Shown: positions 1 to 64,000 of the stretch, in pieces | Layout of the letters: each line of letters begins with the position of its first letter | How positions within the stretch are numbered: the first letter of the stretch is position 1 | From: Waddliaceae bacterium | GTDB taxonomy: Bacteria; Chlamydiota; Chlamydiia; Chlamydiales; Waddliaceae | Direction of reading: 5' to 3' | DNA: 64,000 bases | Assembly: GCA_963724325.1 (NCBI GenBank) | Contig: CAVRUH010000007.1 | Location: 224,001-288,000 of the forward strand | The notes under the pieces: model-generated | What the model was told of the DNA's origin: nothing | Seen by the model: only the letters and a program-made list of their open reading frames with translations | Database searches by the model: none | Program-made: the position numbers and the translations under genes

Positions 1-47
1 GAATAAGGGTCGATTCTAATGTTGATCTATTTCAACTTGCCGAGACC

Positions 48-3000
48 TTGAATAAGACGACCTTGATTCAAGCGGTGTATCGTGCTGAGGATAGAAGTTT
101 ATTAATTATTCCTAGTGAACAAATGGATATTAAAGTTGATATTTGGGTCTACACAGGCGAAATATCCGGCTATGCTTTTTGTACAGATAACCTTCGAATC
201 AACCTCAAGACTTACAGGATCGAAAGCGATAATCCTTGGGGTTGGTGGAGGGGTCAGGTTTTTCGTGTAATCGATTTGACGAAAAGCGGCAATCGACATC
301 TCTTCATGAGGCTTGTTGATAAGGAAGTGAACCGTTATACAACGACGAAAGGGACAGAGTTTTTCTTTTATGACCTATGGGATCCAAACGAATATAAACG
401 GGTTGAGGAGGTATCGGTACAACAGCTTTTCAAAAGATTGACTGTTCAACGCATATGCCTAGAGCATTGTAAAGACCAGTCTCAGTTGCTGTTTCTAATA
501 AATCAAACCTCCCAAGTAAATGGAAAAATAACGTCGAACCGCTTTCTAAGTACATTTTTTGATGCTTTAAATTCCAAAAATAAGGTGGCCCCTTATTTAC
601 ATGCGATTGTTAGATTGATAGCCGCAGTGGCTCTGCGTGAAAGATGGAAAAAGCTTCGTGTTAAATTGCTGAAGCATGAAGACGAATGGTATCTACGCAT
701 GCGCCTTGAGGGTCAAGATTTATTACTCAAATTTCAACCCTATATTGATTTATCTTTGTTATCCGGCTTGGATGAAAAGACTTGGGAGTATTTGAAAAAA
801 GTGATGCATTCTCTTTGGTTGGACGGGATTGAATTGCGTCCCGTCGACAAAAACTTCCGTTCAGAAATCAATAAATATATAGATAACGATCTTTATAAAA
901 AGTTAAAGCAGCTGTTTTTACATGGTGTTAAGAGTGTTTCAGTAGATAAATTTATATCATCTCAACAGAAAACCCTTGCTGAATTTTTGATTCAGAATTG
1001 TACTGAGCCTGCCGAACTCCTTTGGCAGGGTTTGGAAGTATTGACAAATTATGATCAACCCGAGATCAAACGGAAACTATGTTGGGAGGCTGTGGAGAAT
1101 TGTTTGCAATATCATGGATATAATCAGGCTGCCGAGCTAGTTAGGGGGCTGCGCATGGAAAATATAGAGCCGGAGTGCGGCTATGAATTATTCTTTAACA
1201 AGCTGCTAGACGGTAATTGTAATGAATCTGTTCTTCAAACATGTAATCCATATGGTTTTGAGCTTGCTTGGGGGGAACTTGCAAAGGCAGATTCGAGAAG
1301 TCGTAAGCAAAAATTGGTTGAATTGGTGGATGCATCAGAGGCGTCTGATGAGGAATATCTTAGGATTCGCGATTTGACAAAAGTTAAGTCAGTGAAGCTT
1401 TCCGAGGCACGGCTGACATCAATCATGGATTCGCAAGAGTTAGCAGTAGTTTGTCCATTGATTGATAGGCATGATAGAATTGAATACAAAAATTTGCAAT
1501 ATTGTGAAAAGTTAAGTGGTATCATTTTGGGGGCGATTGCTTCATTGGGATATTCTTCACTCACACCTACATGGATTGCAGCTTTTTTGAAATCGGGTAG
1601 GTTCATTGGAGAAAAAAAAGATGTTTGTTCGTTTCTGGTCAAGCAGGATATTGACACAGATGTAAAATCTGAGTTGCTGCGAATGTCTGGAATTCATGAT
1701 AAAGACCTTTGGAGACATATTGTAGGGGAATATTTACGAAATAAAGGCGAATGGCCGAATGATTTCACTATTGGTGGTATGCCGTCGGAAACATTAAGCG
1801 CCTGGTGCACGATTATTCAAAATGCGGAGAAAACCGATAAGATTATACCAATTATCTCAAAGTTAGATGATGAATATGGTCTTAAAAAAGTTGTTCTATT
1901 ACATCTTTTGAAGGGATGGGGGAAGAAGCAAATCCATCATTCTGTGTTAACTCTTCTTGATACAACAAAAGATAAGCTTCCCTGGGAAGAGATTGTCAAA
2001 GAGGCAAATAGTCCTCTCGACATTCTGACGAATCTAAAGGAAGCTAATAGAGGTGTGTTTAATGTTTTTCCGGCCCTAATGAGTGTTGTAAATCCTAAAA
2101 ATGCTGAATTTCTTTTTTCGTGGTGGATTACAAAAAAAATGGATCAACTTGAGCATGAGCAGGCTTTGAGATGCTGTGGAGATAAATGGATCAAAGAATG
2201 CCTTATGTTAAATCCTAAGAAGGCTCTCACATTTTTAAAGAAAATCGCTTGTCCTAAAACGATCACATTTGTGATAGAGGTAGCTGGTGCAAGGGATAAT
2301 ATTGATAAAGATTTATTTGAGTTACTTTTGAGGGCATCATTTGATGTAAATGATCACGGTAAAACAACAGATTATGTGCTTGATAACTCACCAGCAAAGA
2401 CCATTCAAAATGTTGAACTCGCTGCACAGGTAGTTATGTATGCCGATCAATTATTGCGAAATCCACAGGGTAACCTGCATGCTATCGGTAGATTATGGGC
2501 TCTTATTCCAAAAATCTTTATTCCAAAAGATATGCCTCCGCTTGCACCTTCTCATCGATTGCTGGCCTTATCTAAAGCAGGGTATATGCCGATTGTGATT
2601 ATGATGCTTCACGAAAGCAATTCTATGGAAAGAAAAAAAGTTGAGCCGAAACTCTATTGTGAAATCGTGCGCAAACTGCAAGACTCTGAACGGAAAATTG
2701 AGCTCCTCTCAGGTTGTCGGGTTTCATCACCAGCTCTTCAGGACATTTGGTATAATATTGCATTTGCTGGAGAGCCGCGCAGGCCCATTCGCTGTAAATT
2801 AAATTTGGTAACTATTGGCCATCAAGTTGGCATTGCTGCAGATGTCGTTCAATCTTTTGCAGTAGACGTGCTTCAAAACATCCATTTCAATACAGATATT
2901 GAATTGAGCCTTATTGATTCAGTTTATCAATTGCTCGATGTCATTAAGACCCCTGAAATATTTAAACTTTGGGAGGCCCTGGAAAAGACAGGCAAAATTT

Positions 3001-6000
3001 CGAAAGGAAAATTATGGAGTTCGGCTCTTTCCATTATCAAAAATAGTCAGAATGCTCCTCAATCTGCATTAGTTTACTGGTTAGCTGATAACATAAATCA
3101 TGGTAGTTCAGAAGAATTTTTTGTATTGATGCAAACTTTATTACCCAAATTACCTGAGGAATTGACTCACAAAATCGCTAATGGATTCCTTAAAGCTCTC
3201 GCTGTATCAGGGCATGCCCAAGCCAAAGAGCTCTTTTGGAAGTACACAAAAGGAACCTCTGTTACTATGGAGGAATTAGAGGCCCTTGACCCAAATTACG
3301 AGCAAACTAAATTGCTTTTGAATGCGATGATTGACCGCTGTAAACCCAATTCAGAAAATGTTAAAAGTATCTTGCTTGTTTGCCGCATATATGCTGCTTG
3401 CTTTACTGAACATCGATACTGGGCCGATGTTCAGAATATGACACGACAGTTGGTTATTCTGCTTATTAAAATTCTACCTTTTGCCCAAGATGAGAATATA
3501 ACTGTTATACTTGATTATGTAGCTTTTCTGTCAACACATGCCTCTTTTCACAAAATGCAAGATGCTGAGCAAATACTTCTCGATAATTTTGAATTTCTTT
3601 CCCATAATTGTCTGTCATTGATAACTACGGCAATTTATGCAGAAAAGTACATGTGGAATAAGCGTTGGGATTTTATTAAACTTCTTATTGATTCAGGTGT
3701 AGAAACAAAAATATTTTTGGCTGTGGTTTTAATTGAGCGAGAACCTGAAACGATTATTCGATTAGATGGAGCCATGTTTCAAAGGTTGTTTGGGATCACT
3801 CTTCTTAAAGAAAAATGTCTTAAAATTATCGATAAGGCTTTAAATCCAAAGCAACAATATATATTTCAACTTATCGTATTTAGGGAAGAACTCAAAATGC
3901 AAAAAGAAAACTCTTTGCCATTTCTTTTAATCTATATACAAAAACTTATTTTTCTGGTGAAGGATGATTCAGTTTTACCTCTTAAACCTTTTCTTCCGCC
4001 TTTGCTGCATTGCATATTTCAGGCCAAAGACGGGAGGGACCTCTTAATATTCGACAAGCTTAAGCAAGGAATTATTGGGAGACAGAATTCTATTGAAACT
4101 TCATTGTTAATGCTAGTAGAAGCCAAGAAGACAGATAATGAAAATATCCGTATTGAAATTTTTGAATATGTTTGTACGACGCTAGAAAGAGAGCGTATTA
4201 CCAAGCCTGAAGACTATAACCTTCTAATTGATATTTACAAAGTCTTAGAGCTGGCATCGATTCTAGTGCATACACATGACTCATTATGTAAATTTATTAA
4301 ACGCCTAAGTAAGGCTAGGAGGAAAATTGAAACATCCCCTTACAATGAAATAGAGATCCAGCGGTTGTTTGTTGCGACTCTTATGCTGAATAGCGAATTT
4401 CATAGATTCTGTCCTTCTATGAAACTTCAGGTACGATTCATTGTGGATATTATTATGGAGTTGAAGAATTATAAAACCCAGTCCACCGTAGATTTCTTGC
4501 AGCATATTATGTTTATTACTGCTGATCATGTGCTCTATCAATTTCCAGATGCATTTTCACTTTGCAATGAGATATTTCTAGAAGCATATTTAAGCTATTA
4601 TAGCACTGATCTGCTAAAACCACGCCTTAGATATCTCTTTAAGCATCTCGTTATTCAGATTCCCAAAGATAGGGCAGCACGCGAAATTAGCATTTGTAGA
4701 TTTAAAGTTGTTTTATCAACAATAACGCGTATCCTTCAGTTGCATCCTCAAATCCTTCCAGACTTAATTGAATATATTCATCAGGATATCGTCACACTGT
4801 ACAAAGAACATGAAGTGGATCCCTGGGATAGGCTCATTGCCATCTTATTTAAGGAATGTTCAGAGCAGGGGAAGGACGACTCGTATAAATCTCTTGCCTA
4901 TCTCCTTCAAACGCGTCCCTCAGGCGTGGTCCGAGTTGAAAGATTTCCGTTGGATTGCCAAGAAATAGTCCGAAACATACCTTTAATAGTTAATTGTGAA
5001 GAAAGAGTACATCATCTTTCTCGAAAAAAAAATGTTGATGTATTTGAGGAACTGAATTCCATATGGGATGAATTCCTCGATACCTTACCTGAAATGGTGA
5101 CTTCATATTTAATGAAAAGATCAATCAGATTTATACGTGAATTATTGAAAATTGTTTCAGAGCAAATTACCTCTAATTCAAAATCTGCTATAGAATTTCT
5201 TTTTAGGATCAGTAGCTCAGTCCAAACACAAAGGACTGATTATGCCTTTGGAGTAATGATGTCCCTAGCAGAAATATATAGGCCTGAAATCACTGGCGTT
5301 CTTTCTTGGCATGGCAAATTAAACCTTGAAGAGGCCAATTTTGTCATAGCGGAATCACAATGCCAGCTAATGAAATATGTGCCCTGGCCACAATATAAAT
5401 TTCCTGTACCATTATTTAAAGTGTTCATCGATTTTTACTTCAAACAATTTCTTCAAGAAAAACATCATGCTCCTGCATATATTGCAGACAGTGTTCGTGT
5501 CAAATTTACCTATGTTTATATAGGTGCTCTAAATGGCATGCTCATGAATTATAAAGAGCAAAAAGATAAACCGAAGTTTATGAGTAATTTGGGTAAGCTT
5601 GAACAAGTGCGTGGTCTTATAAGCAAAATAAAAATAAAAGTCGTTAATCATTTTGATTTACTTTTGCTTTTAACTTGTAATCATATAGAGTTTTTAAAAG
5701 ACAAGGAATTGGCAGAATTTATTTTAGATTTAATCTATCATAATTTTTCGAATTTTCATCCAACGATAAGCTCTGATATTATTTGTCAAAATCTTGCAAA
5801 ATTCGCAGTCCTTGCCTTTATGTACGGTCCCGATAAAGATACAGATAAGATTCCTAATAAATTTCAAAGAGCTGCATTTTTTAAGTCGGACCAAATTTCT
5901 CAAAAGTCCATACCCTTAGGAAAAGCTCCTGATATTAGCGCCGAATGTATGATCGCAGGAGCTTCTCTGCGGGTGATCACAAATGGTAAATTTGATGATG

Positions 6001-6149
6001 ATACGAGTCTTGAAATCAGGAGAGCAAGTTGTCAGAAAATTGAATGGATACTCCAAGATCTAAAAATTGACGAAATGCAAACAAGCGACTGGTATCGATG
6101 TTGGAAAGCTAAATTCAACACCATCAAAGATGCCCTTAAGGGCACCTGA
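48..6149 (+). CDS. Very large hypothetical protein (2033 aa), Leu/Ile-rich and probably alpha-helical; possible secreted effector
   Basis: Uninterrupted 6.1-kb ORF with TTG start; no motif recognised. Confidence 0.7.
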   Translation: MNKTTLIQAVYRAEDRSLLIIPSEQMDIKVDIWVYTGEISGYAFCTDNLRINLKTYRIESDNPWGWWRGQVFRVIDLTKSGNRHLFMRLVDKEVNRYTTTKGTEFFFYDLWDPNEYKRVEEVSVQQLFKRLTVQRICLEHCKDQSQLLFLINQTSQVNGKITSNRFLSTFFDALNSKNKVAPYLHAIVRLIAAVALRERWKKLRVKLLKHEDEWYLRMRLEGQDLLLKFQPYIDLSLLSGLDEKTWEYLKKVMHSLWLDGIELRPVDKNFRSEINKYIDNDLYKKLKQLFLHGVKSVSVDKFISSQQKTLAEFLIQNCTEPAELLWQGLEVLTNYDQPEIKRKLCWEAVENCLQYHGYNQAAELVRGLRMENIEPECGYELFFNKLLDGNCNESVLQTCNPYGFELAWGELAKADSRSRKQKLVELVDASEASDEEYLRIRDLTKVKSVKLSEARLTSIMDSQELAVVCPLIDRHDRIEYKNLQYCEKLSGIILGAIASLGYSSLTPTWIAAFLKSGRFIGEKKDVCSFLVKQDIDTDVKSELLRMSGIHDKDLWRHIVGEYLRNKGEWPNDFTIGGMPSETLSAWCTIIQNAEKTDKIIPIISKLDDEYGLKKVVLLHLLKGWGKKQIHHSVLTLLDTTKDKLPWEEIVKEANSPLDILTNLKEANRGVFNVFPALMSVVNPKNAEFLFSWWITKKMDQLEHEQALRCCGDKWIKECLMLNPKKALTFLKKIACPKTITFVIEVAGARDNIDKDLFELLLRASFDVNDHGKTTDYVLDNSPAKTIQNVELAAQVVMYADQLLRNPQGNLHAIGRLWALIPKIFIPKDMPPLAPSHRLLALSKAGYMPIVIMMLHESNSMERKKVEPKLYCEIVRKLQDSERKIELLSGCRVSSPALQDIWYNIAFAGEPRRPIRCKLNLVTIGHQVGIAADVVQSFAVDVLQNIHFNTDIELSLIDSVYQLLDVIKTPEIFKLWEALEKTGKISKGKLWSSALSIIKNSQNAPQSALVYWLADNINHGSSEEFFVLMQTLLPKLPEELTHKIANGFLKALAVSGHAQAKELFWKYTKGTSVTMEELEALDPNYEQTKLLLNAMIDRCKPNSENVKSILLVCRIYAACFTEHRYWADVQNMTRQLVILLIKILPFAQDENITVILDYVAFLSTHASFHKMQDAEQILLDNFEFLSHNCLSLITTAIYAEKYMWNKRWDFIKLLIDSGVETKIFLAVVLIEREPETIIRLDGAMFQRLFGITLLKEKCLKIIDKALNPKQQYIFQLIVFREELKMQKENSLPFLLIYIQKLIFLVKDDSVLPLKPFLPPLLHCIFQAKDGRDLLIFDKLKQGIIGRQNSIETSLLMLVEAKKTDNENIRIEIFEYVCTTLERERITKPEDYNLLIDIYKVLELASILVHTHDSLCKFIKRLSKARRKIETSPYNEIEIQRLFVATLMLNSEFHRFCPSMKLQVRFIVDIIMELKNYKTQSTVDFLQHIMFITADHVLYQFPDAFSLCNEIFLEAYLSYYSTDLLKPRLRYLFKHLVIQIPKDRAAREISICRFKVVLSTITRILQLHPQILPDLIEYIHQDIVTLYKEHEVDPWDRLIAILFKECSEQGKDDSYKSLAYLLQTRPSGVVRVERFPLDCQEIVRNIPLIVNCEERVHHLSRKKNVDVFEELNSIWDEFLDTLPEMVTSYLMKRSIRFIRELLKIVSEQITSNSKSAIEFLFRISSSVQTQRTDYAFGVMMSLAEIYRPEITGVLSWHGKLNLEEANFVIAESQCQLMKYVPWPQYKFPVPLFKVFIDFYFKQFLQEKHHAPAYIADSVRVKFTYVYIGALNGMLMNYKEQKDKPKFMSNLGKLEQVRGLISKIKIKVVNHFDLLLLLTCNHIEFLKDKELAEFILDLIYHNFSNFHPTISSDIICQNLAKFAVLAFMYGPDKDTDKIPNKFQRAAFFKSDQISQKSIPLGKAPDISAECMIAGASLRVITNGKFDDDTSLEIRRASCQKIEWILQDLKIDEMQTSDWYRCWKAKFNTIKDALKGT

Positions 6150-6160
6150 CAGCTTATTTT

Positions 6161-6244
6161 CTTCCTATTTTCTTCCTATCCTTCATATCCTGCCGCTTGC
6201 GATCATGCGTATCCTGTTATTCCCTTCTTATCCTTCGTATCCTG
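6161..6244. repeat. REP-like family A copies: intact unit 6179-6218, plus the left half (6231-6244) of the unit interrupted by LSR element copy 1
   Basis: tccttcatatcctgccgcttgcgatcatgcgtatcctgtt; inverted partner at 8104-8158. Confidence 0.85.
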
Positions 6245-7832
6245 CCCCATCACTACTCAATTGGCAATTTTCATAAAGCATTTTCGGTGATATGCAATGC
6301 ATGATTTTTACCTCGCCTTTGGTTATGATAATTTTTTCAACTATTAAACGCACTAGTTTTTGCTTCTCATTGAATGGCAAATCTGGAGCCGATTTTTTAA
6401 CTCTTTCTAAAATACTTTCAAAAGCATGCTCCCAACCGGATCCTATTTCTTTCATAAGTTTTAAATTTAATCGTTCCTTTTTCTCGTTCTCAAGTTCGCC
6501 TCTTCTTTTTTCTAACCCCTGGGCTCTTTGACTTAGAGAAGTTAAATCTAATAAACCACTTTGATATGCATCTAAAAGTCGCTCTCGTTCTTTTATAAGC
6601 TTTTCTAATTCTTTTCTCATCGAAATTTCCTGCCTCTCGATTTCCTCGATATTTCCGCTTTCCTTTTCTCTTCTTTTAAACTCTTCCTGCAACATAAATG
6701 GATTTTGAAGCATTTGAATTATTTCATTATAGACCAAATCATCGAGCTCATCCTGCTGTATATATCCATTAGAACATTTTGGTATTTTATTATCCGAATG
6801 GCTTCGACAATGATAATAATTTTTACTTATTCCCTTATATCTTCTCATTCTTTTATAAAATTGACAACCACATTCGCCGCACGTGATTAATCCTTGAAGC
6901 AAGGAAGGTTCTTTGGTATTTCTTAAGGCTAATTCTTTATTTTTATTTATATATTCCTGTGCTGTTTCAAAATCACTTTCACTAATTATAATTGGAATAT
7001 TTATCTCGTACCAAGAGTCTTCATTAGTTTTTTTTCGTGGATTTTTTGGCTTCAGCCGTCTTAAGCCTTTATAATGCCTTATTTTATCTATACCCTCATA
7101 CTTTTCTGATTTACCATAGGCTGCAGTGCCTATATAAGCCTTATTTTTTAATATCCCTAAGATGGTTGCTGGAAACCAATAGGAATTTCCTTTTGGGCTT
7201 TTAATTTGGACCTCGCTCAACCTTCGACAAATTCCATTTAATGAAAGCCTCTCATGAACATATAAATAAAATATTTTTCTTACAACATTCGCGTCTGTTT
7301 CAACGATTTCAATCACCGTTTGACGTTCATTTTTTATCCTCTGATAGCCATATGGTAGCTTAGGAAGAATAGCTGGATCTCCGCTTTTTGCTTTATGAAT
7401 AGTACCTCGACGAGATCGATCTAATATTAATGCTCTTTCATATTCAGCAAAAATCCCCTGAAAATGAGTAAACATTATTGCTTCAGGAGTGTCACCTTGA
7501 GGAACATTTCTAATGAAAAGAACCTTCACTCCACATCGTCGAAATTCATCTAACAAAATAAGTTGATGAGGATAATTTCTGGCTAACCTATCTGGTGCAT
7601 AGATCAAAATCGCGTCGACAGACTCTGTTCGTATCAAATCTCGTAAATCATCTAAAGCAGGTCTTTGAAGACTTTGACCACTTATACCGTTATCAAGAAA
7701 AAGCCACGTTTCTGGAATTTGATATCCTTCTTTGAGTCCAAATTCTCGAAGAACCAATTCTTGACTTTCGATCGTTTCATCTTCTTTTTGCTTCTGTGAG
7801 GAGACTCTGGCATATATTGCGGCTTTCTTCAT
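6228..7832 (-). CDS. Large serine recombinase (catalytic domain, recombinase domain, zinc ribbon, coiled coil); last 4 residues and the stop come from flanking DNA
   Basis: AAIYARVSS catalytic Ser motif, DRLARN, CGECG...YYHC...C zinc ribbon, coiled coil; AGGAG RBS before the ATG. Confidence 0.95.
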   Translation of the reverse strand: MKKAAIYARVSSQKQKEDETIESQELVLREFGLKEGYQIPETWLFLDNGISGQSLQRPALDDLRDLIRTESVDAILIYAPDRLARNYPHQLILLDEFRRCGVKVLFIRNVPQGDTPEAIMFTHFQGIFAEYERALILDRSRRGTIHKAKSGDPAILPKLPYGYQRIKNERQTVIEIVETDANVVRKIFYLYVHERLSLNGICRRLSEVQIKSPKGNSYWFPATILGILKNKAYIGTAAYGKSEKYEGIDKIRHYKGLRRLKPKNPRKKTNEDSWYEINIPIIISESDFETAQEYINKNKELALRNTKEPSLLQGLITCGECGCQFYKRMRRYKGISKNYYHCRSHSDNKIPKCSNGYIQQDELDDLVYNEIIQMLQNPFMLQEEFKRREKESGNIEEIERQEISMRKELEKLIKERERLLDAYQSGLLDLTSLSQRAQGLEKRRGELENEKKERLNLKLMKEIGSGWEHAFESILERVKKSAPDLPFNEKQKLVRLIVEKIIITKGEVKIMHCISPKMLYENCQLSSDGAGYEG

Positions 7833-7974
7833 GATGGAGCTCCTGATTGATGGATGACCGAATTGATATTGTGCTGTTGAGCAATATCGCTAAGCCCTTG
7901 ATTAATTTTGCTCTTTGATTCCTCTGAGGGTGATATTCGAGTACAATTTTTTGGACTTTGATGCATTTTGACAA
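7777..7974 (-). CDS. Possible small basic protein (about 65 aa, TTG start) overlapping the LSR start; candidate directionality or accessory factor
   Basis: Open frame LSKCIKVQKIVLEYHPQRNQRAKLIKGLAILL... downstream of a candidate promoter; weak RBS; same frame in copy 2 (34890-35087). Confidence 0.35.
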   Translation of the reverse strand: MSKCIKVQKIVLEYHPQRNQRAKLIKGLAILLNSTISIRSSINQELHHEESRNICQSLLTEAKRR

Positions 7975-8009
7975 TGTTCTGAGCCTTGTTTCGAGAAGAA
8001 TATTTACCG

Positions 8010-8037
8010 ATTGTACTTCTATCAAACATTTTCTCAA
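8010..8037 (-). promoter_or_regulatory. Candidate sigma70-type promoter inside the LSR element
   Basis: Minus strand TTGAGA-16 bp-TACAAT. Confidence 0.4.
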
Positions 8038-8068
8038 AACAAATTTTGCCAATTGAGTATTGATGGGG

Positions 8069-8158
8069 TGCCGCTTGCGATCATGCATATCCTGTTATTC
8101 CCTAGGGAAACAGGATACGCATGATCGCAAGCGGCAGGATATGGAGGATAGGAAGAAA
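8069..8158. repeat. REP-like family A: right half of the interrupted unit plus an intact inverted unit (8109-8148)
   Basis: tgccgcttgcgatcatgcatatcctgtt followed by aacaggatacgcatgatcgcaagcggcaggatatggagga. Confidence 0.85.
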
Positions 8159-8187
8159 GGAGATAGTGATATGTTTAAACTGCTTTT

Positions 8188-9369
8188 TTATATATTTTGA
8201 CCGGCGACTGATGCAAAGGCAACAATGGCATGATCTAGGTCTTCGCGGGAATGAGCCGCAGAAATCTGCGTGCGGATTCTTGCTTTGCCCATGGGAACCA
8301 CAGGATAGCTAAAACTAACCACATATACACCCTCAGCTAACATTTTAGTAGCAAACTCCTTCGCGACCTTGGCATCTCCAAGCATGACCGGAATAATAGG
8401 ATGTTCTCCAGGTACTAGATCGAATCCCAATGCAGTCATTTTTTCTCGGAAATAACTGCTGTTTTCCCGAAGCTTGGTACGCAAGTCGTTAGAAGCATCA
8501 AGCATGTCCAAAACCTTGATGGAGGCACTTGCAATTCCTGGGCAAAGAGTATTAGAAAATAGATAAGGGCGTGAACGCTGACGAAGCCATTCAATGATTT
8601 CCTTTCTCCCAGAAGTGTAACCTCCCGAAGCCCCTCCTAGGGCCTTCCCGAGCGTACCAGTAATGATATCAACGCGGTCAGCAACACCGCAAAATTCGGG
8701 CGTGCCCCGCCCTCTTTTACCGACGAATCCTACCGCATGCGAGTCATCTACCATGACCATGGCGTCATATTTGTCAGCTAGATCGCAAATTGCTTTGAGG
8801 TTAGCTATGATTCCATCCATAGAAAAAACGCCATCTGTAGCGATGAGTCTATAACGGGCATTTTTTGCCTCTTGTAGTTGTTTTTCAAGGTCGGCCATGT
8901 CATTATTTTTGTAGCGGAAGCGGTTAGCTTTGCAGAGTCGTATGCCGTCGATGATGCTGGCGTGGTTGAGTTCGTCACTAATGATGGCATCTTCAGCACC
9001 CAGGAGTGTTTCGAATAGTCCGCCATTCGCATCGAAGCAGGAGGAGTAGAGGATGGTGTCTTCGGTACCTAGGAATTCGGAGATTTTTCGTTCAAGCTGA
9101 TGGTGGATAGTCTGTGTTCCGCAGATAAACCTGACGGAAGAGAGGCCGAAGCCGAATTTTTTGAATCCTTCTTTTGCAGCTTCAATGACTTCGGAGTTGT
9201 TGGCGAGTCCTAGATAATTGTTAGAGCATAGATTAAGGACTTTTTTGCCATTGGTAATGGTGATATTTGCCTGTTGGGGGGAGGTAATTTCTCTTTCCTC
9301 TTTGTAGAGGCCATTGTTTTTGAGCTCATCAATTTGCGCCCTAAGGTATTCACTAAATGGTGTTTTCAT
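8188..9369 (-). CDS. kbl: 2-amino-3-ketobutyrate CoA ligase (glycine C-acetyltransferase)
   Basis: [43 protein letters not shown]-Lys motif; start placed at MKTPF. Confidence 0.95.
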
Positions 9370-9492
9370 ATGCGAAATTATAAGGGATAACACTTTTTTC
9401 CGCCAAGGTTTTTATGAAAATTATATTAAAAAATGCTTGCTCTAATTTCTTCTCCTTGGTACCTTTATTTACCTAAATAGAGGAGTTATTTT

Positions 9493-10611
9493 ATGAAATT
9501 TGTGGTCACAACTCAAGAGCTCATTTATCTTATTAATAAATGTCAAAATATCGTCTCGGCAAAACCAACGATGCCTATCCTTGCCAATATTCTCATTAAA
9601 GCATCCGGCAACGAACTGACTGTCACCGCTACCGACTTAACCGTAGGTGTCTGTTGCAGTGTCGAAGCAAAAATTCTCGAAGAGGGGTCGACTACTCTTC
9701 CAGCAAAAAAATTCGCTGCACTAGCAAGAGAGCTCACTTCTCTTAATGTTGAAGTAACCACCAATGAACGCCATGTCACTGAAGTTAATGCCGATGCCTC
9801 CCGGTTTAAACTCAATGGGATGAGCCCTGCGCAATTTCCAGCCCTTCCCGATCTCGAGAGTGCAATGCCCATCAAAATTGCCCAAAAGCAATTGAAGGAA
9901 ATGTTTTACCGAACCGCATTCGCAGTCTCACGTGAAGATAATCGTTATACATTGACCGGCGTCTACCTCCAAATAGGGGGCGGAAAAGCCATTTTTGTAG
10001 GAACCGACGGTAAGCGACTTGCCAAAAATGAGATGACGATTTCATTAGATCCCTCATTTACCGGTTCTTTTATTATTCCACTTAAGGCCGTAGAGGAAAT
10101 TCTGAAAAATTTAGAAGATGAAGGGGATGTGACCTTGTACCTCATGCCTGATAAGATTGCAATTGAGACAGAAAGCACTATTCTTATCACTAAACTTCTT
10201 ACAGGTGAATTCCCGGACTATAATCACTTTATCCCAGAGAAATCTAATGCCATGGTTACTCTCCATCGCGAAGAACTATCGACGCTCCTCCGCCAGGTAG
10301 CTCTCTTTTCCCCTGAGGGTCTTATGTCATCGGTCCGCCTTTCTTTTGCTGATGGAGAACTTAAGCTCGATGCTAATGCGGCTGACGTGGGAGAGGGAAA
10401 GGTAAGCATGCCGGCCAATTATTCAGGCCAAGAGCTGCATATTGCTTTTAACCCGCACTTCTTCTTAGATATTCTTCGTTATACCAAAGGGGAAACGGTG
10501 AATTTGGGGCTAACAGACTCTTTTAATCCCGGCATTATTACCGAAACAGTGGCGGAAGATCAGATTTCCCCTTTGTTTGTGCTCATGCCGATGAGGCTGA
10601 GCGAAGTGTAA
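9493..10611 (+). CDS. dnaN: DNA polymerase III beta sliding clamp
   Basis: ATDL, GTDGKRLA, IAFNPHF, C-terminal VLMPMRL; AGGAG RBS. Confidence 0.97.
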   Translation: MKFVVTTQELIYLINKCQNIVSAKPTMPILANILIKASGNELTVTATDLTVGVCCSVEAKILEEGSTTLPAKKFAALARELTSLNVEVTTNERHVTEVNADASRFKLNGMSPAQFPALPDLESAMPIKIAQKQLKEMFYRTAFAVSREDNRYTLTGVYLQIGGGKAIFVGTDGKRLAKNEMTISLDPSFTGSFIIPLKAVEEILKNLEDEGDVTLYLMPDKIAIETESTILITKLLTGEFPDYNHFIPEKSNAMVTLHREELSTLLRQVALFSPEGLMSSVRLSFADGELKLDANAADVGEGKVSMPANYSGQELHIAFNPHFFLDILRYTKGETVNLGLTDSFNPGIITETVAEDQISPLFVLMPMRLSEV

Positions 10612-10612
10612 T

Positions 10613-11674
10613 ATGCGTCTGGCTTCACTTAGACTTAGAAATGTCCGTGTTCATTCCGATTCATTGATTCAGTTTGAGCCGGGCATCAATTTGATCCATG
10701 GGCCGAACGCTGCCGGCAAAACCACCATATTAGAAGCCATACACATGCTCATGATTGGCAGGTCATTCCGTACTTCGCAATCAGCTGATTTGATCAGTCA
10801 GGGGACAACAGGGCTCCAAATTGAAGCCAAGTTAACAAAGCATGATGTCGAGCAGGAACTCAAGTTAACTTTCGATGGAAAAGAACGGACGATCTACCAA
10901 AATAATACTCCGATCCGAAAGCTTACAAACTTATTTGGGATCATTCAGGGGGTTGTGATGACACCAGATGATGTTGTATTGATTAAGGGAGGGCCTAGCG
11001 GTCGCAGGGGATATTTGGATGTTCAGTTATCGCAGACCGATCCTGCCTATTTGGCGCATTTAAGCAGGTATGTGAGGGCGACGCGTCAGAGAAATCATTT
11101 GTTGAAGTCTGGTGACATTTCCACCATTGAAAGCTGGGAAACCGAGATGGCTGGTGCAGCTGCTTACATTGTGTGCCAGCGTTACGCAGCTGTTCACGAT
11201 CTTAAAAAGTTAGTCCGAGAGCTATATTATTCTTTGTCGAAAGAAACTAAGGAAATGGATATCAGTTATCATTCAGCGGCACCACAAGATACTGAGGCAG
11301 TAATCCGTCAGCATTATTTGGAGAAATACAACACGCTCCGATCCAAAGAGATTGAACGAGGAATGACCCTTTCAGGGCCGCATCGAGATGATTTAATTGT
11401 GACAATTGGTGGAATGGATGCCCGTCATTTTGCAAGTGAAGGCCAGCAAAGAAGTTCTACGGCAACGCTGAAGCTGGCTGAATGGGAAAGAATGCGTCAA
11501 CTGACGCAAATTATTCCGTTAATGCTCATAGATGACGTTGGTGTGAGCCTTGATGAGTCGCGCCGCAGGCGTCTTTTCGAGCTTATAGGCGGCCTAGGGC
11601 AGGTCTTCCTCACCGGCACCGAAGGTGCTGTGCCTGGGATGAAAACACATAGTCTCAACCTGCAGTGTGGATAA
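10613..11674 (+). CDS. recF: DNA replication and repair protein RecF
   Basis: GPNAAGKT Walker A, GPHRDDL, ASEGQQRS, LIDDV; directly follows dnaN. Confidence 0.96.
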   Translation: MRLASLRLRNVRVHSDSLIQFEPGINLIHGPNAAGKTTILEAIHMLMIGRSFRTSQSADLISQGTTGLQIEAKLTKHDVEQELKLTFDGKERTIYQNNTPIRKLTNLFGIIQGVVMTPDDVVLIKGGPSGRRGYLDVQLSQTDPAYLAHLSRYVRATRQRNHLLKSGDISTIESWETEMAGAAAYIVCQRYAAVHDLKKLVRELYYSLSKETKEMDISYHSAAPQDTEAVIRQHYLEKYNTLRSKEIERGMTLSGPHRDDLIVTIGGMDARHFASEGQQRSSTATLKLAEWERMRQLTQIIPLMLIDDVGVSLDESRRRRLFELIGGLGQVFLTGTEGAVPGMKTHSLNLQCG

Positions 11675-13012
11675 CTATTTTGTCAAAATTGGAAATCGAC
11701 TTGCAAAATACAATGGGTAGCTGTGGACACTATTGCGTTGATCGATTTTAAATGGACGGCCACTCATGATCGTTCGATATTTTGATGAGTATTTTTCCAC
11801 AAATTTTTGTAGGCTTGCAGCATGGGTGACATTACCTGATTTCACTTCTATGGGCAAAATATCGCCGTCAATATTCTCTAACAAATTCCACTTCAGAGCG
11901 TCCGTCTTGCCAGGTATATAGTTCCTTGCAGTTCGTACTGAAAAATTCTTGTGCAATAAAATTCTCTGCAAAATAGCCTTTATAGGTTCCATATTGATAT
12001 TCTAAAATAGTCTTAGGGGCAAGACCGCTTAAAGCCCCAAGCATCCCAACATCAAAAACAAATAATTTAAAACGACCTTCCTCAGTATAAGCGGAAAGGG
12101 GATGTTCAGCGGTTTGGATGATTGGTATTTTGAATATTAGTCCAGCATTTTCAAGCCAATCAAAAACATTTGCAAGCCTGCTGTAGCGATCTATTCCTTC
12201 AATACAATGCCATAAATTGATATCTTTTTGATGAACCATCAACAGTGCTTGCCAATTGATTCGGGATGGAACGCCAAATTCGATCGATATGCATGGCATT
12301 GACTTTTCCGGAGTGTTTAGCAATATCGGCATAATAATCAGAGAGCAATTGAGTTTGTTTTTCACGAACTTTTTCGAAAGCTACAAATAAATTTTCTTTA
12401 TTATCAATAAAGATCTGAACAGCTTCGGGCAAACCCCCGACAATAAAATACCATTTCAAACGTTCCCAAATGCGATCATGCACTAAGAGTTGGGATAACA
12501 GTGTCTAGTCTCGCAGGATTCAATTAAATCAGCGGATAAATTCTCATCGATAGCTCGCAAAAATTCGACAAAAGTTAAGTGGATATAAATAACCTGTTTG
12601 AATTTTTCCAACGGGATACGATTCATGATTGAGTCAAACCCCAAGTAGCGATCCGGCACAACAAAGTGCTAGTTCGGGCATGTCTTCTTGAAAATATTTC
12701 AAGCTTGTTAAGGCTCTTGGGATAGCTTGAATTTCATCAAATATGACCAGATCATTTTTCACATCAATTGGGTCTGTTCTGATGAAAGCTGAGTTGATCG
12801 ATAAGATGATGTGGATCCAAATTCGATTCAAATATCTTGGCAAGTTCAGGCTCTTTCTCAAAATTAAAATAGTGTATATTTGGGAATTCGTTCGCGCCAA
12901 AATGTTTGAGTAAGTAGGTTTTTCCGCATTGGCGAACTCCACGTAGCATCAATGGCTTTTTGTGACCACTTGCTTTCCATTCTTGCAGACTTTGATAAAA
13001 TTGTCTCTTCAT
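11675..13012 (-). pseudogene. Multiply frameshifted AAA_14/DUF4143-type ATPase with a C-terminal nuclease-like motif
   Basis: Five collinear fragments in different frames: GVRQCGKT, LVIFDEIQ, YFIVGGLPEAV, FKLFVFDVGML...AENF, LPIEVKSG. Confidence 0.85.
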
Positions 13013-13013
13013 A

Positions 13014-13084
13014 CTTGCAATTATCGTCAATTTTGACGGAAATTGCAAGCAAAAATCGTCAATTTATGACGGAAATTGCAAGCA
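13014..13084. promoter_or_regulatory. Tandem palindromic operator-like sites abutting the ATPase pseudogene start
   Basis: atcgtcaattt(a)tgacggaaattgcaagca twice (13023-13051, 13055-13084); 13014-13049 is an imperfect palindrome. Confidence 0.5.
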
Positions 13085-13096
13085 GCCCGGGTATTG

Positions 13097-14440
13097 TTAA
13101 TCCAGGGAGCTTATGCCAAAGGGGGTGAGGGAGAAGCAGAGTTTATCGTTATGCTTGCCGGTTTTTACCATCCCACACTGAAATAACCTGTTAAATATCG
13201 TGTTTCGAACCACTTCGATGTCCCTATCAGTATATTTAGGCAAAATGTATCTCCATCTTTTCCCAGTACATTGCAAAAATACAGGTTGAGCATCGCCTAT
13301 CGGTGAGGTAAAACCCTTCATAAAATCGTCAAAGTAAATCCAACCGCTCTTCATCACTTGTTTCAAACTTTTTTCTGTAGATCGAACATCTTTATCCTGA
13401 ATATGTGATCCGGAAAACCTATAGAGATACATCGCCTGCTCCTTCAGAGGTTTTTTTATCCATTCGTCCGAAGCATCTGTAGGGAGCAATCTATTTTTAT
13501 CTACCGAAGCAAGCCCCATTGTCACAAGCATGTCGATAAGGTCTTGTATGTAGCGAGGTTCTTTTTCGTGGGGTATATACTTCCCTACCATGGTCATTTG
13601 CAAATTTTCCACATCTTGAGCTGCAAGAAGGGCACGCGTCATATCCTCAACGAAACCAAATTCCTCGGAATGAGTTTGTACGATTTTCTCCACATCCTTA
13701 ATTTGTACAGGTGTGGTCTCGTTTTGAAATTGCAGATACTTTTTCCATTCATAGAATGGAGTAATTACTTCTTCCCATTTACCTGCATTTTGGTTGTAAC
13801 TTAAGCAACATACGAAATTGAATTCTAAAATGAGTAGATACTCCTCAAGTTCTATTCTTGACAGTGAATATTTCTCCAAAAGAGAGTGGCACCAAAGTTT
13901 TAAATCGGGAGATTGATACAAATCATCCATAATTTGACGGAGAATGGGTTCGTCAAACGTCAGGTCGTCTAAATACCTTTGATAGATTTTAGGGGTTTGA
14001 AAAAATTTTTCGACGATCGAGCTAAATATGTCATTTGAGGTTTTTGAAATGGGATACCACTGAGGAAGTACGTGTATTGGAACTTTGTTTAAAAGGCTGC
14101 GGAGGAATTCGAAATCGGCATGGAAGTCGTCATCAAATTTTTCAATTTGGAATTCGTAGTATTTTCGCATTTCCTTGTTAACATCAATAATGTCTTTATT
14201 GACTGTAAGAAGGTTCATTTTATTGAGTTTTTCGAGGGCGGGATCTAACTTTTTTCTGGTTGTATTTAAGTTATCCAGAAGATGATCAACTTCAATTCTT
14301 ACTGAGCTAAGGAGTATTTCTTTTATTACATCGACTTCAAATACAGATAAATCTGCCATAAGTAGCCTATTCTCAATATCTTGCACATAAGGGTAATCGG
14401 CTAGTAGAACCCGATTTTTTTTAATAATGCTCTGATTCAT
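13097..14440 (-). CDS. Hypothetical protein (447 aa), possible N-terminal winged-helix-like region
   Basis: Long clean ORF; no confident motif. Confidence 0.7.
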   Translation of the reverse strand: MNQSIIKKNRVLLADYPYVQDIENRLLMADLSVFEVDVIKEILLSSVRIEVDHLLDNLNTTRKKLDPALEKLNKMNLLTVNKDIIDVNKEMRKYYEFQIEKFDDDFHADFEFLRSLLNKVPIHVLPQWYPISKTSNDIFSSIVEKFFQTPKIYQRYLDDLTFDEPILRQIMDDLYQSPDLKLWCHSLLEKYSLSRIELEEYLLILEFNFVCCLSYNQNAGKWEEVITPFYEWKKYLQFQNETTPVQIKDVEKIVQTHSEEFGFVEDMTRALLAAQDVENLQMTMVGKYIPHEKEPRYIQDLIDMLVTMGLASVDKNRLLPTDASDEWIKKPLKEQAMYLYRFSGSHIQDKDVRSTEKSLKQVMKSGWIYFDDFMKGFTSPIGDAQPVFLQCTGKRWRYILPKYTDRDIEVVRNTIFNRLFQCGMVKTGKHNDKLCFSLTPFGISSLD

Positions 14441-14606
14441 AACATTTTCCCCTGGTATTTTTAAAATTACATTACCTATTCATTGCTGATTATAATATGA
14501 AGTTGTCATTTTTGTCTATTTTAAACGTTCAACTGCATAAAAATATTATTTTATAAATATTATAAAATAATTTATAATGAGGCTAACAAGGGAAGGAGGT
14601 ATTTAG

Positions 14607-14978
14607 ATGAAGGTGAATAGTCAAGGTGGGTTCGAGCCTATATTACCTGATCGCAATAAAGAGATTAAGATGGTGCAACCAGAGGTACATCAATTGCCAG
14701 CTTCTTCTGGCGCTGAAAACAGAAGCATCGAACTGCCGCAATGGGTAGTAAAAGATTTAGAAAATTTGGCTCTAGCCATTGCAGAAAATGCAAAAACATC
14801 CTCTGAAAGTAAACTAGAACCATACGAAGCATATGCTGCAGGTGTCAAAGAACAAATATTTTCAAAAACACCAGGAAGGTTCGAAAAGGGTTATCAAGCT
14901 CTTATGGAGCAGATTCAGAAAGAAGAAATGGCTCGTTCGGACGAGGATAAACCTCCACCCGGAGCGGTAATCATATAA
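14607..14978 (+). CDS. Hypothetical protein (123 aa) upstream of an SycD chaperone; possible T3SS substrate
   Basis: AGGAGG RBS; context only. Confidence 0.65.
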   Translation: MKVNSQGGFEPILPDRNKEIKMVQPEVHQLPASSGAENRSIELPQWVVKDLENLALAIAENAKTSSESKLEPYEAYAAGVKEQIFSKTPGRFEKGYQALMEQIQKEEMARSDEDKPPPGAVII

Positions 14979-15023
14979 TTCGTAGCCCGTTTTTTCCCAA
15001 AGCAGGGGAGCGTTGGAGTATTT

Positions 15024-15515
15024 ATGGAATATATGGAAGGATTTGAAATCCCAAAAGAGGCCTTTGAAAAGCTAAAGGATCCTGATCTAGTAAAACGACA
15101 GGTTAGCGAAGGACGAACGTTCCAAGAAATCCTGGAGTATACGCAGGAAAAAATGGATAAGTTTTATGAGATTGCCCGTAATTTATTTGCAGTGGAAGAG
15201 TACGAGAAGGCCTCGGATGCATTTATTTTTCTTACTACATTGAATCCCTACATGCACAGTTATTGGTTGGGATTGGGGATGACAGAACAACTTAAGGGTG
15301 ACTATCAAGGAGCGTTGTTGGCCTATTCTATGGCTATTTTAACGGAGTTGGATAGTCCTTTGCCGCACTATCATTCAGCTTCGTGTTATATCGCTTTGAA
15401 CGACAAAGCGAGTGCAATGAATTCTCTTAAAGCAGCATTAGAGTTTGCAGAACGCGATGATAAGCACCGCGACCTCTACAAACATGTCCAAGTGGCCTTG
15501 CAAAGGCTAACATAA
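15024..15515 (+). CDS. SycD/LcrH family TPR type III secretion chaperone
   Basis: TFQEILEY...YEKASDAFIFLTTLNPY...YWLGLG...PLPHYHSASCY pattern. Confidence 0.85.
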   Translation: MEYMEGFEIPKEAFEKLKDPDLVKRQVSEGRTFQEILEYTQEKMDKFYEIARNLFAVEEYEKASDAFIFLTTLNPYMHSYWLGLGMTEQLKGDYQGALLAYSMAILTELDSPLPHYHSASCYIALNDKASAMNSLKAALEFAERDDKHRDLYKHVQVALQRLT

Positions 15516-15658
15516 AGGTATTATATTATCTCTGCGATATCAATCATACGGAAAAAATAGCGACTATTTAATAGCGCGTCAGAGGCTGGCCCAATGACTT
15601 CGATGCCTAATTCACGCCGGCGCATCTTGACTTCGCAGATATAAAGTGTATTCGACCG

Positions 15659-15704
15659 TTTATCCTGCTCAAAATGAGAATTTCACCATCTTGAGCAGGA
15701 TAAA
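15659..15704. repeat. Intergenic inverted repeat (14-bp perfect arms)
   Basis: tttatcctgctcaa ... ttgagcaggataaa. Confidence 0.6.
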
Positions 15705-15778
15705 TAAATGTATTATAAATTTCCTTGAGGATATTTTTGGTCAATGCTAATATGTATATGTTTAACAAAGGTGTATAT

Positions 15779-16705
15779 ATGTTTGCAAGCAACGATCAAC
15801 CAGCATTTGACAAAACAGCATGGAATAAATTCCCCGAGAAATTCCAAGATGATTTAAACACCATCTACTTTGACAAAGACTTATATGAGGGAGAGGACTG
15901 GGAAATACCTCGGACGAATTCTGGGATGTGTTTTTTCCCAAAGTATTATGAACAACAATTGCAAGTGGACATTCAAGCATTGGGAAATATTTATCCACCA
16001 CTTCTTGAAAGGATAACTACATACTATCGACATATCATTCGCGCATCAGCTTCCAGTTATTGTATTGGATATACTCTTGCTGATGCAACAAGCCTTTATG
16101 TACGAATGAATCCTCTTTTAGTTAAAGAGCAGAATGCAGAAATTTATATAAAACCCCTTATGAAATTAATTTGTCCTGATGACCCTTTGGAAGTGGCTGG
16201 TAAAATTCTTGTTGAATTTAATGCTTATCACAATAAGTTTAATTTTGCCTGTCCTAACGAAAATCTCATTTTGGAACTTGGTGCTCTTGCCAAAGAAACT
16301 ATCAATTGCCTCAAGAAAAATCCCAGTGTAATATACGTTGAGAAATTGCTTACTGCAATGCATGTATGTAAGAAGGATGGCAACCCTCTAATCACAGATA
16401 ATGCGCGCAATAAATTCATTTATCACATCTTAAAATCAGAAGGACAGCCCAGTCTTCAAAAAGAAAGAGAGTTTATAAAAAAATGGGTTGTGCACCAAGA
16501 GTGTAGAACCCCCTTTATAAGGACGCTTAGATCAGTGGCACGCTTAGCTTTAGATTTTCTGATGCGTAAAAAACTTGATGACAATGAGGCTGAATCCGAA
16601 GATACACAGAAAATTTTGATGAAGCATCTTAGCACCCGTGGGAGAGCAATATATCAAGGAATGGATGATTGCGAAGAGGAGATCGATAATGAAAAAACTT
16701 TATAA
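15779..16705 (+). CDS. Hypothetical protein (about 308 aa)
   Basis: Long ORF; start placed at the ATG after AAGGTG; overlaps the ppa start. Confidence 0.65.
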   Translation: MFASNDQPAFDKTAWNKFPEKFQDDLNTIYFDKDLYEGEDWEIPRTNSGMCFFPKYYEQQLQVDIQALGNIYPPLLERITTYYRHIIRASASSYCIGYTLADATSLYVRMNPLLVKEQNAEIYIKPLMKLICPDDPLEVAGKILVEFNAYHNKFNFACPNENLILELGALAKETINCLKKNPSVIYVEKLLTAMHVCKKDGNPLITDNARNKFIYHILKSEGQPSLQKEREFIKKWVVHQECRTPFIRTLRSVARLALDFLMRKKLDDNEAESEDTQKILMKHLSTRGRAIYQGMDDCEEEIDNEKTL

Positions 16706-17351
16706 AAACGATGAAAAACTGCCTAATGGCAAGACAGATAAGGTGCAATATCGCTCGCATCCTTGGCATGGATTGATCTTAGGCGAGGAATCTCCTGAAG
16801 TTGTCAATTGTTATATCGAAATGGTACCTACGGACACTGTTAAATATGAGCTGGACAAAACTACGGGACTTTTAAAAGTGGATAGACCGCAAAAATATTC
16901 GAGCCTCTGTCCTACATTGTATGGATTTTTGCCTCAAACGCACTGCGGAGACCTTGTCGCCGGCCACTGCATTAAAAAGACTGGGAAAAAAGATGTTGTG
17001 GGTGATAATGACCCTATGGATATCTGTGTTTTGACGGAAAATGTCATCCCTCGTGGTGACATCTTTTTGAGGGCGCATCCTATTGGGGGATTTCGCCTGA
17101 TAGACGGGGGTGAAGCAGATGATAAGATCATTGCGGTGTTATTAGGCGATTTTGTTTATGGAAAGATTCGGGATATTCAGGGGCTCCACGAAGGTTTAGT
17201 GGAACGGCTGCGCCATTACTTTTTGACCTACAAGGATGCACCTGAGAGGATAAATAGCAAAGTTCAAATCACACACATTTATGGCGCTGAAGAAGCTCAT
17301 GAGGTAATCCGTCTTTCACATCAGGATTACCTCAATAAGTTTACCAGTTAA
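16689..17351 (+). CDS. ppa: Soluble inorganic pyrophosphatase
   Basis: [39 protein letters not shown]. Confidence 0.93.
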
Positions 17352-18363
17352 GAATGACTTTTCCGCAGCTGCCGGATAGCATGGCTTGGAAACCTTTTTC
17401 AAAGTCGTCAATGTCGTAATGATGCGTGATCAATGGTTTTAAATCCAAACCAGCTTCGATCAAATGGACCATCTGATACCAGGTTGAAAATATCTCTCTT
17501 CCGTAAATTCCTTTAATATTGAGCATCTTGAAGATAACCAGATCCCAATCAATTGAGGTATTTGGCGGCAAGATTCCAAGGAGGGCAATTTTTGCTCCGG
17601 GCTGGGCCATTTCAAGCATAGAATTAAAGGCTTCGGCATTACCAGACATTTCCAGTCCAACAGTAAAACCTTCATGGATGCCTAGAGTCTTCATTACCTC
17701 TTTTAATGACGTTTTTGCTACGTTTACTGTGGTTTTGGCTCCCATAGTTTTAGCTAACTCTAAGCGGTAGTCATTGACATCGGTAATAACCACGTTACGG
17801 GCTCCGGCTTTCTTGGCGATTGCAGCTGCCATCATCCCAATAGGGCCAGCACCTGTGATAAGGACGTCTTCCCCCGTCAGAGGAAATGATAGGGCTGTAT
17901 GGACAGCGTTGCCGTACGGATCAAAGATAGCAGCGAGATCGTCTTCAATTTGAGGGGGGATAAGAAATGCATTTTCTGCCGGAAGGCTTAGATATTCGGC
18001 AAATGAGCCGTTTGTTTTGACTCCTACGCCAATTGTATTGGGACAGAGATGTTTTAGTCCTTTTCTGCAGTTAATGCAGGTGTTGCAGACCAGGTGGCCT
18101 TCGCCGCTGACTCGGTCGCCAACCTTGAAATCTTTGACGTTTTTGCCTACTTTTTCGATGACACCGACGAATTCGTGACCTATTGTTGTGTTCAGCGGTA
18201 CCATTTTTTGAGCCCATGGGCCCCATTTGTAGATGTTTATGTCGGTTCCGCAGATAGAGGATTTTTTAATTTTGATGAGAACGTCATTATCGGAAATGGT
18301 AGGCATGGGGACGTCTTGCATCCAAATACCTTGAGTTGCTTCTTTTTTTACTAGTGCTTTCAT
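17341..18363 (-). CDS. tdh: L-threonine 3-dehydrogenase
   Basis: ICGTD, GHEFVG, structural Zn Cys cluster, GAGPIG, KGIYGRE. Confidence 0.95.
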
Positions 18364-18476
18364 TTTTTTGCCTCCAAATTATTATTTATGGAAGACCATT
18401 ATACAGAATTGTAGAATTTAAATCAATGTCATTGACCTGTAGTCATGCCGGGTCCATGACAAAACTATAAAAACAA

Positions 18477-18699
18477 GGCGCGAATCGCATTTCAAAAAAC
18501 TTTTTACAACGCAAAGGAGCAAAAGGAGCGAAGGCGCAAAGGAAGAAAGAATGGATGCTTTAACCTACAATGTCATTATTGAAAAAAAAAATTATTGCAA
18601 AACCAGAGCTTAGGTAAAACATCCGTCCTTTCTTACTTTGCGCCATTGCGCCTTTTGCTCCTTTGCGTTGTAAATAATTTTTGAAATGCGACTCGAGCC
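18477..18699. repeat. Palindromic repeat family B (about 60-bp imperfect arms)
   Basis: tcgcatttca...caacgcaaaggagcaaaagg / ccttttgctcctttgcgttg...tgaaatgcga; related copy at 63249-63366. Confidence 0.8.
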
Positions 18700-18724
18700 T
18701 GCATTAGAAAAGTTTGGATGAACT

Positions 18725-18749
18725 TATGGCCACTCTTGCGGTGGCCATA
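18725..18749 (-). terminator. Hairpin immediately after the sctD-like stop
   Basis: tatggccac-N7-gtggccata; no strong U tract. Confidence 0.45.
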
Positions 18750-18752
18750 CTG

Positions 18753-20228
18753 TTATTGATTATAATCGATTCTGTAGCGGACACCGTCTTTCTCAAGGAG
18801 GATTGTGTTGGATTTGATAGCAGTGATAGTCATGCCATCAAGGACATCTCCTTTAGATAGAATCTTGCCATTAATCACAACATTTAGGTTAAATTCGCCT
18901 TGTTGCGAATAACCAGTCACTTGATATTTGCCGGTTAGGTTAATCATCGATTCCTCAGCAGCCGATTCAGTGACGAAATTCTTGAGATTGCGTATTCCGG
19001 GAATTTGTTTGAATTTAGTTACAAGGGAATCAAAGGTTTGGAGTTGGTCTTTATTGACTCCGCCGGTGAGGGAAACTTCACCGTTATCCATTTCAATACG
19101 GATATTAGCAATTCCAACGTTTTGGAGTTCGCTTTGTATTTGTTGTTTGATATCTTCTTCAACAATAATATTCCAGGTGAGTAAGTCGACATAGGCAAAG
19201 TTGGAAGTTACATAATTATTGAGCGCTTCGGCTTGAGTTCTTGTTTGAAGGTATCCAGATATTATAAATTTACCTGGTTTTGGCGAGTGAACATTGATTG
19301 ATTTCCATTGTGGACGTTTTGAAAGGAGGAGGTTGATTTCTCTCCAAACGTTTTCATCGATGATGATAGAGGTGCTATCGATACTTTTTATGAAGGGGAG
19401 TCCTTGCAGTGTATAAAGTAATTGATTTTTATCAATATCGGTCAAAACGTGCCCGCCGACGAGAAGGCTGCCTGTTTTTCTGTTATAGGTGGCGTGGATG
19501 GTGGGGAAGTTTTTGATGATTGCATTGATTTCAGGAGTATGGTCTGCTTCTTCTTTCACTATTGGAACGCTTTGGAAGAGAGTAGCGACGCTGAGGCCGA
19601 CGACGACGAAGACGCCAGTGATGATTCCAATGAGAATAAAGGCTCCTAGGGCATTGTGAGGCTTTTGTTCAACTTGAATAGGTTCAGGAGTGGACTCTGC
19701 AGCGGTTTGTTCAGTAGGTTGTTGATCTTCTCCGTCTTCCTTCTGCAATGTTTTGACGATTGAAGGGAGGAGAGGGGAGATGATTGTTTGCATTTCTCCT
19801 TCGCGGTCAAAGATGATAAATGAGGTTGTGCCCATGCTGACGAGGGTATTTGTTTCCAGAGGCTGCGATCCTTTAATGGCATTGCCGTCGACGAGGGTGC
19901 CATTGCGACTTCCGAGGTCTTCGATGGTGATTTTTTCATCCTGAGCTATGGTAATTCTTCCATGTTGACGCGAGACGCTGTTGTCGTGAAAGATGATGTC
20001 TGCGGAATTTGGATCAGTTCCCACAAGATAGCTATGGCCGGGAAGCATCGAAAATTCGGCGCCGTTATTAGGGCCGCCGATAACCTTAAGAAGCCATCTA
20101 CCGGTCTCTCTCAGGTCGAAATCGATCTCTGCCAACACCCCTTTATCCCCTTTGGGGGCCTCTTCGAATATCGAAGGGTGTGGTGTTTCATCTTTGTCAA
20201 CTATTTCGTCGTTAGGTTCCTGCTCCAT
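18753..20228 (-). CDS. sctD: T3SS inner-membrane ring protein SctD/CdsD-like (FHA, TM helix, BON-like periplasmic domains)
   Basis: FHA motifs VSRQHGRI, DLGSRNGT; single TM AFILIGIITGVFVVVGLSV; follows a CesT-like chaperone as in chlamydial CT663-CT664. Confidence 0.85.
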   Translation of the reverse strand: MEQEPNDEIVDKDETPHPSIFEEAPKGDKGVLAEIDFDLRETGRWLLKVIGGPNNGAEFSMLPGHSYLVGTDPNSADIIFHDNSVSRQHGRITIAQDEKITIEDLGSRNGTLVDGNAIKGSQPLETNTLVSMGTTSFIIFDREGEMQTIISPLLPSIVKTLQKEDGEDQQPTEQTAAESTPEPIQVEQKPHNALGAFILIGIITGVFVVVGLSVATLFQSVPIVKEEADHTPEINAIIKNFPTIHATYNRKTGSLLVGGHVLTDIDKNQLLYTLQGLPFIKSIDSTSIIIDENVWREINLLLSKRPQWKSINVHSPKPGKFIISGYLQTRTQAEALNNYVTSNFAYVDLLTWNIIVEEDIKQQIQSELQNVGIANIRIEMDNGEVSLTGGVNKDQLQTFDSLVTKFKQIPGIRNLKNFVTESAAEESMINLTGKYQVTGYSQQGEFNLNVVINGKILSKGDVLDGMTITAIKSNTILLEKDGVRYRIDYNQ

Positions 20229-20277
20229 GATATCCCTTTTTCTTTAATATATATCAAATTCATAACAGTTTCGGCAA

Positions 20278-20673
20278 TTATTTACCATAGGTTACTGTTT
20301 CTTCGCGCCAGAAGTCAATCTGATTGAAGAAATCTTCAAGGATAAAGCTGAAATCCTTGTAGTTGACTTCGTGGATGACATCACGAGTAAGGATAACTGT
20401 ATCTCCTTCTTCGTTAAGGGCTAAGATGTTGCCGTGGGTTTCTTTTCCTAACAGATTTGCATTCATGAGTTCGGCAAAGAAGTCTCCTTGCCCGGTTTTG
20501 GGACATTCAACAATATTGGCCTTGAGTAAAAATCCCTGGGGAATTTCGGTCACATAGACATTTACTCCTTCGTCGATGGGGATTTGGAAGACCCCGGGAA
20601 CCTCGGTAGCAAAGGTCCCGTCGATCTCCAAATCCTTAGCGAACTGTTCCATATATTTGTTTATCATAATCAC
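20278..20673 (-). CDS. CesT/SycE-class T3SS chaperone (Scc4/CT663-like)
   Basis: 131 aa acidic; LMNANLLGKETHGNILAL and C-terminal LEDFFNQIDFW amphipathic helix. Confidence 0.8.
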   Translation of the reverse strand: MIMINKYMEQFAKDLEIDGTFATEVPGVFQIPIDEGVNVYVTEIPQGFLLKANIVECPKTGQGDFFAELMNANLLGKETHGNILALNEEGDTVILTRDVIHEVNYKDFSFILEDFFNQIDFWREETVTYGK

Positions 20674-21825
20674 CTATATTTTTTGCATGCCAGGTTGCAT
20701 GCTTGTCAACATTTGCGTCCAGGTAGAATATAATTGCTGTATGTTTTGTTCCTGACTATTGTAGTCTTGGTCGATTCTGCCTTTGAATGATTGTGTCAAT
20801 TGTATCAAGGCATCAATTAAGGCCTTTTCTGCTTGTAAGGCACCTATATTGGCTTGCGTTACTGCCTGGCCAATGTTTGTTCCCATGCCGGTCAAACTTT
20901 GAACCATAGTATTAAACTGTGACGTTTGGTTTTGTATGTTGGTCACTAACCTATTAGTTCTTTCTGAGACCTTTTGGTCGAAAGCTTCATGTGCTTCAAC
21001 TTTTGCCTTGATGGTAGCGTTCATCAATGGTGGTTCTGTTGGTTGAGGTGGAATAGATCCATGACTATCTGTAAAGTTGCCATGACTATCCAGTTGAGGA
21101 TCCAAAACTTTCATTGCCTCATCTTGCCTTGCTTTATTTTCTGTCAGCCATTTGTTATTTTGGGCCTTGTACTCTATGTACTCTTTAGCAACATCTTCTT
21201 CTGTTTTGCCGCTCGGACTACCATCATGATTATTGAGTTTAGTATCATTATTATATTCTTGATCGTTTTTTAGGCCGTGCCTCTCACTTATGAGTTCATT
21301 TTTTGCTTTGGTATCTACTCCCTTCATCATCTTTGCTGAAACGCCCATGCCAGCAATGGAGGCGCCAAGTCCGACACCGGCCATGACGGCTGAGGTGATG
21401 TATTGGGCTACTTGTTGGTTGGTTGTGGCCATGATATTGGCCGCTTGATCTTTGGCCATGGACATGATCATTTTTGTTAAGTTTGGAGAGATTTTTGTAC
21501 CTTCGAGAAGTTTCATTGAACGCATGACTGTCGACATTGCTGCTAAGGCTATAACTAAGGTAACAGCGACGTTCGCTCCGAGCCATGGGTTGCCTGCATG
21601 TAGCAATTCTTGGTTCGGTGCTGGAATGCCCGGACTGCTTGATTGTGGGACACCTGTCAGCACGATGCTGCCCTGTGACTGCGCAACGCTATCCTTGACG
21701 TTTTGAACCATTGCTTTGGCTTGAGCAGGCGACACGTTTGCAATTTTCGCTAATTGATTCGCCGCAGCTTGTTGTACTGTATCTGGGGTTATTGGAACTC
21801 CCCCTTGGGTTGCATCTATTGGCAT
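20674..21825 (-). CDS. Putative minor translocator (CopD/SctB-like)
   Basis: Hydrophobic segments VAVTLVIALAAM and AVMAGVGLGASIAGMGV; C-terminal amphipathic coiled coil; T3SS context. Confidence 0.55.
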   Translation of the reverse strand: MPIDATQGGVPITPDTVQQAAANQLAKIANVSPAQAKAMVQNVKDSVAQSQGSIVLTGVPQSSSPGIPAPNQELLHAGNPWLGANVAVTLVIALAAMSTVMRSMKLLEGTKISPNLTKMIMSMAKDQAANIMATTNQQVAQYITSAVMAGVGLGASIAGMGVSAKMMKGVDTKAKNELISERHGLKNDQEYNNDTKLNNHDGSPSGKTEEDVAKEYIEYKAQNNKWLTENKARQDEAMKVLDPQLDSHGNFTDSHGSIPPQPTEPPLMNATIKAKVEAHEAFDQKVSERTNRLVTNIQNQTSQFNTMVQSLTGMGTNIGQAVTQANIGALQAEKALIDALIQLTQSFKGRIDQDYNSQEQNIQQLYSTWTQMLTSMQPGMQKI

Positions 21826-21850
21826 AAAATACCTCCTTATTCCTAACTTG

Positions 21851-22639
21851 TTACAATGCCCGGGCTATAGACGTGACGCTTTCGTGTTTTGCGGTCATCG
21901 CGTCTTCTAGGATTCGGGTCATATTGGTCATATCTTTTAAGCCCTTTTCTAGGAGATCGGGGCTGATATTTAAGAGAGCAAGGGTTTCTTTGCATGCATT
22001 TAAAAACGTGTTTATATCGCCCTTCTCGAGGGCAATTTTCCCTTTTTGGATGTCGAGAGTAATTTTATCGGCGTTTCCTTTGGGGACGTGTTGCATTTCA
22101 TTAAGGAATGAGCCTAGAATATTGAGACTTTTGTCGATATAGCCTGAAAAGTCTTCGATAAGTCTTCCATCGTCTTTTGAGATTGTTTGTATCATCAGCA
22201 AAAGGGCGGTGAGTTTGAGGGTTTCTGCGATAATTTTCTGGTTCTTTTCGTTGGTGTCTGTTGTTTTGGCGACTTCATTGAATACGATGGATAGCAAATC
22301 GGTGGAAATCAGCATGTGCATGGCGACATCAAAAGAGAATTTCTTTGCTCGCATTTTTTCGTTTTCTTCTTTTCCTGGGAAATTTCCTAGCCCATGTTCC
22401 AATAGGACCAGTGCTGAGGCAACTGCAGTGAAGATAGCTTTGATGGCCACGTTTGAAAAGAGCATTCGGCTTCCGTAGTTGGGGACTCCTAGGCGCCCCT
22501 TTCTCTTTTTCTCTATGCAGGCATCTACTTTTTTGATGAGATCGTTGATATCATTTTTTGTGCATTCATTTTTGGGAGCATCAATTCCATATTTCTTAAG
22601 CAGTCTCAATAGATCTGGTGCTAGTTTCTTTGTTTTCAT
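21851..22639 (-). CDS. Hypothetical protein in the T3SS cluster
   Basis: 262-aa ORF; ATGA overlap with the upstream gene. Confidence 0.65.
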   Translation of the reverse strand: MKTKKLAPDLLRLLKKYGIDAPKNECTKNDINDLIKKVDACIEKKRKGRLGVPNYGSRMLFSNVAIKAIFTAVASALVLLEHGLGNFPGKEENEKMRAKKFSFDVAMHMLISTDLLSIVFNEVAKTTDTNEKNQKIIAETLKLTALLLMIQTISKDDGRLIEDFSGYIDKSLNILGSFLNEMQHVPKGNADKITLDIQKGKIALEKGDINTFLNACKETLALLNISPDLLEKGLKDMTNMTRILEDAMTAKHESVTSIARAL

Positions 22640-23571
22640 GAGTTCCCCATTGCCTGCAATCGGCCTTTGAGATCATTAAGTTCATTTAATTCTGTTCTTG
22701 TTCCAAATTCCATTGATTGATTGAGTCCATCGACGATGCTTTTTCCGATGGTATTGAATGTGCCGCTTTGGGCGGTATTAGCAATTTCAGTCCCTAAAAG
22801 CAGGCTAGGATTCGGGCTAGTCATCGAAGCGGTGACGACAGCCAGCATGTGGGACATATCGGTGACGATGTTGAATTCTTTTCGGTTTTCGTCTTTTTTA
22901 ACTGATTCTAGAATTTGTTGGGCAGAGTTCGAAATTTCTTTAAATCCTTCCGTAACACCTTTGTTGAGCTGTGAAACTAGGTCGTTGAGTTGTTTAATGG
23001 CGCTTGAGACTTCATCATTACGAGCAGAGAAGCTTGTAAGGGACTGCAAAGCGTTGGCGGTTGTTTCGATGCCCGATTTTAGGGCCACTTGAGGTAGGAG
23101 TTGGTTCATTCGATTTTGAATTGTTGCCGGTGTTCCGGGGGCGGGTGGAACGGCGGCGCTTTCGGCCCAGTCGATGAATTTTGCCGTTGTCGATAGGGCT
23201 TCATTGAGGACTACGTAATTGGGATTTCTGGAGAGGAGCGGCTTGTTGTTTTCGCTTGCGAGCTGATCTTTGATAATAGATGGCAGGCTTTTGACAAGTT
23301 CTTCATATATTGGGATGGATGTATTGCCTGAAGCGGCTTGACCTAGTTCTCCCATTCTATCATGCGCCATAGGCTTAAGGAGCGGGTCTTTCGGCGCTGA
23401 TTTGTAGACATCCTTTTCCTCTTGTTTGATGAATGGCAAAATTTCATAGGTCTCTTGAGGTACAATATTGATCTCGGCCTTTGTCGTTTGGACAAAAGCA
23501 GTCGTCTCCATCTCCCTAATTTGGGGAGGTACTGAAGATCCTGCAATGCCTGGTCCTGCGCCGATTCCCAT
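22636..23571 (-). CDS. Hypothetical protein in the T3SS cluster; probable secreted substrate
   Basis: 311-aa ORF with a low-complexity N-terminus, directly after an SycD gene. Confidence 0.65.
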   Translation of the reverse strand: MGIGAGPGIAGSSVPPQIREMETTAFVQTTKAEINIVPQETYEILPFIKQEEKDVYKSAPKDPLLKPMAHDRMGELGQAASGNTSIPIYEELVKSLPSIIKDQLASENNKPLLSRNPNYVVLNEALSTTAKFIDWAESAAVPPAPGTPATIQNRMNQLLPQVALKSGIETTANALQSLTSFSARNDEVSSAIKQLNDLVSQLNKGVTEGFKEISNSAQQILESVKKDENRKEFNIVTDMSHMLAVVTASMTSPNPSLLLGTEIANTAQSGTFNTIGKSIVDGLNQSMEFGTRTELNELNDLKGRLQAMGNS

Positions 23572-23574
23572 ATT

Positions 23575-24141
23575 TTATTTTTTCACCTTTTCTGTTTTTT
23601 TAAGGTCTTTTTCTAATTTTTTAAGTTCTGCAGATGCTCGCTCCTTAAGCATGGAATATTCCTTCCTATTACCACAGCGTTCAATGGACACTTTGAGCAT
23701 CATAGTAGCTGCAAGAGGTTGATTGAGCTTCATATAGCAATCTGAGCTATAGTAGTGTGGAAGTGGGTCCTTCATCTCTAACATCGCCCAAGTCATGTAG
23801 TAAACAATTGCAAGATCGTAATCTTTAAGGTGGTGGGTCGTTGCTGCAACGGCTGCGAGAAATCTATGGTCTTCGGGTTCGAAAGAGGAGAGGGCTACGA
23901 AAATGTTTTTTGCTTCCTTGTATTTACCTGCCTTGAATAGTATATGACCCTGGTTATAGATCTTTTCTAAGTGATGCTTTTCGAGTCCTATAGCTGAAGC
24001 CATTGATTTTTCTTTAAGAGCAACTTGCACGAGAAGCTCCTCGTATTTTTTCTTTTCTGCATTCGAAAATTTTGACATGTGTTCTGCCACGGCATCTTTA
24101 GCTACTTTTTTTAATTCTTCTTTTATTTCCGCATCATTCAT
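23575..24141 (-). CDS. SycD/LcrH family TPR chaperone
   Basis: LEKIYNQGHILFKAGKYKEA...PLPHYYSSDCY. Confidence 0.88.
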   Translation of the reverse strand: MNDAEIKEELKKVAKDAVAEHMSKFSNAEKKKYEELLVQVALKEKSMASAIGLEKHHLEKIYNQGHILFKAGKYKEAKNIFVALSSFEPEDHRFLAAVAATTHHLKDYDLAIVYYMTWAMLEMKDPLPHYYSSDCYMKLNQPLAATMMLKVSIERCGNRKEYSMLKERASAELKKLEKDLKKTEKVKK

Positions 24142-24156
24142 TTTTTTTCTCCTATT

Positions 24157-27021
24157 TTATGCTGCATTTGCAATACTTGTAGCTGCTTGAGACAAACCTT
24201 GCCAGTATTTGTTCTGTGAATCACTGATGTTTTTCATCCAATTTGCATCGTTGTTAAGACCTGACAGCAGTTTGTCTAAAACGTTTTGTAAAACTTGAAG
24301 CATAGCTTCCAACTTTGCCACATAGGCTTCCATTTCACCCTTCTGTTGAGCGGCTTGCGCTTCACCTACGTTTTGAATTATTGAACCGACGGATGAAGCA
24401 GCCTGTGCCACTGTGCCTGCTACGTTTACAACCAGTTGTACCTTAGTGAATTTGGACATTCCTTCAGCACTATCACGTGTTGCGCCTTGTACAGTGTCGA
24501 AATATCCTTGGACAACCTTTGCAAATTTTGGCCCAATTTTTTCAGCGGCTTTGACGATTGTATCCATCATCTTCTGAGCAACTTCTGTGATTTTATCCAA
24601 AATTTTCGATACTGTGCCTACTATTTTTGGTAAAAGCTGTGCAACTTTGGCGGCCATTTCTGCCATGACGCCAGCTAAAGCACCGCCACCTGATAATATG
24701 ATCTGTACGGCCAAAATAACAGCTTGGAAGGCTAATCCCATAGCCATATTGGCTATTTGAGCCGCGCTATCTGTTGCTCCGCACGCTGTTAGGAAGTTCG
24801 TAAGGCAATTAGAGTCCGAAAATAATAATTTACTAAATACCATGACGTTGCCTGTCATTGAGATAGCAGTAACGAGCATAAATTTGAGGGCGGAGGCTAT
24901 TCCATCAGCCACTGATTTGGGTTTGATGCTGTTTTCAAGGCCTGTTGTAATTGCATTAAACATTTGTTGAAATAAGCCTTGTCCCTGATTGTTGGTGGCT
25001 GCCACGATGTCGTCTGCAACCAATACCGGAAGCAGGAAGGGAAGCATTGCTCCGCCAGTGAAGACAATCATCAGGGCTTCAAAAACTTTACCCAAAGGAC
25101 CCAAAGCCGCAAGTTGTGCCATTTTTTTCTCATTAGCTCTGTTTGTAAGCATTTCTTGCTTTTGTTTGGCAACTTCATCGAGCTTCATCGCGAGTTTTGC
25201 TTTACTTTGGACCTGGGCGTTTTGAGAGTCTTGAACTTCCATTGAGCTAATTTGGCTCTTTAATTCCGAAATGGCTTCTGAAACTATTTTGATTGCATTC
25301 ATGTAGGATGTCCCTTGAGCATTAGGATGTGTTGCAGCATATTGGGCAGCTAGTTGATTGACGATATCTTTTGCTGTGTCTAGGCCCGCAAACATCGTCG
25401 TGTAGGTATTGAGTGTTGCAGGTGCAACATTTGGGGTCCAATTTGCTGGAAGGCCAAAGGTGCTTTGTACTGAGCTAAGCGCTTGCCCAAATGTAGAATC
25501 GATAACTTTTGCCATGGCTGGATCAAGAGTAGCCATTTGATTTGGGTCAGCAAGGGCTCCTTTAATTTGAGCAAATTGCGGGGTCGTTAAAGGAAGAGAA
25601 CGCAGATTGCTTTGGAAATCTTGAACAAAGTTGCCTTGTAGTTTGGAGTCATTCATAAACTGACCTGAGACAATAGGGAAACCTTGAGGAATGTTCATCT
25701 GTTGTGTTGTCAAGGTGGTTGCTGCATCGACAACGGATTTTACTTGAGGGTTAGTAACAGCGCCAGGATGGTTGAAGAGAAAGACGGCGCCCTGAATTTG
25801 CGGCGGGGTCATTCCTGCCTTGGCTCCCAAGGTTGCAATGTGGGCTTCGACTGCAGAGTTGAACTTATTGCTTATACCTACCTGAAAGGCATGGCTATCC
25901 ACAGGAGGCTTAGCGCCATTGGGGGGCATATCAAGGAGCTTGCCAAATTTTCCGAGTGCGGAAGCATCAGTTTTTTGAAGCAAATCACTCACTGCAGGAT
26001 CGGCAAACTGAGGAAAATAGTGGGCCATTTGGAGTTTGGCAACAGTTTCTGGGCTCTCTTTTAATTGTCCTACGGCATCTTCAAAGGCTGAATCATAGGA
26101 AGCTGACAGGGTTTTAATTTGATCTAAAGTGTCTTTTAAGGGGACTTTAAGGTCGCCCGTTTTGGGGCTAAATTCGAAATTGGTAATCTGTCCGGAACTA
26201 ATGGCTACAGGGACCATGCCATCTTGGGCGCTTAGCATGTCATTGATTTGATTACTCATTTTCTGAGCTAATCCGGGCAAGTCGACACCGGTATCTTTCA
26301 TCATTTGAAGCATCTTTTGCGAATCTTGAGCTGGAGTTGTTCCAATATTTGCTCCGATAGGGTTTCCTTTTGCCAAGTTATCCAATTGGGCCTGCAGGTC
26401 GTTTAGGTTTCCTTTGGTTAACTGTTCTTTTAAAGCTTGAATGGCTTCTTTTTGCTTTCCTTGGGGCATTTTAGAGGCTATATCATCTAAAGCAGCACCT
26501 GCGGTATTGGCATCTTGACCGAATTTTTTTGAGCTCTCATCCGCTTTTTTTAGGACGCTGCCCCATGTTGGTATATTTGGAAATTTTGCTTTGAGTTGAT
26601 CGGACATCTTTTTAGTGAATGCTTCCGCAAGTTTCCTAATGGAAGGATCGCCCCCTGGGGCATCAGGATTATGGATCACATACAATAATTCATTTTTTTC
26701 CGTATCTGTAAGCCCGGCGCTGACATCTTGATAATTTAGGGAAAAATTCTGGCTATAGACATCATTATAGGACGGAGGCAGAACGAGCGGCTGATGAGGA
26801 ATATCACTGGCATCTCGATCAGGTTTAGGAAGAACAGGCTGGCTGGGGTTTAAATTCTCGGTGCCAGTAAGTAAAACATCCGTTGTCGTAATAGTATCAA
26901 CAATGGTTCCATTGACTTTTTCCAGCCGAAGAGCTGCCTGAGGGTCGGTCGTAGAATCAGTTCCTTGTAAAGGCAGCTGCGTCTGATTTGGACTTATATT
27001 ACTATTTATAGCGCCCATCAT
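24157..27021 (-). CDS. Major translocator CopB/SctE-like (954 aa) with a long N-terminal extension
   Basis: C-terminal third has a coiled coil, several hydrophobic segments and a terminal coiled coil; flanked by two SycD genes. Confidence 0.7.
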   Translation of the reverse strand: MMGAINSNISPNQTQLPLQGTDSTTDPQAALRLEKVNGTIVDTITTTDVLLTGTENLNPSQPVLPKPDRDASDIPHQPLVLPPSYNDVYSQNFSLNYQDVSAGLTDTEKNELLYVIHNPDAPGGDPSIRKLAEAFTKKMSDQLKAKFPNIPTWGSVLKKADESSKKFGQDANTAGAALDDIASKMPQGKQKEAIQALKEQLTKGNLNDLQAQLDNLAKGNPIGANIGTTPAQDSQKMLQMMKDTGVDLPGLAQKMSNQINDMLSAQDGMVPVAISSGQITNFEFSPKTGDLKVPLKDTLDQIKTLSASYDSAFEDAVGQLKESPETVAKLQMAHYFPQFADPAVSDLLQKTDASALGKFGKLLDMPPNGAKPPVDSHAFQVGISNKFNSAVEAHIATLGAKAGMTPPQIQGAVFLFNHPGAVTNPQVKSVVDAATTLTTQQMNIPQGFPIVSGQFMNDSKLQGNFVQDFQSNLRSLPLTTPQFAQIKGALADPNQMATLDPAMAKVIDSTFGQALSSVQSTFGLPANWTPNVAPATLNTYTTMFAGLDTAKDIVNQLAAQYAATHPNAQGTSYMNAIKIVSEAISELKSQISSMEVQDSQNAQVQSKAKLAMKLDEVAKQKQEMLTNRANEKKMAQLAALGPLGKVFEALMIVFTGGAMLPFLLPVLVADDIVAATNNQGQGLFQQMFNAITTGLENSIKPKSVADGIASALKFMLVTAISMTGNVMVFSKLLFSDSNCLTNFLTACGATDSAAQIANMAMGLAFQAVILAVQIILSGGGALAGVMAEMAAKVAQLLPKIVGTVSKILDKITEVAQKMMDTIVKAAEKIGPKFAKVVQGYFDTVQGATRDSAEGMSKFTKVQLVVNVAGTVAQAASSVGSIIQNVGEAQAAQQKGEMEAYVAKLEAMLQVLQNVLDKLLSGLNNDANWMKNISDSQNKYWQGLSQAATSIANAA

Positions 27022-27083
27022 TTAACTCCGAGCTTATAAAATTTTATTAACAACAAACAAAATTTAACTAAACAATTTCAAAT

Positions 27084-27656
27084 TTATTTCTTTTTATGTT
27101 TTGCTTTAATTTCATTCTTTTTTGCATCTTCTTTATTCATCTCTTTTTTTAGGCTTTCAATTGTAAGAAGGGCACGGTCCTTTAATGCCTGATATTCGCC
27201 TTTGATCCCTGCACGCTTCACAGCCATTTCCAATGCGACAATCGATGATGTAATATCTTTCATCTCCAGGTAGCAATCCGAAGCATGGTAAAAGGGGACT
27301 GGACTCTCAGGGTCCATCACCCCGCACAACGTATAAGTGCTTACCGCCGCCTGGTATTCCTTCATCATGTGGAAGCATGCTGCTAATCCCATCGTATATT
27401 TCGCCTGGGTTGAATCCATCATGATAAGCAAACGAAACAACTCCGAAGCTTCCTTGTACTTTCCTGTGTTATATAAACGATAGGCCTGGCCATATACACC
27501 CTCGACCATAGCATCGCTCATTCCGAGCGCATTCTTTGGCAAGAATTCCTTGGACATAACGTCCTCAGTAACCCTGCCAAAGCTTTTTTCAATTCGACTC
27601 GATGCACCCGCTCCAACAGCGGCCACTGCCCGTTTGATTTCTTTCTCTTCTGACAT
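27084..27656 (-). CDS. SycD/LcrH family TPR chaperone
   Basis: EGVYGQAYRLYNTGKYKEA...MGLAACFHMMKEY...PVPFYHASDCY. Confidence 0.92.
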   Translation of the reverse strand: MSEEKEIKRAVAAVGAGASSRIEKSFGRVTEDVMSKEFLPKNALGMSDAMVEGVYGQAYRLYNTGKYKEASELFRLLIMMDSTQAKYTMGLAACFHMMKEYQAAVSTYTLCGVMDPESPVPFYHASDCYLEMKDITSSIVALEMAVKRAGIKGEYQALKDRALLTIESLKKEMNKEDAKKNEIKAKHKKK

Positions 27657-27676
27657 CTGCTACCTCCGATCTCATC

Positions 27677-28837
27677 CTAATGGAATAACGATGATGTTAT
27701 TGTTCCCAACTCTTGCAAGATCGTTGTCGCGATCGTTGTCTGCTGGTTGGCAATGTTCTGGCTTTGGTTAACAACTGACTGCATAGCTTGTGCCTGGTCG
27801 CCAACGTCACTGCGCAACGCTTGTACCGTTTCAGATATTGATTGCATTCTTGTCGTTAAGTCTTGACGAGCACTAGTTTTCTGACCCTGGTTTCCACTAC
27901 CCGAACCCACTTCAGTACCGTCACCTTGTGTAAAGGTAGGTATCTGTGATAACAGGTTCGTGTATGCCGATTGCCATTGGGTTAAGAAGTTAAGTCTCTG
28001 TGCTTGTGATGCTGATATATTCTGTGTAATACCTATCAGCTGCACTAACAATGATAATATCTGGTTGATGACTGCTACTTTATTCGTATTTGCAGTTGTA
28101 ACTGATGTGGCATTCGCAGCTGCATATTGTGATGTGACAGCTGTAGCCCAATCATTAAACATCTGGCTTGGAATAAAATATCCATTTGCTGGATTGCCGC
28201 TGCCAGTTTTTGTCAGTTCTGCGGTGTAAAACTGATTAAACGCTGCCTGAAACTGAGCAGGCGTGCTGTTAGGGAAATAGGCCTGATAAATTTCCTGGTA
28301 TGATGGCACAGATGTGCTTGAGGACGATTGCACAACAGCAGTTTGCGTCATGAAATTGGTCCAATTAGTGACAAATTGCGCAGGCGTTCCCAAAGTGGGC
28401 TGTGCTTTATTGGAGTAAGGATAACTCGCCAAAAAGGCACTCATCGAGGACTCAAATTGTGCTTGCATCTGCGCATCTGTAGGAGGTGGGGTTACTAAAT
28501 CAGCAAAGTCTCCTGTGTCATTAGGACTGCCGGTTGTGATTCCCAAAGTCTGTTGATAGGAAGCGTAAAACGTATTTATAAAGGCATTATAATTGGCGGT
28601 TCCATTGGTTGGGTCTTGTGTTAGGAAAGAGTAAAGCATACCGTTTAACGAAGTTGGTACATAATTTCCGAATGTCTGATATGAACTAGTTTGATTGCTT
28701 GCGATATTATTGATAACTGTTGCTAAGACCGGACTCACCGTAGGTACAGCCGCGGCGACCTGCTCATTAAGATTGGATAGGTTTGCCACAAAAGGGTAAG
28801 CCTGACCGTTGATTACTACTGGGGTTGGACTAGACAT
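27677..28837 (-). CDS. Gln/Thr/Ser/Ala-rich putative T3SS-secreted protein with a C-terminal coiled coil
   Basis: 386 aa, few charged residues; AGGAGG RBS. Confidence 0.7.
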   Translation of the reverse strand: MSSPTPVVINGQAYPFVANLSNLNEQVAAAVPTVSPVLATVINNIASNQTSSYQTFGNYVPTSLNGMLYSFLTQDPTNGTANYNAFINTFYASYQQTLGITTGSPNDTGDFADLVTPPPTDAQMQAQFESSMSAFLASYPYSNKAQPTLGTPAQFVTNWTNFMTQTAVVQSSSSTSVPSYQEIYQAYFPNSTPAQFQAAFNQFYTAELTKTGSGNPANGYFIPSQMFNDWATAVTSQYAAANATSVTTANTNKVAVINQILSLLVQLIGITQNISASQAQRLNFLTQWQSAYTNLLSQIPTFTQGDGTEVGSGSGNQGQKTSARQDLTTRMQSISETVQALRSDVGDQAQAMQSVVNQSQNIANQQTTIATTILQELGTITSSLFH

Positions 28838-28864
28838 ATTGCCTCCTGATTACTAAAATTGTTA

Positions 28865-30325
28865 CTATTTCTGCGATATTCCCTGTGCGAAATGTTGGAT
28901 GAGTTGAGTTAAACTTGTCAATATCGCAGCTGCTGACTGATAAAACTGTTGGAACACGAACAAATACTGCTGTGTCTGCTGTTGCTGTTGGTTATTCAAG
29001 TTTTCGCCAGAAGTTATCGCATTGTTAATTCCCGTCTGTATAGTACCTGCAGCTCCTGTGGCAGCATTTGGAGAATTGCTATAGTTATCCAACAACCAGA
29101 TTTTAACCGCATTTGGCAGTACATTACGTTGGATAGGCACAACTACGAATGATACATTATATGCTGCCGAAATCTGATTCGGAAATAATTTAAGACCATT
29201 AAGTGCAGGGTTTCCTTGTTGAGTTCCATAAAGGTTAGCATAATATAACGCTAAATTATACTGGCTAAACGTTAATGAAGCCGGTGCACCTGAAAGGGCA
29301 CCGGAAATCAAATTGTAAACACTCGATTGTGTCATCGTTGGTCCGGCTGCCGCTGCATTTAATGCTGTATTCATTCCGCTATAAACAACTCTTAATTGAC
29401 CTAGCAGTGACTGAGAGTTACTTAGAGCTCCCACTGAAGTTTGGCCAGCTAATGTTGAAATCTCAAGACGTATTTGGTCGCGTAACTGCAAAAATTGAAC
29501 TACGGCCGGCGTATAGGCACCCGTTGCCGCAAGCGCTGAGGTCATAGATGGGGTCAATTCAGGAGTAATTGCACTAAAGTGTGCTGAAGCAATGCCTTGG
29601 ATCTGTTCCAAGAACAGTGACACACCGCCGATTTGCGACTTAGTCCAGAAGACACCTGCAGCTTTATGCGCACTCAAAGACAATGCAAGACGGCCAGAAA
29701 TACCCGTAATTATGTTCACGGCTGAAGGAAAGGTGTTTTTATTAACAACGGTAATTTGGTTGTGCAAAGTTTGCAATTGATTCAACGTAGTCAACACGCT
29801 TGAAGTAGCACTCAAAGCACTTTGCAATTGACCAAGATTATCGGAAATGATTTCATTTCCAGTATTGACGTATACGAGTTCCACAAGGGCCTGCAACGAC
29901 TGGTTTCCTGCCGTACCTGAATAGTTGGCTCCTGTCAAAGCTGTTCCAGTAACTGAACTCGTCGCAAAGGCTTGGTCCTGCCATGCTTGTAATTGTGCTT
30001 GTGTAACGGTTACTGCACCTGGACCCGAAGGTTGAATGCCGGCTGCTGTAAACGTGGCGTATACCTGACTTAACGCCTGTCCCATCGGCAGGCTCATTTG
30101 CCCTGATGCAGCTAAAGAGTTCAATCCATTAATACTAGCAGAAACATTCGCAGCATCTGCGCTAGTTGGCGTATACGTTCCTCCATTATTGAGAAAGTTA
30201 ATAAACGTACCAATATAAGCTGTGTAACTTGCTGCGGCCGCCGCTGCTGCCACTTCAGGTTGTGCCTGATACTGCACTCCACCGATAGTTACATTAACTA
30301 GGTCGACTGGTGTTGGGGTTGACAT
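28865..30325 (-). CDS. Ala/Thr/Ser/Gln-rich putative T3SS-secreted protein with a C-terminal amphipathic helix
   Basis: 486 aa; N-terminus MSTPTPV resembles the neighbour's MSSPTPV; AGGAGG RBS. Confidence 0.7.
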   Translation of the reverse strand: MSTPTPVDLVNVTIGGVQYQAQPEVAAAAAAASYTAYIGTFINFLNNGGTYTPTSADAANVSASINGLNSLAASGQMSLPMGQALSQVYATFTAAGIQPSGPGAVTVTQAQLQAWQDQAFATSSVTGTALTGANYSGTAGNQSLQALVELVYVNTGNEIISDNLGQLQSALSATSSVLTTLNQLQTLHNQITVVNKNTFPSAVNIITGISGRLALSLSAHKAAGVFWTKSQIGGVSLFLEQIQGIASAHFSAITPELTPSMTSALAATGAYTPAVVQFLQLRDQIRLEISTLAGQTSVGALSNSQSLLGQLRVVYSGMNTALNAAAAGPTMTQSSVYNLISGALSGAPASLTFSQYNLALYYANLYGTQQGNPALNGLKLFPNQISAAYNVSFVVVPIQRNVLPNAVKIWLLDNYSNSPNAATGAAGTIQTGINNAITSGENLNNQQQQQTQQYLFVFQQFYQSAAAILTSLTQLIQHFAQGISQK

Positions 30326-30351
30326 ATATTGCCTCCTATACCTCTATTCTC

Positions 30352-30380
30352 ATTATACATAATTTTTATTTTAATTGCAA
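30352..30380 (-). promoter_or_regulatory. Near-consensus sigma66/sigma70 promoter for the 30325-start gene and downstream T3SS genes
   Basis: Minus strand TTGCAA-17 bp-TATAAT. Confidence 0.7.
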
Positions 30381-30399
30381 CCATGGAACTAACATTTCC

Positions 30400-32787
30400 T
30401 TATACAGGGGAAGAAACTCCCAATGTATCACCCGACATATGAGCTCCCATTGCACCTCGTAAACTACTGGTTGTGTTAATAGCCATATCGCCAATTCCGG
30501 TGCTGATATGCTGAGATATTCCCAAGGGTTGGCTGACTTTAGCTAAATAATTGTTAATTGTATCCTGTTCATTGTTAATATTCAGATCTATGGCATTTTG
30601 TTTTATAGTTGCAATCTGATTCCCAATCTGCTTAGTTGTATCCTGTATCGTATTCAAAATGCTCTGTTTGACCACCTGAGCCTTAACAGGCCCCAAATCT
30701 GCCAAGAGATTGTCTAAATGATCGGAAATTTGTGTATGAACATCCACAGTTTGTGTAGGTCCTGTCTGATTAAGTACTAATTTAGGTGTATTTATTTGAG
30801 CCTGATTTATTGAAAATGCAAGGTCGTTATGGACATTTAAGGAATTCTGTACAGCGCGTTCTAACTGATCCTTTTTAGCGGCCTCATCGACAATTTGCGA
30901 CAGGTTTTTAGTGTCCTGTCCAATCTGATTCACAATAAACTCTTTGATACTTTCGGTAGAGAATAGCGATGCCAGTACCGCAGGGTTGCTTTGAGTCGGC
31001 TCATTTACTGCTGCCGTCGTAACTGCGCTCGTCTCTGGAGCAGCCACTGGATTGGTCGCAGGAGCACCAGCTGGCACTGTTTCTTGTACTTGTGCTTGAG
31101 CTTGAATTTGTGCTTGTGCTTGTGATGAGACTATTAGCTTTTCACTCGGAGTCAATCCTTCAACGCTAGATAACACCTGATTGCTTAAATTTGTGATACC
31201 CAATGATTTCTCTAACAGATTCAAACCTACTCCTAATAGCGCGAGATTCAAATGTGGAGTCACCGCATTAGCTACAGCAGCGATCTGTCCTGTTGACGCA
31301 ACAGTACCTAGGTCCTTTTTCAGCTGGGCATTCGCTACTAATTTTAATGCGTCAGTGTTAACCACGTTGTTAATTTGATGCCCAACAGCCGCTCCAACAA
31401 CAGCAGCGCCTGCCGGACTGTTTGTGGGCACACCCTCGACTTCATTTCCGAGCGTTTGCGCCGCACTAACTCCTGCTTGAACACCAGAACTTTCCAGTGC
31501 CCCAAAAACAGTGAGCTGTAACTTCTTTTTTGCCGGATCAAGTGATCCAAAATCATTAGGTATATTTATACTTGACGTAACAGTAGCTAGATTACCAGTT
31601 GCAGCAAGTAAAGTTGCGTCCGATGATACTGCACCGCCAAGCTGCAATGGGCCAGTCGAGCCCTGCTGTGAAACCTCTGGCTTTTGTTTCTTTTCGACAA
31701 AAGACTTCGGTAAGATTCCCCCCGATTGATTGGGCTTCTGACTGTCCAATAGTGATTTGACATCACTTCGATAATTTGTAGTAAAAATATTAAGCAAAGT
31801 TCCCTGCGCATGAAGTGCTGCTGTTAGATCTAGAAAGTCATAGGACGCAAACACATCTGTGGGCGTGGGAGGACTGCTAAAGGTCGAACCAATGAGGCTT
31901 GATAGTGAACCAACGCTCGCGACGTTGCCATTCTTATCAAGCGAAACAACAGACCCAACTCCAGGCAGCAGCGGTATAGAAGGAATTGACGGCCCCGATC
32001 TTTGGCTGTTAATTTGTGAAAGCGATCCATTACTGCTGTTAATGGTATTTGACAAACTAACATAGTCATTATTTACAATGCTGGTACCATTATTGGATAT
32101 GTTCTGAGCATATGTTAAAGCCTGATTTGCCCCTTGGAGAGCAGCGTAATCACTATTAGCCAAGTTCGTCGCGGCATTAAGTGCATTTAAATTCGCCTGA
32201 GTTCCATTCGTATCATAGGCTGCTTGTGCTGCTACTTGGGCGGCCGCATCAGTATTGTAGGTTGCTTGGGCTGTCGCCTGATTATCTGTGGCGGCTTTAA
32301 GATTAGCAGGTGCATTATTATTGGCAGTGAAGTCTGAAATAAGATTGTTATAAGAACTCGTTACGGATGCTTGTGCATTGTTGAATGTTGCAGGCCAATG
32401 TTGTGAATCCAGAAGCAATTGATTAAGCTGATTCTGAAAATCAGCAAAATTAGACACGAAAGCACTTAATTGACTGGTTGAGAACGAGACATTACCAGCT
32501 GTCATTACCTGTTGGGCTACAGTGATATCGGTTTGACCTTCATTTACAGCTTTTAGGTTTGAAATAAGGGAAATATCCCATGGTGGAAGCTGGGGACTTG
32601 AAGGTGCCGGAAATGAACTGCTGAAAGTTTGCCCGGCATTGCTTATTGTATCTCCCAAACTCACCGGAATAGGCGTTATTAGGGTAAGCTCTTGGTTTGA
32701 TAATGGTACGCCACCAGCCGGTGCATTTACAAGGGGATCGATTCCCATAATTGGACTCCTTGGCAGAGTTTGATCAATGATCTCCAC
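30400..32787 (-). CDS. Large Ala/Asn/Gln/Ser-rich putative T3SS effector (795 aa)
   Basis: GTG start after AGGTGG; Pro/Ser-rich N-terminus, coiled coil; extended -10 TGcTATAAT at 32802-32810. Confidence 0.7.
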   Translation of the reverse strand: MEIIDQTLPRSPIMGIDPLVNAPAGGVPLSNQELTLITPIPVSLGDTISNAGQTFSSSFPAPSSPQLPPWDISLISNLKAVNEGQTDITVAQQVMTAGNVSFSTSQLSAFVSNFADFQNQLNQLLLDSQHWPATFNNAQASVTSSYNNLISDFTANNNAPANLKAATDNQATAQATYNTDAAAQVAAQAAYDTNGTQANLNALNAATNLANSDYAALQGANQALTYAQNISNNGTSIVNNDYVSLSNTINSSNGSLSQINSQRSGPSIPSIPLLPGVGSVVSLDKNGNVASVGSLSSLIGSTFSSPPTPTDVFASYDFLDLTAALHAQGTLLNIFTTNYRSDVKSLLDSQKPNQSGGILPKSFVEKKQKPEVSQQGSTGPLQLGGAVSSDATLLAATGNLATVTSSINIPNDFGSLDPAKKKLQLTVFGALESSGVQAGVSAAQTLGNEVEGVPTNSPAGAAVVGAAVGHQINNVVNTDALKLVANAQLKKDLGTVASTGQIAAVANAVTPHLNLALLGVGLNLLEKSLGITNLSNQVLSSVEGLTPSEKLIVSSQAQAQIQAQAQVQETVPAGAPATNPVAAPETSAVTTAAVNEPTQSNPAVLASLFSTESIKEFIVNQIGQDTKNLSQIVDEAAKKDQLERAVQNSLNVHNDLAFSINQAQINTPKLVLNQTGPTQTVDVHTQISDHLDNLLADLGPVKAQVVKQSILNTIQDTTKQIGNQIATIKQNAIDLNINNEQDTINNYLAKVSQPLGISQHISTGIGDMAINTTSSLRGAMGAHMSGDTLGVSSPV

Positions 32788-32859
32788 CCCACCTATAGTT
32801 CATTATAGCAAATTCCAATTTTAATTAACATAAAATTCTCAATTCGCGTATTCCAGCTC

Positions 32860-32999
32860 GCAAGCCCAGAAAAAATAACAGGATATGCCAAGCTGCAAGC
32901 CCAGAAAAAAAACAGTATATGCCAGGTTGCAAGCCCTCAAAAAAATAACAGGATATGCCAGGTTGCAAGCCCAGAAAAAATAACAGGATATGCAGGATC
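32860..32999 (+). repeat. Four tandem 34-36-bp units related to REP family A
   Basis: gcaagccc(ag/tc)a(A)n(t)aacag(g/t)atatgc repeated. Confidence 0.8.
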
Positions 33000-33357
33000 G
33001 CAAGCGGCAGGATATGAAGGATGTAGGCGGAGGATAGGAGGCAGTGGCGTCAACTTAAAGAAAAATCTATAATTTTTGTCTATATAGACAAGAGGTAGGT
33101 TTTGGAAGGCTGAAGGCCGGGCTCTTAATAGCCCAGACCGCAGTGGAGCAAGCGCAAGCGAGCGGAACGGAGGTCTGGGTTGGGTGACAAATAGAACTGC
33201 GAGGGCTGAAAGCCCGATACATCAAATGACGGCTATTAATGAGTCGGGCTTTCAGCCTTCCAAAACCTACCTCTTGTCTATATAGACAAAAATTATAGAT
33301 TTTTCTTTAAGTTGACGCCACTGCCTCCTATCCTCCGCCTACATCCTTCATATCCTG
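32981..33357. repeat. Long REPIN-like hairpin with 134-bp perfect arms; the right arm (33251-33357, resuming at 35184) is interrupted by LSR element copy 2
   Basis: The reverse complement of 32981-33114 matches 33251-33357 joined to 35184-35210. Confidence 0.9.
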
Positions 33358-34945
33358 CCCCATCACTACTCAATTGGCAATTTTCATAAAGCATTTTCGG
33401 TGATATGCAATGCATGATTTTTACCTCGCCTTTGGTTATGATAATTTTTTCAACTATTAAACGCACTAGTTTTTGCTTCTCATTGAATGGCAAATCTGGA
33501 GCCGATTTTTTAACTCTTTCTAAAATACTTTCAAAAGCATGCTCCCAACCGGATCCTATTTCTTTCATAAGTTTTAAATTTAATCGTTCCTTTTTCTCGT
33601 TCTCAAGTTCGCCTCTTCTTTTTTCTAACCCCTGGGCTCTTTGACTTAGAGAAGTTAAATCTAATAAACCACTTTGATATGCATCTAAAAGTCGCTCTCG
33701 TTCTTTTATAAGCTTTTCTAATTCTTTTCTCATCGAAATTTCCTGCCTCTCGATTTCCTCGATATTTCCGCTTTCCTTTTCTCTTCTTTTAAACTCTTCC
33801 TGCAACATAAATGGATTTTGAAGCATTTGAATTATTTCATTATAGACCAAATCATCGAGCTCATCCTGCTGTATATATCCATTAGAACATTTTGGTATTT
33901 TATTATCCGAATGGCTTCGACAATGATAATAATTTTTACTTATTCCCTTATATCTTCTCATTCTTTTATAAAATTGACAACCACATTCGCCGCACGTGAT
34001 TAATCCTTGAAGCAAGGAAGGTTCTTTGGTATTTCTTAAGGCTAATTCTTTATTTTTATTTATATATTCCTGTGCTGTTTCAAAATCACTTTCACTAATT
34101 ATAATTGGAATATTTATCTCGTACCAAGAGTCTTCATTAGTTTTTTTTCGTGGATTTTTTGGCTTCAGCCGTCTTAAGCCTTTATAATGCCTTATTTTAT
34201 CTATACCCTCATACTTTTCTGATTTACCATAGGCTGCAGTGCCTATATAAGCCTTATTTTTTAATATCCCTAAGATGGTTGCTGGAAACCAATAGGAATT
34301 TCCTTTTGGGCTTTTAATTTGGACCTCGCTCAACCTTCGACAAATTCCATTTAATGAAAGCCTCTCATGAACATATAAATAAAATATTTTTCTTACAACA
34401 TTCGCGTCTGTTTCAACGATTTCAATCACCGTTTGACGTTCATTTTTTATCCTCTGATAGCCATATGGTAGCTTAGGAAGAATAGCTGGATCTCCGCTTT
34501 TTGCTTTATGAATAGTACCTCGACGAGATCGATCTAATATTAATGCTCTTTCATATTCAGCAAAAATCCCCTGAAAATGAGTAAACATTATTGCTTCAGG
34601 AGTGTCACCTTGAGGAACATTTCTAATGAAAAGAACCTTCACTCCACATCGTCGAAATTCATCTAACAAAATAAGTTGATGAGGATAATTTCTGGCTAAC
34701 CTATCTGGTGCATAGATCAAAATCGCGTCGACAGACTCTGTTCGTATCAAATCTCGTAAATCATCTAAAGCAGGTCTTTGAAGACTTTGACCACTTATAC
34801 CGTTATCAAGAAAAAGCCACGTTTCTGGAATTTGATATCCTTCTTTGAGTCCAAATTCTCGAAGAACCAATTCTTGACTTTCGATCGTTTCATCTTCTTT
34901 TTGCTTCTGTGAGGAGACTCTGGCATATATTGCGGCTTTCTTCAT
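33293..34945 (-). CDS. Large serine recombinase (550 aa); last 20 residues come from the flanking repeat
   Basis: Same sequence as 6228..7832 through ...SSDGAGYEG, then CRRRIGGSGVNLKKNL. Confidence 0.95.
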   Translation of the reverse strand: MKKAAIYARVSSQKQKEDETIESQELVLREFGLKEGYQIPETWLFLDNGISGQSLQRPALDDLRDLIRTESVDAILIYAPDRLARNYPHQLILLDEFRRCGVKVLFIRNVPQGDTPEAIMFTHFQGIFAEYERALILDRSRRGTIHKAKSGDPAILPKLPYGYQRIKNERQTVIEIVETDANVVRKIFYLYVHERLSLNGICRRLSEVQIKSPKGNSYWFPATILGILKNKAYIGTAAYGKSEKYEGIDKIRHYKGLRRLKPKNPRKKTNEDSWYEINIPIIISESDFETAQEYINKNKELALRNTKEPSLLQGLITCGECGCQFYKRMRRYKGISKNYYHCRSHSDNKIPKCSNGYIQQDELDDLVYNEIIQMLQNPFMLQEEFKRREKESGNIEEIERQEISMRKELEKLIKERERLLDAYQSGLLDLTSLSQRAQGLEKRRGELENEKKERLNLKLMKEIGSGWEHAFESILERVKKSAPDLPFNEKQKLVRLIVEKIIITKGEVKIMHCISPKMLYENCQLSSDGAGYEGCRRRIGGSGVNLKKNL

Positions 34946-35181
34946 GATGGAGCTCCTGATTGATGGATGACCGAATTGATATTGTGCTGTTGAGCAATAT
35001 CGCTAAGCCCTTGATTAATTTTGCTCTTTGATTCCTCTGAGGGTGATATTCGAGTACAATTTTTTGGACTTTGATGCATTTTGACAATGTTCTGAGCCTT
35101 GTTTCGAGAAGAATATTTACCGATTGTACTTCTATCAAACATTTTCTCAAAACAAATTTTGCCAATTGAGTATTGATGGGG
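33358..35181 (-). mobile_element. 1824-bp IS-like large serine recombinase element, copy 2
   Basis: IRs 33358-33380 and 35159-35181; flanking TG at 33356-33357 and 35182-35183; offset exactly 27113 bp from copy 1; encoded protein identical over the element. Confidence 0.92.
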
Positions 35182-35277
35182 TGCCGCTTGCGATCCTGCA
35201 TATCCTGTTATTTTTTTGAGGGCTTGCAACCTGGCATATCCTGTTTTTTTTTAAGGAGGGCAAGTGTTTGGTTGTAC

Positions 35278-35357
35278 ACTATCACATACATTAACAAGTT
35301 TAATGTATGTGATAGTAATCTTTATGTATTGACTGAATGTGCATTAAGATATATGTT
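35278..35357 (+). promoter_or_regulatory. Perfect 17-bp-arm palindrome and a candidate promoter upstream of the XRE gene
   Basis: actatcacatacattaa-caagt-ttaatgtatgtgatagt (35278-35316); TTGACT-17-TATGTT (35329-35357). Confidence 0.6.
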
Positions 35358-35384
35358 ACAGGTATTTTACCAAAAGGATAGGAT

Positions 35385-35690
35385 ATGCGTACCATAGCTC
35401 CACTACCCTCCTCAGTCAAAAATGGACTGAAAAAACTAGGTCAAGACGTTCGAAAGGCACGCTTAAGGAGAAAATATACCATGGAATTGATGGCAACGCG
35501 GGCTTCAATTAGCCGCGTTACTCTCACTAAAGTTGAAAAAGGCGATCCTTCTGTTGCCATTGGAATCTATGCCAAAGTCCTTTTTGTCATGAGCCTTGAT
35601 TATAATCTATCCGAATTATTATCAAATGATCCAGCTGGACTCGCAATCGTAGATCAGGACCTCCCCAAAAGGATTCGCAATAAGAAATAG
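35385..35690 (+). CDS. XRE-family HTH protein (HipB-like antitoxin type)
   Basis: LGQDVRKARLRR...ASISRVTLTKVEKGDPSV HTH. Confidence 0.85.
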   Translation: MRTIAPLPSSVKNGLKKLGQDVRKARLRRKYTMELMATRASISRVTLTKVEKGDPSVAIGIYAKVLFVMSLDYNLSELLSNDPAGLAIVDQDLPKRIRNKK

Positions 35691-35704
35691 CTGCTCTGCA
35701 TTTG

Positions 35705-36079
35705 TCATTGCAAGACCAAGATGGCAACAGCTGTGGCGTATTTTTTGGAGTGACTGATGGAAAGGAGAATGCTCTTTCCTGGCACCATTTTTTGTAATTT
35801 ATCAGAAAGTGTCACACAGGGCTTCCCTAATGCATCATTGAGAATTTCGATGTCGAGCCATGAAACACCCTCGCTAATTCCTGTCCCCAAGGCCTTTACA
35901 ACGGCTTCTTTTGCTGCAAAACGACCCGCGAAATTAATGGCAGAGTGTCTATACTTGGAACAATAAGCCTGTTCATTTTCCGTAAATAAACGATCCAAAA
36001 ACTTTTGACCGTATTTAGCTATAATATGCTCTATACGGTCAATCTCAATGATATCGTTCCCTATTCCGTGTACTTCCAT
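35705..36079 (-). CDS. acpS: Holo-[acyl-carrier-protein] synthase
   Basis: GIGNDIIEIDRI, AGRFAAKEAVVKALGTG, SISH. Confidence 0.96.
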   Translation of the reverse strand: MEVHGIGNDIIEIDRIEHIIAKYGQKFLDRLFTENEQAYCSKYRHSAINFAGRFAAKEAVVKALGTGISEGVSWLDIEILNDALGKPCVTLSDKLQKMVPGKSILLSISHSKKYATAVAILVLQ

Positions 36080-37179
36080 TATGCTGAAAAATAATCTTTT
36101 GAGACATTCTCATACTTCGCTAATGTCTGCTCCATATCATCTTCCGACAGCAAAGCCTGTTCCGCTGTATTACAGAAAATCATCCGACCAGACGAAGTAT
36201 GCTTCACAGACAATACCTGTGCTTTAATGGTCTCGCCAATATACTCGGCACCACCATTAATAACGACCATCGTTCCATCTTCAAGGTACCCAACACCCTG
36301 GCGAGCCTCTTTTCCATATCTTTGTACTTTAATGGTGATGTATTCGCCTGATTGGCTGATGGGTTTCAATGAATTGGCTAGCATGTGGATATTGATGACA
36401 GCTATGCCTTCAATGGAAGATTGCTCAATGCGATTGATATCGGCTGTTAAAATGCTGGCATCCGTCAAACGTGCTAATCGCACTACTTTTGCTGTGGTAT
36501 CTTTGATTTCAGGAAAATCGGTGTCAATATAGCGTAACTGAAGCTGCGTTAATGATTCTAGTTTTTTGATTACATCAAGAGCTCTGCGTGCTTTAGATTT
36601 ATTAGAATCGAGTGGACCTTCGGCAATCTGATTCTGTTCTTTGATGATAAACTGTGGTAATACGAGTAGGTTATTGACGATGCCTGAAGAGGCCAAATCA
36701 ATGATTCGAGGATCTAGGAGGATTGAAGAATCTAGGAGGATGTCTTTCTTCTTTTGCATGGTGGGCTGGAATTTGATGAAAGGAATGCTGATATGGATCT
36801 CGTCAGCGGCGCGCACGGTAAAGCTAATTCCGGTATAAATGCTGAAAAGGTAGATTGAGATCAGAATGACTTGGGCAGCGTGGGGTGAAAGAGCTAAATG
36901 GCCGAAATCGATGAGTCCTGAGAAGGCAAAAACCAAGCTGTGAGCTAGCAAACATCCAAAAAATAGTCCTAGCACTGTCGTGTTGAAAGCTTTTAAATTT
37001 GTTCGGCGAAAATAGAAATCGGTACCCATTAGTATGAAACTGAATACTAGGCCTTCGACGAGTCCTAATAGGCAATTGAGTAGATGAAAACTTTCATTGA
37101 AGGTTATTGAGGCCATTGTAAAAAATGAAATGCTGAGAACCACTACGAGAAATCTGACGAAAATGAAAGACATATTCAT
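36079..37179 (-). CDS. Membrane PIN/TRAM-domain protein (YacL-like)
   Basis: N-terminal TM helices, PIN-like ILLDSSILLDPRI, TRAM GKEARQGVGYLEDGTMVV. Confidence 0.85.
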   Translation of the reverse strand: MNMSFIFVRFLVVVLSISFFTMASITFNESFHLLNCLLGLVEGLVFSFILMGTDFYFRRTNLKAFNTTVLGLFFGCLLAHSLVFAFSGLIDFGHLALSPHAAQVILISIYLFSIYTGISFTVRAADEIHISIPFIKFQPTMQKKKDILLDSSILLDPRIIDLASSGIVNNLLVLPQFIIKEQNQIAEGPLDSNKSKARRALDVIKKLESLTQLQLRYIDTDFPEIKDTTAKVVRLARLTDASILTADINRIEQSSIEGIAVINIHMLANSLKPISQSGEYITIKVQRYGKEARQGVGYLEDGTMVVINGGAEYIGETIKAQVLSVKHTSSGRMIFCNTAEQALLSEDDMEQTLAKYENVSKDYFSA

Positions 37180-37324
37180 AATATTTATTCCTTAAATTGT
37201 TAGTACTGTTTTCTGCTATAAGTGCCATTTATATATTTTTTTGGATTTTTTGTAAAGCATCATTGATGCTTAATCCGACTGAAAAGTGCATTAAAGTGGC
37301 TTTCATATGTATCTGTACACCGCA

Positions 37325-37674
37325 AATAACAGGATATGAAGGCATACGCATCAACCTAAAATATTTTTTACCACCGAGATCATGGAGAACACAAGAGAGG
37401 TCATTGATATCTTATTATTTCTCTAACAAAAAAACAGGATAGGCAAGATCGCAAGCGGCAGGATATGAATGATAAAAGTAATTGACATCATCTTCCTAAA
37501 ATCCTTCATATCCCATACGCATCAACTTAAAAAAAATTTAACACCGAGTTCACCGAGAAAACAGAGGTAGCAGAGAGAACTATTTTATACTCCATGATCT
37601 CTCTCGTGTTCTCTGGTGTTCTCTGTGGTAAAAGATATTTTAGGTTGATGCGTATGCTTCATATCCTGTTTTCC
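37325..37674. repeat. Composite nested palindromic repeat containing an unoccupied family A unit (about 37434-37472)
   Basis: Outer IR aacaggatatgaaggcatacgcatcaacctaaaatat / atattttaggttgatgcgtatgcttcatatcctgtt; internal gatcgcaagcggcaggatatgaa. Confidence 0.75.
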
Positions 37675-37780
37675 TTTTGCAGGGAGGTTAGCAAGGCATC
37701 AATCCTTTACTTTGGGATGAAGTTTCTTGACGTTATTGCTGGATATTTTGTACAGTGTCGAGGACAAACAAGGAGTTATC

Positions 37781-38227
37781 ATGTTAAAGTTAAGTCATTC
37801 AAAATTAATTGCCATTTCCGGGTTGCTATGGTTATGTGTTGGAATGTCCCTTCTTCCTCTTGGGATCAATCTTCTCGTGAAAAGCGATATTCGCCCTCTA
37901 GCTCTCTTTGCTTCGCCTTATTTTGGTGGATTGGAAGAGGCTACTGTAGCTTTGATTGCTATAGCCCTATTCATCGGTTACATGAAGGGACGATTTGTTT
38001 TTGGGAAGTCATCAAAAAGAATAGTTGAAAGAGTTCGCTCTGCTCCAAACCCTTCTGGTTTGTCCACTGTGTTTACGCCAGCTTATTGTGTGCTTATTGG
38101 GTGCATGATGGCATTGGGCATGGGGATCAAATACTTGGGCATTCCAAATGATGTTCGTGGGATGGTCGATGTGGCAGTGGGTGCTGCGATGATTAATGGT
38201 TCCACGATCACTCTACGCTATTTGTGA
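37781..38227 (+). CDS. Small integral membrane protein
   Basis: About 4 hydrophobic helices; AAGGAG RBS. Confidence 0.75.
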   Translation: MLKLSHSKLIAISGLLWLCVGMSLLPLGINLLVKSDIRPLALFASPYFGGLEEATVALIAIALFIGYMKGRFVFGKSSKRIVERVRSAPNPSGLSTVFTPAYCVLIGCMMALGMGIKYLGIPNDVRGMVDVAVGAAMINGSTITLRYL

Positions 38228-38640
38228 TATTGTGATCCTTTGCCGATTTCAAATGACCGATAAATTTGCTCCATCAAGATCAATCGGGTGATCTGATGGG
38301 TAAAGGTCATTTTTGAAAGACTGATCAAAGGATAGTGTGATTTCATCTCATGGGGGAGCCCTTCGGCTCCTCCGATAATGATAGTCAATCGAGAGTTCCC
38401 TTTTTGGATCTGTTGCATGAGAAAAGGGGAAAATTCTTCGCTTGAAAAGGCTGTGCCTGCTGGGTCGAGGCAAAGGACATGAGAATCTTTCGCAGCATGG
38501 GCGATGAGTTGTTCATTATCTTTTACCCAGGAGAATTCAAAAGTTACTTGATTTGATAGACGTTTTACATATTCTTGGGCAGCTTCTTCGAGCCAGCTTT
38601 CTTTTGTTTTTCCTATCGATAGCAGTTTGATGCGAATCAA
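38218..38640 (-). CDS. rlmH: 23S rRNA m3-psi1915 methyltransferase
   Basis: IIGGAEGL, ISLSKMTFTHQITRLILMEQIYR...YHK. Confidence 0.95.
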   Translation of the reverse strand: MIRIKLLSIGKTKESWLEEAAQEYVKRLSNQVTFEFSWVKDNEQLIAHAAKDSHVLCLDPAGTAFSSEEFSPFLMQQIQKGNSRLTIIIGGAEGLPHEMKSHYPLISLSKMTFTHQITRLILMEQIYRSFEIGKGSQYHK

Positions 38641-39104
38641 CGGAATTCCTTTTTGGCTCTATCGATCACACGCTTTTCGTCTCTGGATTTAATGGCTTCT
38701 CTTTTGTCGAAGGCTTTTTTCCCTTTTGCGGTGGCGATTTTGATTTTGATTTTCCCTTGTTTGAGGTAGAGGGCAAGTGGGATGATAGTGAGTCCTTTTT
38801 CTTGTAGTTCTCTTTTGAGTCTAGCGATTTCCCGTTTGTGCATGAGTAATTTTCGTTCGCGCCGTTCTTGGTGGTTATAGACGTTGCCGAAGCGGTATGG
38901 TGCGATGGTGGAGTTGACGAGCCATAGGGCATTGTCGATGACTTTGACGTAGGCTTCTTGGAGGGAGCCGCCATTGTCGCGCAGTGATTTGACTTCGGTG
39001 CCGGTAAGGACGATGCCTGCTTCGAAGGTTTCGATGATTTCGTAGTTGTGTGTAGCTTTTCGGTTGGAGACCAGATCCGAATTTTCAGTTTTTTTCATAT
39101 TCAC
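38637..39104 (-). CDS. smpB: SsrA-binding protein
   Basis: NRKATHNY, EAGIVLTGTEVKSLR, RKLLMHKREI. Confidence 0.97.
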   Translation of the reverse strand: MNMKKTENSDLVSNRKATHNYEIIETFEAGIVLTGTEVKSLRDNGGSLQEAYVKVIDNALWLVNSTIAPYRFGNVYNHQERRERKLLMHKREIARLKRELQEKGLTIIPLALYLKQGKIKIKIATAKGKKAFDKREAIKSRDEKRVIDRAKKEFR

Positions 39105-39209
39105 GCGTCATTATACTTCCCAGGCTCTATTTTTTCCACTCCTTTTTCTCTTTATGATTTCTTAACAATTGGGGGATAAGATCCGAAATATTTCAAAAAT
39201 GAGGTGTCT

Positions 39210-40436
39210 ATGGGCATACAAGTGACTGGTTTAACGGTAAGGCAAGCTCTGCTTCCATTTGGTTGGAGTATTTCAAGATGCCAAACAATTGTTAACCGCA
39301 TTGGAAGGATTGCAGGTTCAGCAGGTTCTATAACTGCCCTTGCAGTGACGATCTTGGCTGCGACTTTCTTGGGCAGTCTGGGAGGATTATGGATAGTGTC
39401 AGCTGTCGTGGTGGGAATTGTGGGTATCGGATATGGCTGTGTTTGGTCATTTGCAATCGTTGAGCGAATCACCACCTTCCTTTTTGGAAAAATATTAATT
39501 GAACCCAAACGGGCAATCTGCACCGAGTTGCGGCAGACTCAGACTTTGAGTGATCTATTATCAATAAAGTGGATGAAGAAAGTTCTAAAGAACAGTGACG
39601 AATACGCTAAAGGCAATTTGATCTCAAAAATGAATTTTTTGCAGCTGTCTCAGGCACAAAAAATATTAGGGTCGAAAAAAATAGGAAATTATTTCTCTGG
39701 ATATCCTCAAAACAATGCCCGCATTGAATGGAAATTGATCACAGATTTCAAGACCATGAGTCCTCAAGCTAAGCTCCATCAAATAGATCCTGCAACAGGT
39801 AATCCAACTTTCCACACGATGCTTAGCACAAATGATCTTGCACTCAGAATGATTCGAAAAATCGCTAATCAAGAAAGTGGAAATCTTAAAAGCAGACTTA
39901 TTTCACAACTAGACATAATTAGTGGATATAATGTCCCAGGAGACGTTGTTACACTAGACACTAACGGAACAAAAATGACGTTCAAAAAGACTTGGATTGA
40001 GGAAAAGTGTACAACAGTGGGACAGTTTTACGGTGACCCAAATGTTGATTTCAATGACGCTGAAATGTCTATTCCAAATTACAAAACGGACGATGTCCAA
40101 TTGTGTTTTAGCATCCTAAAAGGGGACAAGGACTTGCCCAAAGGTATTTCTGAATTGCAGTCTATCGGCCAGGTAGCAAATTATCTTGGTGCTGACGACG
40201 TCATCCGCTTGATTGCCGATGAAATGATTGAGAGATTTGAATTAGGGCAAATTACAATAATAGAACTAATTCAGTGGATAGCGGAGTTTGTCAACATAGA
40301 TGAGCTAAGGGAAAAAGCGCTTGAAGTGACCGGGTTGAGTCAAGGCCTCCTTTCCGAAGCAGAGCGCGATGCCTTTGACATACAAACGTACACTCGGAAT
40401 TGGCCAAGATTGCAACAATTGTGCGCGACATTTTAA
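39210..40436 (+). CDS. Inc-like membrane protein with a C-terminal BTB/POZ- or Skp1-like domain
   Basis: Bilobed hydrophobic stretch near the N-terminus; GDVVTLDTNG...EMSIPNY...QVANYLGADDVIRLIAD resembles a BTB/Skp1 fold. Confidence 0.6.
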   Translation: MGIQVTGLTVRQALLPFGWSISRCQTIVNRIGRIAGSAGSITALAVTILAATFLGSLGGLWIVSAVVVGIVGIGYGCVWSFAIVERITTFLFGKILIEPKRAICTELRQTQTLSDLLSIKWMKKVLKNSDEYAKGNLISKMNFLQLSQAQKILGSKKIGNYFSGYPQNNARIEWKLITDFKTMSPQAKLHQIDPATGNPTFHTMLSTNDLALRMIRKIANQESGNLKSRLISQLDIISGYNVPGDVVTLDTNGTKMTFKKTWIEEKCTTVGQFYGDPNVDFNDAEMSIPNYKTDDVQLCFSILKGDKDLPKGISELQSIGQVANYLGADDVIRLIADEMIERFELGQITIIELIQWIAEFVNIDELREKALEVTGLSQGLLSEAERDAFDIQTYTRNWPRLQQLCATF

Positions 40437-40489
40437 AATAGTTCTTGAACAAACAAAGCTTATGTGCATAATGTGAGCAAGGAGATATT

Positions 40490-41650
40490 ATGAGCATACC
40501 TACTCGTTTTCTTTTGATAGATGATGATCCTGATTTTTTGGCTTATTTTCTGTTGTCGGCAGAGCCATTTGCGATAATTTGCGACACGGCCGCCTCTATG
40601 CAGGAAGCCCGTCAAAAGATTAATACATCAAGTTATGCAGCTTATATAATTGACCTAAAATTGCCCGATGGATTGGGCCAGGACCTCATCAAAGAAATTT
40701 ATGAAAAACTAGGAAATAAATATCCTATTGTTGCCGTCGCCGGTATTAATCGAGACCCAATGGTCATTCAAAGTCTCAGGGAAAAATACAAAATCGAATT
40801 CGTTCTTGATAAACCCATTTATCCACAACAAATTAACAAGCTATTCGCTACACTAGCCAATAAATGCGATATAAAGCAGTTGCGCATTAATTCGGTACTT
40901 CAAAAACTGAGGGAAACCTATCAAAAGACAATTCCCGAAAAGCTTGAGAATTTAACTTCGCTTATTACATCTCTTCATCAGAATCCGGATAAGGCCACTC
41001 TTACAGAATTGAGGGGCGTGGTCCACAAAATCGCTGGAAGTGCAGGTACGTATGGTTTTCTTGGGGTGTCCGAAATCTGCAGGGATATGGAGAAGAGTAT
41101 TGTCGATGAGCTTGAGTTGAGTAAGGTGATCGAAAAGGATTGGATCCTTTCTCTGGATGATTTCTTGGAGAAAGTAAAACACTATTTTCAGATCAATGAA
41201 GAACAAACCTTTCCACCTAAAGAAACCTCGAGACCACAGAAACTTACACGACCTCTTATATTTGTAGCTGATAGCGATATTAAATTTCTGGAACTTCTTG
41301 AGAAAGAAAAAGGTAAATATTCTATCGAGCTTACATATACTGCAGATCCGCAAATGGCTTTAGACCGTTTAAATTCTCCGGAATTTATGCCTAAAGCGGT
41401 CCTTGTTTCGCAAAGATTTTCGGGGTCAACAATCACTGGTTTAGATATCATTTATCGACTTCAAGAGAAACCACACTTGAAATCGGCGGCTTATGGGGTA
41501 ATGCTGATGGATGATGACCTGGAAAGTAAGATTCTGCTCATGGAAAATGGGGTAGAATATAACTTTCAAAAGCCTATAGATCCGGATCTTTTCTTTGATG
41601 CTGTGGATAAAATGATCCAGGTAAGGCAGCTTCAAGAGCTCAGAAAATAA
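40490..41650 (+). CDS. Receiver-Hpt-degenerate receiver phosphorelay protein
   Basis: LLIDDD...IIDLKLPDG...KP; Hpt VHKIAGSAGTYGF; second REC-like region FVADSD...QKPID. Confidence 0.85.
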   Translation: MSIPTRFLLIDDDPDFLAYFLLSAEPFAIICDTAASMQEARQKINTSSYAAYIIDLKLPDGLGQDLIKEIYEKLGNKYPIVAVAGINRDPMVIQSLREKYKIEFVLDKPIYPQQINKLFATLANKCDIKQLRINSVLQKLRETYQKTIPEKLENLTSLITSLHQNPDKATLTELRGVVHKIAGSAGTYGFLGVSEICRDMEKSIVDELELSKVIEKDWILSLDDFLEKVKHYFQINEEQTFPPKETSRPQKLTRPLIFVADSDIKFLELLEKEKGKYSIELTYTADPQMALDRLNSPEFMPKAVLVSQRFSGSTITGLDIIYRLQEKPHLKSAAYGVMLMDDDLESKILLMENGVEYNFQKPIDPDLFFDAVDKMIQVRQLQELRK

Positions 41651-41718
41651 ATATGATTTGATTTGACTTAAATAAAATATTTATTAATATGAGGTTAGGT
41701 ACTTTATTAGGAGGCCTC

Positions 41719-43002
41719 ATGTATAGCTCAGACGATTACACGAAGGAATTTCCCGTCGCGGATGATGAGGTGGCCCGTCTAAAAGCACTCCGTAATCTAC
41801 ATATTTTAAATACAATGCCTGAAGAACGATTTAATGTCATGTCACGCGTTGCACAACACCTTCTTAGTATTGATTCTGGTGATGAATCACAATTATTAAA
41901 GGATTTAGCTCTGTTGATTGAGCATAATCGTGAATCCATTGCTTTGCGTCATGCCCTTGAAAAGTCTTTAATGATAGAAAAGGCACTCAAAGAAAGGGAA
42001 ACCCACTATAAAACACTCCTTGAAAATATCGCAGATTGCGTATTTGTAATTGATTCTAATTGGATGATTCAATCAATAAATTTGGCGGCAGAAAAAAAAT
42101 TAGGATGCAAATCTAGCGACTGCATCGGAAGAAACATCAGTATGTTTTTTCAACAATGTGTAGAAAACGAACTTACATTATGGTTTGGACAAGATCCCAA
42201 AGTTGACAGTGAAGATTTGTCACCACAATTTATGATAGCGACTTGGCAATGTAAAGATGGCACACAACACACTTGTGAACTGATTGGAAGTTCTATGACT
42301 TTTAAAGATGAGAAATTATTCATTTGGATTTTGCGTGATAACATACAGAAAAGGGAAGCTGATAGCATAAAAGATGTTTTCATATCCTCCGTTAATCATG
42401 TACTTCGTACCCCAATAACTGCTATTCACGGTGCATTGGGGCTAATTCTGGGATTATTTAATCAAAATATGACCGATGACGCAAAAAAACACATTGGAAC
42501 CGCACATGGCACGAGCGAACAACTTGTTCATATGATGAATGAAATTCTCGATGGCAAAAAAATCGATGGTGGGGGAATATCTCGTCTTAAATTGCAAGAG
42601 GTAGATGTTAACCCTCTTATTACAAATGCAATTAATTCTGTACGTCCACTTGCTGAACAAAAAAAAGTTAAAATTATTGTAGAATATCCTTCAGAACCAT
42701 GTTTTGCATATGCTGATGCAAATCGCTTCATCTATGTTCTAAAAGACTTGTTTTCAAATGCTATTAAGCAGGTTCAAATCAATGGAACGATTACTATTAG
42801 AATCGAGCATTCTGAAGATAAACTCAAAGTAAGTGTATTTAGTAATCAATTTGAAGAGCCGATCAAACCCGAGCCCGAAATTGATCATTCCAATTCAGCT
42901 GCGAATATTACTAAAGCAATTATTGAAAAATTGAGTGGCAGACTTGATCGTGAAATGAAGAATGGATACTGTATTGTTCTCGATTGTGTTATAAGGAGCT
43001 AA
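41719..43002 (+). CDS. Degenerate PAS histidine kinase paralogue (GAF core deleted, ATP-binding G boxes missing)
   Basis: SVNHVLRTP H-box and LFSNAIK N-box present, but no DxGxG or GxGLGL. Confidence 0.8.
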   Translation: MYSSDDYTKEFPVADDEVARLKALRNLHILNTMPEERFNVMSRVAQHLLSIDSGDESQLLKDLALLIEHNRESIALRHALEKSLMIEKALKERETHYKTLLENIADCVFVIDSNWMIQSINLAAEKKLGCKSSDCIGRNISMFFQQCVENELTLWFGQDPKVDSEDLSPQFMIATWQCKDGTQHTCELIGSSMTFKDEKLFIWILRDNIQKREADSIKDVFISSVNHVLRTPITAIHGALGLILGLFNQNMTDDAKKHIGTAHGTSEQLVHMMNEILDGKKIDGGGISRLKLQEVDVNPLITNAINSVRPLAEQKKVKIIVEYPSEPCFAYADANRFIYVLKDLFSNAIKQVQINGTITIRIEHSEDKLKVSVFSNQFEEPIKPEPEIDHSNSAANITKAIIEKLSGRLDREMKNGYCIVLDCVIRS

Positions 43003-43007
43003 TGTTT

Positions 43008-43394
43008 ATGGAAAGAGAAAAACTTCAGAAAATTTTAATCATCGAAGATAACGACGATATTCAAAAAATCGCTCAAATGTCCCTCGAAATGGTAGGTGGT
43101 TTTACAACCGAAGTAAGCAGCTCCGGTGCTGAAGGGCTTACAAAAGCTGAAAGCTTCAATCCTCACCTTGTTCTGCTTGACATGATGATGCCATTAATGA
43201 ACGGCTCGGAAACATTTCAAAAATTTAAAGAAAATTCGAAATTGCGCAACATTCCAATCGTATTTATCACAGCAAAAGTGCAGCCAAATGAAGTTGTAGA
43301 GTATAACCGACTTGGTGCACTGGGTGTAGTCACAAAACCGTTTGATCCCATGACATTACCCGAATCGGTGCTTCAACTATGGGATAAATTATAA
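43008..43394 (+). CDS. Single-domain response regulator (CheY-like)
   Basis: ILIIEDN, LLDMMMP, FITAK, TKPF. Confidence 0.9.
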   Translation: MEREKLQKILIIEDNDDIQKIAQMSLEMVGGFTTEVSSSGAEGLTKAESFNPHLVLLDMMMPLMNGSETFQKFKENSKLRNIPIVFITAKVQPNEVVEYNRLGALGVVTKPFDPMTLPESVLQLWDKL

Positions 43395-43407
43395 TAAATA
43401 GGGGCAT

Positions 43408-44982
43408 ATGAAAACATTTCCAATGCAAGAAGATGAAGAGATTCGATTAAAAGCTTTAAGGGGACTTCATATCTTAGATACCCCTCCTGAGGAACGCTTT
43501 GATGCAGTAACCCGTATTGCCAAGCGCCTTTTTGATGTCGAAGTTGTTTCCATCGTATTGCTTGATAAAAATAGATTGTGGTTTAAATCAAGGCAAGGAC
43601 CAGAAATCACTGAAGTCATACACAAAGATTTACTGCAGGCTCACAGACTTATCAATGATGATATTCTTGTTATTAATGATACAGCAAAGGACCCCAGATT
43701 TAGCAATCCCGTTATTCGGTTTTATGCAGGATTTCCGTTAAAAACAAATGAGGGTTCTCAAGTAGGTGCATTTTGCCTCTTCGACACAAAACCAAAAACA
43801 TATACCGCTGAAGAACTCCATATCCTAAAAGATTTAGCTACACTTGTAGAATATAATCTGAACTCCATCCCGCTTAATGAGGCACTTGAAAAGTCCTACA
43901 AAATGGAAAAGGCCCTAAAAGAACGAAGGGTCAGATATAAACTTCTTCTCGATAATATTGCCGACAGCATCATTGTCATTGACACAACAGGAACTATTCA
44001 ATCGATCAACTTGACAACTGAAAAAAATCTGGAATATTCAGCCGAAGAATGTGTTGGAAAAAATGTTAGTCTCTTCTTTCCTCAATATTCACAAAAGGAA
44101 ATGGAAGCGCTAATTGAATTTCATGCTGAATCGCACGAGCCCACAACAAGTACAGAAATTATTGAAGTTTCTTGTCATCGAAAAAATGGAGGAAATTTCT
44201 CGGGTGAGTTAACTCGAAGCAGTATGACTTTTGAAGACAAAAAATTGTATATTTGGATTTTACGCGATACTACAGAACGTAAAAAAATTGAGCTAATGAA
44301 ACAAGAGTTCATTTCAAACGTAAGCCATGAGCTTCGTACTCCTATGACAGCCATTCGGGGTTCACTAGGACTTGTTCTTGGTACCTTGCATGATGCCTTT
44401 CCTGAAAATGCAAGAAACCTCGTAGAAATGGCTTATTCCAATTCGGAAAGACTTGTGAGATTAGTTAGCGACATCCTAGATGTGGAAAAAATGGAAGCTG
44501 GGATGATGAATCTTCAGATAGAAAAATTGGACTTGGCTCAACTGATAGAACAATCTGTAGAAGCATTAAAACCCTATTCTGTGCAATACGGGGTAAATAT
44601 CGCTATTGAAAAAAATGCTTCACGAGTATTTGTGAATGTAGATAAAGACCGGATCACTCAGGTGTTGACAAATCTTCTTTCAAATGCAATTAAATATTCA
44701 CCTCGTAATGAAACAGTGATCATTCGATTAGAAAATGTTGAGGATAAACTTCAGGTAAGTGTGATAGATAGGGGACCTGGGATTTCAAAACAGGATCAAG
44801 ACAGGTTATTTCAGAAATTTACTCAATTAGATTCCTTTGATAAACGTCCTAAAGAGGGTACAGGTCTTGGATTGAGCATTTCTAAATCGATCGTAGAAAA
44901 ACACAATGGTGAAATTGGCTGCGAAAGTGAATTAGGAAAGGGATCTAAATTTTATTTTGTTTTAGACTTGAGCATAGATTGA
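43408..44982 (+). CDS. GAF-PAS sensor histidine kinase
   Basis: ILDTPPEERFD GAF, RFYAGFPL, SHELRTP, NLLSNAIKY, DRGPGI, GTGLGL. Confidence 0.93.
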   Translation: MKTFPMQEDEEIRLKALRGLHILDTPPEERFDAVTRIAKRLFDVEVVSIVLLDKNRLWFKSRQGPEITEVIHKDLLQAHRLINDDILVINDTAKDPRFSNPVIRFYAGFPLKTNEGSQVGAFCLFDTKPKTYTAEELHILKDLATLVEYNLNSIPLNEALEKSYKMEKALKERRVRYKLLLDNIADSIIVIDTTGTIQSINLTTEKNLEYSAEECVGKNVSLFFPQYSQKEMEALIEFHAESHEPTTSTEIIEVSCHRKNGGNFSGELTRSSMTFEDKKLYIWILRDTTERKKIELMKQEFISNVSHELRTPMTAIRGSLGLVLGTLHDAFPENARNLVEMAYSNSERLVRLVSDILDVEKMEAGMMNLQIEKLDLAQLIEQSVEALKPYSVQYGVNIAIEKNASRVFVNVDKDRITQVLTNLLSNAIKYSPRNETVIIRLENVEDKLQVSVIDRGPGISKQDQDRLFQKFTQLDSFDKRPKEGTGLGLSISKSIVEKHNGEIGCESELGKGSKFYFVLDLSID

Positions 44983-46283
44983 ATCGCAGGGATGCAGGCC
45001 CAGCAAATCATGCCGGCACATGTTTTCTCTTCAATTTGATCAACAGTATTGTAACCTTCTTCGATACAATCAACAATTGTTTTCTTGGAAATCCACATGC
45101 AATTGCAAATGATTTCATTATCATCTTTAGGAACTATTGTAGTGTTTGTTTCGCTTCTGATTTCTCCTGTGCTACTAAATAGATCGAGTTCTTCTTTAGT
45201 GATTTTTTCATTTTCAAGAACCCTAGAATAAAGTTCTTTTAGGGTAGACCATTCTCCATAGGCTGTGACACCGACAAGCCGATCTTGAATAAATTGCAGC
45301 TCACGATATATTGATTTATTTTCGTATGCAACGTGTTCCGGATTCTTAATATCGGTATCTCTAATGGAATTCATATTTTTTCCGATGACGGTAGATGCCA
45401 CAATCTCTCTTCCACTTTTTAAGGAAAATTTAGTAATTGTTGCTGGCATATTGAGAAAACGACCAATGAATTGGACCACTTCGCCACGCTGAGGTGTTTG
45501 ATAGACGTGTCTAAGGGTATCGGTAATTTCTTTTAGCTTTGGTCTAATTTGATAGAGTTCCTTAAATTTGTCTGTTGGGATAAAGTATGTGGATACATCA
45601 CCCTGTGCTTTAACAGTGGCCTGTCTAGGCTGATTAATGATCAAGCTGAGCTCGCCGATGAGATAACCTGGGGTTGTGGTGCAAATCAAATTGCCATCTT
45701 TGAAAACTTCGACATTACCTGTAAGTAGCAAAAAGGCACCATTAGGTTGCTCTCCTTGGTTAATGATGGTTTCACCAGCCTTAAATGATTTTGTCTCAAA
45801 TGATTCCTTATCTTCTAACAAGTACTGGGCAATATCAAATTCAGTTTCTAATGCCTGAAGTTTAGAGATTAGTTGTTTAAAGCCAATGGATTTTAATTCT
45901 TTTTTAAGTTCGCTATCTTTTTCGAGGACTTTGAGGAAAGAGCTATGGTCGATTTTAAGTAAGGTAACGCTTGTAAGGGTACGTGCGGAGGCGTTTCTTT
46001 TTCCTGGGGTGGGTTGTATAAGGGCTTGTTCACCAACGTAGGCGCCTTTTTCAAGTCTTGCTAGGATGACTCTTTCGTTTTTGGGGTTTGTAGTAAATAC
46101 TTGGAGGACGCCTTCTTTGATTATGTAGAGGTAGTCAGCAGTTTCGCCTTCATGAATGATTGTTCTGCCGGGAGGGAACCGTACTTCAGTTACGTGCGAA
46201 AGCAAATCGGTAAATTGTTCATCATCGATTTTTAGGAATAGCCTGGTATGTCTGAGTAGTTCTTTATTCTCCATATTTCCCAT
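44952..46283 (-). CDS. Tandem cyclic-nucleotide-binding domain protein with a C-terminal BFD-like [2Fe-2S] domain
   Basis: GEQALI...RNASA and GELSLI...RQATV cNMP motifs; ICNC...CAGMICWAC; start trimmed because the upstream frame is repeat-derived. Confidence 0.8.
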   Translation of the reverse strand: MGNMENKELLRHTRLFLKIDDEQFTDLLSHVTEVRFPPGRTIIHEGETADYLYIIKEGVLQVFTTNPKNERVILARLEKGAYVGEQALIQPTPGKRNASARTLTSVTLLKIDHSSFLKVLEKDSELKKELKSIGFKQLISKLQALETEFDIAQYLLEDKESFETKSFKAGETIINQGEQPNGAFLLLTGNVEVFKDGNLICTTTPGYLIGELSLIINQPRQATVKAQGDVSTYFIPTDKFKELYQIRPKLKEITDTLRHVYQTPQRGEVVQFIGRFLNMPATITKFSLKSGREIVASTVIGKNMNSIRDTDIKNPEHVAYENKSIYRELQFIQDRLVGVTAYGEWSTLKELYSRVLENEKITKEELDLFSSTGEIRSETNTTIVPKDDNEIICNCMWISKKTIVDCIEEGYNTVDQIEEKTCAGMICWACIPAIQSMLKSKTK

Positions 46284-46320
46284 ATAGCAAAGCCCTTCAA
46301 TTTTGTAAAGAATCTTTTTT

Positions 46321-46704
46321 CGCCTAGGAAAAAAACAGGATATGCCCCATAATCGCATGCTTAAAAAATAACAGGATATGCAGGATCGCAAAGCGGCAGG
46401 ATAAGAAGGATGGGAGGAAGGGGTAACCTTTTTTCCTATCCTTCTTATCCTGCCGCTTTGCGATCCTGCATATCCTGTTATTTCCTAGGCTGGCGATTAC
46501 CTCGCCATATCCTCGCCTAGGAAAAAAACAGGATATGCCTCTATTATTGCATGCTTAGAAAAATAACAGGATATGCAGGATCGCAAAGCGGCAGGATAAG
46601 AAGGATGGGAGGAAGGGGTAACCTTTTTTCCCATCCTTCTTATCCTGCCGTTTTGCGATCCTGCATATCCTGTTTTTTTTCTAGGCTTGCGATTACCTAG
46701 CCAT
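46321..46704. repeat. Two tandem 193-bp REPIN-like units, each a hairpin of family A variant copies
   Basis: Units begin cgcctaggaaaaaaacaggatatgcc at 46321 and 46514; arms aacaggatatgcaggatcgcaaagcggcaggataagaaggat and its reverse complement. Confidence 0.9.
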
Positions 46705-46710
46705 TTTGTG

Positions 46711-48522
46711 TCATTTTTTTGGAAGAATTTGATGAGACTTACTTATTTTGATTGCAAGGAAAAAATTATTTTTCTCAAGGGCTAGATCCTTGGCTGTTTG
46801 ACTATCCATGTTTTTGATGTCATATTTAGCGCCAGCCTTGATTAAACGTAGAGCAACTGAGTTAATATTGTGTTTAATAGCAACGTGCAACGGCGTTCTT
46901 TTTCTATCATTTCTAAAATTTAATGGATGTTTTAGTTTAATCAATTCATCCACAAGTGCAAGGGATATATTTTCATTTTGCCACTTTCCGATATATACAG
47001 CCTCATGAAGGGGAGTTGGGGTTTTATCGGCAATTCCATTGTTTCCTCCATGTGCCCATGCAAAGCGGAGCATGTCTCTGAGAACTTCCAATCTTTCATT
47101 GGAGATTTCTTTATTTCTATCAGGCTTTCTATGCCTCCTGCGGTTAGAGCCACCTAATTCGATCTTTTTAAAATTAGGTTTGAGAGGAATAAGCCTCGAT
47201 TTAATCTCTTCCCAATGAGATTGGGAAATGCATATTTTCACTAAATAACCGTATATCTTGCTAAGAACGTCAGATGATGACATTTGATCCTTATTGAATA
47301 GCATATCAAATATCTCTTTACGCTGCGCTTCAGGGATGTCAAATATACTGGGAGCAGAACTTATGCCTAGGCCGGGATCGCTTATGACGGGCCTCCGGAA
47401 AAGTTTTTTGAGGGCTTGTCCATATAGTTGCTTCTGGTCGTGTACGGGGTAAGTTGATATTATTGTCTTTAGAAGAAAAAAGAGATTCAAATAATGTGTT
47501 TGTTTCCACAGAGTTAGTCCTTCGCAAATATGCTCAAAGAGGTTCACACCGACATCACCATATTCTTTGTGAAAAATCCACTCAGGATGGCGCTTCAGAA
47601 GTTCGGGAATAATAGTGATAGCATGATCATATTTTGCAAGATCGATTAGAGGGGCAAATATCTTAGTGAAGGCACGTGCAGTCATGAATTTTATGATTGC
47701 TTCGAAGTCTTCTAAATTTGTTTTACCATTTCCGACTGATTTGATAACTTTTTTGATAATATCTGATCTATTAAATCGTAAAAATTCTTCTCTTTCTTTT
47801 GAGTCTAATTTATTAATTATATCAAAAAATAACTCTGAAAATAAATCTGGATCAGATTGCAATATTAATGTTGCAAGTGCATGCCGATTTAGCGGAAATT
47901 CATCGAGCATGCGATGGACCATTTTTTTTCTTGTCACTTGATGTTCGAATGCAAACTCATTAATTTCGGATTCGCAGTTAATGTTTATTCCAAGTGGTGT
48001 TAGTTCTTGCTCCAGATTGCACTTTGCCTCAGGAATATTCTCGGGTTTGGCTCGAGCTTCAATGAGTAATTTAACAGCATCGATACTATTACAATTATTG
48101 ACGAGAAGTGCGTCGATAAGATCTTCAGTTGTATTTCCCAATATTTTTTTTTCGGTAGTACTTAAAAGCCATGAATATAAAATGGGTGGCGGTAATATTT
48201 CAATCGATTCTTTACTTAATTTTGCCAGGTTGTAACCATTGTTGAGGCATAGGAAATTAAGAGTAATGTAACAGATACGGGCTAGGTTATTATCTTCGGT
48301 CTCAATTATCCATTTGACTACTACACCAGTATCGAGAACGGGGATTTGGATTTTTGAAATTTCTTTAGCCCAAAAAAAATGACTGAGTTTGTTGATGCGT
48401 TCGTTTATTAGCCTGCAAAATGGTGCAATACGACCCACATCATTTGCAGTAAGGAATTTTATTGCAAATGAATCGAAGAGGTCTTGCGAAGCAAACGGTC
48501 CAGGATATTCCATTACTATCAT
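46711..48522 (-). CDS. Ankyrin-repeat protein with a possible N-terminal F-box-like motif
   Basis: TPLHEAV, RTPLHVAI, QTAKDLA ankyrin motifs; DLFDSFAIKFLTANDVGRIAPFCR...W is F-box-like. Confidence 0.75.
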   Translation of the reverse strand: MIVMEYPGPFASQDLFDSFAIKFLTANDVGRIAPFCRLINERINKLSHFFWAKEISKIQIPVLDTGVVVKWIIETEDNNLARICYITLNFLCLNNGYNLAKLSKESIEILPPPILYSWLLSTTEKKILGNTTEDLIDALLVNNCNSIDAVKLLIEARAKPENIPEAKCNLEQELTPLGININCESEINEFAFEHQVTRKKMVHRMLDEFPLNRHALATLILQSDPDLFSELFFDIINKLDSKEREEFLRFNRSDIIKKVIKSVGNGKTNLEDFEAIIKFMTARAFTKIFAPLIDLAKYDHAITIIPELLKRHPEWIFHKEYGDVGVNLFEHICEGLTLWKQTHYLNLFFLLKTIISTYPVHDQKQLYGQALKKLFRRPVISDPGLGISSAPSIFDIPEAQRKEIFDMLFNKDQMSSSDVLSKIYGYLVKICISQSHWEEIKSRLIPLKPNFKKIELGGSNRRRHRKPDRNKEISNERLEVLRDMLRFAWAHGGNNGIADKTPTPLHEAVYIGKWQNENISLALVDELIKLKHPLNFRNDRKRTPLHVAIKHNINSVALRLIKAGAKYDIKNMDSQTAKDLALEKNNFFLAIKISKSHQILPKK

Positions 48523-48607
48523 CCTTATATCTTTAAAGCGAACATTGTACCGGTAAGTTACTTATAATCCTACTAAAAAAATTTGTCTGGTCTCAATTTA
48601 TCAACGG

Positions 48608-48810
48608 GATATCCCCCCATAATCGCATGCTTAGAAAAATAACAGGATATGCAGGATCGCAAAGCGGCAGGATAAGAAGGATGGGAAAAAAGGTTACCCC
48701 TTCTTCCCATCCTTCTTATCCTGCCGCTTTGCGATCCTGCATATCCTGTTTTTTTTCTAGGCTGGCGATTACCTCGCCATATCCTGTTATTTTTTAAGCA
48801 TGCGATTATA
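48608..48810. repeat. REPIN-like hairpin unit, family A variant
   Basis: Near-identical to the 46321 unit, with outer IR ataatcgcatgctta / taagcatgcgattat. Confidence 0.9.
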
Positions 48811-48825
48811 GGATTGCTATCATCT

Positions 48826-51800
48826 TTAGGCATCCATGATATCCATGATGTCCATTTGATCCATGTTTGTCTTATAGACTTGGTTGGCGGTGACACCATC
48901 GCGGCGGAGGTGGTATAACAAATCGAAGAGTTTCTTTTTCTCTACGGTATCGGGAGAAAATCCTGAATTCGAGCAGTTCAAGAATTTAAGCTGAGAAAAA
49001 GTAGATTCATTCTCGACGACATATTGTGGTCTTCCTACGACGACTTCGCCATTGATGTGGTATAGGGAGATGTCCATAACATTTTTATTTTTTAATATGT
49101 ATTCGGCGAAGGTGTCTGCTTCATGATCATCGACTACTAAATATTTCTTCATGACACGAAGAACATATTTAATCCTGGGGAAAAATCGGCAGAGTATCAC
49201 GAAGTCTGGGGAACCATATTCGGGGACATTCCCTTTAGAGGCTAAAAAATTACTGGTGAAGTAGATTGTTGGGGAAAATCCATCTAGGGGAAATACTCTT
49301 CTCAGTTGGCTGCCGGCATAGACATCTTTTATGATGATGTGCAGGCTATTGCTGATGGATTGCATGGCTTCCGAAAGAATAATTGATTCGGCATCGAGGT
49401 ATGTTGGTTGGAAGATTCTATGAGGGTCTATCACTTGCTCGTGGGATTCACAGGCAACTTGTTGCTCAGAAGTTTGGCTAAAGTTATGGCAGGAGGAAAC
49501 AAGGACATCATCGGGTAGAAGATCGCAGGCCTTTTTTAAAAGAGCTTCGATTTTTAGGCATCCTTCATTTCCAAGGAGTGGTTTATATTTCTCTTTAAAA
49601 TGAAGAGCAGATAAATTCAGTAATTGTTTGGCGCTTATAGGTTTTTCTAAGCTGGAATCGTTGACATATTGATCGTGTTTTAATCGTTCAAAAACAATGT
49701 CAAAATTCTCTTTTTGAAGGGTTTTAGTGCAATTTTCTATTAGGGATTTCCTGCATTCTTGGAGCATGAGTTCTTGGAAAATAGAAGGAATCACTTTTTC
49801 AAGTTCTTTTCCTTCGTGACCGAGCGCCCATAGGCAGATATTAGAAAGTTCTCGGGACCCAATTTCATCGGCGATTTCTCTAGTAATTACAAGTATAATT
49901 TCTTGAGTGTCCCCCCATCCCCGCATGCGTTCGCAGGCTTGATATAAAGTGGTGAATGGCATTTTGGTGGTGATTAGGACTATGCCGATTCCATTTTGGG
50001 GTTTTTCACTATGGTGACCTATACAGTGTGATTGGTCGTTGTACCAAAGGATGGTGTTTATAGGGTCTGTGTTTTCTAGGTAGAGGGTTGACTCTCCGGT
50101 TCGATTTATGACCATGAGCTGGTTGCTTTTGAGATCAAAATAGGCTGCCACATTGATATTTATTGGTGCATATGAGAGCATTTCTAAGGCAACATCGCGA
50201 TTGTTTATTCCTCGGAAAAAGGCTCCGGGGTCTAAAATGCAACACACTCCTTTCTTGCTGACAATTTTTTTTAATTCAATTTTCTCGACGCAGAGGACTT
50301 TTGTGAAGTCGGAATTGATTATATTTCGTAAGTAGTCGGATTTTGGGGATTTGTCGAAGAAATAATGGATGTCGTTGGGGTAATGGACGCTATTGGATAT
50401 TGTGGCTGACATTCCGATCCAATTGTCAAAAATATTGAGAAGATCGTATCCTGTGGAGTGATATTTTGTGGCATCTACAGTGATGCTAGGAAGGATGTAG
50501 TTTCTAAGCATGTAGACGATTGCTTTATCATCATGTTTGAGTGAATGTAGGTAAAATGCCATCTCATCGGGGTTGTTGATAGGAAGATGGTTGAGGGATA
50601 GTGGAGGTGCATTTATCCTTTTTGTAAGGCTGTCAAAAAACTGTTGTGCTTGCGTTTCTTTTGAGACTCTCTGTTCTGCATAGTTTTGAAGCCTTAAATT
50701 TGTAAGAAGTTGTAGAACTTGTTCATCTTTAAGGCCTATTTCGAAGTACATTTGGATGGTTAGATTGATTTTGGTTTCATAGAAAGAGTAAGATGAGCTT
50801 TCCGAAGGAATGTTATTCGCTTTATAGGGGATTGCAATTGATGATTTTGAGGTGGGCCCATAGTCGACAAAACACCGTAGGCCTGTTGAGAATGGAATAT
50901 ACTTTGTGATTTGTGCACGAGCTATTTGCAATTGAACCTTTGTGTTACGATTCTGTGTTATCCACCATTGATGCAATCTATCCCTATCCTTATCGGATAT
51001 TTTTTCGGAAATTGCATTAAGATACTGAACGCAGGTATTAACTTCATCAGCGCTCACAATTCTTTGCGCTAATTTGGTGATATAGTCTCCGTTAGTTTTT
51101 TTTAATGCATAAATCATGAGCGGGATCACATATCTCTCTTCTGGCATGGTTACCTGTTCGTTTGTCCCATAATTGAGCTCCCAAAGGGCTTTCAGGATCT
51201 CGTGAATTTCATCACCGAGCATTAAACACTTGGACTTGAACATTTTGAAAATTTCAATTAATTCCGCTGCTTCACTCGAATTTTTGTTGAGGGCGCTGAG
51301 GTATCTCAGAACAAGGGATTGGAGGTCGTATGGCGTGGTGATCATGATGACCCTATGTTTTTGACAATAAATAATTTGATCAATGATCTTTTTATAGGAT
51401 CCCGACACGCTGAATTTAAGAACATCGACCGGATGTCCGGTCAGTTTCCACGAGTGGCGATTCACGATATTTATATGTGTCTCAAAATGTTCCTGTGGTA
51501 CTACGTTAATTATTACTTTATCTGAAATTTCATTTATTAAATATGTAAGGATGTTGGTTTTACCTGCTCCACAGGGGAGGCACAATACAAGGTTTTTTTT
51601 GCTTTCAATGACCGGTATTAATTCAATTTGGTTGGGATGAAGAGTAATTCCAGTTTTATATTCAAAATAAGCAATGCGTGGGTCTAATGAGGTGTCGCCA
51701 ATGTAGTTCAGAAGGGCATTTTTAAGAGCTTTTGCTTGGGGTGTGAAATCATTATTAATCACAAGCCACCCAAATGCCGTTGAAATATCTAGTTGATCGC

Positions 51801-54800
51801 GTTCTTCAGATACAAGTAGACGTTCATAGTGGATTTTTCCTATGGAAGAAAGATGGTTCCACTCATTGAGATATCTTTCTACGTGAAACTGAACCGTGGC
51901 ACGACTTTTTGATGTAGATATTAATCGGTGAGGGAGTGAAGGCGCCATTCTCGCTCTTGCGCAACCCTCCATTAGGTTATTGATAAGTTGTTTTCCTATC
52001 GGAAAGTCGAGTTTTCCATCGAATATAAATGTTGAAGCCTTGGTAAAATGTGTTGGAATATTAATTGTTCTTTCAATTTGCATGGGCTGTAAGGGCTGCG
52101 CTCCCTTGAGAAAACATTCAATGCGAACATAATCATCCATCCTTCCGTGGCTTTTACCTAATGTGACAGCGTAACCAGTTGGATTTTCTTCGGGAGATAT
52201 CATTTTTCTCTGGACATCATGAATTGGATGCACTGAAAAGATGGTTGCCTCAAGCATTTGATGCAAGGTAAAAGTGGCAATTCGAAGATCGTTTTTTGAA
52301 ATTTGTTGAAATGCAATTTTTTGTTCCGAAGTGAACAAGATTCCCAATTCCTTTAATGGAATAGTCATGATTTTTAAGAAATCCTTTAAACAACTTTTTT
52401 CTTCAGCTTGTGTTAAGCAAGAGGATTCTAGCATCTTATCATGGAGAGCCTCAATAGAGGGGCCATCATTTTTTAAATAAAAGCAAATGAAGAAATAGAC
52501 ATGATCCAGCCAACTGTTTGTAAAAAAATGCATTGGCGTTGTTGCTAGTGGCTTTTCTGGGTCAAAGGAGGAGGATAATTCAGGATATTTGATGTCTTTA
52601 TAGTTTGAGATGCTGGTTCCGATCAAATTTTTGTATGTGGGTTTGCAATACCAAGTTAGATTTTCCTGATGAAATGCATGAGGGATATAATCGCTACTGA
52701 GACTTAGCCTAAGGGCGCCGGTGGTATTTGTAAATCTCTTGATATAATGACTGTATATGGCCTCGACATTCTTTCCCATTGTATAAAAAAGAGGGGACTG
52801 TTTGCACAAGTAGATAAATTGCATCAAAAATGCATATAAATCTGGCTCTTTGTTGTAGATTATTATATCTATGATGCGTGTGATCATAGTTTTCTCTGCT
52901 TTATTCGGCCCATAATATTTCGGTATAATTGTGAAATATTTGATTGCTTGTCGATATTGTCGCGCCCGTAAAAAAATATAGACTAAAAACAACATTCCAG
53001 TACGGCTTCCTTCAAAAAGATCATTTGATGACTTACGAACTAGAACAAAAGTCCTAGGACGTGTATTTGGATCATTTCCTGGGGCTATTTTAGGGAATAA
53101 AAAATTCTTAGAGGTTTCAAGATTGTCTTCTCGGAGAATGAAAATTTCATTTTTTTTTAAGTTTGTTAAGAGGATTCCTATTCCAGCAAAATAGGCAGGA
53201 ATATCAACAGAATAGGCGGTGTAAAAATAACCTGGATATTGTTCATTTTGTAATTCCGTTCCCCATATTTTAAAACTTATCCTAAGCCGGGGAAATTCAA
53301 CTCTTTCAACGCGTCCAGCTTGTGTATAGCCCCATAGGTGTATAAATTCTTTATGTTCCAAATTTTCCATTAAGTGATCAAGGTGAGAAATTTTTTTGTT
53401 ATATTGAGTCATTAAAATTAAATTATTTTTCAAATCCTTGCATATGGAAGTGAGCCCATTAACATAAAAACGGCAGTTTGTGTCTACATCAAGGATATAT
53501 ATAAAAGGTTGATCAACGTTTTGCCAAGCTTCGTAATTTCTTGCCTTAAATATTGGAACTAAATTGGCTGATTTATTATTAATACGCTGATAGTTTCCTT
53601 TTATAATAGGTGTCTGAAGTTTTTCTTTTAACTCATCATCACTAATCAGCTCCTTTTTATCTGGACTCAATAAGGTACGTTGAGGTATCTTGCCCGAGTA
53701 AAATACTCCAGTTGTCAAGTACAAATATTTGTCTTCATAGAATTCAATACATCCAATTAATGGATTGTATTTAAGTATCTTCAACGATTTTTCAATGAGA
53801 TTATGTTTTTTTAGAATCTTGATTAAAGTCTCTAAAGTTTCAGCTGGAATCACTTTTTTAGGTTCACCATTGATCAAACGAATTTGATAGTGTTCCTCTG
53901 CTTTTTCAATATCAAGAGCTGTACATACGTGGGCAAATAGGACATATGCGTCATCCCGTTTTTGATAAAGATTGATTAAACTTAACCAAAAACCCTTTGG
54001 TATGGTTTTTGCGTGTAAAATGAGTTCTATTATTTTATTTTGTGAGAGTAAGCGAGCTTTCACGTTTTCCGGAGCGAACTTATGTGTAAAATATATGATG
54101 TTAAATCCACGCGATAGGAGGTGTAAGTTTCCTGAATTCTTAGCATCAATTAACGTTTGTTCAATTAATTTGCATAATTTTATTTTTAAGTGTTCAGATT
54201 CTTTGTCATCTAGTTTAAAGCGAGGAGGAAGACCCACCCTATAAAATAGATTCCTTTCTAAACTTTTATACTCTGCTTCTGTATTAAGAAGGTCAGGGTG
54301 TTCCTCCCAATATTTGAGAATATCAAAAATTCTAATAGTTCTTAAAGTGTCAGACAATTTACTGCCAATTCGCCTTTTTTCCACGGCAGCTTTATATTCA
54401 ACCATGAAGTGCTTGGAGACCACTTCTTTTGTATGAGTTTCACATAAAATATATTGTCCTTCAGGTCTCAAACCATCATTAATAAATCGTATCGTATTTT
54501 TCTTTCCTGTTTTAGAACCACTGTATGTCGATATTGCAAAGTTCAGCAGCTCTTTAAAATCTGGGTGCCCATCCTCCGTAAATAGCTTTTGGAATATCAT
54601 GTTTGGGTCTGTTTGAATCTCCCAAATTTTTTCCTCTGACAAGTTGGGAAATAATCGACCTATCCATGTAACCAAAGGAAAGGTTTCTTTTTTTTTTAAC
54701 GGATATGACGGAATAAGTATCAATATGCTCTTTTTATTTCCAATCGTCCCTATATTGAATTGTAAAATGCTCTCACATTCACTTACTGGCTGATACAGGC

Positions 54801-56148
54801 CGTAGATGTCGTTCAAGGTCATTAAATCCCTTGAATCAGAGATAAAATGATGCGGAAGCAGCATAATTTCAGGAGGAAATAACTTGTACTTTAACAAATC
54901 AATACTATACTTTTCCTTCCATATTGTATTGACGGCTAATATGTAAGAATAAAATAACTTTAAACGGAGGATGAAGTCTGTTGGCTCTGGACTTTCACTA
55001 CTTGTGGAGTTCAATATTCCCAAAAGTGCAAGTAGTGTTTCAGATTGAATTTTTGCTCCAGATGATTGCAGCGGGAGCGATCGTATTGCCTCGCGGCAAA
55101 AATGATATAATTCTAGAGTTCTTCCATATTTTTTCAATAAACGACAATGATTAACAGCATTATCTAAGGGTATTTCACCACCTATACAATCGAAATTTGA
55201 ATTCTGATGCACCGGCTTTTCTATCAAAGGACAGCTTTCATTCAGATTCGGGATTACATTCTGAATATCCCAATGATATTTCCAGCTCAGCTCATTCAAT
55301 GTTTTAGCCCGCTTTGTCTCAAATATTAAAATCTCATCGCGCAATCCACGAAGCTTTTTAACCTCACAGGTATATACCACATCATGGATTATTCCGCGGT
55401 TAAGATATTTTGCTAGGCTGCGCGCGTGGCTTTGCACCCCCCTGTGAAACAATAGAACATCATGATAGTCTTGACTCAACAATGTCATTTTAAATTGCTG
55501 TTTCAATATTTGATAATCCCTATTAGGCATATTGAGCTTGCAAAAACGTAAAGCAGTCTTAAACCAACAACTGCCTGAGTCCATTGCAGCTGAGAATTCA
55601 GCATCATCATTCGAAGAATAATCGACAAGTACTCCAGCGGCTAATTTACCTTTAACATATTCATAAAGGCTGCTTCCCGTCCAATATTCCTGGCTAAATT
55701 CTGGTTTTTTCTCATACATATCCTTGAGATACTCCCAGAAACGTAGATGTGCCAATTGTTTTAAGGGAATATTGCGAAGGGTATATTTTGGATAATTCTT
55801 AAACATGTGATCAATCCGCTTGAGTACATGGTATTCAAGACCATCACCTGAATTATACATGGAAAATGTGCCCGACTTTGGGTCAGCTTCATAAATAATC
55901 GAATGGGATGGCCTTCCAAACCATCCCCCTAGAGAGACTACACGTTCTTGGCTTTGAAGTTTATCTACGATTTCCTGGGGAGTCAATTTAACCAAGCATT
56001 GTTTGAGATCGATGATGAGTTGATTTGGCATCAGCTTAGAAAATCCCAGGAGGAATTTTATTGCATCTTCATCCCTTCCGCCTTCATACTTTGTGTTATA
56101 ACTATATCTGTCGCATGTTGCTGCTGCAAAAAGTTTCGTAGCATCCAT
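48826..56148 (-). CDS. Giant protein (2440 aa) with a C-terminal SF2 helicase-like (DUF3638-type) ATPase region and a possible N-terminal cysteine-protease-like domain
   Basis: LHPNQ, LPCGAGKT, LGDEIH, GMSAT, QACERMR motifs; N-terminal SHSII...YNSGDG...SGSCW. Confidence 0.7.
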   Translation of the reverse strand: MDATKLFAAATCDRYSYNTKYEGGRDEDAIKFLLGFSKLMPNQLIIDLKQCLVKLTPQEIVDKLQSQERVVSLGGWFGRPSHSIIYEADPKSGTFSMYNSGDGLEYHVLKRIDHMFKNYPKYTLRNIPLKQLAHLRFWEYLKDMYEKKPEFSQEYWTGSSLYEYVKGKLAAGVLVDYSSNDDAEFSAAMDSGSCWFKTALRFCKLNMPNRDYQILKQQFKMTLLSQDYHDVLLFHRGVQSHARSLAKYLNRGIIHDVVYTCEVKKLRGLRDEILIFETKRAKTLNELSWKYHWDIQNVIPNLNESCPLIEKPVHQNSNFDCIGGEIPLDNAVNHCRLLKKYGRTLELYHFCREAIRSLPLQSSGAKIQSETLLALLGILNSTSSESPEPTDFILRLKLFYSYILAVNTIWKEKYSIDLLKYKLFPPEIMLLPHHFISDSRDLMTLNDIYGLYQPVSECESILQFNIGTIGNKKSILILIPSYPLKKKETFPLVTWIGRLFPNLSEEKIWEIQTDPNMIFQKLFTEDGHPDFKELLNFAISTYSGSKTGKKNTIRFINDGLRPEGQYILCETHTKEVVSKHFMVEYKAAVEKRRIGSKLSDTLRTIRIFDILKYWEEHPDLLNTEAEYKSLERNLFYRVGLPPRFKLDDKESEHLKIKLCKLIEQTLIDAKNSGNLHLLSRGFNIIYFTHKFAPENVKARLLSQNKIIELILHAKTIPKGFWLSLINLYQKRDDAYVLFAHVCTALDIEKAEEHYQIRLINGEPKKVIPAETLETLIKILKKHNLIEKSLKILKYNPLIGCIEFYEDKYLYLTTGVFYSGKIPQRTLLSPDKKELISDDELKEKLQTPIIKGNYQRINNKSANLVPIFKARNYEAWQNVDQPFIYILDVDTNCRFYVNGLTSICKDLKNNLILMTQYNKKISHLDHLMENLEHKEFIHLWGYTQAGRVERVEFPRLRISFKIWGTELQNEQYPGYFYTAYSVDIPAYFAGIGILLTNLKKNEIFILREDNLETSKNFLFPKIAPGNDPNTRPRTFVLVRKSSNDLFEGSRTGMLFLVYIFLRARQYRQAIKYFTIIPKYYGPNKAEKTMITRIIDIIIYNKEPDLYAFLMQFIYLCKQSPLFYTMGKNVEAIYSHYIKRFTNTTGALRLSLSSDYIPHAFHQENLTWYCKPTYKNLIGTSISNYKDIKYPELSSSFDPEKPLATTPMHFFTNSWLDHVYFFICFYLKNDGPSIEALHDKMLESSCLTQAEEKSCLKDFLKIMTIPLKELGILFTSEQKIAFQQISKNDLRIATFTLHQMLEATIFSVHPIHDVQRKMISPEENPTGYAVTLGKSHGRMDDYVRIECFLKGAQPLQPMQIERTINIPTHFTKASTFIFDGKLDFPIGKQLINNLMEGCARARMAPSLPHRLISTSKSRATVQFHVERYLNEWNHLSSIGKIHYERLLVSEERDQLDISTAFGWLVINNDFTPQAKALKNALLNYIGDTSLDPRIAYFEYKTGITLHPNQIELIPVIESKKNLVLCLPCGAGKTNILTYLINEISDKVIINVVPQEHFETHINIVNRHSWKLTGHPVDVLKFSVSGSYKKIIDQIIYCQKHRVIMITTPYDLQSLVLRYLSALNKNSSEAAELIEIFKMFKSKCLMLGDEIHEILKALWELNYGTNEQVTMPEERYVIPLMIYALKKTNGDYITKLAQRIVSADEVNTCVQYLNAISEKISDKDRDRLHQWWITQNRNTKVQLQIARAQITKYIPFSTGLRCFVDYGPTSKSSIAIPYKANNIPSESSSYSFYETKINLTIQMYFEIGLKDEQVLQLLTNLRLQNYAEQRVSKETQAQQFFDSLTKRINAPPLSLNHLPINNPDEMAFYLHSLKHDDKAIVYMLRNYILPSITVDATKYHSTGYDLLNIFDNWIGMSATISNSVHYPNDIHYFFDKSPKSDYLRNIINSDFTKVLCVEKIELKKIVSKKGVCCILDPGAFFRGINNRDVALEMLSYAPININVAAYFDLKSNQLMVINRTGESTLYLENTDPINTILWYNDQSHCIGHHSEKPQNGIGIVLITTKMPFTTLYQACERMRGWGDTQEIILVITREIADEIGSRELSNICLWALGHEGKELEKVIPSIFQELMLQECRKSLIENCTKTLQKENFDIVFERLKHDQYVNDSSLEKPISAKQLLNLSALHFKEKYKPLLGNEGCLKIEALLKKACDLLPDDVLVSSCHNFSQTSEQQVACESHEQVIDPHRIFQPTYLDAESIILSEAMQSISNSLHIIIKDVYAGSQLRRVFPLDGFSPTIYFTSNFLASKGNVPEYGSPDFVILCRFFPRIKYVLRVMKKYLVVDDHEADTFAEYILKNKNVMDISLYHINGEVVVGRPQYVVENESTFSQLKFLNCSNSGFSPDTVEKKKLFDLLYHLRRDGVTANQVYKTNMDQMDIMDIMDA

Positions 56149-56188
56149 GAATACCAGCCTCTATTAAACAAAATTCGATCCTAAGGTA

Positions 56189-57376
56189 TTATGGATATAT
56201 TTGTAAAAGGTTTGCTAAATCAGGGTATTTTTGATGCATGAGATTATCTATGGTTTTAAAAACCTCTATTGCAGAGGGACGCTTCCGGTAGTCGTCTCGC
56301 TTCATAGATTCTATGAATGGCCATAGCTCATTCAAAAGATTACCCCGCGCATACTTTAGACGTTCTGTCATGACCACACCCAAAGAATAGACATCTCTAG
56401 CCATTTCCAAGGCAATAATAGCGGGTTTGTCATTTTCTAGTACTAAACTTTTTCCTATTTGCGAGTCTATGTGTAAAGTATATATATCGGTTGACATGCG
56501 GCCCACGGCCGCCACAAATTGTACAAGAGGTATATCATCATCTTCGCATCGTGCTTCTCCGAAATCTGCTATAAACAAATTATTCATGCCATCTTTTTTA
56601 CGTACTAATATGTTGTTTGCACCTAAGTCTCCATGTGTTATGCCATAGATTACTAAGTGACATAGAGCAGAAGCAAGTTGATAAAATTCAAATAATACCA
56701 CCTCTTCACTTGGAGATTTATTGGTGTTTATCTCGTCCCAGTAGTTATGATCATATCTGGGACCGACGTAGCCATATTTATTCACCATTGTTGAAAGATC
56801 ATCTTTTATCTTCATAACTTGAAGGTTATACAATCCATATGGCTTTTCCTGGATTCCCAAAACAGCGCCCTTTTGATGAATTATTGATAAAATTCTACAT
56901 TCATTTTCGATTTGCTCCCTGGTTCTATTATAGGGGATCAAGTAATTGCCTTTTCTTGCTTTCTTGAACACTCCGGCAACTGAATCTACTAGATCCATAA
57001 AAAGGTAAATGCGAGCATTGGATCCATATGCTAATCGTTTGATTAGATACTTTTTGTCTCTCTTAGAATCGCACCAAAATTTAAACGATTTTTTATCCTG
57101 ATTAGCATTGTTGAAGGCGGTCTCAAGCCCAGATTTGATTTCCATGTCAAGAAACCCTGTGCAGAATTTTGTCTTATTAAAAAACAATTTTCCCTCGACG
57201 ACATGATAATGTTTGAGGATGTGTTGATAAAGTTCTTCATGATTTGGCGGCTGCATGGATTTAAAAATTTTATTAAATAGTCGTGTAAGCCAATTATTAG
57301 TTTTTTTCTTTTGTTTTTGAACAGGGAGGGCTTCGATCATCAATCCTGAATATCTATCAGAAAATACGGGGTCCAT
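56189..57376 (-). CDS. Eukaryotic-type protein kinase, probable effector
   Basis: LAYGSNARIY, VFKK, ENEC, HGDLGANNIL, ADFG, DVYSLG, RPSA. Confidence 0.85.
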   Translation of the reverse strand: MDPVFSDRYSGLMIEALPVQKQKKKTNNWLTRLFNKIFKSMQPPNHEELYQHILKHYHVVEGKLFFNKTKFCTGFLDMEIKSGLETAFNNANQDKKSFKFWCDSKRDKKYLIKRLAYGSNARIYLFMDLVDSVAGVFKKARKGNYLIPYNRTREQIENECRILSIIHQKGAVLGIQEKPYGLYNLQVMKIKDDLSTMVNKYGYVGPRYDHNYWDEINTNKSPSEEVVLFEFYQLASALCHLVIYGITHGDLGANNILVRKKDGMNNLFIADFGEARCEDDDIPLVQFVAAVGRMSTDIYTLHIDSQIGKSLVLENDKPAIIALEMARDVYSLGVVMTERLKYARGNLLNELWPFIESMKRDDYRKRPSAIEVFKTIDNLMHQKYPDLANLLQIYP

Positions 57377-57434
57377 AAAACATCCAATATAATTTCTTAA
57401 ACCTATATAAGATAAAGGATTTATTTACACGAAA

Positions 57435-58988
57435 TTATATTTGTTGAACTTCCCAACCATCTATGGTACGCTGCTGACCATTAAAGTTGATTCCAACTAA
57501 ATAAATCGGAAGATTGTGATAGCGATAAATTTGATAATATTTTTTAAGCATAATTTGATCCATTGCCGATTGTGCAGTAGCGTTGCATTTGAACTCAAAA
57601 ATAATTATTTTATCTTTTGCCTCTAATGCAGCATCCGTGCGCCCTTGTTGAGTATGAATTTCGGCGCCAATCTGGAACCCCGCAAGTTTAATAGTGAGAT
57701 AGAAGAGGCTATGAAAATACTTTTCGTGTTTTACATAGAGATCATAGGGAATCAATTCAAATAATCTGCCCATGATTTCAAAAAATTGAACACTGTCCCA
57801 TATAGGTCCATTTAAATTTGTAGATATATCGAATAATAATTTGCTGCATTCCGCTTTGGATTTTGCAAATGTTGTGAGTAAACTTTCAGAAAAAGATTGG
57901 CTAACTTCGCGATTGGGAAATCCAAGGCAGTAGGCAGAAATATCAGGCAAAAACGTTTTAATCGTTAGGTATCCGGTCTGGTAAAGCAGGGGAAGGGTTG
58001 GAAGTTCTTCAATATCGAACGAGCTAAATCCCATAGCACTAACATTAATTTGCTCTAGGTTGGATAAGTCGAATTCGCGCTTTTTCAGTAGCTCTATTAA
58101 AAAAACAGGGGTTCCTGTTTCAAACCAATGTGCTGCAAAGTCTTTTGAATCGAATAGTTTTAAAGTGGAGAATGGATTATAAACACGTTCACCATGCTTT
58201 GAGAACAGGTAACCGTTATACCATTCTTTAATCTGATCGTAGCAAGTTTCAATAGAGAGTTCGTTTGCCTTGGCTACATCCTGAATCTCATTTGCAAAAT
58301 AACGTTCTAGTTCATCGCGGGTGTAACCTAATAATACGCTGTAATCATTTGATAGTGTTAAGTCATTTAAATTGTTAAGACCCGAGAAAACAGAAACCTT
58401 TGAAAATTTCGTAACACCAGTTAAGAAAATAAATTTTAAATGTCGATCTTCGGCTTTTAAAATAGTATAAAATTCCCTCAGAATTTCCCGATTTGCCTGG
58501 GCAATTTCCATGTTGTCTAATCGGTCGATTAATGGTTTATCATATTCATCGATTAGAACGACGACTTTTTGTTTCACCGATAGTTGATTTATCAAATTTT
58601 CAAGGCGATTGGCTGCAGATAAACCAGTTAAACTATAATGATGTTGTGTGGCAATGTCATCTAACACTCTAATTAAATCTAGCTCGAATCTTTCTGGAGT
58701 TCGATTATTAACGGTGGACATGTCGATGCGAATGACAGGATATTCCGTCCAATCCCAGTCACTTTTATCGATCCATAGTCCTTTGAAAAGATCGCGTCTT
58801 CCTGAAAAAAGGGCATGAAATGTGGATACTAAAAGCGATTTCCCAAAACGTCTAGGACGCGAAAGGAAGTATGGGATTCCCTGTGTGATGATCTGATAGA
58901 TGTATTTGGTTTTGTCAACATAAGTATACCCACCGGAGATTATGGATTCAAAATCCTGGATTCCTAAGGGGAGTTTTGCTTTTGCCAT
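57435..58988 (-). CDS. AAA-ATPase-like protein with a C-terminal PD-(D/E)xK nuclease domain
   Basis: SRPRRFGKSL, LIDEYDKP, GRTD...IFEFK. Confidence 0.9.
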   Translation of the reverse strand: MAKAKLPLGIQDFESIISGGYTYVDKTKYIYQIITQGIPYFLSRPRRFGKSLLVSTFHALFSGRRDLFKGLWIDKSDWDWTEYPVIRIDMSTVNNRTPERFELDLIRVLDDIATQHHYSLTGLSAANRLENLINQLSVKQKVVVLIDEYDKPLIDRLDNMEIAQANREILREFYTILKAEDRHLKFIFLTGVTKFSKVSVFSGLNNLNDLTLSNDYSVLLGYTRDELERYFANEIQDVAKANELSIETCYDQIKEWYNGYLFSKHGERVYNPFSTLKLFDSKDFAAHWFETGTPVFLIELLKKREFDLSNLEQINVSAMGFSSFDIEELPTLPLLYQTGYLTIKTFLPDISAYCLGFPNREVSQSFSESLLTTFAKSKAECSKLLFDISTNLNGPIWDSVQFFEIMGRLFELIPYDLYVKHEKYFHSLFYLTIKLAGFQIGAEIHTQQGRTDAALEAKDKIIIFEFKCNATAQSAMDQIMLKKYYQIYRYHNLPIYLVGINFNGQQRTIDGWEVQQI

Positions 58989-59067
58989 AAATTTTAGTAA
59001 TTTCTTTGTTAAAAAACTCAGTATAACACATAAGCACTAGCCAAGACAATCCAAATTTAAATACATT

Positions 59068-59478
59068 CTATTCCAAAAAACGGCCTTTGTAGTTCTCGTT
59101 TGGGAGGCGGCAGACATCTTGCTTGAAGAGCTTGTGACGTTTTCGCGCCACTAGTCTGTAGCCCCAATTATAGAGATAGTCTGGAAAGAAATTTATTATT
59201 CCTAATACCGACCAAAGGCCGCCCATCAGCCAAAGGATCCGAAAGGCACCTTTACCAAGCATGTAAAATTTTTCACCAGGGACGTTGTAGTTTTCTATCA
59301 AAATTAAACTGTCCTCGCCCTTCATCTCATCAGGGAGATATTGCAATTCGATGCTGGCAGTCTTCCCTTGTAAAGGAGCAAATAGAAAAACAGATTTCTT
59401 ATCATGTTTTAAGAGGAATTCCACCACATGGTCGCAAAGGCCGCAACTTCCATCATAAAACACAAGATGTTTCATCAC
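59068..59478 (-). CDS. DCC-family (DUF393) thiol-disulfide oxidoreductase-like protein
   Basis: VFYDGSCGLC, FAPLQG, YRLVARKR. Confidence 0.85.
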   Translation of the reverse strand: MMKHLVFYDGSCGLCDHVVEFLLKHDKKSVFLFAPLQGKTASIELQYLPDEMKGEDSLILIENYNVPGEKFYMLGKGAFRILWLMGGLWSVLGIINFFPDYLYNWGYRLVARKRHKLFKQDVCRLPNENYKGRFLE

Positions 59479-62400
59479 TATTCCTTCTCACGAATTTTAC
59501 TGAAGTCTAGCAATTTGGCAAACAATCCAAAAACTTGCTGAAGCAGCGCAATGCGGTTATTCCGTATCTTCGGATCATCTGCCAAGATGCGTACATGATC
59601 AAACAGAGAATTCAATTTTGGTTGAATATCAGCGATCAACTGATAGGCTTGGTCATAATGATGCGTCTGGAGAGCTTGATCGAATGCAGGTTGATTCGCA
59701 CTAAACTGAGTAAAGAGATCCTGTTCGGCCTTTTCCACTAAAAGGTCTTTTGAAAGTAGTTGCATTTCCATGTTGTCAGTCTGACCTTTTGCTCGCTTAA
59801 ATACCTCATACAAGGAAGCAAATTGGGAACTTTCATTGCGGAACTTATTCAATGCTTGCACCTTGCAGAATGCATCATACAAATCTGTGAAACCATAAGA
59901 TACACTAGCCTCAATTTCATCGTGTTTAAAGCCAAAATCTTGGAAAACAGTCTTAATCCGATTTACAAAAAACTCTTCTATTTCTTTCACATCAACTTTT
60001 CCTGGAATATGCGCAGCACATGCTTTAAAGGTCTCCAATAATGGCAAGCGAAGCTTTTGGGTGATCAATATTTTGATAATACCCAGTGCTTGACGTCTTA
60101 ATGCATAAGGATCACTAGAAGATGATGGCTTTAATCCTGCCGCGAAACAGCAAAGAAGGTTGTCCATTTTGTTTGCAAGGCTTAATAGGATCCCTGTTTC
60201 TGTTTTAGGCAAGGGCGCATTTTCTCCTCGAGGCATCCATTGCTCCTCAATGGCCTGCGCCACTTCGGGGTCTTCTCCCTGTTCCAAAGCATAGTATTTT
60301 CCGATGGTCCCTTGAAGTTCTGGGAACTCATATACCATTTCACTTGCTAAATCAGCTTGAGACAAATGTGCTGCTCTTAAAGCTTTCTTTCTGTCGCTTA
60401 TGCCAAGGGCATGTTGCAGAACTTCTATGTGTTTCTCTAGGCGCAATACTTTATCGTTCAAACTGCCATAGCCGGCAAGATAGGTCACTTCTTTTAATTT
60501 TTCATTAAACTGTTCAAGCTTGTGTTTTTTGCCCTTTTCGTAAAGGAATACTCCATCATTGAGTCTAGCCGATAGGACTTTCTGATTTCCTTCGCGAATT
60601 TTGTCTGAGGGAGTATTATTAGCTGTGATGACAAATCGGTTCATAAGTGTACCATCGTGGTGCATCACAGGGAAGTATTTTTGGTGTTCGACCATTTCGG
60701 ATATCAATACCTCTTTCGGAGCCTTTAAATATGCTGGATCAAAAGTTGCCGAAGTGAGCTGAGGCCACTCTACAAGATCTACTACTTGAGGTAGAACTCT
60801 TTCGCGCAAATTAATTACTCCATCCAATTCTTTTTCCAATCCATCAAGCTGCTCAATGATTCTATTCCAACGTTCTTCGCGATCGGCCATAACGTGATGT
60901 TTTTTCAGGGATACGATATAATCTTTAGGTGTATGAATCGGGAATTGGACTGGATTCAATTGACGGTGCCCCATGGAATTATTTCCTGATTGAATAGTAC
61001 CAACAATAAAGGGGAGTACCTTCTTGCCAATGAGGGCGATAATCCACTGGAGAGGTCTTGCGTATGTGATGTCAAGCGTTGACCACTTCATTTTCTTGGG
61101 GAATTCCAAATTCAGAATAATGCCGGGAAGCTGTTCAGCAAGAATTTCTGCCGTCGAGCGCTTTGGAGTTTTTATCGTAACGAATATATATTCAGAATCT
61201 TTGAGTTGACGCAGAGAAATTGCAGAATTTTTTCCATCTTTAATATCTTTTAAGGGTATAGGTTCGATGCCTACAGAACGGAAGAATCCCTCACCAGGAC
61301 CAGTAATTTTTCCATTTACATCGAAAGCTTTGTCAATTGAAGGACCTCGCTTTTCAGTTGATTGCTCAGGGATCCACATAGCCAGGTCTGTGATGATCAG
61401 GGCAAGTCTTCTTGGAGTTGCATAACTTGAGATAGATCCGTAAGCGATTCCCTCTTTTTCAAGAAGCTGTAAGACCTTTTTTTCTAAATTTTTACTCCCG
61501 ATAGGAACAAATATTGCAGGAAGCTCCTCCGAACCTACTTCCAGTAAGAAATCTTCTTTGGCATCTGAAGCAGTATTTAGAAGTTCTTGAGGTATGTTTG
61601 CAAGATGAACCGGAATATGAGGGCGAGAGGGGAATCGTTCAAGCAAAGGAAAGCCGATTTTTTCACGGCTTGCGATATATGATTCTGCAATTTGTTTTGC
61701 CAGATCCCGAATTCGCCCGATGTAGCCAGTTCGTTCGGAAACGGAAATCGCTCCTCTAGCATCCAAAATATTGAATGCATGTGAGGCCTTCATGACAAAT
61801 TCATAAGCGGGCAGGGGAAGGTGATGAGAAATCAGTTTTTGAGATTCTTTTTCATAGTCGTTAAAGTGACGAAACCACATTTCTGTTGAGGCCTGTTCGA
61901 AGTTATAATGACTGAATTCGACTTCATTGCGAAGGTATATGTCGCCGTAGGTAAGATATTCGTTCCATTTCAAATCGAAGATGCTATTTACCCCCTGCAG
62001 GTACATGGCGAGCCTTTCTATACCATAAGTGAGCTCTCCAGTGATCGGTTTTAACACTTGGGAACCCACACTTTGGAAGTAGGTGTATTGAGTGACTTCC
62101 ATCCCGTCCATCCAAACTTCCCAGCCAAGTCCCCACGCGCCTATAGTTGGATTTTCCCAATCGTCGTGAACAAATCGAATGTCATGCTTGGTCAGATCGA
62201 TTCCAAGAGCTCGCAGTGAATCTAAATATAATTCTTGCATATCAGAAGGAGATGGTTTCAAAATTACTTGGTATTGGAAGTAGTGTTGTAATCTATTTGG
62301 ATTTGTTCCATAACGTCCATCAGCTGGACGGCGACATGGTTCGATATATGCAGCTGAGTAGGGCTCAGGTCCAAGGCAACGTAAAAATGTTGCAGGATTC

Positions 62401-62531
62401 ATTGTTCCAGCGCCAATCTCCAAGTCGTAGCCTTGATGGATGATGCATCCCTTTTCTTCCCAATATTTCGATAACCTTCTTAGTATTTCCTGAAATGTGA
62501 TCACGTCTCTACCTGCCTTTTGTGTTGACAT
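59478..62531 (-). CDS. glyQS: Fused glycyl-tRNA synthetase alpha-beta
   Basis: Alpha motifs ([25 protein letters not shown]) in frame with beta motifs ([26 protein letters not shown]); this fusion is typical of chlamydiae. Confidence 0.97.
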
Positions 62532-62617
62532 CCATTATCAACATCTAGGCATCATAGTTCAACCAAAAAAAGATGTAGTGAAATAATTTACCGTGCCGTG
62601 AGGAACGGCACGTTGCA

Positions 62618-62809
62618 TTAGAGAGGGTAGTTGCCTGGATCGCAGCAGGTATTGCTCCAAAAGTGAGGTTTTGGGCAGCAATGGGTCAATCTAGGTTCGA
62701 GTTTTCTTTGTTCGCAGCATTCCGTGCGTTCGCAGCAGTTGAAACTGGCGCAGCTTGATAGTGCCATCGCAAAAAGAGATAGAGTTAGGATCGATTTTAA
62801 TGATTTCAT
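62618..62809 (-). CDS. Small Cys-rich lipoprotein (63 aa)
   Basis: Signal peptide with LSSC lipobox, several CC pairs; GGAGG RBS. Confidence 0.75.
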   Translation of the reverse strand: MKSLKSILTLSLFAMALSSCASFNCCERTECCEQRKLEPRLTHCCPKPHFWSNTCCDPGNYPL

Positions 62810-62835
62810 GAATTCCTCCAGAAAAACGTTATGAT

Positions 62836-62866
62836 AAAAAAAAGACCGGAAGTAAAACTTCCGGTC
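62836..62866 (-). terminator. Rho-independent terminator
   Basis: gaccggaagt/acttccggtc stem followed on the minus strand by a T8 run. Confidence 0.8.
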
Positions 62867-62886
62867 ATACCATTGAAGGTATTATA

Positions 62887-63063
62887 TTAGTTGCAGCAAG
62901 GTTTTGGTGCACAAGGTGCTGGACAACAGGGCTTTGGACAGCAAGGCTTTGGGCAGCATGGGGTTGGGCATGGTGCACAAGGGCTGCAAGAATCTTGGCA
63001 GCAGCAGCTTGTTAAAACGAATGCTGTAGCACATAGTGCAAATAATGATGCAAATCTTGACAT
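62887..63063 (-). CDS. OmcA-like small Cys/Pro-rich outer-membrane lipoprotein (58 aa)
   Basis: MSRFASLFALCATAFVLTSCCC lipobox; PCCPK repeats; AAGGAG RBS. Confidence 0.8.
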   Translation of the reverse strand: MSRFASLFALCATAFVLTSCCCQDSCSPCAPCPTPCCPKPCCPKPCCPAPCAPKPCCN

Positions 63064-63248
63064 GATAGTCTCCTTTTGTGTTTGTTGTTGTTTATATAAA
63101 ACCTCTTTTAAGGCTTTAGCTATCCTAAATACGTCTTTTCGAATAATTCTTCCACAAAAATTTTCCCATAGACCCAACTTTTTTGCATAGTTACCACACA
63201 AATATTTGATATTAAAGCATTTATAAATAAATGAACAAAGTGTCAAAC

Positions 63249-63366
63249 TCGCATTTCATAGAACTTTCTTCAACGCAAAGGAGCAAAAGGCGTTAGAGTA
63301 GAGACGGGCTAAACACCCGTCTCTACTCTAACGCCTTTGCGTTGAAGAAAGTTCTATGAAATGCGA
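63249..63366. repeat. Family B palindrome with a GTAG-type REP in its loop
   Basis: Outer arms tcgcatttcatagaactttcttcaacgcaaagg / cctttgcgttgaagaaagttctatgaaatgcga; inner GTAGAGACGGG-ctaaaca-CCCGTCTCTAC (63298-63326). Confidence 0.85.
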
Positions 63367-63377
63367 TTCCAGCCTTT

Positions 63378-64000
63378 TTACATCTTGAGCTTGCCGGCCC
63401 AGCCGAGCTTGGTGCGCAGTGTCGAATAGTAGTCGTGATTGGGCAGAGTGACCATCCGAAAGAGCCGCTTCGAAGGACGGATGTGATAAATCTCATCAGT
63501 ATTTATTTGAAAGGTAGAAAATCCGTCTGAAGTGACCTCAATATTCTGATTTTGCGATAAATATTGCACCTGGATTTCCTTCTTTGGCATCAAAACAATT
63601 GGCCTGTTGGATATAGTATGAGGGCATATTGGTGTAAGAACAATGGCATTAAGTTCAGAAGTTAAAATCGGACCTCCTGCTGCAAGAGAATAGGCTGTAG
63701 AGCCATTGGGAGTTGCAAAAATGATGCCGTCAGCGTTAAATGTGTTTAAATAATATCCATCAACATGGATAGCGATGTCAATGAGCCTCAAATTTTTGGC
63801 TCGGTGAAAAACAATCTCATTGACGGCGAAGCATTTTTCATGGTGCGAGGTTTCTCCTTCCATCGTAAAACGACTTTCAATTCCGAAATTGCCTTTCAAA
63901 AGCTGGTCTAGGGAAGGATATGTGTCTTTCACTTGCACCTCAGCCATAAAACCCAAGCTTCCCATATTGATTCCTAAAATAGGAGCATCTACTTCTAAAT
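63378..64000 (-). CDS. nadK: NAD kinase, 5' end outside the window
   Basis: PILGINMGSLGF, AVNE, ADGIIFATPNGSTAYSLAAGGP, TPICPH. Confidence 0.93.
   Translation of the reverse strand, partial: LEVDAPILGINMGSLGFMAEVQVKDTYPSLDQLLKGNFGIESRFTMEGETSHHEKCFAVNEIVFHRAKNLRLIDIAIHVDGYYLNTFNADGIIFATPNGSTAYSLAAGGPILTSELNAIVLTPICPHTISNRPIVLMPKKEIQVQYLSQNQNIEVTSDGFSTFQINTDEIYHIRPSKRLFRMVTLPNHDYYSTLRTKLGWAGKLKM

Follow-up and report, generated by a model that had tools for sequence, protein, structure and literature searches.

Finding two identical 1.8-kb units, each encoding a large serine recombinase (LSR), within one stretch of a Waddliaceae genome raises the question of what kind of mobile element they represent and how an element this small would spread. 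The window analysed here is the whole 64,000-nucleotide stretch, from contig CAVRUH010000007.1. The initial annotation had described an IS-sized, multi-copy LSR element that occupies one fixed base of a repeat dispersed through intergenic DNA, with attP and attB both readable, and our analysis confirmed this description. Its further statement that the unit carries essentially only an LSR gene was wrong: the 236-bp leader contains a small gene and a second reading frame, both of them conserved. The element is real and richer than first described, and we propose that it carries a state-dependent switch that is open to testing.

Alignment bore out the two identical copies of 1824 bp, copy 1 at 6245..8068 and copy 2 at 33358..35181, both on the minus strand. 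Their ends are inverted repeats matching at 22 of 23 bases. One end (6245..6267), a putative attP half-site, lies within the integrase coding sequence; the other (8046..8068), also a putative half-site, codes for the first residues of the tail described below. As annotated, TG borders the element on both sides (plus strand, 6243..6244 on the left and 8069..8070 on the right of copy 1; 33356-33357 and 35182-35183 for copy 2). The identity shared by the window copies stops 7 bp beyond the left end and 14 bp beyond the right end. Mapping across the genome (2.37 Mb, 85% complete) gave seven full copies, five of them identical, and all seven split the same repeat at the same base and in the same orientation, each with different flanks. 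TG was present at 14 of 14 junctions. The bases common to both junctions amount to 4 bp (TGCC), and from the symmetry of the ends we infer that TG is the crossover. Three copies lie within 5.7 kb on contig C1 of this genome (24026-29732); two of these stand back to back, 70 bp apart, one in each arm of an inverted repeat pair, and share three substitutions, which may reflect either a local hop or gene conversion.

Contigs from all four of the sequencing runs examined (two studies; one run may be the source of the assembly) contained the element; these were four of 19 listed runs, those with small word shares being left out. In the run contigs carrying the element, read depth was absent on the first bin of unique flank. 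One of these contigs, X4, extends into repeat context, with a far end that lies beside none of the seven copies, a weak hint of an eighth site. Since seven copies have different flanks and the run contigs also carry the element, the concern that the second copy might be an assembly artefact is excluded. The joined-end (attP) junction that the initial annotation had suggested looking for was absent from the genome and from the contigs of the four runs, an assembly product that drops rare forms.

The target is a non-coding repeat of about 45 bp. At copy 1 its two halves, the attB arms, lie at 6229..6242 and 8071..8099 (both plus strand), and excising either window copy in silico restores the repeat. 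The empty copies reported earlier were found at 6178..6218 (plus), 8109..8149 (minus, the inverted partner of the split repeat), 32979..33022 (minus) and 37430..37474 (minus), with cores at 6187, 8123, 32996 and 37447, respectively. For six of the seven genome copies, the restored 36-mer occurs exactly as an empty copy elsewhere. The genome contains 123 exact repeat cores and 202 with at most two mismatches; 200 of the 202 lie outside ORFs of 150 or more codons and are grouped into 73 clusters, and for 167 an inverted partner stands no more than 160 bp away. The seven insertions sit in different variants of the repeat. Of 304,847 TG/CA dinucleotides only about 209 are TG sites of the repeat, yet all seven insertions use one of them, which excludes chance targeting. 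A genome of the same genus, not syntenic around the insertion, has 225 repeat cores and no match to the LSR of the element, demonstrating that the repeat exists without it. Of 60 genomes including that one, three others had 10, 5 and 3 cores and the remaining 56 had none. The repeat is thus short, intergenic, high-copy, often in inverted pairs and lineage-restricted, like REP and REPIN sequences. No RAYT or GxxExxY gene was found adjoining it in this 85%-complete genome, where the one weak Y1 transposase match has no core within ~1.5 kb; because no RAYT is flanked by the repeat in a genome of that completeness, we call the target only REP-like. Searches of Rfam returned only hairpin matches far below gathering scores.

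Several other features of the window were observed. Beside copy 2, at 33006-33359, a 116-bp core is enclosed by inverted arms of 119 bp that are 97% complementary, a REPIN- or MITE-like structure. A variant of the repeat with an extra T in its core forms large inverted pairs at 46320-48812, and none of the seven copies lies in this variant. Two long Ala/Ser/Thr/Gln-rich ORFs of 486 and 795 aa occupy the minus strand at 28865-32787.

The LSR gene has no stop within the element. In copy 1 it encodes 534 aa with Resolvase, Recombinase and zinc-ribbon domains (6228..7832, minus strand), running out of the element end and stopping in the host repeat; in copy 2 (33293..34945, minus strand) the tail taken from the flank is a different one, and the product is therefore 550 aa long. 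Overall, flanks add 4-21 residues to give proteins of 533-550 aa. PF00239, PF07508 and PF13408 all matched above cut-off, a coiled coil is present, and the Y7-A-R-V-S11 catalytic motif and four Cys are conserved. The nearest folds and solved relatives were the SPbeta, phiC31, Bxb1 and LI integrases. The protein combines the three domains, the catalytic serine motif and the fold that define LSRs. DUF4368 is absent. In the AF2 model, the last strand spans residues 507-512, with disorder over 514-534. Contigs of ~1.9-2 kb carry many close homologues, as expected for multi-copy elements collapsed in assembly. No relatives were found in viral contigs, and phage matches were distant, the best listed being Wolbachia WO recombinases (~35-38% identity over 60-75% of the protein). 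The same genome encodes a second, distant serine recombinase on contig C11 (65487-66173; 29% identity over 237 aa).

To place the element among its relatives, we drew on 51 genome loci, the best 80 of 407 metagenome loci and a few genome-search loci, which yielded 40 non-redundant elements. We dropped near-duplicates (L023-L028, L031, L032, L034, L036, L039, L076, L084, L088, L091, L134, L143, L146 and L147), loci with no recognisable second end, L002, L030 and L154 (where flanking repeats had been picked instead of ends), L043-L045, L049, L058 and L063 (uncertain or different register) and L116 (a stop at the junction); the ends of L072, L074, L082 and L029 were set by hand. A quick unrooted tree split the 40 elements across one branch, with support of 100, into a chlamydial-type clade (22 elements of 1809-1872 bp) and a clade associated with reverse transcriptase (RT) genes (18 elements of 1996-2260 bp). 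Members keep the same precise ends in unrelated targets. A hairpin of at least 7 bp was present in a flank of 10 of the 21 other chlamydial-type elements, compared to 8 of 400 background windows, and none of this clade had a group II intron RT motif in its flanks. That motif, around PQG..SP, was found in a flank of 13 of 18 RT-clade elements, and the split RT is visible in the annotated record of a Bradyrhizobium plasmid. Most RT-clade elements have an extra gene, with an RHH match in two of the three scanned. The relatives form a wide IS-sized family in which one clade targets hairpin-rich repeats and the other group II intron RT genes.

The core dinucleotide was the same at both ends in 32 of the 40 elements and differed in eight, where collapsed assemblies or core exchange are suspected. 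Close relatives among named loci come mostly from Chlamydiae, which points to an environmental chlamydia as the host, and 4 of 401 sampled genomes of the phylum matched at E <= 1e-100, suggesting that the element is either patchy or lost in short-read assemblies. A second metagenome-assembled genome, G407, has seven copies, inserted in the arms of an inverted repeat that is less abundant (12-16 motif matches) and of which an empty TG site is visible at L171. In phage-type serine integrases, the ZD motif is described as lying 5 bp further inward in attB than in attP (available text of PMC3783163). Comparing attB with attP, we found a flat profile in the chlamydial-type clade (0.19-0.27 at all shifts); the RT clade showed no more than a slight peak (0.325), at shift 5. 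The complete integrase-attP-attB set of the initial annotation is therefore a candidate set.

Further observations concern individual loci. In G407, an IS1634-family transposase lies between the arms of the LSR-targeted inverted repeat (L170:507-2174 and L171:527-2194), and this repeat is thus used by two different mobile elements. At L023 and L034 of the same genome, the ends join both outer repeat arms with unlike cores, as if the repeat interior had been replaced. Five RT-clade elements (L143, L146, L099, L091 and L139) have the same RT half on both sides, owing either to recombination between copies or to chimeric assembly. In a Bdellovibrionales MAG (L053 and L060-L062), a related recombinase lies within a multi-copy unit of ~3.8 kb, an element riding in an intron; the ends bounding this unit are presumably group II intron-like sequence.

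The small gene in the leader, orfS, overlaps the integrase start and encodes 65 aa from an inferred TTG start (7777..7974, minus strand; by copy identity, 34890..35087, minus strand, in copy 2). Its product, a strand followed by a helix, is a candidate recombination directionality factor (RDF). The strand-then-helix order is conserved in both clades, and OrfS itself in 32 of 32 aligned rows. It has no Pfam or NCBIfam family match; we found 202 homologues, and those listed were unnamed or 'hypothetical'. Upstream, a sigma-70-like promoter matches at 10 of 12 positions (8010..8037, minus strand), a consensus match only, as the count of such matches in the region is not above that of shuffles. 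We did not accept a 66-aa upstream ORF as a gene in its own right, because the ATG from which it would start, at 8029, is not conserved.

According to the available text of PMC12286644 and PMC11722253, verified RDFs are predicted to bind at the junction of DBD2 and the coiled coil, mostly by adding a strand. A complex prediction of OrfS with integrase residues 170-531 scored 0.64, while the best of three controls scored 0.02; this mark was reached by 116 of 157 solved pairs and 2 of 215 mismatched pairs, and the pass may partly reflect likeness to LSR-RDF structures already solved (9dxd). The runs shared at least 88% of contacts, with a partner pLDDT of at least 63. In the predicted complex, OrfS residues 10-15 pair with integrase residues 507-513, and the OrfS helix touches 372-387 and 492-500. 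OrfS is therefore predicted to bind the integrase where RDFs bind. Among RDFs predicted by complex modelling, 4 of 11 are described as inactive at the bench (available text of PMC12286644); we consider it probable that OrfS acts as an RDF.

The second addition is an open frame of 79 codons that has no start (7829..8068, minus strand; 34942..35181, minus strand, in copy 2) and would continue the integrase if the element ends were joined. Joining them in silico extends the integrase to 609 aa, ending on its own ATG, which the stop of the tail overlaps; the constant phase of this junction follows partly from how the register was set. None of the 40 curated elements has a stop before the element end, L116 having been dropped beforehand. 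Tails measure 60-79 residues in 18 of the 22 chlamydial-type elements, 20-48 in the other four and 18-35 in the RT clade. The first ~20-30 codons are conserved. The tail has a strand-like I/M-D-x-F-x-F pattern, and it shares some of its sequence with the inverted end and the promoter-like site. The frame stays open past the inverted end in 20 of 22 elements, where shuffling predicts 2.9, and through orfS in 15 of 20, where synonymous shuffling predicts 1.8. Its pN/pS was 0.61 (111 pairs) and 0.25 (27 pairs), against 1.31-1.62 in the other two frames, the pairs behind all these figures being related and non-independent so that they are not to be read as probabilities. Past the inverted end, the third codon positions of the tail frame vary most. 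Comparison of related elements in this way shows selection on the tail at the protein level. Since the frame has no conserved start, the joined form would be its only consistent route to translation. The tail would directly follow the strand predicted to receive OrfS, because 507-512 is the last modelled strand and what follows it is disordered. No natural integrase carrying the tail was found: none of 95 tail matches had an integrase part in front, these being read-throughs from host flanks. Profile comparison (probability 0.1%) led us to reject a copy of OrfS as the origin of the tail.

The copies, ends, target, orfS, stop-less integrase gene and conserved tail frame can be read directly from the DNA, and they suggest a cycle. 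Integrated copies would make a short integrase that ends just past its last β-strand, together with OrfS. OrfS would probably promote attL x attR excision in the manner of RDFs, by adding a strand at 507-512 and clamping the coiled coil at its base. Joining of the ends would place attP inside the gene, and the circle would then make the 609-aa, tail-bearing integrase. We suggest, with slightly less than even confidence, that the tail pairs in cis with the same edge strand, excludes OrfS and favours attP x repeat integration, which would cut the tail off again. The element would gain copies when a circle released from one copy of the chromosome inserted into a different one. An asymmetric core fixes orientation in Bxb1-type integrases, and the asymmetric TG core would do so here. 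Integrase-driven movement through a circle is the step we regard as very likely, and it is likely that this two-gene element spreads by excision and re-integration with direction set by OrfS and the tail; the role of the tail as a competitor of OrfS is finely balanced and tilts a little towards no.

The most serious competing account is that the integrase just requires the tail to be fully active or stable, so that the short form is weak, integration silences the element and no competition with OrfS takes place. Such a role explains the conservation of the tail equally well, the tail and OrfS are unrelated by profile, and the title of one cited reference names a C-terminal toggle element in SPbeta integrase. 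Self-silencing on integration is known for the tyrosine integrase of Myxococcus phage Mx8. We nevertheless consider this account rather unlikely, because the short integrase has a complete LSR fold to its last strand and must excise if the circle is to exist, and because the strand preceding the tail is the very one on which OrfS is predicted to dock. It is improbable to a greater degree that the tail frame goes untranslated and is a by-product of constraints on the DNA imposed by the inverted end, the promoter and the orfS overlap. Its first eight codons are indeed the inverted end, a promoter-like site falls in codons 11-20, and the homologues included no tail-bearing protein. Past the inverted end, however, it is only in the tail frame that pN/pS falls below 1, and variation is greatest at third positions. 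In RT-clade elements the frame terminates at a TTGACA/GTGACA-like box, which keeps tail and promoter apart in that clade.

Two further accounts concern the recombination itself. The enzyme could be an RDF-free transposase resembling TnpX/TndX or Ccr, with little directionality and recognition of hairpins or a loose motif, leaving OrfS as an accessory protein or regulator. The missing shifted ZD motif in the chlamydial-type clade, the variation of core dinucleotides across the family and the excess of flanking hairpins over background speak for this, as does the activity of SCCmec LSRs with no known RDF (available text of PMC12286644). Against it stand the absence of DUF4368, typical of the TnpX/TndX clade, scores far below the Ccr cut-offs, a strongly palindromic attP, the predicted position of OrfS at the RDF site and strict targeting of a single base in a single orientation, and we judge it improbable. 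Alternatively, a single entry into the repeat could have been followed by passive multiplication through duplication, gene conversion or the repeat's own mobiliser, with the recombinase uninvolved. The repeats do lie in tandem clusters, the back-to-back C1 copies share their substitutions, and the circle junction was not found in the genome or the contigs of the four runs; some RT-clade copies are carried within group II introns, so that passive spread applies there in part. Passive multiplication is very improbable as the general explanation, because identity between copies stops 7 and 14 bp from the ends, the copies occupy different repeat variants and family members have the same precise ends in unrelated targets. 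We retain excision and re-integration by the element's own integrase as the preferred reading.

The annotation's claim that this is not a described class stood in part. No account of the family was found in the literature searched, a body of text lying outside subscription papers, bioRxiv supplements and ISfinder, but use of a dispersed repeat by an LSR has a precedent in phiRv1. The target of phiRv1 is a long coding repeat of a few copies. Its LSR, Rv1586c, uses an attB in the REP13E12 repeat together with a small RDF (available text of PMC9317374, PMC1931498 and PMC1470463). Repeat targeting alone is therefore not new, and the likeness extends to the RDF, which phiRv1 has and for which our element has a candidate. 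However, phiRv1 carries phage genes, while the element is 1.8 kb long with two genes and seven copies, lacks a prophage gene set, targets a non-coding repeat of ~45 bp with ~200 copies and has its att site inside the integrase gene. With the integrases of SPbeta (SprA, with its RDF SprB), phiC31, Bxb1 and A118 (LI) it shares domain order, fold, a 2-bp core within a palindromic attP and the DBD2/coiled-coil junction as the predicted docking site of a partner; the core is present at both junctions, as in phage-type att sites. It differs from them in having no phage, multiple copies, a stop-less gene across att, no evident ZD shift in the target and an OrfS that belongs to no family.

Like our element, multi-targeting LSRs and the TndX/TnpX transposases use one LSR at many sites in a genome, and Tn4451 and Tn5397 move by a circle, as we propose here. 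Our element, which uses one exact base of one repeat (7 of 7) and lacks DUF4368, falls outside this group. Multi-targeting LSRs are described by Durrant et al. as having diverse target genes and relaxed motifs, often with DUF4368 (available text of PMC10083194), and the eight text supplements of that paper contain no mention of group II intron/RT, intergenic, Chlamyd or repetitive terms. The extra C-terminal strands modelled for SCCmec Ccr could block the RDF site (available text of PMC12286644). The Ccr extension is permanent, whereas the tail of our element would exist only in the circle. Phage Mx8 and the archaeal SSV1 and pTN3 have attP in their own integrase gene, and integration rewrites the C-terminus. 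Those are tyrosine recombinases of viruses and plasmids, whereas here a serine integrase would gain a conserved tail beside the predicted RDF site. The REP-targeting IS1397, IS621 and ISPpu9/10 are likewise IS-sized and multi-copy and sit at a fixed point of an intergenic repeat, but they and IS607 use other enzymes, namely DDE or DEDD transposases or the small IS607 serine recombinase. IS607-family elements have a small serine recombinase with an N-terminal HTH, usually with TnpB; the 534-aa LSR scored 37 bits against a cut-off of 110 for that family, and the element has no TnpB-sized ORF. The element works like a phage-type serine integrase module and lies outside the phiRv1, TndX/TnpX, Ccr and IS607 groups.

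Taken as a whole, the element may belong to an undescribed, widespread class of IS-sized serine-integrase elements that parasitises repeated DNA, both intergenic repeats and group II intron RT genes, and senses its own state through a tail plugging the RDF site, so that the enzyme made from the circle would only integrate while that made from the integrated copy would respond to the RDF; we hold this combined reading tentatively, as somewhat less probable than its negation. If true, it would extend the small mobile elements landing in repeats by a serine-integrase branch, and it would offer, naturally and in less than 2 kb, one enzyme with and without a tail plus a candidate RDF. Whether C-terminal LSR strands block the RDF site and alter directionality, stated as an open question in the available text of PMC12286644, would thereby become testable. 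With dozens of homologues, readable attP and attB, varied cores and different targets, the family also provides candidate tools.

Follow-up and report, generated by a model that had tools for sequence, protein, structure and literature searches.

The window, the 64,000-nucleotide stretch of Waddliaceae DNA analysed here, carries a minimal insertion element of the serine-recombinase type, with its attP in the last codons of the recombinase gene. Joining the ends of this element in silico gives a 1826-bp circle with one 609-aa ORF, which reproduces the claim of an earlier sequence-only reading that the circle is wholly covered by a single ORF ending in a 79-aa tail. The comparison of related elements indicates that this read-through is selected and family-wide rather than a product of chance, and the tail is very probably translated and selected as a protein. 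We tentatively speculate that these elements form a widespread insertion sequence (IS) family with a two-part switch encoded in the topology of the DNA: the circle would add a beta-strand plug that mimics a recombination directionality factor (RDF), while integration would remove the plug and let the overlapping gene orfX drive excision. The element, its ends and its recombinase gene are laid out as follows.

6243..8070, minus strand: element the size of an insertion sequence, 1828 bp when the CA cores at both ends are counted (1826 bp as a circle), seven copies with identical ends
33356..35183, minus strand: second identical copy in the window (C7:257356-259183), 550-aa form
6228..7832, minus strand: large serine recombinase gene, integrated form, a 1605-nt ORF of 534 aa with the final four codons and stop from the host repeat
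6243..6244, no strand assigned: crossover dinucleotide at the 3' end of the recombinase gene, codon 530 positions 2-3, 16 nt after the start of the invariant Leu525
6245..6267, no strand assigned: inverted-repeat arm, one attP half, within the coding sequence, 23 nt, 96% complementary to 8046-8068
8046..8068, no strand assigned: inverted-repeat arm, other attP half, encoding circle tail codons 1-8
8069..8070, no strand assigned: crossover dinucleotide, leader end
6218..6242, no strand assigned: split host repeat, downstream half, source of GYEG and the stop
8071..8103, no strand assigned: split host repeat, upstream half

The genome holds seven copies of the element, five of them identical and two carrying the same three substitutions, and all seven sit at the same CA of an intergenic host repeat. 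This CA is present at both ends in 7/7 copies, and we place the crossover there because of this duplication; the inverted arms are 23 nt long, and a 2-bp core with flanking arms is the arrangement expected of large serine recombinase (LSR) att sites. Empty copies of the host repeat number 178 (at most 4 mismatches of 30), with CA at the core in 177. Judged from the genome sequence, the seven precise insertions imply recombination activity. An Rfam search of the repeat pair returned only sub-threshold matches to miRNA hairpins.

The recombinase has, in order, the Pfam domains Resolvase (4-152), Recombinase (179-297) and Zn_ribbon_recom (311-371), all above the Pfam cut-offs, while DUF4368 is absent (Pfam, E <= 0.001). 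Across 58 aligned rows, Y7, R9 and S11 of the YARVS motif are at least 90% conserved and C318, C321, C342 and C353 are invariant; we take these to be the catalytic motif and the four zinc ligands, respectively. In the structural model, helices 379-480 form a coiled coil inserted in DNA-binding domain 2 (DBD2), and the short, integrated form retains all canonical domains. The sequence-only reading had placed the crossover within codon 530 (6245-6243) and had the integrated copies end in host-repeat residues, and all its coordinates hold: the proteins of the seven copies are 533, 533, 533, 534, 534, 548 and 550 aa long, all ended by host stops, with the first window copy ending GYEG-stop at 534 aa and the second at 550 aa.

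A first genome scan with a single protein query gave no matches. In a protein search, 2418 matches were found among 7998 scored sequences, and in the best 120 of these 2418, which were inspected, the sequences diverge a few residues past the invariant Leu525. The loci of these relatives include 18 plasmid regions. When the register was left free, the best core-matched arm fell 16 nt after the Leu codon in most of the AT-rich elements listed. A fixed register (Leu codon 16 nt before the core, with no stop before the core) then gave ends for 70/97 loci; under this rule the lack of a stop before attP is partly by construction, and its independent support comes from the free register scan and the protein ends. 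Fifteen loci were dropped for arms under 15 of 24, two for being one codon out of register, and 10 further loci as miscalled ends (chance-level arm score or impossible coordinates); the tails of these 10 ranged from 0 to 51 codons or lacked a stop, with values of 0 and 8 codons in two. Of the 70 loci, 49 were passed on and 35 kept at under 90% identity, and the early-stop locus L021 was added back, giving 36 elements; 23 viral loci were excluded as distant (22-30%), and the tree of relatives was built by a quick method.

The 36 elements comprise 20 AT-rich members of 1.80-1.87 kb (median 48% mutual identity), the named ones being mostly from Chlamydiota, and 16 mostly GC-rich members of 1.8-2.5 kb from Actinomycetota, Alphaproteobacteria, Gammaproteobacteria, Thermodesulfobacteriota and Cyanobacteriota. 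Both cores are equal in 25/36, and hosts and targets run from Chlamydiota-like genomes (REP-like repeats) to rhizobia and actinobacteria (group II intron RT genes). A host stop follows within 6 codons of the junction in 15/19 AT-rich elements and in 155/178 empty repeats of the present genome. We considered such prompt stops as a selected trait and make no such claim, as they are partly due to the target motif itself (T-A-G at +4 to +6) and are missing in the GC-rich clade (2/14). The leader upstream of the recombinase gene contains the remaining features.

7829..8068, minus strand: circle-only tail frame, 79 codons and a TGA (7831-7829) overlapping the recombinase ATG, stop-depleted in relatives
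8021..8044, minus strand: motif conserved in the tail at residues 9-16 (circle protein residues 539-546), a predicted beta-strand added to DBD2
8010..8037, minus strand: putative sigma-70-like promoter in the leader (TTGAGA and TACAAT, 16 nt apart), which covers tail codons 11-20 in part or whole and is present in both states
7974..7777, minus strand: orfX, 65 aa, which begins at a TTG preceded by AAGG and overlaps the start of the recombinase in the latter's -1 frame, candidate directionality factor

The sequence-only reading had cautioned that an open frame of 80 codons could be chance. For the leader of this element by itself, 20,000 dinucleotide shuffles give P = 0.028 for 79 open codons and P = 0.0012 for two of three frames being open. 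The relatives remove this caveat through the third-position codon signal described below and the frame itself, since the recombinase frame stays open for at least 16 codons beyond the junction in 36/36 curated relatives, while the other frames do so in 8/36 and 6/36. In the AT-rich set the tails run for 60-79 codons in 16/20, the other four measuring 19, 20, 42 and 48; the two that stop early (19 and 20 codons) do so past the conserved motif. GC-rich tails stop after 16-37 codons in 14/16, far from the recombinase ATG. Leader length equals 2 mod 3 in 19/20 AT-rich elements and is not fixed in the GC-rich ones (6/5/5). The tail TGA that lies on the recombinase ATG needs no separate cause, because an A after any ATG creates a TGA there.

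A second open frame had also been flagged in the leader, without being recognised as a gene: its last 65 codons are the conserved gene orfX, and its first 31 codons are open in this element and mostly closed in relatives. In 18/18 AT-rich elements a TTG, GTG or ATG start lies 9-14 codons before an EY..QRNQ motif, often with AAGG or AGGG upstream, and the conserved block reads EY..QRNQ..KLI.GLAILL. Most GC-rich elements have a similar strand-plus-helix block in the same frame, which is missing in 2/36 elements overall. There is no Pfam family common to the 18 members, and Atlas matches were under 0.9; modelled alone, OrfX is one long helix, a shape that is uninformative. Its size, place and conservation make orfX a candidate directionality factor and, from its sequence, a second likely regulator of the element.

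We asked whether the read-through frame could be a mere shadow of orfX, and rejected this. In the interval from the arm to orfX, the tail frame of 18 AT-rich elements has 1 stop in 469 codons, compared with 22 and 85 in the other frames. Where the two overlap, the same elements have 7 tail-frame stops, four of them from one element, against 35.5 expected from synonymous resampling of the orfX codons.

The evidence for a protein comes from a short motif just outside the arm, in which position 9 is F or I in 34/36 elements, position 11 is F or L in 34/36 and position 12 is E or D in 28/36. Over tail codons 9-16, 17 disjoint pairs of elements differ 34/31/64 times by codon position (P about 1e-4), and single changes are 30:26 synonymous to non-synonymous, whereas the two alternative frames give 3:47 and 5:36. 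It is the GC-rich set that carries the clearest signal (17/17/40 by position, P = 2e-4; 17:7 synonymous to non-synonymous). Taken by itself, the AT-rich set shows a third-position excess over codons 9-16 that is not significant (17/14/24, P = 0.07); in this set codons 11-13 are overlapped by a -35-like hexamer. The sequence-only reading had suggested rebuilding circles of homologous elements to see whether the read-through and the tail are conserved; the open frame and a short protein motif are indeed kept across phyla, so that the outcome it named as refuting, with immediate stops beyond attP and an unconserved tail, was not seen, but conservation is limited to about the first 16-24 residues and the remainder of the 79 aa is unconserved.

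Direct traces of the circle were also sought. The contigs of 4 runs, out of 19 listed, did not contain the junction (at a depth of about 5, and rare forms are lost from contigs). One contig joint skips 1877 nt, but it has only 20 letters on one side and fits any empty repeat. Among tail-profile hits, 0/30 and 0/32 were recombinase-tail fusion proteins, all being host-to-tail junction ORFs or tail pieces, a weak comparison given that circles rarely assemble.

What could the motif do? The model of the 534-aa form (mean pLDDT 76.9) matches the fold of the SPbeta, Bxb1, phiC31 and LI integrases, and its DBD2 closes with a hairpin at 498-512, followed by low-confidence residues. We modelled residues 300-530 together with tail residues 1-32 as separate, unlinked chains. 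This complex scored 0.61, compared with 0.02 for the best of 3 controls, and unrelated peptides do not dock; the mark is reached by 116/157 solved complexes and 2/215 mismatched pairs, counts that hold only roughly with the alignments used here. The runs share at least 81% of contacts, and the partner pLDDT is at least 58. In the model, tail residues 9-16 run antiparallel to the last DBD2 strand (507-514), and the tail contacts residues 358-370 and 380-385 at the coiled-coil hinge, as well as residue 456. Although the chains were unlinked, residue 514 adjoins tail residue 9, as the covalent link requires, and this geometry leaves a 24-residue loop that is mostly encoded by the two attP arms.

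The docked position is one from which direction is controlled in known integrases. The SPbeta counterpart of recombinase residues 380-385, by alignment, is 385-393, a stretch flanked by the hinges 379/380 and 401/402, and the accessible sections of one study report that the SPbeta RDF binds DBD2 together with the segments lying between the hinges, and that its helix, not the strand alone, switches direction (PMC11722253). Likewise, according to the part of the study by Shin et al. available to us, RDFs bind DBD2 at the coiled-coil junction, the place predicted for them, with a subset extending its sheet by further strands in the predictions, and C-terminal extensions of some integrases are expected to block the RDF site (10.1101/2024.06.11.598349). 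The model thus supports binding of the tail at the RDF site, as a prediction, and the docking pass may partly reflect solved integrase-RDF complexes, which exist.

The sequence-only reading had proposed that the tail is a state-dependent switch of directionality, stability or activity. A state-dependent tail is supported because the frame is kept open, the motif is conserved across phyla and the motif is modelled on the directionality-control surface. A reading of the tail as a degradation signal found no support. An ssrA-like tag ends in AA, whereas 0/36 tails do so and the final four tail residues are unconserved.

Our favoured reading, held at about even confidence, is that the tail is a built-in plug of the directionality-factor site that biases the circle enzyme towards integration. 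In the chromosome, the leader promoter would make orfX and the short recombinase with a free hinge site; OrfX could bind this site and thereby permit excision by attL x attR. In the circle, transcription would cross attP and the 609-aa form would be produced, whose own tail strand would fill the RDF site and exclude OrfX. Integration by attP x attB into another repeat copy would follow, and this would remove the tail again. Many LSRs integrate without any plug, so a tail is not needed in principle. The plug model does not account for the long unconserved part of the AT-rich tails.

The same conservation and docking data would also fit a tail strand that completes or stabilises DBD2, so that the circle form is more active or longer-lived and the integrated form weak, a switch of rate rather than direction. 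The host-encoded ends, being short and variable, agree with this idea, and McMurdie et al., in the sections of their report available to us, suggest that the serine recombinase DsiB may need the circle to be fully functional (PMC3146451). However, the strand as docked meets the hinge segment by which direction is controlled in SPbeta, excision is still required of the short form, and the LI/A118 integrase chain ends about 10 residues past the same strand, near the end of the short form. We consider a pure change of rate rather unlikely.

A further explanation, which we regard as distinctly less likely, is that the frame is open for the sake of expression: ribosomes moving over attP would sustain transcription round the circle, melt its hairpin and restart at the recombinase ATG, and the motif would be a constraint on the DNA (att arm, promoter). 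In agreement with this, 16/20 AT-rich frames are open for 60-79 codons with little residue conservation after about 20, the tail stop lies at most 5 nt from a recombinase start codon in 15/18, and the attP RNA is predicted to form a long hairpin with a T-rich run behind it (-34.9 compared with -11.5 kcal/mol for the integrated end). The putative promoter, whose -35-like hexamer lies over codons 11-13, is weak when scanned alone (9 sites compared with 7.0 expected), with like spacing at the same place in 20 AT-rich relatives; the position of the tail motif, within or upstream of this promoter, speaks for the plug reading, as does the lack of a conserved start codon in the tail. Against an explanation by DNA constraint, GC-rich tails stop far from the ATG yet have the clearest codon signal, codon 11 alternates between TTT and TTC, which changes the -35 hexamer while Phe is kept, and unrelated peptides fail to dock. 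Coupling to expression may be an added second function in the AT-rich clade.

The tail could instead be a tethered directionality factor, making the circle form resemble an integrase-RDF fusion that favours excision or blocks re-integration and so limits copy number. We find this improbable, as a non-integrating circle would be lost, yet seven near-identical copies exist, and in SPbeta the RDF helix, not the strand alone, switches direction. Comparison of the tail and orfX profiles showed no homology (probability 0.07), and a motif scan between them, no more than a lead, gave 12/34 at p < 0.1, of which 10 are GC-rich, so that the resemblance is seen in only 2/20 AT-rich elements. It is very improbable that the leader frame represents an independent small gene, started on its own and joined in frame to the recombinase only incidentally: ATGs do occur at tail codons 14 and 35 (the former opening a 66-aa ORF, 8029-7829) and gene callers annotate such ORFs (P0166, P0170, P0171), but no start is conserved (4/18 tails have none and the others have them at differing places), the conserved residues precede most of these starts, and the frame relative to the crossover is fixed.

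The element simplifies the question of how serine-recombinase elements choose between excision and insertion without a phage regulatory circuit, bringing it down to a pair of proteins, a single motif of 8 residues and readable att sites, all within 1.8 kb. If the plug reading is true, the recombinase reads the state of its own DNA and a 16-residue strand would serve as a portable anti-RDF; blocking the RDF site in cis by means of a peptide would help to make integrases strictly one-way. The element also carries a caution for LSR mining, since proteins taken from integrated copies may be missing the native C-terminus.

The sequence-only reading had cited SSV1 and mycobacteriophage BPs as precedents; closer ones exist among serine integrases, and BPs remains comparable in its state-specific C-termini. 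An attP inside a serine integrase gene is already in print (Goe14, DsiB), in papers whose available sections leave the idea at speculation, and what is new here is the IS-sized family, the conserved tail strand and the adjacent candidate RDF gene. Our literature search (subscription journals, ISfinder and supplements were outside its scope) returned no description of such an element family, of the circle tail or of orfX. In the Bacillus phage Goe14, the accessible portion of the report describes a serine integrase whose gene carries attP in the part encoding the C-terminus and which is shortened on integration, and its authors speculate that the long form integrates and the short form excises (10.1101/2021.11.22.469490). 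That case concerns a phage with a single site, spoVK, and a loss of 131 aa, and the same portion of the report has no RDF gene seen and no test or conservation analysis. In contrast, the present element is 1.8 kb, multi-copy, has one ORF round the whole circle and a short conserved strand, and neighbours a candidate RDF gene. DsiB of the Dehalococcoides ssrA islands is a serine recombinase of about 540 aa that always overlaps attL, has its stop outside the island and, its authors suggest, may be whole only in circular form; it belongs to large islands at one gene with a six-gene module, and the part of the report available to us leaves its circle tail undescribed (PMC3146451).

The integration-split features shared by the present element, as reconstructed in silico, are an attP inside the integrase ORF, a stop outside the element and an element-encoded C-terminus restored in the circle. 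Mx8 Int of a Myxococcus phage is an integrase of the tyrosine family, with other chemistry and control. Its attP lies inside int, and the accessible part of a review states that integration gives a new 3' end and alters the behaviour of the enzyme, by experiment (PMC6070905). In BPs-like phages, attP near the 3' end of a gene yields state-specific C-termini, and the repressor carries an ssrA-like degradation tag, according to the sections available (PMC6109161). This switch acts on a repressor, not a recombinase, and its tag is absent from the present tails. SPbeta SprA and SprB offer the same domain set and fold as the present recombinase, with our tail modelled on the surface that the RDF uses, but in that system a separate protein on its own sets the direction, and the available portions of the reports describe no plug encoded by DNA state (PMC11722253; 10.1101/2024.06.11.598349).

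Multi-targeting LSRs fall in a TndX-like clade, 63% of which have DUF4368, in the portion of Durrant et al. available to us (PMC10083194). The present element lacks this domain, targets one position of a host repeat and has an internal putative promoter, not one made at the junction. It resembles the TnpX/TndX transposons in LSR-driven movement to many sites by way of a circle, and differs from them in these points, a promoter there being made by the circle junction.

The AT-rich elements target short hairpin repeats of the host, in which AGCC(C) is often found at a distance of 5-7 nt from the core. In 15 of 19 of these elements the host side supplies a stop codon to the recombinase frame within at most six codons. 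Left and right core dinucleotides are unequal in 11 of the 36 curated elements, and they are unequal even among copies of one element within a single genome (loci L089-L097). Because of this, the recombinase may tolerate mismatched cores. The host repeat also offers a start codon in frame with orfX, the candidate directionality factor gene that overlaps the recombinase start. In the window, this ATG would lengthen orfX as follows:

8088-7777, minus strand: 103-aa ORF, starting at the host-repeat ATG in frame with orfX.

Such an ATG is present at six of the seven element copies, and the extension of the frame toward it is mostly closed in relatives.

Among the GC-rich relatives, according to record annotation, group II intron reverse-transcriptase/maturase genes are the host sites of L148, L149 and L154, at both flanks, while L152 and L157 have such a gene at one flank; several metagenome loci also have flanks resembling these genes. 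A literature search on GC-rich relatives within group II intron reverse-transcriptase/maturase genes found nothing. In the leaders of the same five named relatives (L148, L149, L152, L154 and L157), the tail and orfX are separated by an additional ribbon-helix-helix (CopG-like) gene.

In the genome holding the seven copies (G000), a single repeat cluster (C1:24024-29734) has three of them. Two lie tail to tail, 66 bp apart, with 3 substitutions in common, and this pair is therefore likely to reflect a local hop. The same genome contains a Y1 transposase-family gene at C5:207478-207774 (L166). Two further features were recorded in the window:

48-6149, plus strand: 2033-aa ORF without a Pfam match, ending 94 bp short of the element.
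11675-13065, minus strand: short ORFs in an overlapping run, whose start carries a 33-nt inverted repeat.

The latter run looks like one frameshifted ATPase gene, and it includes GVRQCGKT, which we take to be a Walker A-like motif.
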